A DNA stretch of 64,000 nucleotides, taken from the NCBI GenBank assembly GCA_020722505.1, contig DYKR01000001.1, positions 40,407-104,406 of the forward strand, given 5' to 3'. The notes below the pieces were generated by a model. The model was not told the DNA's origin, ran no database searches, and saw nothing but the letters and a program-made list of their open reading frames with translations. Positions 1-64,000 of the stretch are shown here, one piece after another. Position numbers and translations under genes: made by a program. Every line of letters starts with the position of its first letter. Within the stretch, counting starts at the first letter, position 1. This DNA is from Caldisericum exile (GTDB lineage Bacteria; Caldisericota; Caldisericia; Caldisericales; Caldisericaceae).

Positions 1-12
1 TTAAACTCCTTT

Positions 13-357
13 TCAAATTAATTTGCTAATTGCATCAATTGCATTTGCAATTTCAAACTTTACTAAACCAAGGTTGCTCACATTCTCTGCAAAAACTACA
101 AGGAAACTACCATTCTTTAAAGCCGAAAAGATAATTCTACCCGTGGAACCACTGATGATACTTTCATTAAACTTACCAAACTTTGAAAGACTAAGCAATT
201 CTGATAAATACCCCTTTAAAGAGGATAGAAGATAAGATAATTCAATTGGAGGGTTGTCTAAATTGGAATTCACATACAACAAATTACCTTCGGCATCTAT
301 TAAATAGACTCCTAAAACTCCTGGTAAATCTTTAACCTTAGAAAGAACTTTTTCCAT
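13..357 (-). CDS. Roadblock/LC7 (MglB-like) domain protein
   Basis: 114 aa; 'LPGVLGVYLIDAEGNLL' start and 'NLGLVKFEI' end are typical of roadblock/LC7; SD-like AAGGAG at 5-10 implies a further gene off-window. Confidence 0.8.
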   Translation of the reverse strand: MEKVLSKVKDLPGVLGVYLIDAEGNLLYVNSNLDNPPIELSYLLSSLKGYLSELLSLSKFGKFNESIISGSTGRIIFSALKNGSFLVVFAENVSNLGLVKFEIANAIDAISKLI

Positions 358-713
358 TATTTCATCATCTCCTCTATCTTTGGAACATACTTTTTAAATA
401 ATATCCTAATTTTGCCTAAATTCAACGGTTGTCTTAAAACAGCAAAAAGATAACAATCGTATTTTATTGGCACTCCGAATATCCCATATTTATCAGTTAG
501 AGTATAAAATTCACTTACATTTCCCAAATTTAAATTTCTTATAGAAGTTTCAATCCCATCGCAAATTGAAGCAATCTCAGCACTTACAAGTGCTACCTCA
601 AAATTCTCTTTTGCATAAATTGCAACAGGCAAGCCGTCTCTACCTGTAATCCCAACTACTATTACGTCCACAATCTCTTCACTTAAATTTCGAACGATTC
701 CCTCAAGTTCCAT
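357..713 (-). CDS. Roadblock/LC7 (MglB-like) domain protein
   Basis: 118 aa; 'VGITGRDGLPV' and 'NLGKIR'; SD GGAGG at 720-724; stop overlaps the next start. Confidence 0.8.
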   Translation of the reverse strand: MELEGIVRNLSEEIVDVIVVGITGRDGLPVAIYAKENFEVALVSAEIASICDGIETSIRNLNLGNVSEFYTLTDKYGIFGVPIKYDCYLFAVLRQPLNLGKIRILFKKYVPKIEEMMK

Positions 714-793
714 TAGTTACCTCCAAAAAGGTAATAGCTTCAAAACAATTATACCAAATTTTAAACTAAAACATATTTCTGTATAATATGAGC

Positions 794-1153
794 ATGAAAG
801 GTAAAACACTTGCAAATTTTATCGCAAAAGTTATTGAAGACAAAAAGGGAGAGAACATCAACATCTTTGATGTAAAAAAACTTACAATTATCACTGACTA
901 TTTTGTTATCTGTACAGCAACAGCAGGAGAACATTGTAATGCAATCGCAGATGAAATCGAGGAAAGACTCAAAAAGAAAAAAACTCGACCTATCTCTATC
1001 GATCGAGGAAATGATTCTTCTTGGATTGCAATGGACTATGGAAGTGTTATCGTTCACATAATGACAGAAGAAAAAAGAAACTTTTACAATTTAGAAAACA
1101 TTTGGGAGGAAATAAATCCAAAAATCACACAAAGAAGAAAGATGAAGTCTTGA
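794..1153 (+). CDS. rsfS: Ribosome silencing factor RsfS
   Basis: 'DKKGENI..DV...IITDYFVICTA', 'WIAMDYGSVIVHIM..EKRNFYNLENIW'; start placed at ATG 794, 6 nt after TATAAT 782-787 (ORF track uses 788). Confidence 0.95.
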   Translation: MKGKTLANFIAKVIEDKKGENINIFDVKKLTIITDYFVICTATAGEHCNAIADEIEERLKKKKTRPISIDRGNDSSWIAMDYGSVIVHIMTEEKRNFYNLENIWEEINPKITQRRKMKS

Positions 1154-1177
1154 CAAATTTGTGTAATTTAATATAAT
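1150..1177 (+). promoter_or_regulatory. Sigma70-type promoter of trxB-PDO
   Basis: TTGACA 1150-1155, 16 bp spacer, TATAAT 1172-1177; SD GGAGG before ATG 1214. Confidence 0.8.
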
Positions 1178-1213
1178 ACCTAGGAAGTAATAATTTAAAT
1201 CTTTGGAGGTTGT

Positions 1214-2188
1214 ATGGACGAATTATTCTCTATTCACGAAGTTAAAGAGGAAATACCTGTGGACCTAAACGAAATTTATGACACAGTAATAATTGGTGGT
1301 GGTCCTGCTGGACTCACGGCTGCCATTTATGCAGGAAGATTTCGATTGAAAGCACTTCTTTTTGAAAAATTAGCAATAGGAGGTCAAATCGCCGTAAGTG
1401 AGTTGATTGAAAACTACCCCGGGTTTCCTGACGGCATAAGTGGAAGTGAACTTATCGAACTATTTAAAAAGCAGGCACTGAAATTTGGAACTAAAGTTCT
1501 TCTTACGGATGTAAGAAAAATTGAAAAAATCGGTGATATCTTTTATGTAGAAACTGAATACGGTAGGGTTCGTTCCTGGACAATTATATTTGCAACAGGA
1601 GCAGATCCTGCAAAATTACCAGTTCCAGAAGAAGAAAAATTTAGAGGCAGAGGAATTTCCTACTGTGCAACTTGCGATGCTGCTTTTTTTAAGGATAAAA
1701 CAGTTGCTGTAGTTGGAGGTGGAGACACTGCTTTACACGACGCACTTACCCTATCAAAATTTGCTGAAAAAGTCATAGTAGTCCATAGAAGAAAAGAACT
1801 AAGAGCAACCAAGATACTTCAAGAAGCATGCTTTTCAAATGCCAAAATTTCTTTTGAACTTGAATACATACCAATTCACGTATTGGATGAGAAAAAAGTT
1901 GAAGGATTAGAAATTGAAAATGTAATCACAAAAGAGCATAAAGTCCTTAAGGTTGATGGAGTTTTTGTTGCTATCGGGGAAAAACCAAATACAGAACTTG
2001 TAAAGGGACTTGTGGAAATGGATGAAAGAGGATTTATTAAAACAAATGAAAAAATGGAAACTTTAGTTTCTGGACTATATGCAGTAGGAGATGCAAGAAG
2101 CACTCCGCTAAGACAGGTAATAACAGCCTGTGGTGATGCAGCAATTGCGGCATCAGAGGTTGATAAATATATTAAAAATTTAGGATAA
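1214..2188 (+). CDS. trxB: Thioredoxin-disulfide reductase
   Basis: GGGPAG FAD motif, 'GISYCATCD' active site, GGGDTA NADPH motif. Confidence 0.97.
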   Translation: MDELFSIHEVKEEIPVDLNEIYDTVIIGGGPAGLTAAIYAGRFRLKALLFEKLAIGGQIAVSELIENYPGFPDGISGSELIELFKKQALKFGTKVLLTDVRKIEKIGDIFYVETEYGRVRSWTIIFATGADPAKLPVPEEEKFRGRGISYCATCDAAFFKDKTVAVVGGGDTALHDALTLSKFAEKVIVVHRRKELRATKILQEACFSNAKISFELEYIPIHVLDEKKVEGLEIENVITKEHKVLKVDGVFVAIGEKPNTELVKGLVEMDERGFIKTNEKMETLVSGLYAVGDARSTPLRQVITACGDAAIAASEVDKYIKNLG

Positions 2189-2198
2189 GAGGTGAAAA

Positions 2199-2879
2199 AT
2201 GGAAAGGTTATTAAAAGAAAAAGATGCTCAATACATCAAAGATTTATTTGAAAAGAAATTAGAAGGTGAAGTAACTTTAACGCTTTTTATTGAAACAAAA
2301 GGGCCAAATGTTACTAAATTTAATGAACAGTATCTACCATACACAGAAGAAATAGTAAAAGAAGTAGCTGAACTATCCCCCAAAATAAAAATGAACATAT
2401 ACACCGATGACTTTGAAAAAGAGAAAGAGTATAACATAAAAACTGTTTCTGCTCTTTTCATTGAGGGAAATAAAACAAATAAAAACATCGTCTATTACGG
2501 AATTCCTTCAGGGCATGAGTTTTCTTCTCTACTTGAAGATATTGTAGATGTTTCGAGAGGAAAAACTGAACTTCCAGAAGATATAAAAGGAAAAGTGCAA
2601 AAAATTTCAAGTTCTATTGAAATTCTTGTTTTTGTGACCCCAACATGCCCATATTGTCCAAGAGCAGTTAGAACAGCACATCAATTTGCTTTAGAAAATC
2701 CAAACATCAAAGGAGTTATGGTTGAAGCAAACGAATTCCCAGAATGGTCAGAAAAATACAACGTTTATGCTGTTCCTAAAGTGGTAATTAATGAAGGTAA
2801 GGGAGAATTTGAAGGCGCACTACCAGAAGACGCATTTTTGGAAGCAATTTACGATGCAATTGGAATAAAATTGGTTTAA
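2199..2879 (+). CDS. Protein disulfide oxidoreductase (PDO/glutaredoxin-like, two thioredoxin folds)
   Basis: 'YYGIPSGHEFSSLLEDI', 'FVTPTCPYCPRAV', 'VYAVPKVVIN', 'FEGALPE'; follows trxB. Confidence 0.9.
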   Translation: MERLLKEKDAQYIKDLFEKKLEGEVTLTLFIETKGPNVTKFNEQYLPYTEEIVKEVAELSPKIKMNIYTDDFEKEKEYNIKTVSALFIEGNKTNKNIVYYGIPSGHEFSSLLEDIVDVSRGKTELPEDIKGKVQKISSSIEILVFVTPTCPYCPRAVRTAHQFALENPNIKGVMVEANEFPEWSEKYNVYAVPKVVINEGKGEFEGALPEDAFLEAIYDAIGIKLV

Positions 2880-2902
2880 AGATTTAAATTCCCATAAAAT
2901 AT

Positions 2903-2927
2903 AAAAAGCCCCGCTTAAGCGGGGCTT
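2903..2927 (-). terminator. Rho-independent terminator between convergent PDO and argF
   Basis: Perfect inverted repeat AAGCCCCGC-TTAA-GCGGGGCTT (2906-2927), U-tract on the minus strand. Confidence 0.85.
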
Positions 2928-2945
2928 AAAAACTATTAAGAGCCT

Positions 2946-3878
2946 TTAGATAAGTAACGCAAGAATCGCTTTTTGAATATGTAATCTATTTTCTGCCTGG
3001 TCAAAAACTACTGAGTGAGGACCATCAAGCACTTCGTCTGTAATTTCTTCACCTCTATGAGCAGGAAGGCAGTGCATGACAATTACATCAACTTTTGCAT
3101 GTTTTAAAAGTTCTGAGTTTATTTGATAGGGCCTAAAGATTTCAACTCTTTTTTCATGTTCAGCCTCTTGTCCCATTGAAGCCCAAACATCAGTGTAAAT
3201 AACATCAGCATCTTTTACAGCTTCATACGGGTCGTTTGTGATAAAAATTCGTGAGTTAGAAAACTTAGCAAACGAATTTGCAATTTCCACAACTTCTTTT
3301 GAAGGTTCATACCCTTTTGGAGAAGCAATAGAAACATCTAAACCTAAAATGCTTCCACCAATAAGAAGAGAATTTGCAACGTTATTTCCGTCACCAACAT
3401 AGGCGAGTTTAACACCTTTTAGAGTTCCCTTTTTCTCCTTAATTGTTAAGAAATCGCCTAATGCTTGGCAAGGATGTGAGTAGTCAGAAAGAGCATTTAT
3501 AACAGGAATAGAAGCATTAGCTGCAAGTTCTTTTAGAGTTCTATGTTCATAAACTCGAGCAACAATACCATGAACATATCTTTCAAGGACTTTTGCAGTA
3601 TCAGTTATGGTTTCTCCTCTAATTAATTGCATGTTAGATGTTTCAAGCACAAGTGGAAGTGCGCCAAGTTCATGTATTGCAACAGCAAACGAAATCCTAG
3701 TCCTTGTTGATGGTTTCTCAAATAACACAGCAACAGTTTTCCCGTCCAAAAATTTTTCGTCTTTTCCTGCATAGTGGTCAGTTTTCATCTTTTCAGCTTG
3801 GAAAATGAATTCTTCAAGTTCTTCTCTTGTAAAGTCTTTCAAACACAAAAAGGACCTTCCTCTTAGTTTGGTTGCCAT
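2946..3878 (-). CDS. argF: Ornithine carbamoyltransferase
   Basis: 'FEKPSTRTR', 'HPCQAL', 'MHCLPAHRG', 'QAENRLH'; start ATG 3878 after GGAGG. Confidence 0.97.
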   Translation of the reverse strand: MATKLRGRSFLCLKDFTREELEEFIFQAEKMKTDHYAGKDEKFLDGKTVAVLFEKPSTRTRISFAVAIHELGALPLVLETSNMQLIRGETITDTAKVLERYVHGIVARVYEHRTLKELAANASIPVINALSDYSHPCQALGDFLTIKEKKGTLKGVKLAYVGDGNNVANSLLIGGSILGLDVSIASPKGYEPSKEVVEIANSFAKFSNSRIFITNDPYEAVKDADVIYTDVWASMGQEAEHEKRVEIFRPYQINSELLKHAKVDVIVMHCLPAHRGEEITDEVLDGPHSVVFDQAENRLHIQKAILALLI

Positions 3879-3879
3879 G

Positions 3880-5199
3880 TTATCCTCCAAATTTGTTAGT
3901 TAGTATATCTTTTAAATCAGGCTTCCCAATCTCTTGGAGTTCATATCTAACTCTTACAGCAGGTTTGTTAAGTGTTAAAACTCTTCTTAAATCAATTGGG
4001 GTGCCAATTACAACAACATCGGCAGGAATAGAATTTAAAGTTTCTTCAAGTTCTCTAATTTGAGTTTCACTATAACCCATAGCGGGCAAAACATCTTTAG
4101 TTTGAGAATATTTTTCGTATGTTTGCTCTATAGATCCAACTGCATAGGGAAGTGGAGATATAATTTCGCTTGCGCCGAGTTTTCTTGCTGCAATATAACC
4201 TGCACCATAACTCATCCCGCCATGTGTCAACGTTGGACCATCTTCTACGACAACGACCTTCTTTCCTCTTATGATTTCTCCATTCTCAACAAATAGTGGG
4301 GAGGCTGCGTCAACCAAAATTGCATTTGGATTAAGTTCTCTTGCATGATTTCTGATCAATTCAATTGATTCGAAGTCTGCTGTATCCTCTTTATTAATAA
4401 CTATTACATCTGCACTCCTAAAATTCGTTTCGCCAGGATGGTATTTAAATTCGTGTCCAGCCCTTAATGGATCTGCAACAACAATTTTTAAATCAGATTT
4501 ATAGAATGGGAAATCATTATTACCACCATCCCATACAATAATGTCAGCTTCTTTTTCTGCTTCCCTTAGAATTCTTTCATAGTCTACACCTGAATAGATA
4601 ACTGCTCCAAGGTCAATGTGTGGTTCATACTCTTCTCTTTCCTCAATTGTGCATTTGTATCTATCAAGATCTTCATAAGTTGCAAACCTTTGAACTGCCT
4701 GTTCAACAAGGTTGCCGTAAGGCATAGGGTGTCTTATAGAAACAACTCTTTTACCCATTTCTCTTAGAATTTTTACAACTTTTCTCGTTGTTTGGCTTTT
4801 ACCAGAGCCCGTCCTAACAGCGCAGACAGAAACAACTGGTTTTGTTGATTGAAGCATTGTGCTTTCAGGTCCCATTAACCAAAAATCAGCTCCATTTGCA
4901 AGCACAATTGATGCCTTATGCATAACATACTCATGGGACACATCACTATAGGCAAATACAATTCTATCTACTTTTAACTCCTTTATAAGTTTGGGTAGAT
5001 CTTCTTCCGGATAAATCGGAATACCGTTTGGGTACAGATCTCCTGCAAGCTCATTGGGATAAACTCTACCCTCGATGTTTGGAATTTGAGTTGCAGTAAA
5101 AGCAACTACCTCAAATTCATCTTTCTTTCTAAAAAAGACATTGAAGTTGTGGAAATCCCTTCCAGCAGCTCCCATGATAATAACTCTTACTTTTTCCAT
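3880..5199 (-). CDS. arcE: COG2403 P-loop enzyme (cDPGS-like), probable arginine synthetase ArcE
   Basis: 'IIMGAAGRDFHNFN', P-loop 'RTGSGKSQT', 'RHPMPYG', 'TIEEREEYEPH', 'WDGGNND', 'VEDGPTLTHGGM'; abuts OTC gene. Confidence 0.75.
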   Translation of the reverse strand: MEKVRVIIMGAAGRDFHNFNVFFRKKDEFEVVAFTATQIPNIEGRVYPNELAGDLYPNGIPIYPEEDLPKLIKELKVDRIVFAYSDVSHEYVMHKASIVLANGADFWLMGPESTMLQSTKPVVSVCAVRTGSGKSQTTRKVVKILREMGKRVVSIRHPMPYGNLVEQAVQRFATYEDLDRYKCTIEEREEYEPHIDLGAVIYSGVDYERILREAEKEADIIVWDGGNNDFPFYKSDLKIVVADPLRAGHEFKYHPGETNFRSADVIVINKEDTADFESIELIRNHARELNPNAILVDAASPLFVENGEIIRGKKVVVVEDGPTLTHGGMSYGAGYIAARKLGASEIISPLPYAVGSIEQTYEKYSQTKDVLPAMGYSETQIRELEETLNSIPADVVVIGTPIDLRRVLTLNKPAVRVRYELQEIGKPDLKDILTNKFGG

Positions 5200-5223
5200 C
5201 TTAACACTCCTTTCAAAAATTTT

Positions 5224-5640
5224 CTACTTAACATTATATGTTAAGTTCTCAAAATTTTGAACAATCTTTCGGTAATTATTCTTGAAGTTAAAGAAAGCAA
5301 AAATAACGGTAATAAAAGGATAAATGAAGCTGAGTAAACTTTCCACATACATACCTTTAGAGAGGTAAAAAACACCACAAACAATAAATACAATCCATCT
5401 GAATCTATTTACAAGATAAACAAAGTGCGTGATCTTTAGGTTCAAAAATTTATCTGAGAAAAAACCCCATAAAACATTCAGTAAATAAACTACAAGCAAA
5501 ATGTAATACCACTTTATAAAGAACATTAAAGGTGGCACCAACATTTCAGTAAAATAAAGAGGAAAGTTAGCCCATTCACCTGCCCTACTTTCAATGTAAG
5601 ATTTATTTTTCACTTCTCTAATCTTTGCAAATTCTTTCAT
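5224..5640 (-). CDS. Hypothetical membrane protein
   Basis: 138 aa with several hydrophobic stretches; co-oriented between protease and arcE. Confidence 0.7.
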   Translation of the reverse strand: MKEFAKIREVKNKSYIESRAGEWANFPLYFTEMLVPPLMFFIKWYYILLVVYLLNVLWGFFSDKFLNLKITHFVYLVNRFRWIVFIVCGVFYLSKGMYVESLLSFIYPFITVIFAFFNFKNNYRKIVQNFENLTYNVK

Positions 5641-5649
5641 TCTTAAACC

Positions 5650-7206
5650 TTAGAATCTAATATTATAAACTAGTAAAAATGCAAGTATCTGTAGTATGTA
5701 TTTACTTACAACTTCAGGAGGAGTTGTGTCTATTTCGATTTCTATTGTCTGGGTTAATTCCTTTACAGCCTCAACGATTCTTCCGGCAATAACCTCTGAA
5801 ACTGGTCTTGAAAAAGCCTTCTCTTTACGTATTCTATTGAAAGCTACCGAATAGATGGCATTTTCATCTTTGAAATTTTTCAAGAAAATATCCTCAAGCA
5901 GTTCAAGGGATACTTGGGCAATGTCGTTTTTCTCAGTTTCAGGCATAGGAGGCAGTGCTGCAAGTGCCTGACTTAAAAACTGCCTAATTGCAAGAGAAAC
6001 TTTTTGCACATCATTAACATTCTGTAAGCTTTGTCTCAACGGTTCAACCATAGAGTAAGCTTTGTATACAATAAAAGTAATATAGCCAAGGTAACTATCT
6101 ACGTTCAAAAGACGTTTAATCTGTTCCATTGAAACAACTCTTATTGCTCTCTCCATTCCAGATGTTCCTAAGATATTCAACATCTCCTTAGTAATCACGT
6201 ATAACATATCAAACAGGTCATAACTTTCAGCATAACCAACGTATAAGTTTAAGTTTTTCGCATCTATTCTATCTATCACTTGTCCATGATTTTGAAAATT
6301 CCACACAAGAGTATGGGCAGTTTGTGAAGCAATAACAGACCTCTCTCTTTCTGGCTTATCTTTAAACATATACCTATAGAGGAAATTGTACGCATACTGT
6401 TCACCTGTTGTTAACGCTCTGTAGCACATATTAACAACAGTTGGATTGATCTGTTGAACTATTGGAACTAAATAACTCATAGCAGTATTCATGGCAATAT
6501 CCACTGCATCCTCTTTTTTAATCAACGTGCTTTGGGTAATTCCTTGAGACATTTTCATTGCAAGAGGGAAAAAATCTGTCACAAACTTGCCATAGAGTTG
6601 TAAAAACGGATAATAACCTTCTAATGCAGAAATTTGGAGCTTTTCAATGAGAGGGTGCTCCATCTGCATATCAAGAGGACCAATTTCCGACTGGGCTCCC
6701 ATGATAATCTCATCTGCTGCTAAAGTCATAAGAGTTGCAGCACTCTTCGCAAATAAAGGCACTACTGCTTTTAGCTTTTTGCATCTTGAACGGATAATGT
6801 TCATCATTTGGTAGGCAGGATGTGGATACCCACCATTAGAAAGAACTACCATATCAATTCTTGTCTTTTCAGGTGGAGTTTGAATTTTGTTTAACTGATC
6901 TATTAGATCAAAAACATCATCTCTGTCAATAGGCGCAAATTGGTTGTAAATCATAAAAAGAATATATCTATTCTCTATTTTCTCTTCTTGTGTAAAAGGA
7001 GGAATTGGGGTTTGCAATGGGAGTTGTTCTTTTGTTTCCTTTGATTCACCAACCTCCTCTTCTTCTTTTTGCTCGGCTTCTTTTTGCTCGGTGTCTTTTT
7101 TCTCTTCGTTGTCTTTTAAAGTCCCTTCAAAGTCTTTGTCTTCTCTACCTTCATGGTGCTCAGGTTGTTCATCATTTGAAAAATCGTCTTTTTTACTGAT
7201 GTCCAT
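5650..7206 (-). CDS. SDH-family Clp-fold serine protease with acidic N-tail and C-terminal extension
   Basis: 'LSNGG', 'VPLFAKSAATLMTLAADEIIMG..SEIGPLD', 'HGQVI'; SD GGAGG. Confidence 0.8.
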   Translation of the reverse strand: MDISKKDDFSNDEQPEHHEGREDKDFEGTLKDNEEKKDTEQKEAEQKEEEEVGESKETKEQLPLQTPIPPFTQEEKIENRYILFMIYNQFAPIDRDDVFDLIDQLNKIQTPPEKTRIDMVVLSNGGYPHPAYQMMNIIRSRCKKLKAVVPLFAKSAATLMTLAADEIIMGAQSEIGPLDMQMEHPLIEKLQISALEGYYPFLQLYGKFVTDFFPLAMKMSQGITQSTLIKKEDAVDIAMNTAMSYLVPIVQQINPTVVNMCYRALTTGEQYAYNFLYRYMFKDKPERERSVIASQTAHTLVWNFQNHGQVIDRIDAKNLNLYVGYAESYDLFDMLYVITKEMLNILGTSGMERAIRVVSMEQIKRLLNVDSYLGYITFIVYKAYSMVEPLRQSLQNVNDVQKVSLAIRQFLSQALAALPPMPETEKNDIAQVSLELLEDIFLKNFKDENAIYSVAFNRIRKEKAFSRPVSEVIAGRIVEAVKELTQTIEIEIDTTPPEVVSKYILQILAFLLVYNIRF

Positions 7207-7345
7207 AACATTCTACCTCCCTTCTTAAAGGCCTCTTTTAAATTATACATTTTAAGCAACATTTTGCAAATAAATACGAATTTCTCACAACAGGAGGATA
7301 CTAAAGTTAATAATTTATGTTATAATATGAATAGGGAGGAGAAAA

Positions 7346-8134
7346 ATGAAAATTAGAGAGGCAGCTGCTGCTGGAAGTTTTTATACTAATGATAGAGAAG
7401 AATTAAAGAGTCTCGTTAGAAAATTTGTAGAAAACGCCCCACTTAGAGATTTACCTAATCTTAAAGCCATAATCTCTCCTCATGCTGGCTACATTTATTC
7501 AGGTCCTGTGGCTGGTCATAGCTATAAGCAATTAACGAATATTGACTATTTAAATTATCAAACAGTGCTGATAATTGCACCATCGCACTTTGCATACTTT
7601 AGAGGTGCTTCAGTTGGTCTTTTCGATGCCTATAAAACCCCGTTAGGATTTGTCAAAGTTTCACAAAAAGCAAAAGAGCTTTTATCCCTTGATGACTTCC
7701 ATTTCATACTTGAAGCACACCTTGAAGAACACAGTATAGAAGTCCAATTACCTTTCTTGCAATACATACTTTCAAAATTTGAAATAATACCAATCCTCTA
7801 CAGTGAAACAAACGCAAAAAGTCTAATGAAAGGAATTGAATCTGTTTTGGATGAAAATACTATTATTGTAATAAGCACCGACTTAAGCCACTACCATTCA
7901 TACAACGAGGCTATTAAAATAGACCAACATTGTATAAACGCCGTTAAGAATTTAGACAGCAAACAGTTAAAGAAGTGCGAAGCTTGCGGTAAAATAGGAA
8001 TTGAAGTGGGGATAGAGTTTTCAAAAAAATACAATCTTAAAAGTGAAATCTTATCATATGCAACAAGCGGTGATACGGCAGGTCCAAAGACAAATGTTGT
8101 AGGATACCTCGCTGCAGCTTTCTTTGGAGGTTAA
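7346..8134 (+). CDS. amrB: AmmeMemoRadiSam system protein B (MEMO1 family)
   Basis: 'REAAAAGSFY', 'PHAGYIYSG', 'EHSIEVQLPFLQ', 'STDLSHY', 'VVGY'. Confidence 0.92.
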   Translation: MKIREAAAAGSFYTNDREELKSLVRKFVENAPLRDLPNLKAIISPHAGYIYSGPVAGHSYKQLTNIDYLNYQTVLIIAPSHFAYFRGASVGLFDAYKTPLGFVKVSQKAKELLSLDDFHFILEAHLEEHSIEVQLPFLQYILSKFEIIPILYSETNAKSLMKGIESVLDENTIIVISTDLSHYHSYNEAIKIDQHCINAVKNLDSKQLKKCEACGKIGIEVGIEFSKKYNLKSEILSYATSGDTAGPKTNVVGYLAAAFFGG

Positions 8135-8716
8135 ATGAACAATTCTCAAAAAATTATCCTATTAAAACTCTCAAGAAAAAATATAGAAACTTACATAAAA
8201 GAAAAGAAAAAACTAAAAATCAATAAAATCGATTACAGTGATAGTGAATATTGGGAGGAAAAGGGAACTTTTGTCACTCTAACAGAAAATGGTAATTTAC
8301 GAGGATGTATTGGTTCTATTTATCCAGTAAGACCACTTATCCTTGATGTTATCGATAACTCAATAAATGCTGCTTTTAGAGATCCTAGGTTTTATCCTGT
8401 TGAACTTGAGGAACTTCCTTTAATCGATATAGAAATATCAATTCTTTCGGTTCCAGAAAAAATTAATTTTTCTACTACCGAGGAGTTATTCAATTTAGTT
8501 AAGCCACTAAAACACGGAGTAATTATAAAAAAGGGGTTTTACCAAGCAACATTTCTTCCGCAAGTATGGGAAGAGCTAACTAATCCAATTGATTTCTTTT
8601 CACATCTCTGTTTAAAAGCAGGCTTGCCTAAAAATTGTTTTGAAGAACCAGGCCTTACCGTAGAAATTTACACCGTCGAATCATTTTCAGAAAAAGAGCT
8701 CAATTTAAATCAATAG
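8135..8716 (+). CDS. amrA: AmmeMemoRadiSam system protein A (AMMECR1 family)
   Basis: 'GTFVTL...LRGCIG', 'AAFRDPRF', 'ATFLPQVW', 'LCLKAG'. Confidence 0.92.
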   Translation: MNNSQKIILLKLSRKNIETYIKEKKKLKINKIDYSDSEYWEEKGTFVTLTENGNLRGCIGSIYPVRPLILDVIDNSINAAFRDPRFYPVELEELPLIDIEISILSVPEKINFSTTEELFNLVKPLKHGVIIKKGFYQATFLPQVWEELTNPIDFFSHLCLKAGLPKNCFEEPGLTVEIYTVESFSEKELNLNQ

Positions 8717-9894
8717 GTATCGGGATCTTTAAAAAAGAAACCCAAAATAGATATAATAACCATTGGTATAATCCCAAACACAACAAGAGAAGATGTAAAT
8801 GTCTTCGTTAATACACCCAACAGAGGGAAAATACCCCCACCCAAATTTGCAAAGATAAGGATAATGCCACTTCCAACGCCAGCATATTTCACACCAAGAT
8901 TACGGAACGCACTTGGAAGATGAAGCCCTAATGGATAAATTGGAAATAGGGCAATTCCTAATATTAGAGAAACGAAAAGTAAATACCCTAAACTATTCAG
9001 GTAAAGACTCAAGAGAAGCGAAACAACAACAACTAATGGAAGAATAATGAAAAAAATGCTTACTTTCTTCAATTTGTGGCTTAAGCTTGGTATAGTCATA
9101 GCACCAATTAAACAACCAATCAGAATAAAAGCATTAATAAAGCCAGCTTTTGAAGGTTCGAGGCCTTTAAAGATAACGTTAAGTTTTGGATACCAACCTG
9201 CAAGATACTTAAATACCCCTATATCAAAGAAAGAAATTAGAGAAAGAATTATCAGTGATTTGTTTGAAAAAACTAACCTAAAACCTTCTATAATGGGAAG
9301 TTTCTTATTGACTTCTACATTAAGAATTGTATCATCCCAGTTTAGGACAGAAACAATGTAAATTAATGAAAACACAACCGAAACAATACCGCATAAAATA
9401 AGATATAACTTTAGCCCAAGCCCCTTTGCTAATGGATAAGATATAAAAAAGGCTAAAATTTGACCTAAAACAAGAAAGGCCGTAAAATATGCAGTGACCT
9501 TTGAAGCTTTATCTTGTGAAAATAGCCTGTAAGAAAGTGGTGACCACGAAGCAAAAGCAAAAGTTGCGCTTAAAGCAAAAAGAAAATGAAACAAAAACAT
9601 TAATAATACACTACTTGCAAATACACCTCTTAAAAAAACAAACACGCCCAATAAAATGGAAGCAGTTATGGTCGATTTTTTGGGGCTAACATCTGCAAAA
9701 CTTCCTGTAAAGTATGAAAACAAAACCAATAAAAGTGGAACAGAAGTTATCAAAAATTCTGCTATTACTGGTTTAACGCCCATGCCTTCCTCAACAAATT
9801 CCTTAAGAATGGGACCCCACATAAACCAATTAAAACCAATAAGAAGTGTAATAATACCAAACAAAACAAATATCAATACGTTCTTTTTGCCCAT
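8710..9894 (-). CDS. MFS transporter
   Basis: 394 aa, about 12 hydrophobic segments, 'GSFADVSPKK' loop resembling MFS motif A; SD AAGGAGG. Confidence 0.8.
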   Translation of the reverse strand: MGKKNVLIFVLFGIITLLIGFNWFMWGPILKEFVEEGMGVKPVIAEFLITSVPLLLVLFSYFTGSFADVSPKKSTITASILLGVFVFLRGVFASSVLLMFLFHFLFALSATFAFASWSPLSYRLFSQDKASKVTAYFTAFLVLGQILAFFISYPLAKGLGLKLYLILCGIVSVVFSLIYIVSVLNWDDTILNVEVNKKLPIIEGFRLVFSNKSLIILSLISFFDIGVFKYLAGWYPKLNVIFKGLEPSKAGFINAFILIGCLIGAMTIPSLSHKLKKVSIFFIILPLVVVVSLLLSLYLNSLGYLLFVSLILGIALFPIYPLGLHLPSAFRNLGVKYAGVGSGIILIFANLGGGIFPLLGVLTKTFTSSLVVFGIIPMVIISILGFFFKDPDTY

Positions 9895-9938
9895 TTCATA
9901 CCTCCTTATTAAATTTTCTTAATATTTCACTTGCACTA

Positions 9939-9967
9939 TTGACAAACTAAAACTTTTTTGTTATACT
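9939..9967 (+). promoter_or_regulatory. Consensus sigma70 promoter with no downstream sense ORF
   Basis: TTGACA 9939-9944, 17 bp, TG-n-TATACT 9962-9967. Confidence 0.7.
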
Positions 9968-9973
9968 TATGTT

Positions 9974-10068
9974 TAAGTAAGTACAGATATTCGCCACCGA
10001 ATAACTGATACCTACCTCCTTTCTTATTCATGCCAGGGAAGGCACACCCCAAAGCCTTCCCATTTTTT
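9974..10068 (+). ncRNA. Candidate small RNA (~95 nt) carrying an anti-Shine-Dalgarno tract
   Basis: Bounded by the promoter above and a terminator; 5' hairpin TATTCG-CCAC-CGAATA; ACCTCCTTTCTT at 10014-10025; ends are estimates. Confidence 0.55.
10036..10068 (+). terminator. Rho-independent terminator
   Basis: GGGAAGGC (10036-43) pairs with GCCTTCCC (10054-61), followed by A-T6; U-tract only on the + strand. Confidence 0.8.
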
Positions 10069-11785
10069 ATCTGTATTGAGACTTATAAAACTCATAGTAA
10101 AGACCTTTTTTCTCCATTAATTCTTCGTGATTACCAAACTCCACTACACGTCCTTTATTTATAACGTAAATTTTGTCAACATTTCTAATAGTTGAGAGCC
10201 TATGGGCAATAACTATAGAAGTTCTATCTTCGATGAGAATTTTTGTGCCCTTTTCCAAAAGTTCCTCGGTACGCGTATCAACGCTTGAAGTTGCCTCATC
10301 AAGGATAAGGATCCTTGGATTATGAATTAAAGCCCTAGCAAATGAAATTAGTTGCCTTTCTCCCATTGAAATATTTTTACCTTCTGTGGAAAGCTCATAA
10401 TAAAAACCAGAAGGCAGCTTTTTTATGTAATCATAAATACCGAGTACCTTACAAACTCTCTCAACTTCCTCTATTGAATAATCATCACCCAGTGTGATGT
10501 TTTCAAGCACATTTCCTTTAAAAATGAATACGTTCTGTAGAACCATACCCAAGTATTTTCTATAATGAGTTTTGCAAACATTTTTAAGACTTATACCATC
10601 GACTTCAATTTCACCTCTTGTTGGCTCATAAAAATTAAAAATCAAGTTTGCAATAGTTGTTTTACCTGCACCAGTAAAACCAACAAGTGCAATCTTTTCT
10701 CCTTGTTTAACCGATATGTTTATTCCTTTTAATACTTCATTTCCTTCCTCATATGAGAAATAAACATCTTCTAATGCAACACTACCCTTAACATCGAATT
10801 TTACTCCTTCATCATAAAAATCTCCTTCGGGATTTTCGTTAAGAAAACTATCTATCTTTACCATAGAAGCAATTGCATTCTGCAAAATAGAAAATTTATC
10901 CGAAAGATCACCCAAAGGTCCGTATAAATAAGACAAATAAGTTGAAAATGCAATTATAGTTCCAATAGTTGATGTTCCGTCTATTGTAAATTTCCCCCCA
11001 ATAAAAATTAGAAGGAATGTAGAGATATAAGAGGATATATTAATAACCTGACGTAATGTAACATTTATAACCTGCGATTTATAAAAATTATTTCTGAAGT
11101 CTTTTGAGAATACCTTGAACTTGTCAATCATCAATTGTTCTAAATTAAACAGTTGGACCACATTTAAACCAGTGAGAATCTCCTGCATATGTATATTCAT
11201 TTTAGTTACAGAATCACGGACTCTTTCGTATATTTTTTCGATAATATTACCCAAGTATAAAGACAAAAATAAGGCAATCGGCAAAGGAGAAAGAATAATT
11301 AAAGCAAGTTTAAAGTTAATATAAAAAATAAAAACAATAGCAAGCAACACAAAAAGTAAATCTGCAAGTAATGAAATAATACCTGCATTTAATAACTCGT
11401 TCATATTCTCAATATCGTTGGTAATTCTTGTGATGATTTTTCCTGTGGGTTCTTTTGTAAATGATTGTAGGCGAAACCTCGAAACTCTACCAAACATATC
11501 AAGCCGTATATCCCTCATGATTCTTTGACCTGTGAGATTACCCACATAAACTTGAAGGAGTTTAAAAACGATATTTGCAAAAACTAAACTAACAAAAATT
11601 ATAAAAGACAACTTTATGTGGCTAAAATCTTTTTTAGATATGAGTGTGTCAATAAGTGATTTCAAAAGAAAGGGAATAATAGCAGAAGTAATCGAAGCAA
11701 TAATCGTAGAAACAAATGTAATTACAAGCATTATTTTATATTTTAAAAAGTACGGGACAAACCTTCTATAAGCAGTGTTTATCAT
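10067..11785 (-). CDS. ABC exporter, fused permease/ATPase (MdlB-like half)
   Basis: N-terminal TM domain; Walker A GFTGAGKT, 'ISMGERQL', 'ILDEATS', 'IAHRL'. Confidence 0.93.
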   Translation of the reverse strand: MINTAYRRFVPYFLKYKIMLVITFVSTIIASITSAIIPFLLKSLIDTLISKKDFSHIKLSFIIFVSLVFANIVFKLLQVYVGNLTGQRIMRDIRLDMFGRVSRFRLQSFTKEPTGKIITRITNDIENMNELLNAGIISLLADLLFVLLAIVFIFYINFKLALIILSPLPIALFLSLYLGNIIEKIYERVRDSVTKMNIHMQEILTGLNVVQLFNLEQLMIDKFKVFSKDFRNNFYKSQVINVTLRQVINISSYISTFLLIFIGGKFTIDGTSTIGTIIAFSTYLSYLYGPLGDLSDKFSILQNAIASMVKIDSFLNENPEGDFYDEGVKFDVKGSVALEDVYFSYEEGNEVLKGINISVKQGEKIALVGFTGAGKTTIANLIFNFYEPTRGEIEVDGISLKNVCKTHYRKYLGMVLQNVFIFKGNVLENITLGDDYSIEEVERVCKVLGIYDYIKKLPSGFYYELSTEGKNISMGERQLISFARALIHNPRILILDEATSSVDTRTEELLEKGTKILIEDRTSIVIAHRLSTIRNVDKIYVINKGRVVEFGNHEELMEKKGLYYEFYKSQYR

Positions 11786-13491
11786 ACGGTTTCCTCTAAA
11801 AGCTGTCTTTGATAGATATGGTAAAGGTAGCCTTGTTTGTCTAAAAGCTCTTTAAATGTTCCTTCTTCTATAACTTCTCCATCAAAAATAACAAAAATCT
11901 TTTTCGATATCATTAATGCACTTAATCTTGAAGAAACAAGAATCACAGTCAAACCATACTTCTTTGCGTATTCATCTAAATTTTTTATAATGTTGAACTC
12001 TGTTGTAAAATCAACACTTGAGAAGGCATCATCAAGTATGAGAAAGGGCTTTTTAGAAAGTATGGCTCTTGCAATAGCAACCCTCTCTTTTTCACCACCA
12101 GATAGTGTTATACCTTGCTCTCCTACGACGGTTTTAAAATTATCCTTAAAAGACATAATACTATCGTAAAGGGAAGCAGTTTTTGCTGCTTCAACTACTT
12201 CGTCAAATGTCGCATCAGGTTTGCCTACTCTTATGTTATTTTCTATTGTATCAGAAAATAGGAATATTTCCTGTGGCACGTAAGCAAATAAATTCTTAAT
12301 GGTTTTAAAGGAAATCACATTGATATCCGTGTTATCAAAAAATATTGTGTTAGATGGAACATCTATTATCTTAAGTAAAGCCTGAAGAAGTGTTGATTTT
12401 CCCGAACCAGGATTACCAATTATTCCATATATGTAATTTTTTTCAAACTCGATATTTATATTCTTAAGAACTAAAACATTTCCATCATAAGAATAATTTA
12501 AATTGGATACCTTTATTCGATTGATATCGTTTTTTTCTAATCCAGAGAATTCGTTTTTTATACTTAGGACTTCTTCAATTCTTGAAAGAGACGCAGTTGC
12601 CCTTCTAAAAAGTGCGATAGAAAAACCAACAGCCATCATTGGCCAACTGAGAGTTTCAATATATTGAAAAAATGCTGCAATTGTGCCAATATCAACTCTA
12701 TTCTGAATGTAGAGAGAACCCCCGTAAAAAATTAAGATTACAATTGAAAAATTAATAAGAAAATTAACCAAGGGGTCAAAAAAACCATCAATTTTAACAA
12801 GTCGTATGTTTTCTTTAATGTATTCTTCGTTAACATTGGCAAATAAGCTTTTAAAATAATTCTCTTTAACAAAGGCTTTAATTACCCTAATGCCCTCGAC
12901 CAGCTCCCTCACCCTAACACTCATATCGGCAAAGATTGTATTTATTTTTCTGTAGATGTTGTGTATCTTTGAACCAAGATTAAGAGCGATAGGAAAAAGT
13001 AAAAGTAGTGGGAGTGCAACGGCAACAGTGAGTTTTAGGTTCATCCTTGCCATAAATATAAAAGTGGTAACGCCCAAAATAAAGATATCAACAATTGCAA
13101 GGAACCCCATTATCAAAAACATTCTTAAAGCTGTGGTATCGTTTGTCACTCTTGACATAAGGTCGCCAATCTCAAATCTTTCCAAATCTTTTTTTGAAAA
13201 AAACACGTAATTCTCAAAAATTCGGTTTTTAAGTTGATTGTCAAATCTCAAAACAGCGTATCTAAGGAGTGCTTGGTATAAAAATCTTAAGAAAACTATT
13301 CCAAAAGCAATAATGATAATGTAAATAGAATATTTAGTTAAGCTGGAAATATTTTTTTGAGAAATGCTGTCGATTGCTAAACGTGTATATCTAGGAATAT
13401 ACACCTGTCCAAAATCAACTGCAATAAGCAAAAAGGTAATAACAATATACCTAAAAAATTCTTTTCTAAAATATTCCTTAAGGATTTTCAT
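11782..13491 (-). CDS. ABC exporter, fused permease/ATPase (MdlA-like half with degenerate site)
   Basis: GNPGSGKS, LSGGEKER, 'ILDDAFS' (E to D), 'VSSRL' (H lost): usual heterodimer partner. Confidence 0.93.
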   Translation of the reverse strand: MKILKEYFRKEFFRYIVITFLLIAVDFGQVYIPRYTRLAIDSISQKNISSLTKYSIYIIIIAFGIVFLRFLYQALLRYAVLRFDNQLKNRIFENYVFFSKKDLERFEIGDLMSRVTNDTTALRMFLIMGFLAIVDIFILGVTTFIFMARMNLKLTVAVALPLLLLFPIALNLGSKIHNIYRKINTIFADMSVRVRELVEGIRVIKAFVKENYFKSLFANVNEEYIKENIRLVKIDGFFDPLVNFLINFSIVILIFYGGSLYIQNRVDIGTIAAFFQYIETLSWPMMAVGFSIALFRRATASLSRIEEVLSIKNEFSGLEKNDINRIKVSNLNYSYDGNVLVLKNINIEFEKNYIYGIIGNPGSGKSTLLQALLKIIDVPSNTIFFDNTDINVISFKTIKNLFAYVPQEIFLFSDTIENNIRVGKPDATFDEVVEAAKTASLYDSIMSFKDNFKTVVGEQGITLSGGEKERVAIARAILSKKPFLILDDAFSSVDFTTEFNIIKNLDEYAKKYGLTVILVSSRLSALMISKKIFVIFDGEVIEEGTFKELLDKQGYLYHIYQRQLLEETV

Positions 13492-14023
13492 TTTTTAATT
13501 CATTTTCCGCTGGAACTTTTCCATGTTCTAGTAATCTTATTGTACCATAAACTAAGAAAGAAAAGAAAAAGTTATAAATAATTTGATTACGTAAAAATGG
13601 AAGCCCAGCTAAAAGACAGGTAAGATAACCTGAAAAACTTTTCGGATAAAAATCAAACATAAAAAATACAAGGGAATTCGAAACTAAGAAAAATGCCAAA
13701 GTTCCTAATAATTCCATTGAAATTACATTCAAAATTTTTTTACCCGAAACTATGTATTGAACGAGAATAACAACAAACCAAGATATAAAAACAATTACTT
13801 CCCATTTGAACATAAAAGGAACCTTAAAAGAAAGTAAAACATCTGAAAAAATAACTACAAGAGGAATAGCATAGAGAAATTTCTTTTTATCATGCAAGAG
13901 GGTGGTAAAGGCTATCAAACTCGAGAAAAATTCAACATTTGGTAATTTTAAAGGTAAAAATCTTGAAAAAATTGCAATTAACAAGAAAAATACAAAAAAC
14001 ACATTTTCAGATTTATTCTTCAT
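13478..14023 (-). CDS. DUF6580-like integral membrane protein (putative transporter component)
   Basis: 'SRFLP..PN.EF', 'FFLVSN', 'YPKSFSGYLTCLLAGLPFLRN'. Confidence 0.65.
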   Translation of the reverse strand: MKNKSENVFFVFFLLIAIFSRFLPLKLPNVEFFSSLIAFTTLLHDKKKFLYAIPLVVIFSDVLLSFKVPFMFKWEVIVFISWFVVILVQYIVSGKKILNVISMELLGTLAFFLVSNSLVFFMFDFYPKSFSGYLTCLLAGLPFLRNQIIYNFFFSFLVYGTIRLLEHGKVPAENELKNENP

Positions 14024-14031
14024 ATCTTACC

Positions 14032-15150
14032 TCACATAAATTTTAAAATTTTTAATATTGCATATATAAGTTTTATCTCTAACCTTTTGGACTTTTCAAA
14101 TCTTTTAAACACTTCTTTATATGACAAATAGCCAATATCCTCCTGGGTTCGAATTATAAATTCAAGAATACGTTTGTTAAGAATTACCCTCTTTATAATC
14201 GGCAAAAAGGGATAAAAGGCATTGGATAAAGCACTACCATATCGGAATTCTTCAAAGATTGTTGATTCAAGCAAATTTAAATATTGGCTAAAATCTTTAC
14301 TCCTCTTTTTTAGGTTATCTAATATAACCTCCGAAAGAAGTTTAGAAGAAAGAATAGAATGGTAAATACCAGCAGCGTTAAACGGGTCTACAATTGAAGC
14401 TGCTTCACCTACAAGAGCAACCCTTCCTTTTGCTATATTATAATCCCCATCCCAAAGGGAAATCGGATAAATCTTAATATCTGCATAAGTTGGATCTATT
14501 AAGTTCGACACACCTTTTTTATAAAACTTTTTCATAGCACCAGCACCAACCGAAATAAAATCTTTTTTAGTAAACTTCCATCCGTATCCAAGAAAATTAT
14601 ACCCAAGATAGACGTTGAGAGCATCATCAGAGTTATTTTCTTTCCTTAACTCTTTTTCTTCTGCTATAATTATTTTTGTTTTCTTATTTAAATTAGCTAA
14701 TAGTGCAACCTTACTTCCAATACCATCTGCACCAACAAGGAAGGCTCCAGAATAAACATTTTTATTAGTTTTTACTATAACTTCATTAGCATGTTCTTCA
14801 AAAGATACAAATTCTTCTCCATATCTTACATCAAGGTTGTTACGTAGATGCTCATCAAAGTTCTTCCTCATTACACCGAAAGCAAAAGGTCTATCAAATG
14901 TTACACTTTCCTCAACTATACCCTTATGCAAGACTCTAAAAGTTCTATAGGGAACATACTCAAAATCTCTACTTACACTCTGAGGCAAAATGTCAAAAAT
15001 GCCCAGCGGTAAGCCACCTGCACAAACTTTTTCTCTAAAGTGGTCGCCTTTTTCAATAACAACAGAATCGATACCCATATCTTTCAAAAAATGTGAAAGA
15101 GTTGCACCACTTGGGCCACCACCAATTATTATTACATCATGTTTTTCCAT
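14032..15150 (-). CDS. Geranylgeranyl reductase family flavoprotein
   Basis: 'DVIIIGGGPSG', 'REKVCAGG', 'VGADG', 'GYGW.F', 'LVGEAA..VDPF.AAGI'; start ATG 15150 because the longer ORF call runs into the tRNA. Confidence 0.85.
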   Translation of the reverse strand: MEKHDVIIIGGGPSGATLSHFLKDMGIDSVVIEKGDHFREKVCAGGLPLGIFDILPQSVSRDFEYVPYRTFRVLHKGIVEESVTFDRPFAFGVMRKNFDEHLRNNLDVRYGEEFVSFEEHANEVIVKTNKNVYSGAFLVGADGIGSKVALLANLNKKTKIIIAEEKELRKENNSDDALNVYLGYNFLGYGWKFTKKDFISVGAGAMKKFYKKGVSNLIDPTYADIKIYPISLWDGDYNIAKGRVALVGEAASIVDPFNAAGIYHSILSSKLLSEVILDNLKKRSKDFSQYLNLLESTIFEEFRYGSALSNAFYPFLPIIKRVILNKRILEFIIRTQEDIGYLSYKEVFKRFEKSKRLEIKLIYAILKILKFM

Positions 15151-15158
15151 AGGCTTTC

Positions 15159-15248
15159 TGGCGGAGAGGGTGGGATTTGAACCCACGAGAAGGGTTACCT
15201 TCTACCTGATTTCGAGTCAGGCGCTTTCAACCGCTCAGCCACCTCTCC
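15159..15248 (-). tRNA. tRNA-Ser(CGA)
   Basis: Acceptor GGAGAGG/CCTCTCC, anticodon arm CCTGA-CTCGAAA-TCAGG, long variable arm AGAAGG/CCTTCT, T arm GTGGG-TTCAAAT-CCCAC, discriminator G, encoded CCA. Confidence 0.98.
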
Positions 15249-15255
15249 AGAAGTT

Positions 15256-15283
15256 ATTATATAAAATTATCTATTTATGCCAA
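15256..15283 (-). promoter_or_regulatory. Promoter of the tRNA-Ser-led transcript
   Basis: TTGGCA (15283-15278), 16 bp, TATAAT (15261-15256), 7 nt before the tRNA 5' end. Confidence 0.7.
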
Positions 15284-15305
15284 ACTTTTGGCATAATAGT
15301 GGAAA

Positions 15306-15578
15306 ATGATTTACGATATACCTAAAGATGATGTTAAATTTGAAAGAACACTCTTTTACGAAAATGCTAAATTTAAAATAGAGAAAATTGTTTCAAATAG
15401 TTTAGTGAAAACAAACTTTCCTAAAAATGATATAAACTATGCGTATCTATATCTTCCAAAATCCAAGATTATAGACAAACCTGTTGTATTGCTTCATGGA
15501 ATGGGAAAAAGAAACTTATTTTTAAAAAAAGCTTATAATTTATTTGTAGGTAGATATGAAAATATTGGGGCTAATTGA
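15306..15578 (+). pseudogene. Truncated alpha/beta-hydrolase-like N-terminal fragment
   Basis: 'YLYLPK...PVVLLHGMG' then ends at 90 aa with no nucleophile motif. Confidence 0.5.
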
Positions 15579-15984
15579 AGTAAACAAAGTAAGTATTTCA
15601 GAAAAGGAAGACATAAATTTTGAGAATATTCTCATACTGGCATACAAACTATCTGAATTAGGTGCAGAGAGTATTGTGTTATTAAACGAAAAGAAAGAAA
15701 ATTGCATTAAAATAAAAGAACGTCTTAAAGAGAAACTTGACATACCCGTTTTTTCAGTTGAAGAGTTAAAAGGTCATGTAGTTTCTGTTGAAGAATATCT
15801 TAGAGGCATAAAGAGTGAAACGCTTATTATAGAGGAAGGAAAAATTCTTTCAATTTTTGATGAAAAAAGAGAGAATTTGCCACAACTCATTAGTTTAATT
15901 TGTTATAAAGCAAAAAAAGATGGTTTTAAGGCAGTTGCAACAACTGATATTGAAAGTGCTTTATTAGCGGTTAGGATTACTTAA
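15556..15984 (+). CDS. Degenerate, shortened dihydropteroate-synthase-like protein
   Basis: 'KILGLIEVNKVSIS' ~ IMGILNVTPDSFS; 'ELGAESI' ~ EGADII; 'LDIPVFSVE' ~ DVPISID; 'GFKAVATTDI' ~ GA.IVRVHDV; only 142 aa. Confidence 0.45.
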   Translation: MKILGLIEVNKVSISEKEDINFENILILAYKLSELGAESIVLLNEKKENCIKIKERLKEKLDIPVFSVEELKGHVVSVEEYLRGIKSETLIIEEGKILSIFDEKRENLPQLISLICYKAKKDGFKAVATTDIESALLAVRIT

Positions 15985-17010
15985 AAGTTTACGTAAATTC
16001 TTTTTAAATGGTGGATAAACAACTCCTAAATCAGTTATAATTGCAGTAATTAGCTCATGAGGTGTTATATCAAAAGAGAAATTATAAACTTCAGTATCGT
16101 ATGGGGCAATCCTTTTTCCACCACAATGCGTCACTTCGTCTAGGCTTCTCTCCTCAATAGGAATTTTCTTGCCAGTCTCAATTGAGAAATCAATAGTTGA
16201 AATTGGAGCTGCTACATAGAACGGTATCTTATGGTAATAAGCAAGCACTGCAAGCATATATGTTCCAACTTTATTTGCAGTATCTCCGTTTAATGCTATT
16301 CTATCGGCTCCTGTAACAATCCCGCTAACAAGGCCTTTTTGCATAACAAAAGCACTCATATTATCAGTTATAAGTTTAAAAGGGATACCCGCTTCCTTTA
16401 ATTCAAAGGCAGTCAATCTTGCCCCCTGTAAGTATGGTCGAGTTTCTAAAGCAATTACATTAATACCAGTATACTTTTCATAGGATCTTTTTATTACAGA
16501 AAATGCCGTGCCGTATTTTACAGTTGCAAGTGCACCAGTATTACATATAGTCATAATGGTATCGTTATCTGAAAACAATTCAGAGCCGTATTCACCTATT
16601 TTATAGTTTCTTTCGGCATCTTCCTCTTCTATTTTCTTTGCTTCATCCAAAACAAGCTTTTTAAGTAAAAAAACATCGTTATTTTTATTTTCAAGTATTT
16701 TATCGAGTATTCTCTTTGTTGCCCAGGCAAGATTAACCGCCGTAGGTCTTGCGCTATCAAGGTAAGATTTAAGCTCTTTTGCCTTTTCTACAAAATCATT
16801 AGAATCTCCATCAAAATCTCTTAATCCAAGATACATACCGTATGCAGCAGCAACCCCTATTGCTGGTGCACCACGAATTTTCATTTCCCTTATTGCATCA
16901 AAAATATCTTTCTCGTTATTACAGACACAATAAGTAATATCAAAAGGAAGATACCTTTGATCTAAAATATGAACTACATCTCCATCAAAATAAATGGACC
17001 TGTATTCCAT
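15964..17010 (-). CDS. mtnA: Methylthioribose-1-phosphate isomerase
   Basis: 'LDQR.LP', 'IRGAPAIG', 'RPTAVNL', 'CNTGALAT', 'ETRPYLQGARLTAFEL', 'GADRI..NGDTANKVGT'. Confidence 0.96.
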   Translation of the reverse strand: MEYRSIYFDGDVVHILDQRYLPFDITYCVCNNEKDIFDAIREMKIRGAPAIGVAAAYGMYLGLRDFDGDSNDFVEKAKELKSYLDSARPTAVNLAWATKRILDKILENKNNDVFLLKKLVLDEAKKIEEEDAERNYKIGEYGSELFSDNDTIMTICNTGALATVKYGTAFSVIKRSYEKYTGINVIALETRPYLQGARLTAFELKEAGIPFKLITDNMSAFVMQKGLVSGIVTGADRIALNGDTANKVGTYMLAVLAYYHKIPFYVAAPISTIDFSIETGKKIPIEERSLDEVTHCGGKRIAPYDTEVYNFSFDITPHELITAIITDLGVVYPPFKKNLRKLLSNPNR

Positions 17011-17012
17011 AA

Positions 17013-17192
17013 CTATACTTTGTATTTATTAAGGCAATCAGTGCAAACTCTCATAACCTTAATTTTTCCATCAATCATAACTTTTGTTTTATGTAAATTT
17101 GGAAGGAATCTCCTGTTTGTTTTTCTATGAGAATGGCTTACTGTATGTCCAGTTATAGGACTTTTTCCACATATCTCACATTTTTTACTCAT
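17013..17192 (-). CDS. rpmB: 50S ribosomal protein L28 (zinc-binding CxxC form)
   Basis: '[10 protein letters not shown]...[19 protein letters not shown]...VCTDCL'; ATG 17192 after GGAGG. Confidence 0.97.
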
Positions 17193-17300
17193 ATCAACCT
17201 CCAATTTTCTATAAAATTAACACTCTACATTTTATAGATTTTAAAAATTATTGCAAGTAGTTTTATAAATGTCTTGCACAAAAGCATATTTTTAGTGTTT

Positions 17301-17930
17301 TTAAACTCTTCGACTTGCTATTTCAACCCTATTTATCCACTCCATAGAAAGCCATGTGAATATTAACACCCAGAGTATCCCAATCACCCAGGCGAATTTG
17401 GTTGGGTTCTCAAAAAATAAATTACGTATAATAAAATCTATGACTTTACTATTCTTGTAAGATTGATAGAGAATTCCTGTAATTCTCGTTATCATGAAAA
17501 TTGCCCCGATAGAAGCAATACTACCTGCTACAAGTTTACCTGGTAAAAGGGGTGATACGAACACCGCAAGGCTAACAAACATAAGTGTCCTTAATAAGGC
17601 GTTTAGGCCTACTTCTGCAAATCCTATAAGCACTTCTGTTATTTTCATATTTTGTATTACTGTTGTATCTATACCGTTTAGTCCAAAATGCATAGTTATT
17701 ATACCTGCACCTAATGATATAGAGAAAATCGCAATAAGCAGTTGAAGAAAGATAAACATATAAAAGCTTATAGATTTTTTGAGCATCCAAACTCTTCTAC
17801 TTTGCCCACATGTAAGATGTGTTAAGAATGTGCCCTGAACATACTCAACATTGAATAAAAGGTCAGAAAAGAGAATGAAAATAATTGGAATAGCATCCTC
17901 TTTAGTGCTAGTGATAAAATGCAAACCCAC
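17301..17930 (-). pseudogene. ABC-2-type permease, 5'-truncated or frameshifted
   Basis: 'EY..GT...LT...SR..W..KK' permease motif; no SD; a protein-like upstream frame (..KELLSFIENKEPIGGLVSG) continues out of frame. Confidence 0.55.
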
Positions 17931-18020
17931 TTACTAATCCACCTATTGGCTCTTTATTTTCAATAAAAGATAATAATTCTTTAATTATTTTTTATTTGCT
18001 CATTATCTTTTCTCTTTATT

Positions 18021-18446
18021 TCAAATCCAAAACTGCATTTTTGCAAATCCTGGATTTAGTTTTCTTAAATTGTTGAGGAGTTTGTTCAAAAAAGGAGATT
18101 TAGAAAATTTTATCTTTTTAACTTTCGTTGGAAATTTTTCTTCGTAGAGAGTGTTTGCATAGTAAATAATATAAAGTAGCAACACAACGAAAGAAAATAG
18201 CAAGAAGACGTCAAGAACTTTTGCACAATAATCTGAATGAGTCAACAATAGCAAGAAAAAGTTGGACAATTAAAACTGAGCATAAAATTTTTGAACTTTT
18301 TTATGTGCTTTCTTCGAAATTTCTAGGTCTGAAAGCGTTGCTGGGATCCTAATCCCAAAAATTGGGTTCCTCTCACTCGCTAACAAGATAAGGCACAATA
18401 CTAAAATAACCCCGTCAATCCAGATAGAAAATAAGTATAAGTTCAT
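18021..18446 (-). pseudogene. SdpI/YhfL-family membrane protein interrupted by an in-frame TAA
   Basis: ATG 18446 after GAGG: MNLYLFSIW...ERNPIFGIRIPATLSDLEISKKAHKK..; TAA at 18272-18270; same frame resumes with hydrophobic ORF 18269-18021. Confidence 0.65.
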
Positions 18447-18468
18447 TTCACATTTACCTCTTTTTTAA

Positions 18469-19491
18469 TTAGTTTACTTTTTTTGATACATCAACTCTTC
18501 TAAACAAAATCAGTTGCACAACTATTGAGATTACAATGCCAGTAATGAGAATTGTAGAGAAAACACTAAAATTCATTTTTATCCCGATATTCCACAAAAG
18601 CATGTAGATATACGCAAAGAAGAGTATGCCAAATACCAAAAGCATTGCAAGGTAGTATTTAAACCTGAACCTTCTGTAGCTTCCTTGAGAACTTCCTTTA
18701 GGAATAACAAGAGGAATTAAACTTATAAGCGTAAAAAGAAACGGGATCAAAAATATTGCAGAAAATTTCGGAAGATACCCATTTACATTACCTGAAGCAC
18801 CCCAGTGAACTGCGATCTTCTGTGGTAAACGAGGATAGAGGTAAATTCCAACAATAAAAGAAACAAGAACTATTAACCAGACAATAATTTCAACAACACT
18901 AAACCTCTTAGTTTGAGATTCTTTTTCCATAACTCCTACTTCTTTAGATGTATCAACTTTTACAACTTCGTAGTCTTTAATTTTACTTCTAAGAGCCTCA
19001 ATAAAACCTTTCTCATCCTTTGGAGAGATGCCATATTTCTTGTTTAAAGTTTTGATAAGAACAACCTCCTTAAGCGCATGAGTTGAATACATACGAACAA
19101 TGCCTTCATCTGAATAATCTACATCAAAAAGGGCCAATCCTGGCAAACGAAAACTTGAAAGAGGACTAAGCAAAAGGTCTTTTACGGAGACATCTAAAAT
19201 TTCGTTATATGGTATTCTATCCTCCCATGGACCAATAATTAAATAAAGGGCATCGTCTCTAAGTTCATAACGTATAGAGGGAAGATAAAACAGCACTAAT
19301 ATAAATAAAAGAGAAATTACAAAAGAAATAACAACACTAGGGGTAATAAAAATAAGGTTTAAGACATTAGGTTCCATAATAAGCGTCCTTAAGGTTAAAA
19401 AGGTTATCGCTAAAAAAGGCAATAGGAAAATAAAAAGCATTATAAAACCTAAACTTTTCTTATCAGAATAAAAGACCAAGGGCTCGTCCAT
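18469..19491 (-). CDS. Membrane protein: bacterial PH domain plus DUF1648
   Basis: 'YELRDDALYL..G....IPY.EI' and 'YGISPKDEKGFIE' (PH-like); 'YPRLPQKIAVHWGASGNVNG' (DUF1648); ATG 19491 after GGAGG. Confidence 0.75.
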   Translation of the reverse strand: MDEPLVFYSDKKSLGFIMLFIFLLPFLAITFLTLRTLIMEPNVLNLIFITPSVVISFVISLLFILVLFYLPSIRYELRDDALYLIIGPWEDRIPYNEILDVSVKDLLLSPLSSFRLPGLALFDVDYSDEGIVRMYSTHALKEVVLIKTLNKKYGISPKDEKGFIEALRSKIKDYEVVKVDTSKEVGVMEKESQTKRFSVVEIIVWLIVLVSFIVGIYLYPRLPQKIAVHWGASGNVNGYLPKFSAIFLIPFLFTLISLIPLVIPKGSSQGSYRRFRFKYYLAMLLVFGILFFAYIYMLLWNIGIKMNFSVFSTILITGIVISIVVQLILFRRVDVSKKVN

Positions 19492-19823
19492 GTTGCTCAC
19501 CTCCTTATTTCACCTTAAAGATTATGGATACTAAATGCTCAATCCTTGGGCTTTCATAGTTTTAAATTTTTGTTTATCTTTTTTAATTATAATATTTTTT
19601 AATCGCTAAACAAATCTTTTTCTTTGCTTTTCTACTTTCTCAATAAATTCCTTAGTTTAGAGAAGTGAATAATTGTGAAGTCTTTTTTTGAAATTTTAAC
19701 TTTAAGAAGATGTGCTAAATAACCATATATAAAATTAAAATCAAATAGTTTAATACATCATTGCAAGAGAATTTTAAAATATTACTCAATATGATTATAA
19801 TCAATAAAACCTAGGAGGTTGAA

Positions 19824-20159
19824 ATGGGACGGATATTTATAAGCGAAAGAGCAATTAAAAAAATAGCAGCCTTTGCCGCAACAGAATGTTATGGAGTCGT
19901 TGGGCTTGCCCCAAAGACAATTTACAATAGAATCCTAAGGGTCCTTAAATTAGAAGAATATGAGTCAGGTGTTGATGTTGAAATAGTTGATAACGATACA
20001 TTAATTATTTCTCTTTTTGTCATATTGCAAAGCGGAATAAATGTTTTAGAGGTTTCAAATACAATAATCTCACAAGTTTCCTATGTTGTTAAGAACTTAA
20101 CAGGTATTAAAAACGTAGATGTAAATGTAATCATAAAGGGTATTAAAGGAGAACAATAA
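19824..20159 (+). CDS. Asp23/Gls24 family protein (YloU-like)
   Basis: 'GRIFISERAIKKIAAFAATECYGVVG'; upstream of the DAK2 gene. Confidence 0.9.
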   Translation: MGRIFISERAIKKIAAFAATECYGVVGLAPKTIYNRILRVLKLEEYESGVDVEIVDNDTLIISLFVILQSGINVLEVSNTIISQVSYVVKNLTGIKNVDVNVIIKGIKGEQ

Positions 20160-21763
20160 TGAAATACCTAACAGTGAAAGATTTAGACACTCTATTTAGA
20201 GGTAGCTTGAACTATCTGGGGCAAAAAAGGGAAGAAGTAAATAAATTAAATGTGTTCCCCGTTCCAGATGGAGACACAGGAACAAATATGTACCTTACCT
20301 TAAAAACCGCAATTGAGAGTATCGACAAAGCAAATCCCAAAAACTTAAAAGAATATGGAAAAATATTTTGCGAGGGCACATTAATTGGTGGTAGAGGAAA
20401 TTCTGGAGTAATATTATCACAAATCATCAAAGGTTTTTTTGATGTAATTGACAATGTCGAAAAAATCGATGTAAAATTTTTTAGTATGGCACTACAGAAC
20501 GCAACAAAAATTGCCTATCAAGCGGTAATTAAACCAGTCGAGGGCACGATTCTTACAATAGTAAGGAGTATGGCGCAAGCAAGTCTTGAAGCAATAAATA
20601 AAGAAGATTTTATAGAGTTTCTCTCTTATATAGTAGAAGAAGCAAAAAGAACATTAGAAAAGACTCCACAAATGTTGCCTGTTTTGAAAGAGGCAGGTGT
20701 AATTGATGCAGGAGGACAAGGATTAATATACCTTTTTGAAGGTGGCTTAAAATCTCTAAAAGGAGAAACTATCTCTGAAGTAAAAGAAAAAGTCTATGAT
20801 GAGACAATAAAAGCAGAATCACTTGAATTTAAATTCGATACAGTTTTACTTTGCTACCTAAACAACTACCCTGAAGATGTAATTAAAAAAGACCTTGAAC
20901 AATTTGGAGATAGTATTGTAGTTGCAACGGCAAATGACCTTACAAAAATCCACATCCACTCAAATGAGCCAAATAAAGTAATCGCATACATTCTTGACAA
21001 AGGTGAGATAAAAGAAGCCCGTATAGAAAATATGCAACTACAAACAGAAGAATTTGCACAAAAAACTATGGAAAAACCAAAAAAGATTGAAAGTCGCTTT
21101 GACTTTTCAATTGTTGCTGTTGCACAAGGAGAGGGCTTCAAGAAAATATTTGAAAGTCTTGGAGTAGAAGAAGTAATCGAAGGTGGACAAACAATGAACC
21201 CCTCAATGCAAGACATCTTAAACGCTATTGAGAAATGTAGTAAAGACACAGTATTTGTATTCCCTAATAATTCAAATATCATCCTTGCTGCAAACGAAGC
21301 AAAAAAGTATTCTAATAGAAAAAGAGTAGAAATTGTTCCTACGAAAAACCCTGCGCAAACAATCCCTATCATTCTAAACTTCAATCAAGAGAAAAGTATT
21401 GAAAATAACCTTTCTAAGGCAGTTGATATGATAAAAAAAATAAACATAGCTGAAGTTACTTATTCTGTAAGAAATACAACTATAAATGGCCTTGATATAA
21501 AAGAAAACGATTTTATAGGTCTCTTTGACGATAATATACTTACAAAGGGCACTACACCAGAAGAAACGTTCCTAAGTTTACTCCAAACTGTTAAAGAAAA
21601 ATTACAAAACGCAGAATTCATTTCAATCTATTATGGTAAAGATGTTAAAAAAGAGGATGGAGAAGCGATGGTTGAAAAACTCTCAGAAATATTTAAAGAT
21701 GTTGAGTTTGACTTAGTTTATGGCGGTCAACCATTTTATTATTATATTGCATCTATAGAGTGA
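20159..21763 (+). CDS. fakA: DAK2-domain fatty acid kinase subunit (YloV/FakA)
   Basis: 'LNVFPVPDGDTGTNM', 'GRGNSGVILSQ', 'PVEGTILT', 'GGQTMNPS', 'GGQP.Y.Y..S.E'. Confidence 0.92.
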   Translation: MKYLTVKDLDTLFRGSLNYLGQKREEVNKLNVFPVPDGDTGTNMYLTLKTAIESIDKANPKNLKEYGKIFCEGTLIGGRGNSGVILSQIIKGFFDVIDNVEKIDVKFFSMALQNATKIAYQAVIKPVEGTILTIVRSMAQASLEAINKEDFIEFLSYIVEEAKRTLEKTPQMLPVLKEAGVIDAGGQGLIYLFEGGLKSLKGETISEVKEKVYDETIKAESLEFKFDTVLLCYLNNYPEDVIKKDLEQFGDSIVVATANDLTKIHIHSNEPNKVIAYILDKGEIKEARIENMQLQTEEFAQKTMEKPKKIESRFDFSIVAVAQGEGFKKIFESLGVEEVIEGGQTMNPSMQDILNAIEKCSKDTVFVFPNNSNIILAANEAKKYSNRKRVEIVPTKNPAQTIPIILNFNQEKSIENNLSKAVDMIKKINIAEVTYSVRNTTINGLDIKENDFIGLFDDNILTKGTTPEETFLSLLQTVKEKLQNAEFISIYYGKDVKKEDGEAMVEKLSEIFKDVEFDLVYGGQPFYYYIASIE

Positions 21764-21771
21764 GGTGAAAA

Positions 21772-22563
21772 ATGGAAAAATTAACAAATTTCTTTAATCC
21801 TTTTAAAAACAAATACAACCCTGACTTTGCGATCATTACAGGAAGCGGACTTGGAAGTATGTTAGAAAAAGCAAAAATCTTTGAAAGAATATCTTATAAA
21901 GACATTCCAAACTTTCCAGTTTCAACAGTTGTAGGACACGCTTCCGAACTCGTTTTTGCAGAGTTAGGGAAACATAACGTCGTTTTCTTTAACGGGAGGT
22001 TCCACTACTACGAAGGTTATTCAATGGAGGAAGTTACAATAACAATAAAAGCTGCTCACGCAATGGGTGTAAAAAATCTAATCGTATCAAATGCTTCTGG
22101 TGCGGTTAATCCAACTCTTAAAGCAGGTGACCTTATGCTCATTAAAGACCATGTGAATTTTATCTTTGCCGATAACCCACTTAGAGGCGTAAAAGGAAAC
22201 GAAAAATTTGTTAATATGACAAATGTTTATGATGAAGAGTTAAGAAAAATTGTTAAAACTATTGCTTTCAAGCATAACATCCCAATAAAAGAAGGTGTTT
22301 ATTGTGCAGTAATGGGACCAAGCTTTGAAACTATTTCAGAATTGCTTCTTATGGAGCGATTGGGAATTGATGCAGTGGGCATGTCCACTGTGCCTGAAGT
22401 AATCCTTGCTCGTTTCTATGGAATGAAAGTGCTTGGGCTTTCCTGTATTACAGATAATGCCTTTGAAGAAGGAGTGGTCCAACACGAAAAAGTAATCCAA
22501 ATAGCAAAGGAATGTGGAGAAAAAATTTCTTTTATTCTTAGCGAATTCCTTATGGAGGTTTGA
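21772..22563 (+). CDS. punA: Purine nucleoside phosphorylase (trimeric PNP/MTAP family)
   Basis: 'GSGLG', 'STVVGH', 'GRFHYYEG', 'GPSFET.SE', 'VGMSTVPE'. Confidence 0.92.
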   Translation: MEKLTNFFNPFKNKYNPDFAIITGSGLGSMLEKAKIFERISYKDIPNFPVSTVVGHASELVFAELGKHNVVFFNGRFHYYEGYSMEEVTITIKAAHAMGVKNLIVSNASGAVNPTLKAGDLMLIKDHVNFIFADNPLRGVKGNEKFVNMTNVYDEELRKIVKTIAFKHNIPIKEGVYCAVMGPSFETISELLLMERLGIDAVGMSTVPEVILARFYGMKVLGLSCITDNAFEEGVVQHEKVIQIAKECGEKISFILSEFLMEV

Positions 22564-22565
22564 TA

Positions 22566-23894
22566 ATGAGTATTGTTGATATCATTGAAAAGAAAAAATA
22601 CGGAAATCATCTTACCGAGGAAGAAATTAAAAATATCGTTTTTGGATACACAGATGGTAAAATACCAGATTACCAAATGTCTGCTTTCCTTATGGCAGTC
22701 TGGTTTAAAGGCATGGATGAAAATGAACTTGCCATTTTCACAAAAGCAATGATTGACAGTGGAAAAACTATTGACCTTTCAAGAATAGAAGGAATTAAGG
22801 TAGACAAACACAGTTCTGGAGGTGTTGCAGATACGGTAACAATTCCACTTATTCCAATTGTTGCATCTTTGGGTGTGCCTGCTTGCAAAATGTCGGGAAG
22901 AGGCCTTGGGCACACAGGAGGCACAATAGATAAACTTGAATCCATTCCAGGCTTTAGAACCGAAATCTCAATTGAAGAATTCGTAAATATCGTAAACAGA
23001 ATAAAGGGAGCAATTATCTCACAGAGTAACGAACTTGTTCCTGCTGATAAGAAAATTTATGCTCTAAGAGACGTAACTTCCACTGTTGATAGCATTCCCC
23101 TTATTGCCTCAAGTATAATGAGTAAGAAAATTGCTGCAGGCACTGATGCAATTGTGCTCGACGTAAAAGTCGGGAATGGTGCTTTCATGCAAGACCTTGA
23201 TAGTGCTTTAAAATTAGCAACTGCAATGGTAAACATCGGACAATCCTTAAATAGGAACACCGTTGCATATATTACCGATATGAACCAACCCTTGGGAAAC
23301 GCAATTGGCAATTCCATAGAAATCATTGAAGCAATTGATATTTTAAAAGGTAATGGATCTCAAAGACTTTTTGAGGTTATTGAAACACTCGGAGCAGAAA
23401 TGCTAAGGCTTGGAGGGGTAGTAGACACAATGGAAGAAGGAAAAGCACTTGTCAAAAAGGCAATAAAAGATGGATCTGCTCTAAAGAAATTCGAAGAGAT
23501 TATTGAAGCACAAGGTGGTAATAAAGAGATTATCTATAACACATCACTTCTGCCACAAGCTAAATTCAAAAAAGACGTCATTGCAGCTCAAAGCGGTTAT
23601 ATCAATAGAATCGATGCAAAAGGACTTGGAAAACTTGCACAATTCCTCGGAGCGGGAAGAGAAAGAAAAGATGAAGTTATAGATCTTTCTGTGGGTTTAT
23701 TCTTCAATAAAAAGATAGGAGATAAAGTTGAAAAAGGAGAGCCTATTGGAACAATTTTAGCAAACGACGCAACAAAACTCGAAGAAGCACTAAATAGAGT
23801 TATGAAACTCTTTGAAGTGGTAGAAACGCCTACTTCTCCCCCACCACTTATATACTACAGAGTATCTAAAGAAGGGGTGCAAAAACTCTTCTGA
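22566..23894 (+). CDS. pdp: Pyrimidine-nucleoside phosphorylase
   Basis: 'DKHSSGGV', 'KMSGRGLGHTGGTIDKLESIPG', 'YALRDVT', 'SIMSKK'. Confidence 0.96.
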   Translation: MSIVDIIEKKKYGNHLTEEEIKNIVFGYTDGKIPDYQMSAFLMAVWFKGMDENELAIFTKAMIDSGKTIDLSRIEGIKVDKHSSGGVADTVTIPLIPIVASLGVPACKMSGRGLGHTGGTIDKLESIPGFRTEISIEEFVNIVNRIKGAIISQSNELVPADKKIYALRDVTSTVDSIPLIASSIMSKKIAAGTDAIVLDVKVGNGAFMQDLDSALKLATAMVNIGQSLNRNTVAYITDMNQPLGNAIGNSIEIIEAIDILKGNGSQRLFEVIETLGAEMLRLGGVVDTMEEGKALVKKAIKDGSALKKFEEIIEAQGGNKEIIYNTSLLPQAKFKKDVIAAQSGYINRIDAKGLGKLAQFLGAGRERKDEVIDLSVGLFFNKKIGDKVEKGEPIGTILANDATKLEEALNRVMKLFEVVETPTSPPPLIYYRVSKEGVQKLF

Positions 23895-26498
23895 ATGACG
23901 AAAAATACGGTTATTTTAACTCACTCAGGGGCAGATTTTGACGCAATTGCATCGGCTTTTGCATGCACAAAACTTTTTCCTTCATCGATTGCAATTCATC
24001 CTGGTTCAACTGACATTAATGCTCAAAGATTCATTAGCCTTTTTGAAGAAGTTTTAAATTTCAAAAAAGTTAAAGACTTGCCAAAAACATTATTAGATAA
24101 CACATTTAGGGTAGTTGTAGTAGACACAAAATACAAATCAAGAGTTGGGGAAGGAAAAGAATTTCTAAAACTTAAAAATGCACAACTCATAGTAATCGAC
24201 CATCACCCAGGGGAAAGCGACATCGAAAACGCAATACATATCACAAAAAGTGTTGGAGCAAACACTACGATACTTGTAAATCTCCTCAAGCTCAAAAAGG
24301 TTAAATTAGCACCAATTGAAGCAACATTACTTGCACTTGGTATATACGAAGATACTGGATCTCTCACATTCCCATCTGTTACAAGTGAAGATTTTGCAGC
24401 ACTTGAGTTTCTTTTTTCCTTTGGAGTAGACATAAAGATTATCCACAGATTTATTTCTCCGTTTCTTCAGGAAGAACAACTTCAACTCCTTAAAAAACTA
24501 ATAGATAATCTCAACAAATACGATATAAACGGTATAAGAGTTGGCATAACTACGACAAATTTACAGAAGTATATTCCAGGAATTTCAATTCTTGCTCACA
24601 AAATCATTGAAATGGTTGATGTTGATGTAATATTCGTGCTCGTTAGCATTGGAAATACAGTAAATATTATTGGAAGAAGCACAAGCGAAACCTTAAATCT
24701 AATTAACGTTGCAGAAGCTTTTGGGGGCGGAGGACATCCAACTGCAGTCTCTTCCGTTATAAAAAACACCTCCATAGATGGAATAAAAGATAAAATTATA
24801 AAAGAACTTAACACTAAAATCTCTCCTTCCTTAAGAGCAAAAGATTTTATGAGCTCTCCAATTAAAAAAATCACTCCTAACGTAACGGTAAAGGAAGCAC
24901 TTGATACAATGATCATGTATGGATTTTCAGGATTACCAATTGAAGAGGATGGAAAAATCATTGGCATTGTGGAAAAGAAAAACCTTGAGAAAGCGTTTAT
25001 CTTTGGAAGGAAAAATAGTCCTGTTAAGCAGTTCTACTCACCGAAAATAGTTAAAGTGAAAAAAGATGCAAGTTTAAGAGAAATTGAAGAAAAGATGATA
25101 GGAGAAGATGTAGGCAGAGTGCTTGTAGAAGACGGCGAAGAAATTGTTGGAATAATCTCAAGAAGTGATCTATTAAAAGCGTATAAAATTGAAAATTCAT
25201 TAAGGGAAATACCCAGAACCTCATCAACACTACAACTACCAGAAAAGGAATTTGTTATAAAAATACTATCAAATGCAGTTCCTAAAAATGCCTTGAAACT
25301 CATAAAAGAATTTGGATCCATTGCTAAAAAACTAAACATAGAGATTTATCTTGTAGGAGGCTCCGTAAGAGATGCATTTTTAGGTAAAAAAATAGTTGAT
25401 TTTGATTTTGTTTTATCAGATGCTGTTTCTTTTGGGGAAGAGTTAAAAAAGGCTTTCAATGGAAATATCCGTATCTTCCCCGATACACAAACAGTCCATT
25501 TTGATTACCTTGGCATGAATTTTGATTTTGTTACATCAAGAAGAGAATACTATGCGGATAATTCTCTTGTGCCAGTTATTGAAAAAGCAAGTTTGAAGGA
25601 AGACCTTACAAGAAGAGATTTTACAATTAATTCAATGGCAGTAGATATTGGAGAAGAAAATTTTGGTCAAATGTTTGATTACTACGGTGGATATGAAGAC
25701 TTATTAAAAAAAACTATAAGGGTTATTAAACCACTATCTTTTATTGAAGATCCTTCAAGAATTTTAAGAGCCATAAAATACATGGTTGAATTGGATTTTG
25801 AACTATCAAAGGAAACAGAACTTCTATTAAAAAGAGCAGTTGAATTAGGATCCCTTGAAAGCACACGTTCACAAAGGGTTCAAGAAGAATTAAAAGAGTT
25901 GCTTGAGAAAGATGAAATTGATAAAGTAATGCAAAAGTTTACCACCTATGGGATTTTGGAAGCACTCTTCAGAGTAAAAACGCTTGCAAAAAATACAGTT
26001 AAAACAATAAAGAAATTTCACAAAAATAATCAAGATAAAAATGAAAGGTTAGTTGTTTCAATCTTTTTTATACTTTTGAACAAGAGAAACATAGTTGTAG
26101 AAGAACTTTCAAATATTTTAGGTGTTAAAAAGAGAGTATTAGAAAAAATTAATGAAGCAATACACACATTAAAAAACTTCGAAAAAAACTTCGAAAAATA
26201 CGATGTATTTGATGTAGCGATATCTTTAAATAAATTAGAATTAATTTACATCAAAGCCTTTCATTATACTGCAAAAGACACTTTTAAAAAATTTTTGGAG
26301 GAATACATAAACAAATTAAGGTTTATTAGAAATGAACTAACAGGAGAAGATTTAAAAAAACTCGGTTTGAGAGAAAATATTCAGTATAGAAAAATATTTG
26401 AAACACTAACAAAATTAAGGATGAAAGGTGAAATTAACTCAAAAGAGGACGAAATAAATTACATAATGAGAAACAAAGGTGAATTCGAATGGAAATAG
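23895..26498 (+). CDS. tRNA nucleotidyltransferase (CCA- or A-adding) fused to DHH/DHHA1 and CBS domains
   Basis: 'THSGADFDA', 'IDHH', 'GGGGH'; CBS pair; 'VGGSVRD..DFD', 'EDLTRRDFTIN', 'EDPSRILRA'. Confidence 0.9.
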   Translation: MTKNTVILTHSGADFDAIASAFACTKLFPSSIAIHPGSTDINAQRFISLFEEVLNFKKVKDLPKTLLDNTFRVVVVDTKYKSRVGEGKEFLKLKNAQLIVIDHHPGESDIENAIHITKSVGANTTILVNLLKLKKVKLAPIEATLLALGIYEDTGSLTFPSVTSEDFAALEFLFSFGVDIKIIHRFISPFLQEEQLQLLKKLIDNLNKYDINGIRVGITTTNLQKYIPGISILAHKIIEMVDVDVIFVLVSIGNTVNIIGRSTSETLNLINVAEAFGGGGHPTAVSSVIKNTSIDGIKDKIIKELNTKISPSLRAKDFMSSPIKKITPNVTVKEALDTMIMYGFSGLPIEEDGKIIGIVEKKNLEKAFIFGRKNSPVKQFYSPKIVKVKKDASLREIEEKMIGEDVGRVLVEDGEEIVGIISRSDLLKAYKIENSLREIPRTSSTLQLPEKEFVIKILSNAVPKNALKLIKEFGSIAKKLNIEIYLVGGSVRDAFLGKKIVDFDFVLSDAVSFGEELKKAFNGNIRIFPDTQTVHFDYLGMNFDFVTSRREYYADNSLVPVIEKASLKEDLTRRDFTINSMAVDIGEENFGQMFDYYGGYEDLLKKTIRVIKPLSFIEDPSRILRAIKYMVELDFELSKETELLLKRAVELGSLESTRSQRVQEELKELLEKDEIDKVMQKFTTYGILEALFRVKTLAKNTVKTIKKFHKNNQDKNERLVVSIFFILLNKRNIVVEELSNILGVKKRVLEKINEAIHTLKNFEKNFEKYDVFDVAISLNKLELIYIKAFHYTAKDTFKKFLEEYINKLRFIRNELTGEDLKKLGLRENIQYRKIFETLTKLRMKGEINSKEDEINYIMRNKGEFEWK

Positions 26499-27409
26499 AT
26501 AAAAGAATAGAGAAAATAGTAAACAACGTTAAAAGGGTTATCAAAGGCAAGGAAGAAGTAATAATACTTTCTCTTGTTCCTATTGTTGCAGAAGGACATT
26601 TAATTTACATTGATATCCCTGGTGTGGGAAAAACTACCCTCGGTGAAAGTATCGCAAGTTCAATTAACTTGAAATATTCAAGAATCCAGTTTACTGCCGA
26701 TTTATTACCAACAGATATTATAGGCTTCACAGTCTTTAACAGAGAAAGGAATACTTTTGAATTCAAAAAAGGACCAATATTTGCAAATATTGTAATAGCA
26801 GATGAAATAAATAGAGCCCCACCAAAAACCCAATCGGCAATGCTTCAGGCAATGAGTGAGCGAAGTATAACAATCGATTCTATTACGTATAACCTTGATT
26901 TACCTTTTATGGTTATTGCAACTGAAAACCCACAAGAATTTGCAGGCACTTATCCACTACCCGAAAGCGAACTAGATAGGTTCCTTATGTCCCTTGAAAT
27001 TGGGTATCCTGATGAAAATAGCGAAATAGAAATACTTAGAGAAGATAAAAGGTTTGAAATAAAAAACATAGAAAGTGTTTTGGAATCTTATGAAATTTTA
27101 CAACTCATAGAAGAGGCAAAAAATGTTATTGTGGAAGAAAGCGTGCTTAAGTATCTCTATGAAATCGTCAATAAAACTCGCTCTTCAAAATTCATTAGGC
27201 TTGGCTTGAGCACAAGAGGAGCATTAGATTACATAAGAGCATCAAAAGGGCTTGCAAAAATTAGAGGAAGAAATTTCGTGATCCCTGAGGATGTTAAAAC
27301 ACTTGCTAAACCTGTTATAAAACATAGGCTCATATTTAAAGAAAAAGAGACAAAGTTTAAAGAAGATATCATCGATGAAATTATTAACGAAACAAAAGTT
27401 CCAATATAG
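26489..27409 (+). CDS. MoxR family AAA+ ATPase
   Basis: 'PGVGKT', 'RIQFTADLLPTDI', 'ADEINRAPPKTQSA', 'GTYPLPESELDRF'. Confidence 0.95.
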   Translation: MEIDKRIEKIVNNVKRVIKGKEEVIILSLVPIVAEGHLIYIDIPGVGKTTLGESIASSINLKYSRIQFTADLLPTDIIGFTVFNRERNTFEFKKGPIFANIVIADEINRAPPKTQSAMLQAMSERSITIDSITYNLDLPFMVIATENPQEFAGTYPLPESELDRFLMSLEIGYPDENSEIEILREDKRFEIKNIESVLESYEILQLIEEAKNVIVEESVLKYLYEIVNKTRSSKFIRLGLSTRGALDYIRASKGLAKIRGRNFVIPEDVKTLAKPVIKHRLIFKEKETKFKEDIIDEIINETKVPI

Positions 27410-28325
27410 TAGAATTAAAATCACAAAAGAAGGCTTGTTTTATATTGCATTAACCTTTTTAGTAGGATTTTCTGCTTTTAATTCAGGCAATAACCTTATT
27501 TATCTCATTTTTTCAATACTTCTATCTCTATTTGCTGCATCTTCAATTCTTGCCGTAAATAATCTAAAAAACATCGAAGTTAATTTAAAAAGCGAAGAAG
27601 AAATATACGTAAAAAAAGACGCCTTTATAGATGTTGAAATAAAAGCAAAAGACAAAAGAAAAAAATTTTTTATAGATATCAAAATCTTAGAAAATAGCTT
27701 AAGAGTCGAATTTTTAGATAAGTTCTTAAGGAAAAGAATTAAAGTAAATGAAAAGAAACGTGGTAAAAAAACTATTGAGTATATTTATTTGTCGTCTTCC
27801 TATCCATTCGGTTTTTTAATAAGAGAAAAGAAAATGAAAATAGATTTTTCTTACCTTGTTTTTCCAGAGGTTAGACCTGTAAGAATAAAAAAAGTGTCAT
27901 CTAACATAGGGGGTTTGCTTAAGAAAGATGATTCTTCCGACTTTTTTTCATTTGAAGATTATCAAGAAGGAATGGATGCAAGAAATATATCTTGGAAGGT
28001 TTCAGCAAAATTGGATAAAGAAAAGGTCATCACAAAAGCAAGCGATAACCTCAATGAATTAAAAATTGCTTTAAATAACTCCTATAAACTATACGATGCT
28101 TACACATTTGAAGACGCGGTCATTAAGATAGCATCACTTATAAAGCTCCTTTTTGAACAAAGAATACCGTTTGAGTTTATAAAAGAGGGAAATTCGATAA
28201 AGTGTAGTTCCTACAAAGATTACATTGGGATTATGGAGTATCTTTCGGAAGTAAAATTAGAGGATAAGTTTACTTTGGAGAACTCTCAAGATATTATAAC
28301 GGAAAAAGATATAGAGTATGAATAA
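27375..28325 (+). CDS. DUF58 domain protein
   Basis: N-terminal TM pair, 'YPFG', 'DYQEGMDARNISWKVSAK'; between MoxR and transglutaminase genes. Confidence 0.85.
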   Translation: MKLLTKQKFQYSRIKITKEGLFYIALTFLVGFSAFNSGNNLIYLIFSILLSLFAASSILAVNNLKNIEVNLKSEEEIYVKKDAFIDVEIKAKDKRKKFFIDIKILENSLRVEFLDKFLRKRIKVNEKKRGKKTIEYIYLSSSYPFGFLIREKKMKIDFSYLVFPEVRPVRIKKVSSNIGGLLKKDDSSDFFSFEDYQEGMDARNISWKVSAKLDKEKVITKASDNLNELKIALNNSYKLYDAYTFEDAVIKIASLIKLLFEQRIPFEFIKEGNSIKCSSYKDYIGIMEYLSEVKLEDKFTLENSQDIITEKDIEYE

Positions 28326-30168
28326 AAGAGTAAACATTCAAGATGTCTGTTTTTTATTGTTTACAATTTCTTCAATTGCATTTGTTTCAATAGTTGAACA
28401 ATCATTAATAGCACTTTCAATAATTCCTGTTTTTGCAGTAATGTTCTCAAAAAATAAGAAACTTAAAAAGAAGCCAAAGATTGTGGAGACTATACCTCTT
28501 ATAACTTTTATTTTTTTACTTATTTTTGGTGTCGACCTATTCATAACTATTGCTATACTTCTTACAATTACAATAAGTTCTAAATACATCGTAAGTAGAA
28601 ATTCTTTTGATTACTTTGAGATGTTTTTAATAGGTGTAATGTTTAGCCTTATTTCTTCAATTGGAACAATATCAATTTCGTTTGGGATAGTTGCAGTAAT
28701 TTTTACAATTTCATCGTTTCTATTTCTCATATCAGCCCAATCTAAAAACGATAAACTTCAATACATTGTAGATAGAAAGGATTTTGCTTTGTCTTTAACG
28801 AGCGCATTTGCACTTGTTGTTATATTTTTCCTTGTTCTTCCGAGGTTTTCCCTTGGAGTAATACACGGTAATCCACTTTTCAATAAAACTTCTTCGGGAT
28901 TTTCAACGGATATCACAATAGATGCAAAACCCGTGGATCTTAACTACCAAATCGTAATGAGAGTTGAAACTGAAAAAAAGAACACTCCACTATACATTGT
29001 TGGTGTTCGATACTCTACATTCATCAATAACCACTGGATGAACTATGAAACTCATGAAAAGATACTTAGAACAACACAAAACACTTTTGGTTTTCCATTT
29101 GGTAAAAAAGGGACAGTTTATCTTGAACCAACAGGCACAAATGTGCTATTTCAAATAGGTTATACAAACGGTATTTACGGCAACTTTAACTATTTACTCA
29201 AAGATGAATTATCAAATCTGTTTTTCGATGCACCCTTCTATAAAACGATTAAATATACTCTCTATTACGATGATGATAAAAACATCACAAGCGAAGAAAA
29301 AGATCTTACAAAGTATTTAAGCCTAAGGGGAATTAATCCAAAGGTGGTAGAAATTGCAAAAGATATTACAAAGAATTCTTTTAGTGATTTAGAGAAAATA
29401 GATGCAATTGTTAGCTATCTAAAGAAAAACAACAAATATTCTTTAACACCAGAAGCAAATAGTGTTGAAGAGTTTATACTCAACCACAAAAGCGGATACT
29501 GTGAACACTTTGCAACTGCAACAGTAATACTTACAAGGGCAAATGGTATTCCTGCAAGGCTCGTATCAGGATTTGTTACAAACGAACTAAATAACACTTC
29601 AAATTACTATATTGTGAGAGCAAAAGATGCCCACACATGGGTAGAAGTTTATGTTTCCAATAGATGGATTCCTATAGACCCAACTCCAATTGCATTTTCA
29701 ACACCAAGTAAAATGAGCATGCTCATCGATTCAATAATAATGAACTGGTACAGAAATGTAATTACGTATAGTAGTGCAAGCCAAATGACCCTTTACAATA
29801 ACATTACGCAAGGCTTTAGAGATTTTGGAGAAAGCATCTTTAATGCAATCAATAAAGTATCAGTAAACAAACCTCTTCTTATAGGGATAGGTGTTGCTAT
29901 ATTAACACTATTTTTATTCGGAATAAAACTTCGAAAAGAAGAAAACGAAATTGCAAATTTAATAATCAATTTCATTGGGAATGATAAAAAAGACTCCGAA
30001 ACAATCTTTGAGTTTGCAAAAAGACACCAAAAAGATAAAATTTTAAGCGATTTAATTAGTTATTACTACCATTATAAATACGGAAAACAGAACGAACTAA
30101 AAAATACGATTTTAAAGATTATTAAAGATATCAAGAAGTCAAAACGACATCTTGACAGGGAAGGGTAA
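28318..30168 (+). CDS. Membrane transglutaminase-like protein (TgpA/DUF3488 type)
   Basis: Multi-TM N-terminus; 'GYCEHFATA', 'GIPARLVSGF', 'AHTWVEVY...WIPIDPTP'. Confidence 0.9.
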   Translation: MNKRVNIQDVCFLLFTISSIAFVSIVEQSLIALSIIPVFAVMFSKNKKLKKKPKIVETIPLITFIFLLIFGVDLFITIAILLTITISSKYIVSRNSFDYFEMFLIGVMFSLISSIGTISISFGIVAVIFTISSFLFLISAQSKNDKLQYIVDRKDFALSLTSAFALVVIFFLVLPRFSLGVIHGNPLFNKTSSGFSTDITIDAKPVDLNYQIVMRVETEKKNTPLYIVGVRYSTFINNHWMNYETHEKILRTTQNTFGFPFGKKGTVYLEPTGTNVLFQIGYTNGIYGNFNYLLKDELSNLFFDAPFYKTIKYTLYYDDDKNITSEEKDLTKYLSLRGINPKVVEIAKDITKNSFSDLEKIDAIVSYLKKNNKYSLTPEANSVEEFILNHKSGYCEHFATATVILTRANGIPARLVSGFVTNELNNTSNYYIVRAKDAHTWVEVYVSNRWIPIDPTPIAFSTPSKMSMLIDSIIMNWYRNVITYSSASQMTLYNNITQGFRDFGESIFNAINKVSVNKPLLIGIGVAILTLFLFGIKLRKEENEIANLIINFIGNDKKDSETIFEFAKRHQKDKILSDLISYYYHYKYGKQNELKNTILKIIKDIKKSKRHLDREG

Positions 30169-30180
30169 ATCAAATATAAT
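30152..30180 (+). promoter_or_regulatory. Promoter of tlpA-trxA
   Basis: TTGACA 30152-57, 17 bp, TATAAT 30175-80. Confidence 0.8.
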
Positions 30181-30201
30181 AACAAGAAGGTAGGTGAGTA
30201 A

Positions 30202-30750
30202 ATGAAAAAGATAGTTATTGTAGTTTTTATTTTGGTTTTTGTGTCTTTGGTTTTTACAGGATGCACGGCAACACAACCTAATAATCCAACGAATAACCAA
30301 AACACAAACAATACCACTAATAGCACAAGAGAAATTGCACCAGATTTTTCTTGGAAAGACACAAAAGGAAACGTTGTTAAACTCTCTAACTTAAAAGGAA
30401 AAGTTGTTTTGATTGATTTTTGGGCAACATGGTGCGGTCCTTGTAGAATGACAATACCGCATGTTGAGGCTATCTACGAAAAGTATAAAGATAAAGGGGT
30501 AGAAGTATTAGGTGTAAATCTCGACCAAGGCAATGTTGAGAAGGTTCAGCAATTTATAAAAGATTACGGCATGAAATACCTGGTTATTGCCGATCCAAAT
30601 AGTAATGTTGCAAGCCTCTATGGAGTTAATAGCATACCAAGATTTTTCATTGTTGATAAGAATGGAAGAATCGCAAAGATAATTATTGGTTATAAAGACA
30701 ATTTAGGCGATGTAATATCTAAAGAAATTGATGCATTACTAAAAGAGTGA
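30202..30750 (+). CDS. TlpA/ResA family thiol-disulfide oxidoreductase lipoprotein
   Basis: Lipobox 'VFTGC', Asn/Thr-rich linker, 'APDF', 'DFWATWCGPC'. Confidence 0.92.
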   Translation: MKKIVIVVFILVFVSLVFTGCTATQPNNPTNNQNTNNTTNSTREIAPDFSWKDTKGNVVKLSNLKGKVVLIDFWATWCGPCRMTIPHVEAIYEKYKDKGVEVLGVNLDQGNVEKVQQFIKDYGMKYLVIADPNSNVASLYGVNSIPRFFIVDKNGRIAKIIIGYKDNLGDVISKEIDALLKE

Positions 30751-30757
30751 GGTATAT

Positions 30758-31078
30758 ATGGAAGTAAATGAAAGCAATTTTAGAGAAGAAGTGCTTAATT
30801 CGGAAGTTCCCACTTTAGTTGACTTTTGGGCTGAGTGGTGTGTGCCATGTAAAATGATTGAACCAATTATTCTTGAATTAGAAAGGGAAAACGCTAACAG
30901 GTTAAAAGTTGTAAGAGTAAACGTTGATGAAAACCAGAATCTTGCAATTGAATACGGAATAATGAGTATCCCAACCATAGGTATTTTTGTAAATGGAGTA
31001 ATGGTAGATGCAATTATTGGCGCAGTGCCCAAAAGAGTTATAGAAGAAAAAATCAAAAAATATTTATTATTAAATTAA
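30758..31078 (+). CDS. trxA: Thioredoxin
   Basis: 'VDFWAEWCVPCK', 'IMSIPT'; 106 aa. Confidence 0.93.
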   Translation: MEVNESNFREEVLNSEVPTLVDFWAEWCVPCKMIEPIILELERENANRLKVVRVNVDENQNLAIEYGIMSIPTIGIFVNGVMVDAIIGAVPKRVIEEKIKKYLLLN

Positions 31079-31085
31079 AGAAATT

Positions 31086-31111
31086 AAAGCCCTTCAAAAG
31101 AAGGGCTTTTT
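31086..31111. terminator. Rho-independent terminator between convergent trxA and rpe
   Basis: AAAGCCCTTC-AAAA-GAAGGGCTTT-TT. Confidence 0.85.
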
Positions 31112-31120
31112 CAATATACA

Positions 31121-31777
31121 TTACAATTGACGGAGATTTTCAATTACACCTCTAACAAATGAAAGGTCATTTTTAAAAAAGAAACTCCCCATAACAAGAA
31201 CATCTGCTCCTGCATCTAAAACACTTCTCATTGTCTTTTCGTTTATTCCACCATCAACTGAAATTAAGAAATTATACCCTTTACTCTTCCTCAATTCATT
31301 GAGTTTCTCAATTTTAGTCAAACTTGATGAGATAAACTCCTGACCAGAGAATCCTGGCTCAACACTCATAACTAATACCATATCAACATACGGTAAAACT
31401 TCTACAATAGATTCAACTGGTGTTGCAGGATTAAAGGATATACCGCATTTCTTACCGAGTTTTTTAATTTTTGTTAGGATCCTCAAAGGAAAAACAGTTT
31501 CCTCTATATGAAAAGTTATATAGTCTGACCCTGCAAGTGCAAATTCCTCAACAAAATCGTTGGGATTCTTAATCATAAGATGGGTATCAAAGGGTAAATT
31601 AGTAATTTTTCTTACTTGCTCAACAATAAAAGGACCAAAAGTAATATTTGGAACAAAATTGCCATCCATGATATCTAAATGAATAAACGCTTGGTCAAAC
31701 ACTTCAATCTTTTCAATTTCTTTTTTTAAATTTGTAAAGTTAGCAGCAATAATCGAAGGTGAAATATAAAAATTCAT
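31121..31777 (-). CDS. rpe: Ribulose-phosphate 3-epimerase
   Basis: 'SPSI', 'HLDIMDGNFVPNITFG', 'DTHLM', 'MSVEPGFSGQ', 'VDGGI'. Confidence 0.97.
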   Translation of the reverse strand: MNFYISPSIIAANFTNLKKEIEKIEVFDQAFIHLDIMDGNFVPNITFGPFIVEQVRKITNLPFDTHLMIKNPNDFVEEFALAGSDYITFHIEETVFPLRILTKIKKLGKKCGISFNPATPVESIVEVLPYVDMVLVMSVEPGFSGQEFISSSLTKIEKLNELRKSKGYNFLISVDGGINEKTMRSVLDAGADVLVMGSFFFKNDLSFVRGVIENLRQL

Positions 31778-32454
31778 TTTGCAATTCTCAATAAAACTTG
31801 TGTGCCCTTCTCAACAAACGCATTTGGAACAGGGTATTGGTATAAAACGATGTTTTTAGGCAAAACCTGTTCGGAGTCTTCAAAAGTATCTACCTTATAA
31901 AGGACAAGACCTGCTTGTTCTAAAATTAGTTTTGCTTCATCAACACTTTTTCCAATTACATCGGGCACTTTTACAAATTCTCCTATGCCTATTGTCAAAT
32001 CAACTTTAGAGCCACCTTGCACTATTGTATAGGCATCTGGATTCTGCTTTAACACTATTCCAACTTTTTCTGTGCTTTCTACCTCTTTAATAATCCCAAT
32101 AGAAAGCCCTGAACTAACAATAAGCTCTTTTGCATCTTTGAAATCCAATCCGACGGCGTTAGGAACAGAAAAACTCTTTGGCCCTGAACTTAAAACGATT
32201 TTAACAAAACCACCTTTCTTAACTTCACTACCCGGTGGGATATCCTGCGAAATAACTGTATCAACAGGGTATTCATCGTTTTGCTCGGCAGAAATCACTT
32301 GGAGAATTAGCCCATTAGTTTTAGCAAGCTCCTGCGCTACTGAAGCCTTCATGCCAACAAAATTTGGCACTTTTACAGTCTCACTATTTGAATTAGGAAA
32401 ACATCCAGCAAGTAAAAAAACTAATAAAAAAGTAAATATCAAATACCTTTTCAT
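31774..32454 (-). CDS. PASTA-repeat lipoprotein (three PASTA, no kinase)
   Basis: Lipobox 'LLAGC'; repeats 'VPNFVG', 'VPNAVG', 'VPDVIG'. Confidence 0.88.
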   Translation of the reverse strand: MKRYLIFTFLLVFLLAGCFPNSNSETVKVPNFVGMKASVAQELAKTNGLILQVISAEQNDEYPVDTVISQDIPPGSEVKKGGFVKIVLSSGPKSFSVPNAVGLDFKDAKELIVSSGLSIGIIKEVESTEKVGIVLKQNPDAYTIVQGGSKVDLTIGIGEFVKVPDVIGKSVDEAKLILEQAGLVLYKVDTFEDSEQVLPKNIVLYQYPVPNAFVEKGTQVLLRIAK

Positions 32455-32516
32455 AGATTCATTTTATATATTTAAAAAAAATTTGCAAGAAATTTTCTTT
32501 TACTTATACTGAATAT
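32455..32516. promoter_or_regulatory. Symmetric bidirectional promoter with a shared palindromic -35
   Basis: TTGCAA 32483-88; 16 bp to TATACT 32505-10 (+) and 16 bp to TAAAAT 32466-61 (-); each -10 is 6 nt from an ATG. Confidence 0.7.
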
Positions 32517-32999
32517 ATGAAAACAATTGTATATCCTGGAACTTTTGACCCGTTAACAAACGGACACCTCGAAATTATTGAGAGAGCAAGTAAAATTTTC
32601 GATAAAGTAGTTGTCTTAGTTGCAAGAAGAGAAGAGAAGCGGACGTTATTTACACTTGAAGAAAGACTTGAAATGGTAAAGACAAGTTTAAAAAATTTCA
32701 AAAATGTGGAGGTAGACGTGCTTGATTCTCTTCTTATAGATTATTTAAAAAAACATAAAATAAAATTAGTTTTGAGAGGATTAAGGACTTACCAAGATTT
32801 TGAATACGAAAAGGCAATGTTTGAAATAAATTATGAGTTAAACAGTAGTATTGAAACGATTTTTTTAATTACAAGGACTTTTGCTTCTATAAGTTCAACG
32901 CTTGTAAAGGAGGTTGCAATGAATAACGGAGATGTCTCAAAATTCGTTCCTGAAATTGTAAATAAAAAAATTAAAGATAAAATAAGGAAGAAAGTATGA
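32517..32999 (+). CDS. coaD: Phosphopantetheine adenylyltransferase
   Basis: 'YPGTFDPLTNGH', 'RGLR..DFEYE', 'ISSTLVKE'. Confidence 0.97.
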   Translation: MKTIVYPGTFDPLTNGHLEIIERASKIFDKVVVLVARREEKRTLFTLEERLEMVKTSLKNFKNVEVDVLDSLLIDYLKKHKIKLVLRGLRTYQDFEYEKAMFEINYELNSSIETIFLITRTFASISSTLVKEVAMNNGDVSKFVPEIVNKKIKDKIRKKV

Positions 33000-33457
33000 A
33001 TAAAAGTATTATTGATGAACTTGAAGATTTAAAAGAGCTGGTCGAAAAGGCAAAAAAACTCCCCTTTTCAAAATACATTACCATTGATAAAGAAGAACTC
33101 TTAGGGATCATCCTAAGAATAGAAGCAATGCTTCCAGAAGAAGTAAAAACTGCTTCAAGTATCTCCAAACAAAAAGAAATGATTTTAAAAGATGCTTACG
33201 AAGAAAAAAATCGCATAATAAAAGAAGCTGAAAGTGAATTTAAAAAAATGGTAGAAGAATCAAAGATTGTTGAAGAAGCACGAAAAGAAAGAAAGCGGAT
33301 AATAGAAGAAGCTGAAGAAGAAGCAAGAAAAATAAAAGAAGAAGCATTAGTATTTGCAAAAGATCTTTTTGCAAAAATTGAGAGTGTTCTTAACAAAGCC
33401 CAAAACACTTTACAAGAAGGGAAAGAAGCGATAGAAAATGAAATTAATAATAAATAA
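32996..33457 (+). CDS. Coiled-coil protein (SepIVA/DivIVA-like) found between coaD and DUF177
   Basis: 'IDELEDL.ELVEKAKKLPFS', 'LPEEVK.A', E/K/A-rich coiled coil; gene position. Confidence 0.7.
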   Translation: MNKSIIDELEDLKELVEKAKKLPFSKYITIDKEELLGIILRIEAMLPEEVKTASSISKQKEMILKDAYEEKNRIIKEAESEFKKMVEESKIVEEARKERKRIIEEAEEEARKIKEEALVFAKDLFAKIESVLNKAQNTLQEGKEAIENEINNK

Positions 33458-33860
33458 GATCATAGAAGAAGGTTCAATTACCGTTGAAGAAAGTATTAAT
33501 TTTAAAGAAGAAGAACTTCCCTTTAAGTTAAATGATGATGCAAAACTTAAACTTACTTTTGAACATGTGCAAAATAGGGAGATAAGAGTATATGGCGCTA
33601 TTGAAGCAACATTTATACTAACTTGCGTTGTGTGTCTCAACGAATTTGAGTATCCTATAAAAATCGAAGTTGACGAATTTTATAGCCCAAGAGAATTTTT
33701 TGACTATTCTAAGGAAGAACGACCTATTGAAGAATTGAATAAATTTACTTATACAACAAACTATCTTGACACAAAAGATATCGTAAGAGATAATCTCTTA
33801 GAGGTGCTTCCACCATACCCAAAATGTCCAAAATGCTCATTAGAAACTTCAGAAAATTGA
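33438..33860 (+). CDS. DUF177/YceD family protein
   Basis: 'CVVCL', 'LDTKDIVRDNLL..LP.YPKCPKC'. Confidence 0.85.
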   Translation: MKLIINKIIEEGSITVEESINFKEEELPFKLNDDAKLKLTFEHVQNREIRVYGAIEATFILTCVVCLNEFEYPIKIEVDEFYSPREFFDYSKEERPIEELNKFTYTTNYLDTKDIVRDNLLEVLPPYPKCPKCSLETSEN

Positions 33861-33873
33861 ATATAATAAAAAT

Positions 33874-33971
33874 CAAATAGCCCAAAATCCCGCCTGCTGA
33901 GGTTGGGCAAGAAAACGGCGGTAAAAAATACCTCAGCCTCAATCGTTGTTGATTGAGAGAAAAGAGAAAAT
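33874..33971 (+). ncRNA. Candidate structured cis-regulatory leader of asnS (interlocked pseudoknot plus hairpin)
   Basis: GC-rich island: GCCCAA/TTGGGC, CCGCC/GGCGG, GCTGAGG/CCTCAGC, CTCAATC/GATTGAG; TATAAT at 33862-67. Confidence 0.5.
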
Positions 33972-35255
33972 ATGTACATTAACGAAGCTAAAGACAATGT
34001 TAATAACTACGTTGAGGTAAAAGGTTGGGTTTACAATATGCGAGAAAGCGGAAAAGTGATTTTTATTTTAGTAAGAGATGGTAGCGGAATAATGCAAAGT
34101 GTAGTATCTAAAAACGATGTAGATGAGAAAGTTTTTGAAGATGCAAAAAAATTAACTCAAGAGTCTTCAATCGTTGTAAGGGGTATTGTGCGTGAAGATA
34201 AAAGAGCCCCGTTTGGCTACGAGTTGTTAGTTAAAGAACTTGAAATGCTACAACTAACCGAGAACTATCCAATTACTCCCAAAGAGCACGGAGTAGGTTT
34301 CTTGATGGAGCATAGACACCTCTGGTTGCGTTCAAAAAGACAGTGGGCAATTTTAAGAATTAGACACAGAATCGAAAAATCATTAAGAGATTTCTTTGAC
34401 TCAAGAGGCTTTACGCTTATAGATGCACCCATTCTAACACCTGCTGCATGCGAAGGAACAACAACACTTTTTGAGACTAACTATTTTGACGAGAAAGCAT
34501 ACCTTTCACAAAGTGGCCAACTATACATGGAAGCAGCAGCAATGGCATTCGGGAAAGTGTACTGTTTTGGGCCAACCTTTAGAGCCGAAAAGTCTAAAAC
34601 AAGAAGACACCTTATGGAATTTTGGATGCTTGAGCCTGAGGTTGCTTTTCTTACATTTGAAGAGAACTTAAAACTCCAAGAAGAAATGATTTACTATGTA
34701 GTGCAAGAAGTCCTTAAAAACTGTAAAATTGAGTTGGATATAATTGAGAGAGACACAAAAATGCTTGAAAAAGTAGTGCCACCTTTCCCAAGAATCCACT
34801 ACCGTGATGCAATTGAACTTTTAAATAAAAAGGGGGTTAATATAAAATACGGCGATGACTTCGGAGGAGACGAAGAGACTGTGCTTGCAAACGAATTTGA
34901 AAAGCCAGTTTTTGTGCACCATTTCCCAAAAGAAATAAAAGCCTTTTATATGCAACCTGATCCAGAAGATCCAGGCACAGTGTTCGCAGCAGACTTACTT
35001 GCACCAGAAGGTTATGGTGAAATTATCGGTGGAAGCGAAAGAATACACGATTACGATTTACTTTTACAGCGAATGAAGGAAAATAATCTTCCAATTGAAA
35101 ATTACCAGTGGTACCTTGACTTAAGAAGATATGGATCAGTTCCCCATAGTGGATTTGGCATCGGATTAGAAAGAACACTTGCATGGATTGCTAAACTTCC
35201 GCATGTAAGAGAAACAATTCCTTTCCCAAGATTACTTGAAAAAATATATCCATGA
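33972..35255 (+). CDS. asnS: Asparagine--tRNA ligase
   Basis: OB-fold N-terminus, 'HRHLWLRS', 'ACEGTT', 'LSQSGQLY', '[20 protein letters not shown]', '[19 protein letters not shown]'. Confidence 0.96.
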
Positions 35256-36256
35256 GGGAAGTATCTGCATTAGAACTATTAACCGAACTTGAGAGCACTC
35301 TCCCAAAAGAGCCGTTGTTGGTTCTTATGGGAGAGTCTCACTATTTAAAGGATCAAATTGTAAAAAAATATTCAGAAAAACTATTTGGTGGAGATATTTC
35401 AAGCCTTGATTTGATAAAAATTTCAGGATATGAATTCAATATAGGAGAATACACAAATATCGTCTCAACACCACCATTCTTAAATAATAAGTTGCTAATC
35501 ATAAAAGACGTGGAGGCAATTTCAAAACAGAACCTCCAAAAATTACTATCAACAAAAATTATTGACAATGTTAAGGTAATACTTATCTATGCAGGAAAAG
35601 AAGAAAACTTAGGGAAGGAAAATTTCATAATTGTTAAAGACTACACAGTGCCACAAACTCATATAGAAAAATGGATTGAAAAAAAAGCTAAAGATTATGG
35701 CAAACTTATTTCAAAAGAGGCAGTAAAAGAACTTATAAGTAGGCTTGATTCTAATCTATTTGAACTTTCAAACGAAATTAAAAAGCTTGCAATGTTCGTT
35801 GGCACAAAGAAAAGCATCGAGGAAGAAGATGTTAAAGAAATTGTGCAAAAGATGAAAGAGGAAGATATATTTGAATTTATAAACGCAGTCATCAACATGG
35901 AGAAAGATAAGGCAATGAAGCTTCTTGATTATTTTTTAAAGACTACAAGCCAAGAGAACATCATACTCTCACAGATTTTAAAAACATTCTCAATATACCT
36001 TATAACATACGATTTAAAAAAGGAGTCGAAAACACAAAAAGAAGTTAATGAATACATAGCAAGCCTTTTTGGCATTTTTCTTAAGAAAAGGACGCTTGAA
36101 GGTATTTATAGAAACCTTGAAAAAATAGATATAAAAACCCTTGTTAAACAATACAACGTATTAACAGATATCGATATAAAGTCAAAATCTGGAGAAGTCG
36201 AACCCAAAGAAGCCTTGCGCACCTTTATAGTCGAAAAGGTTACAAGGCAGTATTAA
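35252..36256 (+). CDS. holA: DNA polymerase III delta subunit
   Basis: 'VLMGESHYL', 'TPPFL..KLLIIKD', 'NEIKKL', 'DIFEFINA'; convergent with rpsT as is common. Confidence 0.85.
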
Positions 36257-36516
36257 GCTTGCGTATCCGCTTTATTTTTAAGGTTAAATTTCTTCATTAA
36301 GTTCGATTTTTTACGGGCTGCTGTATTTGGGTGGATAATACCCTTAGACTCAAGCTTATCGATTATTTTTATTGCTTCTTTTACCTTCTCTTCTGAGTAG
36401 TTACTCTTCTTAGCAAAATCTAAAGCTCTTTTAAGAGCTATTCTATAATATTCATTTCTTTCTCTTCTTTTTTCACTCTTAATAACTGCTTTCTTAGACG
36501 CTTTTAAAATTGGCAT
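36253..36516 (-). CDS. rpsT: 30S ribosomal protein S20
   Basis: 'MPILKASKK', 'IDKLESKGIIHPNTAARKKS'; ATG 36516 after GGAGG; TTGACT-16-TATCCT at 36576-36549. Confidence 0.96.
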   Translation of the reverse strand: MPILKASKKAVIKSEKRRERNEYYRIALKRALDFAKKSNYSEEKVKEAIKIIDKLESKGIIHPNTAARKKSNLMKKFNLKNKADTQA

Positions 36517-36716
36517 CAATAACCTCCCTTAAAATAAAATTCCTTAATAGGATAACAAATTTTTAAAATAAGTCAAGAGGTTTTAAAATTCCTAACTTAC
36601 AAAACTTTCCTAACTTTAATCATAAAAAACAACCCATGTAGAGTTAAATAAAATCCACATAAACAGTACAACCCCAAGGGTTGTCAATAAAGTATTTTTA
36701 AAACAAACTTATGCCA

Positions 36717-38426
36717 TCAGTCTAAATTCTTTAGTTCAGTTGCTGCAAATTCTAAAATTGATTTAACGTAATCTTCACTAAAATTAAACTCAATACCTGC
36801 CTCTTTATACAATTCGTTTACAGGCTTTTTATAACCCATACTCAAGAATCGTTTATAATCTTCAACTGTCTTCTTAGGATTTTCCTTAAAATTCTTATAC
36901 ATTGCAAGAGCACCTAATTGAGCAAATCCATATTCAATGTAGTAAAAAGGCACCTCAAAAATATGAAGTTGTTGCATCCATAACACCTTAAGATAATCAT
37001 ACAGACCATCCCAATTAACGCCTGTATTGAGTTCTTCCATGAGATTTGCAAAATACTCTTCTCTTTCTTTTTCACTTGCGTTAGTTGTATAAACAAAATG
37101 CTGGAAACTATCTACGGCTATACACCAAGGCAAAAATGACAAAGCCCCTTCGATCTCTTCACGTTTAGCCTTCTTTAAATCGGCTTCATTATCGTAGAAT
37201 TCGGAAAGATAGTCAACAGTAAACAGCTCCATGCTCATGGATGCAAGTTCTGCAACTTCCATTGGGTATTCTTTAAACTGACGGATAAGAATAGGAGTAG
37301 TATATTTAGCATGTAATGAATGCCCAGATTCATGGAGAAGCGTCCTAACATCTGAATTTAAACCTACAGCATTCATGAAAATAAAAGATGAACCATGCTC
37401 GGGAAGTGGCATATTATACCCACCAGGGGCTTTACCTTTACGGTTCTCAAGGTCCAAAAAGTTTGATACTTTCATTCTCAACAGGTTTTCACCAAATTCT
37501 TCATCAACATGAGAGAGGACTTTTATAGACTTATCAATAAATTCTTCAATTGTATTAAATGGTTTCAAAACTTTGTTATCAATTTCAACTTGGGTATCCC
37601 AAGGTCTTAAGGTATCAAGTTTTAGTTTTTGTTTTCTTATTTCGTTTCTCTCTTTTAGGAATGGCACGACGACGTTTTTTACGGCAGTATGAAAACGTAA
37701 AACATCCTCCACACTATAAGAAAATCTACCCAAAGCCAAATGCTTGTAATCTCTATAGTTTTTGAAGTTTGCATTTTCTGCTTCTTTATTCCTAATATGC
37801 TTCAGTTCATCGTAAACCTCTGATAAGTAAGGTGAAATTTCTTTTAAAGCATTATATTTATGCAACCATGCTTGCTCTCTTACAGACCTATTTGGGTCTT
37901 TCAAGAAAACGTTCATTTGAGAAAAAGTCTTTTCTTCTCCGTTAAAGTTGATAGTTAATTTGGCAATTGCCTCACCGTATTTATGGGAAATCTCTTCTTC
38001 TTTTATGAATAATGGAATGTTTTCCTCTCTAAAGATCTTTATCGCATTTTCAACTATCCTATTAAGGTGATTGAATTCTCCCCCGAGATTATCTTTAAAA
38101 GGAGACTCATAATATTTTTTCTTCAATAGATAATCATACTGCATGGCAACGCTTATTACATCGGAATAGAACTTTTGGAAATCTTCAACATATTCCTTTT
38201 TATCCATAAAGCGTGTCATATTGATATATTTAAAGGCATAAACTTCTTCGATAATATCTGCAAGTTCACCCCATTTTTCAAGGAAGTTCATGAGTTTTTC
38301 ACTTGTTTCAATGTTTTCGTTAAGTAAATCCTTTAAGGCATGTAATACTTCATCTTTATTAGATCCATCAAAACTTTCACTAAAATACTTTCTTGGTCTT
38401 TTCTTAATGATTAAATCATCCGTCAT
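36717..38426 (-). CDS. M3B oligoendopeptidase (PepF-like)
   Basis: 'RKGKAPGGY', 'TLLHESGH', '[11 protein letters not shown]', '[12 protein letters not shown]'. Confidence 0.93.
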
Positions 38427-39421
38427 GCTGTTTTCCTCCTTAATGCATATAATTTATCAAAGCAGTCTTTTAGTTCTTTGTATAGCGTATTAATATTCAA
38501 TCCATTCCAAAGGGATTGATCTTCTCGGACAAAAGTAGTTTTGTCGACCCTGTTATCAAAAATAGATATTGGTATCGAGAATTCTTTCTCATTCTCCTTA
38601 ACTAAAATAAAATCTTTTTTGGGTGAATTTTCATACAAATAAAGCATGTCATCTACCCCGTACTCTTTTAGCATCACTTCAAGTGGAACTCCGTGGTGTA
38701 AAATTGAACCTGGGTCATTTGGGTTGGCTCTTTCAAAATTCTTCTTGCGAGACTCTTCAGGTGTCACCCAAACATACAGGATACCTGATTTCGAAAGAAT
38801 TTCTTCACTAAGGGCACTTAAAGTATGAGCGTATCCATATGGATAGGAAATAGGAATTTGAGAGTCATAATTTCCTCCTCTTGCAAACTCTATAATAAAC
38901 GTTGCTCCACTAAGGTCTTTATTCATGAAAGCGCTCATATTTGAAAGAATATCTCTTGATTCCTTATCGAGTTTTAAAGATAATTCCTTTAATAATCCCT
39001 CTTCCAACGATAAAATCCTTTTATCTATATTAAAAAGCTCTGCAGATTCGTCAATTCTTTTCGCAAGGGTCAAAAACGGATTTTTAAGGTTATGGAAGTT
39101 TTTATTCACAATATCAGAATATTCAAGGTTGATTAATTGTGTAAGGGTAAGCCAATCTCTTCCATCGGTAAATGGACTTTCATTAGATTTATAAAAGATG
39201 CGTTTTTGAGAAAGTTTCTCAAGCTCTTCATCAATACGTCTCATTAAAAACACATAGGGAAAATCATCTATGTGTATATCTTCTCCAAGGTGAAAATCTT
39301 TTTTAGAATAATTTTTAGGAAGGTTATTGACAAATTTCCTAATCTCCGATTTACCCGAAGCAGGCAGACCAAGTAAAAGGATAACATCTAAAGTTTCTTT
39401 CATAACTTTTACCTCCTTCAA
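38423..39421 (-). CDS. Uncharacterised P-loop NTPase/kinase-like protein
   Basis: Walker A '[10 protein letters not shown]', 'DDFPY', 'IIEFARG', 'SILHHGVP'. Confidence 0.7.
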
Positions 39422-40356
39422 TATTTTGAAAATGGAAGTAATGCTGCTCCAATTGCAACTCCATCATTTCCAAGTTCAGAAAAGTGAAATTCAACGGATT
39501 CTGCTTCAATTTTCAAAGTGTTTTTATAGAACGACTTAAGAACATCATCAAAAATCTCTTTTAAAGACATCCCCAGACCACCACCAATAATTATTTTCTT
39601 TGGGTTAAGTAGATTGACTACAATTGATAAGCCCAAACCTATTTTATCTGCTACATACTTTAAAGTATTTTTAGCATTTATATCAACATCTTTAAATTTA
39701 AAAATAAAAGGTGTGTCAATCTTTGAGGAATCATTTGAAAAGTATTCTAAAAGAGGAAGTTTGTCATAATTCTTAATATTCTCAATGTAAATTCTTTTAA
39801 TTGCAGGTCCTGAAGCAAAAGTTTCAAAACAGCCTAACTTTCCACAACCACACTTAGGACCGTTTGGGTCTAAAGTAATATGCCCAATTTCGCCAGCTAA
39901 GTTGTCCGCCCCTCGAACAAGCATACCATTTGAAATAATCGCAGCACCGATACCTGTCCCAAAAGTTATAAATAGAAAATCCTTTGTGTCTTTTGCTGAA
40001 CCTACAAACAACTCCGCAATAGCACCTGCCTTAGCATCATTATCAACAAATACTTCTTTTCCAAATTTATGCTCAAAAATACTTTTAATACCAATTTCCT
40101 TTAATGCAGGGATATTGGGAGACGCATGGATAACTCCCAAGTAGGCATCAATAAAACCTGCAATTCCAAAACCTATGCTCAAAACTTCGGGTGTATCAAG
40201 TGATTTAATCACACTTTCTAAGGCGTTGGTGATACTTTCTGTAGACGATGAATCATATCTTTCAATATTAACATTCTCAACTATCTCAAAATTTTCGTTT
40301 ATCCTTATCCCTTTGATTTTTGTGCCGCCTAAATCAATCCCAACAAACTCTTTCAT
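39418..40356 (-). CDS. ROK family sugar kinase (glucokinase-like)
   Basis: 'GIDLGGT', 'DNDA', 'GTGIG', 'AGEIGH...CGCGK.GC.E'; no N-terminal HTH. Confidence 0.92.
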
Positions 40357-40492
40357 CTCTAATCATTTATACCATGTTAAAAATTTTAGTCAAGGTAATT
40401 GAAGAGTAGATTCCTTACAAAACTTTAATTTTTTTAATAACGCAAATGGTTGCATTTTTGCTTATTTTATACTTCCTAATATAATGTTTTAT

Positions 40493-41344
40493 ATGGAAAA
40501 CTTAGATAAGGAACACATAAAAAATAAATTTGCCATCTACCTTCTAATGAAAGGTTATTCAAATCTCACTGTAAAAAACTACATTTATATAGTAAACGAT
40601 TTTTTAAAAAGTTCATCTCTTCCTGATGCACAATCAATACAAAAGTATTTTTTAAGAAAAAAAATAACTAAAAACACGAGGGCAACCCAAACGCTGATAC
40701 TAAAAAGTTTCGCAAAATTCATAAAAAAGGAACTTAAAATCGATTTCGAAGTCTTTGATCCTCCAAAAACTTCGAAGATTCTGCCTGTTTTCTTAACAAA
40801 GGACGAAGTAAGAAGGCTCCTTGAGATCTCAAAAAATCATTTAAGGGATTTTACCATTATTACGTTTCTTATTTATACGGGAGTAAGAGTTGGAGAACTT
40901 GTCAATTTAAAAATAGAAGATGTTAACCTCGAAGGAAGATATGTAAAAATTAGGGGTAAAGGCGATAAAGAAAGATTGGTGCCGTTATCTAACGAATTAA
41001 CAGCAATTCTTTCTACATACATTGAAAAGAAAAGAGGCGAAACCTTTCTATTTGAAAGTAATAGGCGCAAAAAATTTTCTCCCCTTACCATACAACTCAT
41101 GGTAAGAAAATATGCAAAACTTGCAAATATACCTAAAAAAATCACACCACACAAACTGAGACACACATTTGCAACACTTGCCCTCGAATCTGGTATAAGT
41201 CCAATAACCATAGGAGAACTCTTAGGACACAGTTCTCTTAATACAACAATGAAATATACGCACGTAACAAATAAGTTGGCAATGGATGCAGTGAAAAAAA
41301 TAAGCGAGTTTACCGACCTTAAGGATATGATAACAAATAGTTAA
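40493..41344 (+). CDS. XerC/XerD-type tyrosine recombinase
   Basis: 'TGVRVGEL', 'GKGDKER', 'PHKLRHTFAT', 'LLGH...TT.KY'; start placed 7 nt after TATAAT 40480-85 (ORF track uses 40484). Confidence 0.92.
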   Translation: MENLDKEHIKNKFAIYLLMKGYSNLTVKNYIYIVNDFLKSSSLPDAQSIQKYFLRKKITKNTRATQTLILKSFAKFIKKELKIDFEVFDPPKTSKILPVFLTKDEVRRLLEISKNHLRDFTIITFLIYTGVRVGELVNLKIEDVNLEGRYVKIRGKGDKERLVPLSNELTAILSTYIEKKRGETFLFESNRRKKFSPLTIQLMVRKYAKLANIPKKITPHKLRHTFATLALESGISPITIGELLGHSSLNTTMKYTHVTNKLAMDAVKKISEFTDLKDMITNS

Positions 41345-41377
41345 ATTTTTTGTTTATCTGATATAATACTATTTGCT

Positions 41378-42952
41378 ATGAGTAAAAAATTAATGGAAAT
41401 AGAACAACCAGTTTACCCTTATACCTGTGCAATTGTTAATAATCAGTTGATGGGTTTTCTTGATGAAGTAGAAGAAATTAAAAGTATAGAACTTCTTCCG
41501 GTAACAGAGGGAGAGGGAAGAAGAACATTTGAAAGAAGTATTGCATTCCTTGCAACAGTTGCAATAAAGAGAATTTCACCCAAAAGCAGATTAAACATCA
41601 TGCACTCAATTGGTGATGCTCTGTACGGAGAAATCGAGAATCCTGTAGATAACATTATCCCAAAACTGAAAGAAGAAATCTACAGATTAGTTAGTGAAAA
41701 TAAACCCGTTAACAAAATTGAACTTACAAAAGAAACTGCAATTAGAAAATTAGAAAAAGAACGGCGACTTGAAGATATAAGAACTATAGAATTTTTAGCA
41801 AAAGACCTTATTTCGCTTTATGAACTTGAAGGAATATACATTTATTTTGCAGGACCAATTGTGCCTTATACTGGGATGTTAAAGGCTTTTGAAATCATAG
41901 AGGCAGACGGAGGTATTCTGTTTCTACTTCCGGATAGAAAAAACCCAAATAGTGTAAGCACATTGCAAAGCTACCAAAAACTGCTTGAGGCTTTTAATGA
42001 AGGCAAAAAATGGGCAAATCTACTTGAAGTGAGAACTGTGGGAGAATTAAACAAAAGTATCATAAACGGAAAAATTTCAAACATTATAAAAATTCAAGAA
42101 GCACTTCATGAGAAAAAAATTTCAAATATTGCAGAAACAATTCTTTCAAGAAATGCAAAAGTCATTTTAATTGCTGGGCCAAGTTCTTCGGGTAAAACAA
42201 CGTTTGCAAAAAAATTAGAAATACATCTACGAGTGCTTGGTTTAAGACCCTTTGTGATCTCAACAGATAACTACTTCATTGACAGAGACAAAACACCTTT
42301 AGATGAAAATGGAAATCCAAACTTTGATGCTCTTGAAGCAACAGATTATAAATTACTTGAGGCACATATTAACAAACTTCTACAAGATGAAAGCGTTGAA
42401 ATACCAAAATATAACTTTATAACTGGAAAAAGAGAAAAATGGAAAACAATAAAACTTGAAAAAAACGGCATTTTAATAATAGAAGGCATCCATGCCCTAA
42501 ACCCAGTGCTTACAGAGAATGTGCAAAGCAATGCACTATTTAAGATTTATGTATCTGCCTTATCACAATTGAATATCGATAATATAAATAGAATTCCAAC
42601 AAGAGACTCAAGATTAATAAGAAGAATAGTAAGAGATACACATTTTAGAGGCATCACAGCTCAAGAGAACCTAAGAAGATGGAAAGATGTTGTATCGGCA
42701 GAGGAAAAATACATCTTCCCATACCAAGAAAATGCTGATGTTATGTTTAATTCTGCTTTAATTTATGAACTTGCAGTGTTAAAAAATTTTGCCGAAGTGC
42801 CGTTAAGGGCGGTAGAATACACAGAAAAAGAATATGCAGAAGCCTTAAGACTTTTGAATTTCCTTTCTCATATACTTCCATACACTCCTGATGAAATTCC
42901 ACCTACCTCAATTTTAAGAGAATTCATTGGTAAAAGTTCATTCAAATACTAA
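41378..42952 (+). CDS. Nucleoside (uridine) kinase family protein with ThrRS-like N-terminal region
   Basis: 'IAGPSSSGKTT', 'DNYF', 'EGIHALN', 'RLIRRIVRD..FRG'. Confidence 0.85.
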   Translation: MSKKLMEIEQPVYPYTCAIVNNQLMGFLDEVEEIKSIELLPVTEGEGRRTFERSIAFLATVAIKRISPKSRLNIMHSIGDALYGEIENPVDNIIPKLKEEIYRLVSENKPVNKIELTKETAIRKLEKERRLEDIRTIEFLAKDLISLYELEGIYIYFAGPIVPYTGMLKAFEIIEADGGILFLLPDRKNPNSVSTLQSYQKLLEAFNEGKKWANLLEVRTVGELNKSIINGKISNIIKIQEALHEKKISNIAETILSRNAKVILIAGPSSSGKTTFAKKLEIHLRVLGLRPFVISTDNYFIDRDKTPLDENGNPNFDALEATDYKLLEAHINKLLQDESVEIPKYNFITGKREKWKTIKLEKNGILIIEGIHALNPVLTENVQSNALFKIYVSALSQLNIDNINRIPTRDSRLIRRIVRDTHFRGITAQENLRRWKDVVSAEEKYIFPYQENADVMFNSALIYELAVLKNFAEVPLRAVEYTEKEYAEALRLLNFLSHILPYTPDEIPPTSILREFIGKSSFKY

Positions 42953-44988
42953 GATTCAAGGAATTTTTTAACAAAGTTAGATAAATTAACTTTTTTCTCA
43001 ACAAATATAGGTATGTTCAAAAAAAGGTCGTTAACCTTTGATAAAAATCGCTTATCTTTAAACCTGCCATCGAAATATACCAAAACAGTTTTTTCTTTTT
43101 TATTTATATTATCAAGGACAAAATTCTTTGCATACAACATTGCGTAATCTTCACTTAAACTAGCAACATTAAACGGCAATTTAAACAGATAAATTATTTT
43201 ATACTCGCCAATTTTAGGAAATTCATAAGAAGCAAATGTGGCAATCTTATTTTCGTTTTTGATTGCCTCATCAATCCAACTGTATTTTTTTGCAAGCTCC
43301 ATTTTCATATTTTTAAGTTGGACTTTATTCTCAAATACAAAAAGGGCAGGTTTAATATGGGACAAACTCTCAAAACTATCAAGAAACTCCTCAAAAAACT
43401 CATCTACATTTGGAGAGTGCATATACACTGGAACTATCTCAAGGGTCTTATGAGTTCCGTTATCTTTTGTAAGCATCTCTCCCTTAAGAGAAGTGAAGCC
43501 TTCTAAAATATTCTTACCGTTGTAAGTTAGTCTATTGCTTAAAAAATAAATATGATTGGAGTTATTTTTTACATTGGAAAAAATCTTATTTGGTTCTTTT
43601 TCACTGATTGTAATAGATCTTTCTTTCTTACTTATGTTAAATGCTTTTTCATGCATGTTTGTATTTAGAAAATCATCTTCAAAAAGCTTTAAAATATTAG
43701 AGTTAGACGAATTTTCTGCATCTTCAAAAAGAGTTAAAATATTCTCTTTCAAACTTTCATCTAATTCGGCAATCATCTTAATATCATTTTCAGAGTAAAT
43801 CACTTTATCAGTGTAGAATACTTTTGGCAAGCGGTAAGCTTCAAAAAAGATAACTGAATCAAACTCAAGATTTAAGAAAAGATTATATACAAAAAGAAAA
43901 GTAGGCATTTTCGTTAATACAACATCACTACCTTTTATTAGATCTAACTTCTCCATTAGAGGACACTTATCTTTAAATTGGCAATTCTTGGTATTACATA
44001 CGGAAAGATTTTTTAATACTTTATTCTTTAGAATATGATTTGGTGCGTTTTTTAAAAGAAAGTCTTTTGTTTTTATTAAATAAGAAGTAAGAATAGCAAA
44101 ATCCATTCTAAGATCTAATGGGAGCCTGTCGGGATTCTGTAAATAATAAAAAAACCTATGCAAACAAATGAAATTTTCTAAACCTGTTGCATCGAAAATC
44201 TTCAATTTTGGGAAATTCGAAAGGATCTGTTCTTTAACATCTTCAGAGTAAAAGACAATTAGAGTAAAATTGGATTTATCTATTAAAGATGCATTTTTAC
44301 CAATGTCACCTTCTATATAATAGGTCTTTTTTTCTGCATTGGCATTAACTTCTTTAAAAGGCAGAGTAAGTTCAGTTTCATTACTCTTTAATTCAATTAA
44401 ATTTAAGTCATCTATATCAACATCAGAAAAAAGAAAATCAAAGTCTCTTGAATCTCCAATTATTCTTTTTAATTTACCAAGGTCATCTTTTGGAAAATTT
44501 TTCTTCTCTTCAACGATTTTTTTAAACACTTCATAGAGCATTAAAGCATCATTAAAGGCCCTATGGGCTTTTTCGCTTTTAATCTTAAAAGTTGAAATGA
44601 GCTTTTCGAGACTATGAGATTGCAATTCAGGAAACATCAAACGAGCAAGTTCTAATGTATCTATTACCTTATTTTTAACAGGCTTCCCAAAAAAGTTTTC
44701 AAGGAAAGCCTTATCAAATGAGGCATTGTGGGCAACTAATACCGCATCCTCTATAAAATCGCTAAATGCTTTTTTAACATCTTCTTTATCCTGCGCTTTG
44801 TTAAGATCTTCTTGCGTTATACCTGTAAGGTTGGTAATAAAATGAGATAAAGTTTTTGAAGACTTCACAAGAGTTTTAAATGTTGAAACACTTTCCCAAT
44901 TGATAACTTTTATAGCACCAATCTCAATAACTTCATCTTCTTCTACTTTTAAACCAGTTGTTTCTAAATCAAAAAACACAAATTTCAT
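42949..44988 (-). CDS. DnaQ-type 3'-5' exonuclease fused to a degenerate DinG-like helicase body
   Basis: DEDDh 'DLETTG', 'HNASFD', 'HRAFND'; DinG-like Cys set; 'KLPF', 'DGRF'; no intact Walker A/B. Confidence 0.75.
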   Translation of the reverse strand: MKFVFFDLETTGLKVEEDEVIEIGAIKVINWESVSTFKTLVKSSKTLSHFITNLTGITQEDLNKAQDKEDVKKAFSDFIEDAVLVAHNASFDKAFLENFFGKPVKNKVIDTLELARLMFPELQSHSLEKLISTFKIKSEKAHRAFNDALMLYEVFKKIVEEKKNFPKDDLGKLKRIIGDSRDFDFLFSDVDIDDLNLIELKSNETELTLPFKEVNANAEKKTYYIEGDIGKNASLIDKSNFTLIVFYSEDVKEQILSNFPKLKIFDATGLENFICLHRFFYYLQNPDRLPLDLRMDFAILTSYLIKTKDFLLKNAPNHILKNKVLKNLSVCNTKNCQFKDKCPLMEKLDLIKGSDVVLTKMPTFLFVYNLFLNLEFDSVIFFEAYRLPKVFYTDKVIYSENDIKMIAELDESLKENILTLFEDAENSSNSNILKLFEDDFLNTNMHEKAFNISKKERSITISEKEPNKIFSNVKNNSNHIYFLSNRLTYNGKNILEGFTSLKGEMLTKDNGTHKTLEIVPVYMHSPNVDEFFEEFLDSFESLSHIKPALFVFENKVQLKNMKMELAKKYSWIDEAIKNENKIATFASYEFPKIGEYKIIYLFKLPFNVASLSEDYAMLYAKNFVLDNINKKEKTVLVYFDGRFKDKRFLSKVNDLFLNIPIFVEKKVNLSNFVKKFLES

Positions 44989-47327
44989 TTAAAGAATACT
45001 ATAGTGGTCCCAGTTCCACCTTCTGATATCGTTCCAAGTTCAAAACGTGAAACCCTTTTATCCTTTCTCAAAAATTCAAAAACCGCTTCTTTTAAAGCAC
45101 CAGTTCCCTTACCATGAATTATGTAAACATACGGCATTCCATTAAGGTACGCCTTATCAAGGTATTTATCAAGAGCTTCGATAGCCTCTTCCACTGTATA
45201 GCCATGCAAATCCAACATAATGGGTAGACTCTCATCAAATAATTCTTTAAATTTAGTTTTCTCGGTATTTCGAACAATTTGATCTTTAGATACAGGCTGA
45301 ACATCAGAGGTCTTTAGTGTTGCCCTAATAGCACCCATTTGCACAACTAATTTGCCTTCTTCACGCTTAACCTGTAAAACAAGTCCTGTAGCCTTAAAAG
45401 ATGACACAAAAACAATATCACCTTCTTTAATTTCATCTTTACTAACTTGCTTTGCTTCTTCAAAAATCTCTTCCTTTTCTTCTAAAGATTGCTCTTCATC
45501 TTTTATTGCTTTTTTCATTTCTTGTATTTCTTTTTGGGATTTAATATAATTGTCAAGATTATCTAAAATTTTTGCCATTTTTTCTTTAGTATCGTCAATT
45601 ATCTTTTGAGCTTCATCATACGCTTTTCTTAACTCCAATCGCTTCTTTTCTTCAAGTTCTTTCAATTTCGCCTCATAAATTTCTCTTAATTTAGTTGCCT
45701 CTACCTTTGCCTGCTCTATTTCTCTTCGTTCAACTTCTATAGCACGATTTTCTTGATGCATCTTATTTATGATACTGCTTCTTTCAACAAAATCAGAAGG
45801 AAGTTCATTTTTTGCAAACTCTAAAACATCCTTATCCAATCCAAGTCGCTCTGCAATGACAAAGGCATGGCTTTCGCCGGGTAACCCTATGTAAAGTTTA
45901 TAGATTGGAGAAAGGGTCTCTACATCAAAACCAACTGAAGCGTTCATTGCATTAGGATACACATAAGGGAATTCCTTTAATTTACTGTGGTGAGTTGTAA
46001 CAATAGTGATACACCCTTTGTCGTATAAATCTTTTAGAATTGCATAACCCAAGGCAGCACCTTCCTCAGGATCTGTTCCTGCACCCAACTCATCTAACAA
46101 AACAAGGTCTTTGTCTGAAGAAAATTTAAGGATATTTACAATTTTTGACATATGAGAAGAGAATGTTGAAAGGTTCTGCTCTACACTCTGCTCGTCTCCT
46201 ATATCTGCATAGATATTTTCAAATTTTCCTATTCTTGAATTAGACAAAGCAGGGATATGTAATCCCGAAAGTGCCGTTGCTGAAAGCAAGCCTGCAGTTT
46301 TTAAAGTAACTGTCTTACCCCCTGTATTTGGACCAGTTATGATAAGCACTTTATAACCTTTTCCAATCTCTAAATCAATTGGCACAACTTTATCTTCAGG
46401 GATAAAAGGATTTCTTGCCTCGTATAACTCCAAAACAGGTTCTTCCTCTATAATAGGCTCAAAGGCTTTAAGCTCAAGCGAAAGCTTTGCTTTTGCAAAA
46501 ATGAAATCTAAATTGTATACAATCGCAAGTGATTTTTCTACTTGGTCAATCTTATTTCTAATTTTTTCTTCCAGTTCAAGTATTATTTTTTCTTCTTCCT
46601 CTTTTTCCTTTGAAAATAATTCAACAAGCCTATTATTCAATTCCACAACTGCCATTGGCTCAACATAAAGTGTGAGCTTACTTCCTGACTCACCTTGCAC
46701 AACATATGAAAAACTTGGCTTTGAATTCTGTCTTATGGGGATCACATATCGATCATTTCTTTTTGTAATTATCTTATCTTGGATTACATCCTCATTTTCT
46801 CTTGAATAGAGAATCTCTTGAAGAATTGACTGAATACGTAAATATGTTGTCCTTATTTCTCTTCTTATAATCGAAAGAAATGGCGTTGCATCATCCACAA
46901 TTTTACCATCAGCCGATACCACTCTTCTTATTGCTTTTACAATTTCATCAAAACGAGATAACATGGACGTGTACCTATACAATTCAGGATATACATCAGA
47001 ATAACTTGCGCCTATTTCTTTTATCTCAGAGAAAACTGATAGCACATCTGATATTTTTAACAGTTCATAGGTAGTAAGTAATGATAGCACCCTTATTCTT
47101 TCAAATAGTGGTTCAACATCCACAAATTCTGAAAAAGGCAAATCTCCTTCCTTTTGTAGGAAATTTTTCGCAGTAGTCGTTTCTTTTAAAGCAGTTCTGA
47201 TTTCGTCAACATTTGAAAGTGGAGATAAATCCATTACTCTACTCTTACCTCCAGAAGTTATAGCTAACTTTTCCAATCTTTGAATAATTTTATAAAAATC
47301 TATTACTCTAAGTGAGTCTTTATCCAT
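44985..47327 (-). CDS. mutS2: Endonuclease MutS2
   Basis: 'ITGPNTGGKT', 'DIGDEQS.EQNLSTFSSHM', 'DELGAGTDP.EG', Smr 'LDLHG..IIHGKGTG'. Confidence 0.97.
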   Translation of the reverse strand: MDKDSLRVIDFYKIIQRLEKLAITSGGKSRVMDLSPLSNVDEIRTALKETTTAKNFLQKEGDLPFSEFVDVEPLFERIRVLSLLTTYELLKISDVLSVFSEIKEIGASYSDVYPELYRYTSMLSRFDEIVKAIRRVVSADGKIVDDATPFLSIIRREIRTTYLRIQSILQEILYSRENEDVIQDKIITKRNDRYVIPIRQNSKPSFSYVVQGESGSKLTLYVEPMAVVELNNRLVELFSKEKEEEEKIILELEEKIRNKIDQVEKSLAIVYNLDFIFAKAKLSLELKAFEPIIEEEPVLELYEARNPFIPEDKVVPIDLEIGKGYKVLIITGPNTGGKTVTLKTAGLLSATALSGLHIPALSNSRIGKFENIYADIGDEQSVEQNLSTFSSHMSKIVNILKFSSDKDLVLLDELGAGTDPEEGAALGYAILKDLYDKGCITIVTTHHSKLKEFPYVYPNAMNASVGFDVETLSPIYKLYIGLPGESHAFVIAERLGLDKDVLEFAKNELPSDFVERSSIINKMHQENRAIEVERREIEQAKVEATKLREIYEAKLKELEEKKRLELRKAYDEAQKIIDDTKEKMAKILDNLDNYIKSQKEIQEMKKAIKDEEQSLEEKEEIFEEAKQVSKDEIKEGDIVFVSSFKATGLVLQVKREEGKLVVQMGAIRATLKTSDVQPVSKDQIVRNTEKTKFKELFDESLPIMLDLHGYTVEEAIEALDKYLDKAYLNGMPYVYIIHGKGTGALKEAVFEFLRKDKRVSRFELGTISEGGTGTTIVFFK

Positions 47328-48973
47328 CTTACATTCCTTATATCATTATAACAGAAAGTATTTAAAACTTCTTCCTTTTTAACCCAAGCCCTTTTTAAAA
47401 TTTTAATACCATATTTCATAAAATTTAAATGTCCTACACTATGCGCATCTGTGCCAACTGAAAAATATTTCACATGAGATCTTCTTGCCTGCTTTATAAG
47501 GCCAGAACTCAAATCCATTCTATTCGGGAAAAGATTTATTTCAAGAGCCACTGACTTTTTAAAGGCAACTTCGAAAATCTCTTCTAAATTAATTGGTATG
47601 CTTCTTCTTATAAAGACTATGCGGTTTGTAGGATGCGCAAGAGTATCGATAAGTCCACTATTTAAGGCCTTTTTTATTCTATATGTATTTTCAAAACTTG
47701 AATTACTGAATTTATGCAACCCTCCTACGACAAATTCAAACTTATCAAAAAAACCTTCTTTTATGTCTACACTTCCATTTTCTTTTATCTCTGCTTCAAT
47801 CCCTTTTAAAAGATACGGGGGTTCACCAAAACTATTTAGTCTATCAATAATTTCAAACTCTCTTCGTAGCGAAGCCTCATCTAAACCATTTGCAATCCTT
47901 AAAGACTTAGAGTGGTCTGTAATAGCAATAAATTCGTAATTAAGGTATCGAGCTTCTTCTTTCATTTCGGCAATAGTGGAGCTTCCGTCAGAAAAATTTG
48001 AATGGACATGTAAGTCACCTTTTATATCACTTATATCGATAATATTGGGAGAAGAATTGTTCAAAGCAAAGTCGATTTCCTCTTCTCCTTCTCTAACCTC
48101 AGGTGGAATGTATGTTAGTGATAACTTCTCGTAAAATTCCTGCTCAGAATTTACTTCAAGTAAAACAATCCCAGATTTTGAAACTCTATAACCTTTTGTA
48201 GAAGCAATTTCCTGGATAAACCTATTATGCTGCTTTGAGCCTGTATAGTATTGAAGTCCAGAATAAAAATATCTTTCTGGAACATAGTAAAACTTAAGTT
48301 TAAATGAGTTCTCATCCTTAAAAGTAATGAGATTCCCCTTTATAGACACAAGTGTTAAATCAAAAGAAGGAATAAGAAAATTTATAAGGGCTTTTTTATC
48401 AAAAGAGAAGATAAAATCGATATTATCAACTACTTCCTTGCCTCTCCTGACACTTCCAACCACTTCAATTTTTCCGAGATGCTGGGTTTCCATTTTTATG
48501 GCATTTGCATAAGCACAAGCAAAGAATAAACCAAGTTCTTTTTGCTTTCCTTCAAAATAGAAGAGTGCCCTTCGAAGATGCTCCTCAAACTTTTCTCCAA
48601 ATTTTCTCTTTACTAAACCATCTTTTAACATTCTTTCAAGATCAGAAACTGAGTCGATATTTAAAAATCGATAAATATTTAAAACATCACTCACTCGCAA
48701 TGAAGGTATTTTTGCAAGATTCCTAAGTGTTTTAGGTGTTCTATACTCAAGGAGTTCCTTTTTAGGAGAATAACCCCTACTAATTATATTATCAATTTCA
48801 TTTCGAACGCTCTCGGGGAAAAAATTTAGACTCCCATAATTCCCAATAGGATAATCTAAAGCAAGTATAGTTAAATAAGCATTCTCAAACTGTAGAGCGC
48901 TTTTAAAGTCTCCATTAATTTCAAGTAAAACCTTTAGTTCATTTAGTTCATTTGCTATTCTAAAATTATTCAT
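47303..48973 (-). CDS. polX: PolX-PHP protein with non-canonical polymerase site
   Basis: 'GSVRRGKE', 'YTGSKQHN', 'YIPPEVRE'; PHP 'DLHVHS..SDG', 'TDHS', 'AHP', 'TDAH'. Confidence 0.9.
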   Translation of the reverse strand: MNNFRIANELNELKVLLEINGDFKSALQFENAYLTILALDYPIGNYGSLNFFPESVRNEIDNIISRGYSPKKELLEYRTPKTLRNLAKIPSLRVSDVLNIYRFLNIDSVSDLERMLKDGLVKRKFGEKFEEHLRRALFYFEGKQKELGLFFACAYANAIKMETQHLGKIEVVGSVRRGKEVVDNIDFIFSFDKKALINFLIPSFDLTLVSIKGNLITFKDENSFKLKFYYVPERYFYSGLQYYTGSKQHNRFIQEIASTKGYRVSKSGIVLLEVNSEQEFYEKLSLTYIPPEVREGEEEIDFALNNSSPNIIDISDIKGDLHVHSNFSDGSSTIAEMKEEARYLNYEFIAITDHSKSLRIANGLDEASLRREFEIIDRLNSFGEPPYLLKGIEAEIKENGSVDIKEGFFDKFEFVVGGLHKFSNSSFENTYRIKKALNSGLIDTLAHPTNRIVFIRRSIPINLEEIFEVAFKKSVALEINLFPNRMDLSSGLIKQARRSHVKYFSVGTDAHSVGHLNFMKYGIKILKRAWVKKEEVLNTFCYNDIRNVRWIKTHLE

Positions 48974-51369
48974 TGTCTTCTTAGAATACCGTTCACCTTG
49001 TCTATTAAACTTTTCTCTATCTTAAGTATGTAATTATCAACTTCCTCACTTGTTAATGTCCTTTCATTTGAGACAAACTCAAGAGAGTAAGCTAAACTCT
49101 TTTTATCTTTAGGCAAAGGGTCGCCTTCGTAAATATCGAAAAGCACAATGTTTTTTAGTTCGTTAATAGAAGCTGATCTAATCACATCACGAACTTTAAT
49201 CTCTTCTATGTCTTTATCAACCAAAATTGCAATGTCTCTTTTGACAGATGGATATATGGAAAATTGAGTAAACTTTTTCTCCAAAGAACTATTGTTTAAC
49301 AACTTTTCAATATCTAATTCACAGTAATAAGCCTTGTCGAAGATGTTAGGATGCATCTCACCTAAAAACCCAATAAGTTCATCTTTTACTTTAATAACAG
49401 CACTTCTATATGGATGTAAATACGGGTAGGACTGTTTTTCAAAAAACATTGGAATCTTTAATTCATCAAAAAGATCTTCTAAGATTCCTTTTAAGTAGAA
49501 AAAGTCGTAGGGCAAGGTTTTCTTATAAGGATTTTTGAGGATGTAATCACCTATAAGAAAAATGGAAAGATTGAATTTTTCTTTGAAACCATTTTCCCTA
49601 TAAAATACCTTACCTATTTCAAAAATGCCAAAATCTTTAATATTAACATTGATATTCCTTGTTGCAACTTCTAATAAAGTTGCCAAGAGACTGGGTCTCA
49701 AGTATGCCATATCTTCCGTTAATGGATTCAAAATTTTAACCGTTTTCTCCTCGTTAAATAGCTTATACTTAGATAACATTGCCGAACTAACAAGTGTTGA
49801 TGTAATAACTTCATTAAGGCCGTAAGCCAACAAGAAATTCCTCAAGAATGAATTAAACTCCTGAATTTTTTCAATGCTTCCACTCTTAAGATTAGAAACA
49901 ATTGGCGTTTCCTTGAATTCATTATAACCCTTTATTCTTGCGATTTCTTCTATAAGGTCTTCTTCTATTGAAATATCCTGCCTAAAAGTGGGGGCATACA
50001 CTGTGAATGTATTTTTAGCTTCATCAAATACATAATCAAAACCTTCAATATCGAAATATTTCTTTATTTCTTCCACCTTAATTTCATCGCCAAGCAAACT
50101 CACAGCCTTTGAGACTCTTAAGTTTACACCCTTTTTTGGATCTCTTAAGTCATCGACACTGTCCTTAAATAAAATACCACCTGCCTCTTCTAATATCATT
50201 TTAGAAGCAACATTAGAAGCATGCGGTGTAAAATCAGGGTCAACGCCTTTCTCAAATAATGAAGAAGCATCCGTAATAAGTCCTAAAGACCTTGAACTTA
50301 CCGCTATTACAGAAGGAACAAAGTAGGCAGATTCAAGAAAAACATTCTGCGTTTCATTGGTAACCTCTGTATATTCTCCTCCCATAACCCCTGCTAACGC
50401 AACAGCACCAGCACTATCTGCAATTAAAAGGTTCTTTTCGCTTAGAACTCTTTCAACACCATCAAGCGTTTTAATTGTTTCTCCAGTTTTTGCACGGCGC
50501 ACAAAAATACCACCCTTGAGTTTATCAAAATCAAAGGCATGGAGTGGTTGCCCATACATTTTCAAGACATAATTGGTAATATCAACAATGTTATTAATAG
50601 GATGCACACCTAACTTATAGAGTTCTGTTCTCAAGTTATAGGAAGAGTTTTTAATTTTAACATTTTTAATCAATCTACCAGAGTAAAACTTTGCACAATC
50701 GGTATCAGCAATTTTAACTTCAAAAGGCGTATTTGGGAGGTTTTCTTCAAGTTGAACTTTTGGTTGCAGTTTTTCAAAATTTGCCTTCCTTCCCTCTTCT
50801 TTTGCAAGGATAATTTCTACCCATCTTGCAATACCTAAAACACTAAAAGCATCGGCTCTATCAGGCAGTAAAGAAAATTCAAGATAAAAATCTTCAACAG
50901 GAAAAACACTTTCAAAATTTTTAAAAAGTGGCGTATCTTCGGGAAGAATCAGTATTCCATTTTTCTCTTGATTTGATAAAAATTCACTCTCAAGCCCAAG
51001 TTCATTATAGGAGCAGAGCATACCTTGGGATAAAATATCACCAAAGTATTTTTCCACGATGACTCTTCCATCTGAAATTTTTGCACCGACCATTGCATAT
51101 GGGACTATGTCCTCTTTTTTAACATTCGTTGCAGCAGTTATAACTGTTTTTGTTTCGTTTTCTGACACAAGAAGGTTTACTTTAAAAAGTTTTGTCCCGC
51201 TTATGGATGTTACATCCAAAACTTTTGCAGTGATAACTTTATCAAACTTCTTCTCAACGTGTTCAACATGCTCAACCTCAAGCCCCAAATGGGTAAATTT
51301 TGTAGCAAGCTCGTTTGGTGAATAACTAAAATCGATTAGTTCTTTTAAGAGTCTATAAGAAACTAACAT
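48970..51369 (-). CDS. pheT: Phenylalanine--tRNA ligase beta subunit
   Basis: 'SQGMLCS..ELG', 'INNIVDITNY', 'GQPLHAFD', 'DLIEEIARI.GY', 'RDIA', 'KKSLAY'. Confidence 0.97.
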   Translation of the reverse strand: MLVSYRLLKELIDFSYSPNELATKFTHLGLEVEHVEHVEKKFDKVITAKVLDVTSISGTKLFKVNLLVSENETKTVITAATNVKKEDIVPYAMVGAKISDGRVIVEKYFGDILSQGMLCSYNELGLESEFLSNQEKNGILILPEDTPLFKNFESVFPVEDFYLEFSLLPDRADAFSVLGIARWVEIILAKEEGRKANFEKLQPKVQLEENLPNTPFEVKIADTDCAKFYSGRLIKNVKIKNSSYNLRTELYKLGVHPINNIVDITNYVLKMYGQPLHAFDFDKLKGGIFVRRAKTGETIKTLDGVERVLSEKNLLIADSAGAVALAGVMGGEYTEVTNETQNVFLESAYFVPSVIAVSSRSLGLITDASSLFEKGVDPDFTPHASNVASKMILEEAGGILFKDSVDDLRDPKKGVNLRVSKAVSLLGDEIKVEEIKKYFDIEGFDYVFDEAKNTFTVYAPTFRQDISIEEDLIEEIARIKGYNEFKETPIVSNLKSGSIEKIQEFNSFLRNFLLAYGLNEVITSTLVSSAMLSKYKLFNEEKTVKILNPLTEDMAYLRPSLLATLLEVATRNINVNIKDFGIFEIGKVFYRENGFKEKFNLSIFLIGDYILKNPYKKTLPYDFFYLKGILEDLFDELKIPMFFEKQSYPYLHPYRSAVIKVKDELIGFLGEMHPNIFDKAYYCELDIEKLLNNSSLEKKFTQFSIYPSVKRDIAILVDKDIEEIKVRDVIRSASINELKNIVLFDIYEGDPLPKDKKSLAYSLEFVSNERTLTSEEVDNYILKIEKSLIDKVNGILRRQ

Positions 51370-51378
51370 CTTACCCCC

Positions 51379-52395
51379 CTAAAATTGTTTAAGAAATCTT
51401 AAATCATTTTGATAAAAGTACCTTATATCTGGGATACCATATTTTACCATTGCAATTCGCTCTATACCCCAACCAAAAGCAAATCCTTGGAACTCATCAG
51501 GGTCAATACCTACATTTCTCAAAACATTTGGATGAACCATCCCTGAGCCACCCATTTCAAGAAAGCCAGTGTACTTACAAACTGGGCAACCTTTACCCCC
51601 GCATATCACACAAGAGATAGAGGTTTCAGAACCTGGTTCAACAAAAGGAAAATAAGAAGGGGTAAAACGAATACGGGTATTTTCTCCAAACATCTTCTTT
51701 GAAAACTCACTCAAGGTTGCTTTTAAGTTAGCAAAAGAAATTCCTTTATCAACAACGAGCCCTTCAACCTGATGAAATTGTGGTGAATGGGAACTATCAA
51801 GTGCATCTCTTCTATAGCATCGCCCAATTGCAATCATTCTTATTGGAGGCTTCAACTTCTTCATTATTCGAATCTGCATAGGGGAAGTTTGCGTTCTTAA
51901 AAGAATTTTTTGTGCTAAATAAAAGGTGTCCTGCATATCTCTTGCGGGATGATGCTCGGGAATGTTCAGTGCTTCAAAGTTGTAATAATCGTCTTCAATA
52001 TCAGGACCAGAAAAGACATCAAATCCCATCGAAACAAAGATTGATTTTACTTCCTCTATTACTTTTGTTAAAACATGAATACTCCCTCTTTGGAAATGCA
52101 ATCCTGGTAAAGTAACATCTATTTTTTCACTTGAAAGTTTAAGATCCGCTAACGAACTTTCAAGTTGTGCTTTTGTGCTTTCAATAGATGATTCAATAAT
52201 ATTTCTAAGATTATTCACTTTCTCGCCAAACTCTTTACGTTTTTCTTCAGGAAGGTCTTTAATTTTTTTATACAACTCCTGCACAATGCCTTTTTTACCG
52301 AGATACTCTATTTCTATCTTTTTTAATTCAGAAAGGTCTTTAATATTTTTAATCTTTTCAAAAAACTGTTTTTCAATATCTTCATTAAATTCCAT
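51379..52395 (-). CDS. pheS: Phenylalanine--tRNA ligase alpha subunit
   Basis: 'HPARDMQDTFY', 'LRTQTSP', 'FHQVEG', 'FPFVEP', 'GFAFGWGIER'. Confidence 0.97.
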   Translation of the reverse strand: MEFNEDIEKQFFEKIKNIKDLSELKKIEIEYLGKKGIVQELYKKIKDLPEEKRKEFGEKVNNLRNIIESSIESTKAQLESSLADLKLSSEKIDVTLPGLHFQRGSIHVLTKVIEEVKSIFVSMGFDVFSGPDIEDDYYNFEALNIPEHHPARDMQDTFYLAQKILLRTQTSPMQIRIMKKLKPPIRMIAIGRCYRRDALDSSHSPQFHQVEGLVVDKGISFANLKATLSEFSKKMFGENTRIRFTPSYFPFVEPGSETSISCVICGGKGCPVCKYTGFLEMGGSGMVHPNVLRNVGIDPDEFQGFAFGWGIERIAMVKYGIPDIRYFYQNDLRFLKQF

Positions 52396-52460
52396 AAATT
52401 ACCTCCTTATCCTTAAATTTTAACATTCTAAAAAGAAAAGTCAATAAAAGAGAGTAAAGA

Positions 52461-52489
52461 AAAATAAAAAAATCCCCCGATAAGGGGGA
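52461..52489 (-). terminator. Rho-independent terminator of the suc-kor-transporter operon
   Basis: Minus strand TCCCCC-TTATC-GGGGGA followed by T7. Confidence 0.8.
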
Positions 52490-52509
52490 AACAAATTATT
52501 AAACTTCAA

Positions 52510-54036
52510 CTAATAAGGCATATTTGCAATATTCAATAGGGGAACACCAATAAAATACATGTAAAAAACAAGTATGATTAATCCAATAATACCAATAGTT
52601 AAACCTGCTTTTAACATGTCTTTAACCTCTACATGTCCACCAGTCATCACAACAACGTTTGGTGGAGTTGAAGCAGGAAGAGAAAACGCAAGCGAAATTG
52701 CAAAAGTTGTTGGTAACATCACCAAATAAGGATGCATTTTTGCTGCAATTGCAATGGAACCTGCTATAGGCATGAAAATTGATGTTGCTGAAGTATGGGA
52801 AGTAAATTGGGCAATTAAAAATCCTGTTCCACCTACAATAAATATCACAAGTAAAAGGTTTGTGTGTTGTAAGAATGTTAATTTAGAACTAACATATTCT
52901 GGTATCTTTGTTGCAATAACGGCATCTGCTAACGCAAGTCCACCACCAAAAATTAAAATTATATCCCATGGAAGGTTTTTAATGGATTCTGTCTTTAAAA
53001 CCGTTTCGAATTTCTTAACATCCACAGGAATTATATAGAGAAGAAGTGCTGCAAATATTGCAATAGTAGAATCATGCACAAATTTTCCGACGTTGAGGAG
53101 TGTTGACCAACCCTTTAAAGTAAATGAACCAAAATTAATATCTACTCTAAAAATCCACAATAGGACTGTAATAATAAAAACGACAGCAACTATTATTTCT
53201 TTCTTATTCATTTTGCCAAGCTTCTGCAATTCTTTTCTAAAAATCTCTCTACTTTCTTTTAAGCCAGTAAACCCTGGCTTAAAAAATACCGAAGTTAGCA
53301 TAAACCAAGTAAATGGAAGGAAGAGAATTATAAAAAGTATACCAAATTTGGAAAAGTCAAAGAAAGTCAATGTTGGTGCATTTGGAAACATCTGTTTTGC
53401 AATACTCATAAATATAATATTTGGAGGTGTCCCTATTGGTGTTCCCATGCCTCCTATACTTGCAGCAAAAGCAATTCCGAGCATCAACGCTGTTGCAAAT
53501 GCAAAACTACCTGTTTCAGTATTAACTGCAAGGTTTTCCTTTTTTATAGAGTCTTTATAGAATTCTATTATTGAGAGTACTATTGGAAGAGCCATTATTG
53601 TTGCAGTGGTGTTAGAAATCCACATCGAAATAAAACCAACAGCAATCATCATAGAAAGTATGATTTTCTTAGGTGAAGTACCCAGTAAATTTACCAAACC
53701 TAAGGAAAACCTCACATGAAGCCCTGATTCTTCAAGTGCTTCGGAGATAAAAAACCCACCAACAAACAACATAATCTCTTGAGACATGTAGGCTTTTGCA
53801 ATTTCTTTTGCATTCACAACTTTAAAAAGTGGGAAGATAACCAAAGGAAGGAGTGACGTAATAGAAAGGGGGACCGCATCTGTTGCCCACCAAATTGCCA
53901 TCCATAAAAGTAGGCCAATTGTAATTTTTGCTCCTACCTCCATGCCTGTAGGGGTTTTTAGTAAAAGAACAACAATAAAAGCTATTACTCCAGCAAAAAA
54001 ACCAATTTTCTGTGATAATTTCTTACCTTTACCCAT
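52510..54036 (-). CDS. DASS/SLC13 sodium:dicarboxylate (or sulfate) transporter
   Basis: 'SMWISNTTAT', 'ASIGGMGTPIGTPPN', 'FTSHTSAT', 'LPASTPPN'; ATG 54036 after GGAGG. Confidence 0.92.
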   Translation of the reverse strand: MGKGKKLSQKIGFFAGVIAFIVVLLLKTPTGMEVGAKITIGLLLWMAIWWATDAVPLSITSLLPLVIFPLFKVVNAKEIAKAYMSQEIMLFVGGFFISEALEESGLHVRFSLGLVNLLGTSPKKIILSMMIAVGFISMWISNTTATIMALPIVLSIIEFYKDSIKKENLAVNTETGSFAFATALMLGIAFAASIGGMGTPIGTPPNIIFMSIAKQMFPNAPTLTFFDFSKFGILFIILFLPFTWFMLTSVFFKPGFTGLKESREIFRKELQKLGKMNKKEIIVAVVFIITVLLWIFRVDINFGSFTLKGWSTLLNVGKFVHDSTIAIFAALLLYIIPVDVKKFETVLKTESIKNLPWDIILIFGGGLALADAVIATKIPEYVSSKLTFLQHTNLLLVIFIVGGTGFLIAQFTSHTSATSIFMPIAGSIAIAAKMHPYLVMLPTTFAISLAFSLPASTPPNVVVMTGGHVEVKDMLKAGLTIGIIGLIILVFYMYFIGVPLLNIANMPY

Positions 54037-54568
54037 TTTTACCTCCAATTCCTATTTTATAACCCATATACAAAGCCTCAATATTCTTTTGAACACCTTC
54101 CTTGAAGTGATTTTTAATTGTCTCCGTAAGCGCATCAAGGCTAACAACGCCAGTTAAGCCGCTTATAATACCAAGGGCAACGATATTAGATGAAATTCTT
54201 TTTTGAGTTGTATTTAAAGCAATATCAGTGATAGAAAACACATAGTTATTAAGACTCTTATCTATGGTCTTTACATAAAAATCATCAACGATGATCAAAG
54301 TAGTAAGCTTTATGTGTTTAATAAATGTATCGTATGAGTCCTGTGTTAGAGTAAGAAGAATATCAGGTGAACGCACTTCCGGAAAATAGATCTCGCTATC
54401 AGAAATAATCACATCAGCCTTTGAGATTTCTCCTCTTGCTGCAGCACCATAAACCTGTGATTGAAGAACATTTTTTTGGTCGTATATACTCGCTGCCTCG
54501 GCAAGAAGAATACTTGCAAGAATAATACCTTGCCCACCAGAACCTGCAAGCCTTATCTCCGTTTTCAT
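54029..54568 (-). CDS. korC: 2-oxoacid:ferredoxin oxidoreductase gamma subunit
   Basis: 'IRLAGSGGQG', 'YGAAARG', 'NIVALG'. Confidence 0.9.
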   Translation of the reverse strand: MKTEIRLAGSGGQGIILASILLAEAASIYDQKNVLQSQVYGAAARGEISKADVIISDSEIYFPEVRSPDILLTLTQDSYDTFIKHIKLTTLIIVDDFYVKTIDKSLNNYVFSITDIALNTTQKRISSNIVALGIISGLTGVVSLDALTETIKNHFKEGVQKNIEALYMGYKIGIGGKNG

Positions 54569-55371
54569 TTTGCCACCTTCTTCACAAGTTCATAATAAGA
54601 AGTTACGAATTCAGGCTTTTCTATATTCACAAACTCCCCAACAACAATTCCATCGTGAGATTCTACCGAATTAACCTTTGAAAATGGAATAGATTTGTCC
54701 TTAAGGAACTTTACATACTCAGCAGGATCTCCTAAATTATTTCTTCTTCCAAATTCTGTAACACAAGAAGAAACAGCTTCGATAAGTGAAAATCCTTTAT
54801 GTAGTAATCCATTTAAGATGTATTTTTCAAGCATTAGTGGATTCCCAATCGTTTCTCTTGCAACATAAGTTGCACCTGCTGCAATTGCAAGATAAGAAAT
54901 ATTCATTGGCTCTTCAATATGACCGTATGGTGTAGTTGTAGTAAAGGAATCTTCTGGAGTTGTAGGAGATAACTGCCCACCTGTCATGCCATAAACAAAG
55001 TTGTTAAACACAATTACACTTAAGTCAATATTTCTCTTTGCTGCATGGATAAAATGGTTTCCACCAATTGCAGCAAGATCACCATCTCCTGTTGCAACTA
55101 TAACTTGTAAATCAGGATTAGCAAGCTTTATACCTGTTGCAAAGGCTAATGGACGACCATGCAACGTATGGAGTGTGTTAAAATTAACATAACCCGAAGA
55201 TCTACCTGCGCAACCAATTCCAGACACAAAGACAATTTTATCTTTATCAATTTTTGAGCGTTCAATTGCCCGAAGTATTGCAGATAAAACAATACCATTA
55301 CCACAACCTGCGCACCAAATATGTGGTAATTTTTTGACACGCAAATTGTCTAAAGAGATTTCAGTATACAT
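54565..55371 (-). CDS. korB: 2-oxoacid:ferredoxin oxidoreductase beta subunit
   Basis: 'PHIWCAGCGNG', 'SGIGC', 'HGR', TPP motif 'GDGD...NN..YGMTGGQ'. Confidence 0.92.
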   Translation of the reverse strand: MYTEISLDNLRVKKLPHIWCAGCGNGIVLSAILRAIERSKIDKDKIVFVSGIGCAGRSSGYVNFNTLHTLHGRPLAFATGIKLANPDLQVIVATGDGDLAAIGGNHFIHAAKRNIDLSVIVFNNFVYGMTGGQLSPTTPEDSFTTTTPYGHIEEPMNISYLAIAAGATYVARETIGNPLMLEKYILNGLLHKGFSLIEAVSSCVTEFGRRNNLGDPAEYVKFLKDKSIPFSKVNSVESHDGIVVGEFVNIEKPEFVTSYYELVKKVAK

Positions 55372-56459
55372 GATTCTATCTCCTCTGGAGAAATAATCTC
55401 TCCATTTTCCTTCCCATAAAACTCCACCTTCTTTTTAACGATCCTTTCAACCTCGTGCACGTATTGACCAAGGTTCATTTCAAATACAAAAACTCTTCTA
55501 TTTGATGCAAGGTCTTTAAGGACCTTCTCTGAAGATGGCCATATTGTAATTGGCCTAAATAAACCAACCTTAAGACCTTTTTCTCTGAGCTCCAAAATTG
55601 CTTCTTTTGCACTTCTTGCAACAACCCCATAAGAAACTATTAAAATATCAGCATCTTCAACCAAAAACGTTTCATAAAGAAAAATTTCATCCAGGTGGTT
55701 CAATATTTTTCTTTGAAGCCTTTCCATAAGCCTCTCAGCTTTTACAGGATCAGATGTTGGAAAACCAGTTTCATCATGCGTAAGACCCGTTACATGAAAA
55801 CGGTATCCTTCTCCAAAATTGGCAAGAGGTGGAACTTCATATCTTGAATCAAACGGTAAATAATCTTCTTTAGGCACCTCTGGTTTTTTTCTTTCAAAAA
55901 CCACGTGAGAATCATCAACTGTTATCTTTTCTCTCATATGTCCGATTACTTCATCAGAAATGAAGATCACAGGGACTCTGTATTTTTCTGAAAAATTAAA
56001 TGCTGTAAAAATTAAATCATAAGATTCCTTAACAGAAGAAGGGTAAAGCGCTATTATAGGATGACTTCCATGTGTCCCCCAACGAGCTTGCATGATATCC
56101 CCTTGGGAAGGATACGTAGGAATACCGGTTGATGGGCCAACACGCTGCACATCAACTACAACAATGGGTATTTCAGAAAAACTAGCAAAGCCAATGCCTT
56201 CTTGCATTAGAGAAAAGCCTGGTCCAGAGGTTGCTGTCATTGCTTTTGAGCCAGTAAGGGAAGCACCTATTATTGCTCCAATACTTCCAAGTTCATCTTC
56301 CATTTGGATAAACGCTCCGCCTACCTCAGGAAGAAGTTTTGACATTCTTTCAGCAAGGTCGGTTGAAGGAGTTATCGGATAACCAGCAAAAAACCTACAG
56401 CCAGCCTTGATTGCGCCAATTGCAACTGCTTCGTTTCCAGACATTAAACGCTCTTTCAT
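55350..56459 (-). CDS. korA: 2-oxoacid:ferredoxin oxidoreductase alpha subunit
   Basis: 'FAGYPITPST', 'QMEDE', 'TSGPGFSLMQE', 'QRVGPSTG.PT'. Confidence 0.92.
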   Translation of the reverse strand: MKERLMSGNEAVAIGAIKAGCRFFAGYPITPSTDLAERMSKLLPEVGGAFIQMEDELGSIGAIIGASLTGSKAMTATSGPGFSLMQEGIGFASFSEIPIVVVDVQRVGPSTGIPTYPSQGDIMQARWGTHGSHPIIALYPSSVKESYDLIFTAFNFSEKYRVPVIFISDEVIGHMREKITVDDSHVVFERKKPEVPKEDYLPFDSRYEVPPLANFGEGYRFHVTGLTHDETGFPTSDPVKAERLMERLQRKILNHLDEIFLYETFLVEDADILIVSYGVVARSAKEAILELREKGLKVGLFRPITIWPSSEKVLKDLASNRRVFVFEMNLGQYVHEVERIVKKKVEFYGKENGEIISPEEIESCILKSL

Positions 56460-56659
56460 ACTGTTATCCCCTTTTTAACTATTATTGCAAAATCTGGGCA
56501 GTATAGTTCACACATGCCACATCCAATACATTTTTCTTCATTCTCAACTTCTACTTTAAAGTCTTCACCAATTTTAAGAATCTTTACAGGACAAACAGAA
56601 ACACAAATTCCACAACCTTTACAATAATCTTTATTTACTATTACTTTGTTTTTCCCCAT
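56456..56659 (-). CDS. korD: 2x[4Fe-4S] ferredoxin-like delta subunit
   Basis: CKGCGICVSVCP and CIGCGMCELYCPDFAI. Confidence 0.9.
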   Translation of the reverse strand: MGKNKVIVNKDYCKGCGICVSVCPVKILKIGEDFKVEVENEEKCIGCGMCELYCPDFAIIVKKGITV

Positions 56660-57526
56660 TTACATCACGTCCTTCAAAAGCTTTACAATTTCGTTAGGAA
56701 TATTTGCAACCTTAATTCCTTTTGATTCAAGATAGGCAATTTTCTCATCAGCGGTGCGTGTCCCTGCTTGGACTATTGCCCCGGCATGTCCCATTCTTTT
56801 TCCAGGAGGAGATGCCCTACCTGCAATAAATGATACTACCGGTTTATTAAAGTGTTTTTCAATGTAATCGGCTGCATCTTCTTCGTCAGAGCCACCTATC
56901 TCACCAACCAATACTACAGCTTTAGTTTCTTCATCTTTTTCAAATCCTTTAAGGACATCTATAAACTTCATTCCTATTATGGGATCTCCTCCAATACCAA
57001 CGGCAGTGGATACTCCAAGACCAGAATCGCTAATGTGTTTAACAATTTCATAAGTTAAAGTCCCCGATCGAGAGATCACACCAACAACTCCTTTTTTAAA
57101 GATTGAATGCGGCATTATCCCAACCTTTGCTTTACCAACTGAAATTATTCCAGGGCAGTTTGGACCAATGATCTTTGTCCCCTTTAGATTTGCAAATTCA
57201 TTTACTTTTATCATATCTTGAACAGGAACTCCTTCTGTAATAGTAACGACAAGTTTAATGCCCGCATTGATTGCTTCAAACATTGCATCGACAGCAAATT
57301 TTGCTGGAACAAAAATAATTGACGTATCAGCTTGAACGGATTTAACGGCTTCTTCAACAGAATTAAAAATAGGGATATCAAAAACGTATTCTCCACCTTT
57401 AAAAGGAGTAACACCGGCAACAACTTTAGTGCCGTAGTCTTTCATTGATTTTGTGTGAAATGACCCATCTCGCCCAGTAATTCCTTGAACTACAACCCTT
57501 GTTTCTTCATCAATAAGTATACTCAT
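56660..57526 (-). CDS. sucD: Succinyl-CoA synthetase alpha subunit
   Basis: 'QGITG', 'GPNCPG', 'SRSGTLTYE', 'GIGGDP', 'RMGHAGA'. Confidence 0.97.
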
Positions 57527-57531
57527 AGCAT

Positions 57532-58668
57532 TTACCCCCTATTTACTAACTCAACAACTTTACTTACACCATCAACCATACTATCAACATAAATTAGTGG
57601 AGTATTTTCAAGAATTTTCTTAGCAATATCTTCGTTGGTACCTGTAAGTCTCACAACTATTGGGATTTCTACTTTAACTTTTTTAATAGCCTCTAAAAGA
57701 CCATTTGCAACATCATCACACCTTGTGATTCCACCAAAGATATTTATAAGAATTGCCTTCACGTTTTTATCTCTTAAAATCATTTCTATGGCACTTGCAA
57801 CTTTCTCAGGGTTTGAAGAACCTCCAATGTCTAAAAAGTTAGCAGGGGATCCACCAAGAAGTTTCACCAAATCCATTGTTGCCATGGCAAGTCCTGCACC
57901 GTTAACAAGACAACCAATAGAACCATTGAGTTTGATGTAGGTAAAGCCTTTTGATTTTGCCTCAATTTCAAGTTTTTCCTCTTCTGTTAACTCTCTCATG
58001 GTTTCAATTTCTGGATGCCTAAAAAGTGCATTATCATCGACTACAATTTTTGCGTCAAGTGCCACAACAGAGCCGTCAGAAAGAAGTGCAAGAGGGTTTA
58101 TCTCAACAAGGTTTGCATCAATACTAATATAAAGCCTAAATAACTGCTCAAGTATTGTAGATATCTTACTTATAACATCTTTATTGGGTGTTAAAAACAT
58201 AGAAGCGTTTTTAGCCTGATATGAGAACATTCCAAGAAGTGGGTCTAATGAAACTTTTAGTATCTTCTCAGGATCATTTTTAGCAACCTCTTCAATTTCT
58301 ACTCCGCCTTCACTAGACACAATAAGCACATTTCTCTTGCTTGACCTATCCACAGTAAAGCCCACGTAGAACTCTTTTTTAATTTGGACTGCCTTTGCAA
58401 TTAAAACCTTGTTTACCTTAAGTCCTTTGATTTCCATCGAGAGGATCTTACTTACCTTCTCTTTGAGCTCTTCTTCATTATTTGCAATCTTTACTCCACC
58501 TGACTTACCACGCCCACCAGTAAGAACCTGTGCCTTTACTACTACAGAATAACCAAGTGTTTCTGCTATCTTCAATGCTTCTTCAACACTACTTGCAACA
58601 CTTCCGTCTACAACAGGAATACCAAATTTCTTAAAAAGTTCCCTTGATTGATACTCTTGTAAGTTCAT
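57532..58668 (-). CDS. sucC: Succinyl-CoA synthetase beta subunit
   Basis: '[15 protein letters not shown]', 'EINPL', '[12 protein letters not shown]', 'NFLDIGG', '[10 protein letters not shown]'. Confidence 0.97.
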
Positions 58669-59300
58669 TCCCCACTCTCCTTTTTTAATTTTCTTAAATA
58701 AGAATACACAGTGTATATTGAAATATTGAGTTTAGAAGCTACATACGGTACTGCGTTTTTAAATGTAAAAAAATTATCCTCGTAAAGGTATTTAATCAAA
58801 GCAAAATTATCAACCTTACCGTTAGCAAGTTTTGATGATACCGTAGAATAAGTTTCATTAAATATTTCCTCTAAAGAATGCTTTTTAATTTGTTTGACAA
58901 AGATTTCCTTATTGTCACTTTTAAATTTCAAAAAATGATCTACGAATTTAACAATACTTTCAAAATTGGTAAGATCCATATTAAGACACAGAAGGCCTAT
59001 GAGCTTACCCATTTTATTTCTTATCGCAATTGTTATTGAACGAAGGTTCTTTTTCTTGGGTGAAAAACTCTTATAAGGACCAAAGTAGTCTAAACCTTCT
59101 TCAAGTTTCTTTATGATTACTTTTCCTGCCTCGGTTAATGAATCACCAACTTTTCTTCCGGTAATATGACCATTCTCTATTGCAATAATATCTGAATTTC
59201 CTTTATTAAGGGCATGTAAAACTATCTCAACATCTGGACCTAAAAAATCCGCAAGTGCTTTTATAACATTTTTATAACTATCTAAGATTTCCTCATCCAT
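58665..59300 (-). CDS. YheO/DauR-like transcription regulator (PAS-like plus C-terminal HTH)
   Basis: 'GPDVEIVLH', 'NGHITGRKVG', 'LRSIT', 'LCLN.D', 'AVPYVA.KL.IS.YTVYSYL'. Confidence 0.9.
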   Translation of the reverse strand: MDEEILDSYKNVIKALADFLGPDVEIVLHALNKGNSDIIAIENGHITGRKVGDSLTEAGKVIIKKLEEGLDYFGPYKSFSPKKKNLRSITIAIRNKMGKLIGLLCLNMDLTNFESIVKFVDHFLKFKSDNKEIFVKQIKKHSLEEIFNETYSTVSSKLANGKVDNFALIKYLYEDNFFTFKNAVPYVASKLNISIYTVYSYLRKLKKESGE

Positions 59301-59313
59301 CTTTTTTAATCTT

Positions 59314-59359
59314 ACAAAATTTTGTTATAAAATTATACAAAAAATTTGAGAATTTTCAA
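59314..59359 (-). promoter_or_regulatory. Promoter plus palindromic candidate operator of the regulator-suc-kor operon
   Basis: TTGAAA (59359-54), 16 bp, TATAAT (59337-32); perfect palindrome ACAAAATTTTGT 59314-59325 at the predicted start site. Confidence 0.5.
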
Positions 59360-59367
59360 AAAAAATT

Positions 59368-60510
59368 TTATCCTATTACAGCCTTTTCTTGAATCAACAT
59401 GCCTTTTTCAAATCTATCAAGCGTAAGATGGTTTGCCTCTTCAAGGAAAAACATACCATAAGTAATGTAGTGAGCAAGAAGTTTGCCTACAATTGGACCT
59501 AACATAAAACCATGCCCGGAGTAGCCTGTCCCTATAAAAACATTCTTGAGCGGTGTTGGTCCTAAAATAGGATGTTTATCGGGTGAGACAACATAAAAAC
59601 CTGACCAATGCCTCATTAACCTTACAGAGGAAAGTTTAGAAAATACACTAACTAATTCACTTGAAAACTTCTGTAAAAAGTTGTAGGTAAGGGTAAGATC
59701 ATCTGTTTCTTCTTCGTTAGTATCTGTGCCACCAATAATTCTTCCCCTGTAGGTTTGTGTAAAATAAAGGCTTCTATCTACAACCATTGGTGAAAGAAAA
59801 ATCTTCAATGGCTCACTTACAACAATCTGGTGCCTGTAATTTTTAACAGGTATATCAAAACCAAGCTTATTAGCAAGACTTTTTGTAGCATATCCTGCTG
59901 CAATTAGTAAATTATCTAACGCATACTCATCTTTATCGGTTTTAATTGAAATAACCCTGTCTGATGTTTTTTTAAAATCAACTACACTCTCATAATCAAA
60001 AATATCAACGCCATGACTTTTAAGAAACATCTCTAAAGAATCCAACACATCCTGAGGATAGGCAGAGCCATCTGATGGACACCAAGAAGCCCCAAAAATT
60101 CCCTCAAGATTAATATCGGGAACAATTTCTTTTATCTCATCTTTAGAAATAATTCTACTATCAACACCAAAAAGGTTCTGTAAAGCAACATACTTTCTGT
60201 ACTCATTATCTTCTTCTTCACTTCTAAGAAGCCAAAGGTATCCTCCTTGCCTAAAATGGATTGGTTTTGGCAAAATTTCTTCCCATAAGCGCCAAATTTT
60301 TACAGATTCTCTCATAAGGACAATGTGCTCTTTGGTGGTAAACTGTTGCCTTATACCTGTGCCGCAACGTCCGGTCGAACCAGAACCAATGTATTCCTTT
60401 TCTATAATGGCAATTTTTCTAACTCCATTTTTAACAAGGTAGTATGCTGTTGCTAAACCAATAATTCCGCCACCAACAACTACAACATCATAACTTTTCA
60501 TTTTTTTCAC
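59368..60510 (-). CDS. FAD-dependent amino-acid dehydrogenase; dye-linked L-proline dehydrogenase beta-like
   Basis: 'VVGGGIIG', 'IGSGSTGRCGTGIRQQF', 'PDKHPILG', 'GYSGHGFM'. Confidence 0.85.
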   Translation of the reverse strand: MKKMKSYDVVVVGGGIIGLATAYYLVKNGVRKIAIIEKEYIGSGSTGRCGTGIRQQFTTKEHIVLMRESVKIWRLWEEILPKPIHFRQGGYLWLLRSEEEDNEYRKYVALQNLFGVDSRIISKDEIKEIVPDINLEGIFGASWCPSDGSAYPQDVLDSLEMFLKSHGVDIFDYESVVDFKKTSDRVISIKTDKDEYALDNLLIAAGYATKSLANKLGFDIPVKNYRHQIVVSEPLKIFLSPMVVDRSLYFTQTYRGRIIGGTDTNEEETDDLTLTYNFLQKFSSELVSVFSKLSSVRLMRHWSGFYVVSPDKHPILGPTPLKNVFIGTGYSGHGFMLGPIVGKLLAHYITYGMFFLEEANHLTLDRFEKGMLIQEKAVIG

Positions 60511-60569
60511 TACCTCCTTTCAAAATCTATTCATAAAACTAACTAATACTATAAAATTTACAAAGCACT

Positions 60570-60836
60570 CTATTTTTTGGGAACATTTACAAAAATACCA
60601 AAAGGAACCGGTGTTTCAGGAGGGCGAATAGTTATGTTTTGAGGGAAATTGCCACTAAGTTCATAGAGTATCCTTTGTAAAAGTGGAATACAAGTTTTCC
60701 CTTGGCAAGGTCCAGTGCCTATTTTCAAATACCTTCTTAAGGATTCAATATCCTTATAGCCTTCGTTGAACGCCCTTACGATTTCTTCGTAGGTAACATC
60801 CTCACAACGACAAATAATAACATTCTTTTTATCCAT
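60570..60836 (-). CDS. BFD-like [2Fe-2S] small subunit (PdhX-like)
   Basis: 'ICRCEDVT', 'GTGPCQGKTC', 'RPP'. Confidence 0.85.
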   Translation of the reverse strand: MDKKNVIICRCEDVTYEEIVRAFNEGYKDIESLRRYLKIGTGPCQGKTCIPLLQRILYELSGNFPQNITIRPPETPVPFGIFVNVPKK

Positions 60837-61320
60837 TCTTCACCCCTATATTTCTCACTTCATAAATTAAAGACTTTTCTTTAAATGAAACGGTAATTAA
60901 AGAGGAGTAAGTATTTTTTTCAACTTTTATGACTCTTTTCACAATGCCTGTTCCTATTCTTTTACCAGTTCTATCCAATAAATACACTTCATCTAATACC
61001 TTAGGTAAAGGTAACATCTCATAAGGAAGAGTGATTTCATACGAATCTTTATTTTTAAAAACTAAAAATAGGGCAAGACCCGGACAAACCTGAACACACT
61101 TTCCACATCCGATACACTGTTCATAATTTATAACAGGGATAGAACTTATGTCTTGCATTGTAATTGCCTTAGTAGGACAAGATGAAACACAAGGATTACA
61201 TGGTATCTCCTGAACACACTCACTTACTGCAACAGGATGTAAAGAAAATACATCCTCACTTGGAAAATTATCAATAATATCTGACACCTCAAGATATCCT
61301 TTTTCTAAATAATTACTCAT
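60829..61320 (-). CDS. [4Fe-4S] ferredoxin-like subunit (PdhF-like)
   Basis: 'ECVQEIPCNPCVSSCP', 'CIGCGKCVQVCPGLA', 'LPYEMLP'. Confidence 0.85.
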   Translation of the reverse strand: MSNYLEKGYLEVSDIIDNFPSEDVFSLHPVAVSECVQEIPCNPCVSSCPTKAITMQDISSIPVINYEQCIGCGKCVQVCPGLALFLVFKNKDSYEITLPYEMLPLPKVLDEVYLLDRTGKRIGTGIVKRVIKVEKNTYSSLITVSFKEKSLIYEVRNIGVKNG

Positions 61321-62713
61321 AAGCCACCTCTTTTAAACCTTGTAGTATCTTTTTAGAGAAAGGAGTGCTTCTCAATTTAGCAAGGTCCAATTCCAATGCT
61401 TCTTTCTCTTTTTCAACATCAAAGCCAAGTTTTTTAAGAATTGATAAAGAGGCAAGCTTACCTTCAAGCATCGCTGTAGATGCTTCCTCAATACCTCCCA
61501 CATCTCCTGCTATATAAAAGTTTTTTACACTTGTTTCTAATTCCTTACTTCTTAAAGGCACGTATCCTCCTAATGAAGGAATGTATTTCATTTCACACCC
61601 AGCCTGCGCTAAAAGTTGATAAGACGGCTGAAGCCCTACCGACAATAAAATTGCATCAACATCTATTTCAAACTCCTTTGAAGTTTCATTAAAATTCTCA
61701 TCAAGTTCAACTAAGATTGCTTTTTCTACTTTATCTACACCAACCGCTTTCTTAATGGTAGTCCTTGTGTATATGGGGACTCCAAAACGAGTAAGCTTTG
61801 CTGCATGCACAAAATAGCCTCCAATTTTGTCGCTTGCCTCAACAACTGCCTTAACATTAATACCTGCTTGTAATAACTGGTAAGAAACAATCAATCCTAC
61901 ATTACCTGCCCCAACCATTAAAACATTCGTGCCAACTTTAATACCATAAACGTTAACAAGTGTCTGTGCTGCACCTGCACCCATAACATTTGGAAGGTCA
62001 TTTCCTTCAAAAGGAATCATCTTTTCCGAAGCGCCTGTTGCAAAAACTACAAACTTTGGAAATATCTTTAATAGTTCATTATCCTTAAAGGCAAGAAAAA
62101 CATTTTCCCTTGGATAAAAGGAAAAGAGAGTTGTATTAGTAAAATAATTTACATCTAATGAGTTTAACTCTTTTACCAATTCATTTGCGATCTCTATTCC
62201 CCGTGTTCCTGCCTTTTCCTTTTGCGAACCAAAAAATTTATGTGTCTGCTTAATGAGTTGACCACCTAAATTCGGGTTTTGTTCGATAAGAAGAACGTCA
62301 ACGCCTTTTTCCTTAAGAGTAATAGAAGCCATAAGTCCAGCAGGACCTGATCCAATTACCAATACAGTTGGAGAGTATTCCTTTTCACTTTTTAAAAATT
62401 CACTTGTCTTTGGTAAATCCCCTAAACCGTTTTGCCTTTTAACCTTCATACCCTCCTGAACATTAAGGATACAAGTTCTAACATTCGGGATTCCGTTTAC
62501 TTCCATTAAACAAGAAGAGCATTTTCCAATTGCACAAAAAAGACCTCTTGGCCTATGCAATTTAGGACTATAAGAAAAAACATTTATCCCGTTTCTGTAT
62601 AGCGCCATTGCTACTGTCTCTTGAGGGTATGCTTCAACGGGATTGCCTTCGAAAAAAAATGTGATTTTACTTTTTCTTTCAAAACGAAGTATAGGATGTT
62701 CAAAAATCTCCAT
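61313..62713 (-). CDS. [2Fe-2S]/FAD NAD(P)-linked oxidoreductase; proline dehydrogenase alpha-like
   Basis: 'HPIL', 'RPRGLFCAIGKCSSC...RTC', 'GSGPAG', 'GGQLIKQTHKFFG', 'GAGNVG', 'AGD..GIEEA'. Confidence 0.85.
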   Translation of the reverse strand: MEIFEHPILRFERKSKITFFFEGNPVEAYPQETVAMALYRNGINVFSYSPKLHRPRGLFCAIGKCSSCLMEVNGIPNVRTCILNVQEGMKVKRQNGLGDLPKTSEFLKSEKEYSPTVLVIGSGPAGLMASITLKEKGVDVLLIEQNPNLGGQLIKQTHKFFGSQKEKAGTRGIEIANELVKELNSLDVNYFTNTTLFSFYPRENVFLAFKDNELLKIFPKFVVFATGASEKMIPFEGNDLPNVMGAGAAQTLVNVYGIKVGTNVLMVGAGNVGLIVSYQLLQAGINVKAVVEASDKIGGYFVHAAKLTRFGVPIYTRTTIKKAVGVDKVEKAILVELDENFNETSKEFEIDVDAILLSVGLQPSYQLLAQAGCEMKYIPSLGGYVPLRSKELETSVKNFYIAGDVGGIEEASTAMLEGKLASLSILKKLGFDVEKEKEALELDLAKLRSTPFSKKILQGLKEVAYE

Positions 62714-62755
62714 AGCCCACCACCTTTCTCCATGCCAAAATATTATAAAAAGAGT

Positions 62756-63133
62756 TTAGTAAACACCAAGCCTACGCAAATCTTCCTCTCCTAATCCAAA
62801 ATAATGCCCTATTTCATGCAAAACGACTTTTCTCACTTTTACCTCAAAAGGAATACCTTCTACATGCGATACCCTCAAAATAGGTTCAACAAAGATATAT
62901 ATTCTATCAGGTAATACCCAATTGTAATTTGCACCTCTTCTGTTTAGAGGAATACCAACATAGAGACCAAGTAGTATGCCATTAGTTAGATGAAGTTCGT
63001 TAATAAATTTCCTCGAAGGGAAGTCTTCGATTATAAACTCAACATTTTTAAGGTTGTTTTTAAAATCGTTAGGTAAAGAATCCATTACATCCTCAACTAT
63101 TCTCTTTACAATTAAAAAGACATCATTTTCCAC
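62756..63133 (-). CDS. Zincin-like metallopeptidase family protein
   Basis: 'LLGLYVGIPL..R', 'PDRIYIF', 'HEIGHYFG'. Confidence 0.88.
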   Translation of the reverse strand: MENDVFLIVKRIVEDVMDSLPNDFKNNLKNVEFIIEDFPSRKFINELHLTNGILLGLYVGIPLNRRGANYNWVLPDRIYIFVEPILRVSHVEGIPFEVKVRKVVLHEIGHYFGLGEEDLRRLGVY

Positions 63134-63556
63134 AAGAGATTATAATTGAATTGTAGATAAATCCATAGAAAAAAGTGGCAAAACAAAATACCTAAGGAAA
63201 CTGTAGTTAAAATACTTAATGCTTTTGTATAAGGGACAATTAAAGAACAGGGAAGAGAAAAAACCAACGTTGACAATTATTTAAATTATTTTTATACTAT
63301 AGATGCAGGAGCCAGAAATTAAAGAAGACAGTTATAGAAAGCTAAATAAGACGTTGTTTTGAACAATAGAGAACTATAAAGGTTTGCAAATGTATTTAGA
63401 TATACGACGTTTGGCAAAATATTAATTAAGACCAAGAGGATGTAATGAATAATAAAAAGATATATTTAAAAACTGAAAAAGAACTTCAGCAAGAAATTTT
63501 AAAAAAGTAAGTTTAAATCTAGACTCCAAATTTTGCCATTAAGGTAGGGGTAAAAT

Positions 63557-63736
63557 ATGGGGCAAGAAATAACAATCAAATGCGTATGTGGAAGAGAAAT
63601 TAAACTTAAAGTCTATGGAGGTCAATATCAAAACGAATACCGAGGAAAGTGCGAGTGTGGTCGAGAATGGATTTTGACTGAAATATCAGAACTAATGACA
63701 GAAATAAACGCTTGTGAACCTTATAGTGAAATTTAA
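63557..63736 (+). CDS. 59-aa zinc-ribbon-like small protein (absent from the ORF track)
   Basis: MGQEITIKCVCGREIKLKVYGGQYQNEYRGKCECGREWILTEISELMTEINACEPYSEI; two KCxCGRE knuckles; purine-rich SD-like tract. Confidence 0.6.
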   Translation: MGQEITIKCVCGREIKLKVYGGQYQNEYRGKCECGREWILTEISELMTEINACEPYSEI

Positions 63737-63971
63737 AGAGCCAAACAAACGAGAGCGAAACCAGCACATGTTCATTTGATTGTTGAATACATTATGCAAA
63801 CAATCTATTGAGTGTTGTTTTATTAACTATACTTTTCAGAGTTTAAAATTTTTCAATCATATATGAGAAGACTTATTAAAGCTGAATAAAAACATCTTTA
63901 AGATTTAACAAAAATATAAACTTGCAAATTCTAAAGAAAGTTTTAAAATTATTAAAACAGGAGGTGATAAC

Positions 63972-64000
63972 ATGGAAAACAGTAAAAAAACATCTTTAGG
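63972..64000 (+). CDS. Start of a gene running off the window (MENSKKTSL...)
   Basis: SD GGAGGTG at 63960-66; TTGCAA-16-TAAAAT at 63922-63949. Confidence 0.6.

What the first reader, a model, noticed from the sequence alone, without database searches (positions are those of the whole stretch)
33874..33971. Interlocked three-helix pseudoknot in the asnS leader: candidate new regulatory RNA
Seen: GC-rich island with order A-B-C-A'-B'-C': A GCCCAA 33880-85 / TTGGGC 33903-08; B CCGCC 33890-94 / GGCGG 33917-21; C GCTGAGG 33896-902 / CCTCAGC 33931-37; A-rich linkers (AAGAAAAC, TAAAAAATA); then hairpin CTCAATC/GATTGAG 33938-57 overlapping the only weak SD-like GAGAG. It follows a TATAAT and is too short for a T-box. 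Inference: either a rare ABCABC pseudoknot, or an H-type aptamer (A+B) switching with helix C; possible effectors are AsnRS itself, tRNA-Asn, or a small ligand such as preQ1 (tRNA-Asn is a queuosine tRNA). I cannot match it to a family I know.
Basis: partly seen in the sequence, partly recalled or inferred. Interest (0 to 1): 0.75.

Follow-up and report, generated by a model that had tools for sequence, protein, structure and literature searches.

The report
Transposon-derived pseudoknot replacing ribosome-binding sites
The leader of this bacterium's asnS gene encodes a three-helix RNA knot with no Rfam match that also sits at the end of transposons inserted right behind ribosome-binding sites; here it is likely a transposon leftover, kept about 14 bases before the start codon because it would help ribosomes start translation.

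Summary
The three crossing helices are real: 0 of 5000 shuffles reach them, and 5 of 5 genus genomes keep them. They are not an asparagine-specific switch. The same fold sits in the right-end RNA of IS607/TnpB transposons, which insert directly after GGAGG (three empty sites checked) and so cut a host gene off from its Shine-Dalgarno, even before valS, thrS and gyrA. Copies stripped of transposon and guide parts persist before many unrelated genes. They occur in 82 of 121 Aquificota genomes, with 35 in one genome lacking this TnpB, many before ribosomal-protein genes. All 7 pairs of helix C covary. The start codon lies 12-18 nt after the closing hairpin in 53 of 62 orphan copies. At asnS the knot replaces the GGAGG found in 25 of 25 relatives outside the genus. 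Best reading (0.6): a transposon-borne translation-initiation module that softens the insertion's damage and was domesticated repeatedly. Function is untested, and about half of the orphans have a fair Shine-Dalgarno. I found no Rfam family and no paper on it in the library searched.

The parts
33438..33860 (+). upstream gene yceD (DUF177); its stop lies 19 nt before helix A
   Evidence: (PF02620)
33862..33867 (+). TATAAT, candidate -10 box of an asnS-holA promoter; no good -35
   Evidence: invariant in 5 of 5 genus genomes; not listed by the promoter scan
33880..33885 (+). helix A, 5' strand (5 conserved pairs, sixth only in G000/G004)
   Evidence: swap control
33886..33889 (+). linker 1 (AAU core, about 4 nt across the family)
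   Evidence: partly fixed by the search pattern
33890..33894 (+). helix B, 5' strand CCGCC
   Evidence: first pair CG in 114 and GC in 13 of 127 elements
33896..33902 (+). helix C, 5' strand
   Evidence: 7 of 7 pairs change on both sides
33903..33908 (+). helix A, 3' strand
33917..33921 (+). helix B, 3' strand GGCGG
33922..33930 (+). A-rich linker ending in AAAUA, predicted to lie in the minor groove of helix B
   Evidence: conservation; role inferred from H-type pseudoknot rules (recalled)
33931..33937 (+). helix C, 3' strand
   Evidence: G33902A with C33931T in G004 and in runs X4, X5
33938..33957 (+). hairpin D, directly abutting helix C; sequence and length free, fold kept
   Evidence: gap to C is 0 nt in 107 of 123 elements with a D call
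33958..33971 (+). 14-nt A-rich spacer without GGAGG
33972..35255 (+). asnS, asparagine-tRNA ligase (followed by overlapping holA 35252-36256)

Best explanation
The asnS leader carries a three-helix RNA pseudoknot plus hairpin that also forms part of the right end of IS607/TnpB transposons; it is likely the leftover of such an insertion and likely helps the ribosome start translation where the insertion removed the Shine-Dalgarno sequence. Shown: (1) the fold and its covariation; (2) the same module overlaps the 3' end of tnpB, between a nexus-like hairpin and the terminal ACCAGG; (3) these elements sit directly after GGAGG and a few bases before host start codons, including essential genes; (4) the module survives alone before many genes at a near-fixed 12-18 nt from hairpin D to the start codon; (5) at asnS it stands where relatives have GGAGG. 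Inferred: an ancestor of the genus took an insertion in the asnS Shine-Dalgarno, lost transposase, tnpB, nexus and terminus, and kept the module. Helices B, C and D would stack into a rod with A branching off. The rod would dock on the 30S subunit near the mRNA exit and set the AUG in the P site, alone or added to a weak Shine-Dalgarno. Origin about 0.9, translation role about 0.6.
For: Homologues at tnpB 3' ends in G003 (5 copies), G000:C1 and G013. TnpB-family hits and an IS607 transposase over cut-off upstream in L300. In the pattern scans 32 of 143 matches have helices A and C, and all 9 with tnpB upstream are among them. Empty sites of mglB, moaE and ilvE in sister genomes read GGAGG-spacer-ATG, with the element inserted after GGAGG. 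Left junction GGAGG in 24 of 29 calls for ACCAGG-type elements (my count; 2 of the 5 others are wrong calls). Elements precede valS, trpS, lysS, fabI, thrS, metG, gyrA and adk. GGAGG lies before asnS in 25 of 25 non-genus leaders and 0 of 5 genus leaders. Core identity in the genus is 0.88 against 0.58-0.60 at third codon positions of the flanks. Spacer 12-18 nt in 53 of 62 orphans and 46 of 50 IS copies, while D varies from 15 to 39 nt; 13-16 nt in 29 of 35 copies in G112. 31 of 66 orphans start within 25 nt of, or overlap, an upstream stop codon. G112 copies precede S11, S18, S20, S21, L25, L32, IF3, EF-Ts, RpoA and Rho. TnpB elements with the module have a host start within 13 nt of their end in 34 of 39 cases, those without it in 8 of 33. 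Five elements lack B and C yet keep nexus, A, D and terminus, so B/C look dispensable for the guide scaffold.
Against: No experiment and no RNA data. Only 33 of 62 orphans have a weak SD, and in G112 the SDs behind the module are not weaker than a noisy background (median -6.0 against -2.9 kcal/mol, p 0.07), so it is not simply an SD substitute. A 13-16 nt spacer could also come from deletion bias down to the clearance any ribosome needs, or be inherited from the insertion geometry. The 34/39 against 8/33 contrast rests on 4-5 independent changes on a quick tree. One lineage without the module still inserts at GGAGG (2 of 5 before a start). The asnS copy keeps no left end, nexus or ACCAGG, so its transposon origin is inferred from homology and position. 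The module may first have been a host element that the transposon captured.
Confidence: 0.6

Rival explanations
1. The module protects or sustains the downstream mRNA: a block to 5'-3' decay or to processing of the guide RNA, or an aid to read-through against Rho. It is kept for mRNA level, not for ribosome loading.
For: 24 of 66 orphans have a -10-like hexamer within 25 nt upstream, against 1 of 55 IS copies. RNase J is present in G002, G003 and G094. Hosts named are largely thermophiles. The compact knot resembles nuclease-resistant RNAs in kind (recalled).
Against: RNase J was not found in the two Aquificota genomes tested that hold orphans (G093, G098; completeness not given). 31 of 66 orphans sit tight behind an upstream gene. 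A stabiliser needs no narrow spacing to the AUG.
Confidence: 0.2
2. The module is a binding site for a trans factor (TnpB, a ribosomal protein or a small molecule) that represses or gates translation of whichever gene lies behind it.
For: B pairs 2-5 and the A-rich linkers are nearly invariant, as in a recognition surface. Many downstream genes encode the translation apparatus.
Against: 45 of the 82 Aquificota genomes with the module have no hit to this TnpB at E 1e-20 (my count); G002 and G004 have none either. The downstream genes share no pathway. No conserved alternative fold hides the start region.
Confidence: 0.1
3. Orphans are selfish or neutral remnants: short non-autonomous elements, or orphan guide RNAs maintained by TnpB in trans.
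For: Internal-deletion derivatives with both ends exist (L106-L108). 6 of 66 orphans keep ACCAGG. G112 copies share similar A helices.
Against: The asnS copies lack ends and nexus, so they could neither move nor form the canonical scaffold. 102 of 102 helix cells are paired in the genus. Loops vary while helices do not. Orthologous orphans persist across genomes (hpf, mreB, infC, rpsT).
Confidence: 0.06
4. One reading: an asnS-specific regulator sensing AsnRS, tRNA-Asn, asparagine or preQ1.
For: Conserved before asnS in 5 of 5 genus genomes. No T-box was found in the 4 genomes tested, so another control could exist.
Against: The same fold precedes unrelated genes and lies in transposons. No conserved GUU loop. 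No copy was reported at the AsnA-like, aspS or lysS loci fetched. No Rfam riboswitch match.
Confidence: 0.04

Closest known systems
TnpB omegaRNA/reRNA of IS607 and IS605 elements (10.1101/2023.11.20.567912 and PMC10711439, passages read)
   Same: The transposon copies have the described plan: right-end RNA overlapping tnpB, a first stem-loop able to pair with the scaffold's 3' end, further stem-loops, and GG at both junctions.
   Different: The middle stem-loop is expanded into three crossing helices. The asnS copy keeps only this domain and hairpin D, without nexus, terminus or tnpB. No translation role appears in the passages read.
RAGATH-18-derived reRNA of IS607 TnpB, ISFba1 (PMC11061315; section 10 and passages read)
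   Same: IS607 TnpB with an extra structured RNA domain and a purine-rich target motif (AGGAG or GAGGG).
   Different: Their RNA does not overlap tnpB, their TnpB is 387 aa (544 here), and their pseudoknots join other parts. The main text has no 'Shine' or 'ribosom'. No Rfam hit on our loci.
IStrons (PMC4227781 and 10.64898/2026.03.11.711047, passages read)
   Same: Same logic: an RNA module carried by an IS607/IS605 element makes insertions harmless to the host gene.
   Different: IStrons splice themselves out with a group I intron. Here there is no intron, the insertion is in the ribosome-binding site, and the proposed rescue is at initiation.
ABCABC (L-type) pseudoknots such as the E. coli alpha-operon S4 operator (recalled, not read)
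   Same: Mutually crossing helices near a start codon, in a translation context.
   Different: No Rfam match. That operator is a single-locus repressor site; this is a mobile multi-gene family lying wholly upstream of the start.
preQ1-I riboswitch and other H-type aptamers (recalled)
   Same: A 5-bp stem followed by an A-rich linker, then a second helix.
   Different: Third helix, variable junction bases, no link to queuosine genes, no Rfam match.

Membership tests
IS607 TnpB omegaRNA (the asnS copy) | lies at the 3' end of tnpB inside an IS right end | tested here: not met
   upstream gene is yceD; met by homologues L104, L105, L120, L147
IS607 TnpB omegaRNA (the asnS copy) | nexus stem-loop pairing with the scaffold 3' end | tested here: not met
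   absent at asnS. In IS copies 54 of 55 can pair at least 5 of 6 bases (best-window test on copies picked by these motifs, so partly circular). Loop CCAGGT goes with end ACCTGG in L326-L328
IS607 TnpB omegaRNA (the asnS copy) | right-end terminus ACCAGG followed by a guide | tested here: not met
   absent at asnS; present in 6 of 66 orphans
IS607 TnpB omegaRNA (the asnS copy) | bound by TnpB and guides DNA cleavage | not testable with these tools
   needs pull-down and cleavage assays
IS607 family (the carrier element) | serine-recombinase TnpA, tnpB, GG at both junctions | tested here: met
   NF033518 over cut-off in L300; TIGR01765 and TIGR01766 over cut-off, NF040570 below cut-off; junctions
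ABCABC pseudoknot | three mutually crossing helices supported by covariation | tested here: met
   C: 7 of 7 pairs change on both sides, 0 of 500 shuffles reach the score. A: at least 7 bp in 104 of 114 own pairings against 319 of 2248 swapped. B: one pair flips CG to GC in 13 of 127
ABCABC pseudoknot | all three helices formed at once | not testable with these tools
   linker lengths look compatible by recalled groove-crossing rules; long A goes with a short following linker, which is tight
RAGATH-18 reRNA | match to the family model | tested here: inconclusive
   no Rfam hit on 8 loci or at E 10 on one right end; my direct family search used the wrong accession (RF03100 is RAGATH-27)
IStron | group I intron inside the element | tested here: not met
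   no Rfam match at gathering score on L141, L147, L221, L308
T-box | RF00230 match, long leader with specifier and antiterminator | tested here: not met
   0 of 4 genomes hold any T-box; the intergenic region is 111 nt
preQ1-I riboswitch | Rfam match, invariant ligand-pairing C before the stem's 3' strand (recalled), queuosine-pathway genes | tested here: not met
   that base is C, A or T in the genus; unrelated downstream genes
thrS-type synthetase operator (recalled) | conserved anticodon-mimic loop, one gene only | tested here: not met
   GTT in the D loop only in G000 and G004; many genes
exoribonuclease-resistant RNA | stops a 5'-3' exonuclease | not testable with these tools
   RNase J found in 3 of 5 genomes tested

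The most novel reading that the evidence does not exclude
A natural bacterial IRES-like RNA: a compact triple pseudoknot that binds the 30S subunit by shape and places the start codon without Shine-Dalgarno pairing. IS607/TnpB transposons carry it so that they can home into the ribosome-binding sites of essential genes, and thermophiles have domesticated it dozens of times per genome, including for their own ribosomal proteins.
Probability: 0.35. Interest if true: 0.95.

Novelty: categorically new. Interest (0 to 1): 0.85.

Why it matters
It would be a second way, after IStron splicing, for a transposon to make its insertions harmless: target the Shine-Dalgarno and bring a replacement initiation signal. 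It would also be a clear case of repeated domestication of the RNA, not the protein, of a TnpB system. A family found in two thirds of the sampled Aquificota genomes, with up to 35 copies before core genes, has no Rfam match. It offers a portable RNA of about 80 nt for testing whether bacteria use structure-based ribosome recruitment, plus many natural examples of the ABCABC topology, which I recall as rare. Even if the function proves different, the family, its origin and its fixed position before start codons stand on the data shown.

Tried and rejected
Rfam scans of the window and homologues: nothing. BLAST of the leader in the own genome: one copy, misleading, because a second covaried copy was found by model. 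The exact pattern in 93 genomes of the phylum found only the 5 asnS copies. The first viral pattern scan gave 59 matches; none in the part's output that was shown was this motif (the middle of that output was cut). The metagenome scan gave 1 locus from 479 candidates. No TnpB relative in viral contigs, and none of 23 viral pattern matches had helices A and C. Sequencing runs: no RNA holder listed. tmRNA and RNase P RNA exist elsewhere in the 4 genomes tested, so this is not a reduced form of either. Leader peptide: no upstream frame is conserved (read). Terminator: none. The second ABCABC at window about 5930-5992 lies in a coding frame and is taken as chance. The genome scan returned 0 through an over-strict overlap rule and was redone. 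The structure strings of models R1 and R2 were out of register by 1 and 2 columns (noticed), so rest mostly on sequence. Hits fetched as loci were re-checked with a pairing descriptor; 5 of the 6 family-f3 loci were not recovered by it. The corrected model R3 repeated 82 of 121. One search is superseded, where the 7 unpaired B cells come from a one-column alignment shift. L207 passed the filter but looks like chance and was dropped afterwards. PDB: no relative of this TnpB and no close relative of the S18 or S11 of G112. Willkomm et al. 2005 on Aquifex small RNAs is not held.

Full report
Observation. No shuffle of 5000 reaches the 18-bp crossing arrangement. Loose ABCABC patterns do arise by chance in this genome (24 strand-hits), but only this one has the linker geometry. 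Rfam has no match. All 5 genomes of the genus keep the element before asnS, as does one metagenome locus. A named record, Caldisericum sp. AR60 (L246), has the same leader, which places the genus. In the genus 102 of 102 helix cells pair, with one compensatory change. Variants listed for four sequencing runs fall in loops and spacer or keep pairing. The core is 88% identical where third codon positions of the flanks are 58-60%. G-U pairs in D favour the plus strand.

What it is. A search with the G003 leader found a second copy in G002 and five 14-nt seeds in G003. All five seeds are the same fold with different helix sequences. Two lie at the end of a 544-aa TnpB-family gene and three in deletion derivatives. 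The own genome holds one more, at the end of a TnpB-like gene between moaD-like and moaE genes. A related element carries an IS607 transposase. The full right end reads: nexus-like hairpin, ABC knot, hairpin D, ACCAGG. This fits the described omegaRNA plan (10.1101/2023.11.20.567912 and PMC10711439, passages) with the middle stem-loop expanded. Left junctions read GGAGG in 24 of 29 calls. Empty sites of mglB, moaE and ilvE show GGAGG-spacer-ATG, with the element inserted after GGAGG. The element therefore separates a host gene from its Shine-Dalgarno and leaves only AGG. Yet copies stand before valS, trpS, lysS, fabI, thrS, metG, gyrA and adk.

Spread. A pattern scan of 9 of 64 parts of the genome collection gave 120 loci, and of viral contigs 23. 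32 of these 143 have helices A and C, one of them probably chance, and all 9 next to tnpB are among them. The records named are mostly Aquificota and thermophilic Bacillota, with single Brevinematia, Desulfurellales, Syntrophobacterales, Deltaproteobacteria and Micrarchaeia bins. Models find the module in 82 of 121 Aquificota genomes (repeated with the corrected model at E 1e-6), 21 of 40 in the class of G094 and 10 of 93 in the own phylum. The models behind searches had mis-registered pairs and worked mainly on sequence. By my count 45 of the 82 have no hit to this TnpB. G112, a single 1.5-Mb contig without such a hit, has 35 copies. They lie before S11, S18, S20, S21, L25, L32, IF3, EF-Ts, RpoA, Rho, two Hfq, Ndk, Ppa and others. 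Of 127 distinct elements, 55 have nexus and terminus, 66 are orphans without nexus and 6 have nexus only.

Structure. On 36 sequences all 7 pairs of C change on both sides and no shuffle of 500 reaches the score (related sequences inflate this control). A reaches 7 bp in 104 of 114 cores against 319 of 2248 swaps. B flips its outer pair in 13 of 127 and is otherwise invariant. That invariance is partly imposed by my patterns, but it also holds in elements picked by TnpB alone. D abuts C in 107 of 123. By recalled pseudoknot rules, B, C and D can stack with A branching at the B/C junction. Whether all form at once is untested.

How it most likely works. The asnS copy lacks nexus, terminus and tnpB, so it is not a member of the guide-RNA class. 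What it shares with the other orphans is position. The start codon lies 12-18 nt after D in 53 of 62 orphans and 46 of 50 IS copies with a called start, whatever the length of D. 31 of 66 orphans sit tight behind an upstream gene. GGAGG precedes asnS in 25 of 25 relatives outside the genus and in 0 of 5 inside. Among 77 TnpB loci, 5 were dropped for a missing 3' end or terminus. Of the rest, 34 of 39 with the module have a host start within 13 nt, against 8 of 33 without. On a quick tree of 74 proteins the label changes 4-5 times, and lineages with other ends lack the module. Five elements have lost B and C and keep a three-hairpin scaffold. I infer that B/C is an accessory for the host gene, most likely for initiation. 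Against this: about half of the orphans have a fair Shine-Dalgarno, and in G112 these are not weaker than a noisy background. The spacer could reflect minimal clearance, one lineage without the module still targets GGAGG, and there are no RNA data. mRNA protection is the main rival: 24 of 66 orphans follow a -10-like box, but RNase J was not found in two Aquificota genomes that hold orphans. The direction of first capture, host to transposon or the reverse, is open. For asnS a remnant of an insertion is the simpler reading.

What is known. Ten full-text searches of the held library showed no paper on this motif, on IS607 insertion into Shine-Dalgarno sequences, or on such pseudoknots in Aquificales; most hits were seen as listings only. 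Ren et al. report AGGAG and GAGGG target motifs for other IS607 TnpBs with a different RNA and never mention ribosomes in the main text (PMC11061315; section 10 and passages). The Aquificales ncRNA survey mentions pseudoknots only for tmRNA (PMC4227106, passages); I did not see its supplement of 99 candidates, which may list some loci. PMC2873773 names Aquifex only for tmRNA (passages). IStrons are the closest idea (PMC4227781 and 10.64898/2026.03.11.711047, passages). Willkomm et al. 2005 could not be read, and subscription journals are not covered, so an earlier description of the Aquifex copies is not excluded. The alpha-operon, preQ1, thrS and xrRNA features are recalled. Earlier findings of this scan hold no look-alike of the sequence.

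Verdict. Observation confirmed; interpretation partly supported. This is a widespread structured RNA with no Rfam match, linked to an IS607/TnpB right end, fixed before start codons, and probably a translation-initiation aid. Interest 0.85.

Noticed in passing
L006, L007, L009, L010, L014, L017-L019, L021, L022, the 35 nt before asnS: In 10 of 25 non-genus relatives a small CCC/GGG hairpin lies between GGAGG and the asnS start, stretching the spacing to 20-26 nt. It looks like structure-assisted initiation (recalled term).
   Followed up: partly
L330, L336-L355, L370, L371, L373 (G110, G119, G120, G122, G127, G129, G138, G197): Two sub-clades of this TnpB are flanked by terminal inverted repeats and, by eye in L350, L355, L371 and L373, 9-10 bp target duplications. 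TnpB appears to have moved into another transposon type and lost the knot.
   Followed up: partly
L326-L328: A lineage with left junction GGTGG and terminus ACCTGG has the matching change in the nexus loop: covariation of target, end and pseudoknot.
   Followed up: partly
L309-L311, L356, L357: Close relatives of L308 lack both strands of B and C, leaving A as a plain hairpin: natural deletion controls.
   Followed up: partly
G000:C1:528-2079 (L142): The own genome's element has no transposase and its TnpB lacks about 46 residues in the middle of the nuclease region, so it is probably non-autonomous and inactive. The insertion keeps the upstream gene's last codons and a stop.
   Followed up: partly
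L103:2659-2720 (G002), L116:1507-1568 (G017), L442-L444 (family f3): Independent orphan copies before an S66 peptidase, before formate-tetrahydrofolate ligase, and before an unnamed gene following a dnaX-like gene.
   Followed up: partly
L274: A copy in a contig labelled Micrarchaeia (archaea), with a good GGAGG; it could be a mis-binned contig.
   Followed up: no
L096-L099: The genus has an archaeal-type asparagine synthetase A-like gene directly after a glutamine-synthetase-like gene, without the element (the second name by eye).
   Followed up: partly
window 5930-5992, minus strand: A 19-bp ABCABC arrangement inside a 518-aa reading frame; taken as chance.
   Followed up: partly
G001, G003, G006, G015: No T-box found in any of 4 near-complete genomes.
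   Followed up: no
window 33766-33794: A near-consensus sigma-70 site (11 of 12) inside yceD could be a second promoter for asnS.
   Followed up: no
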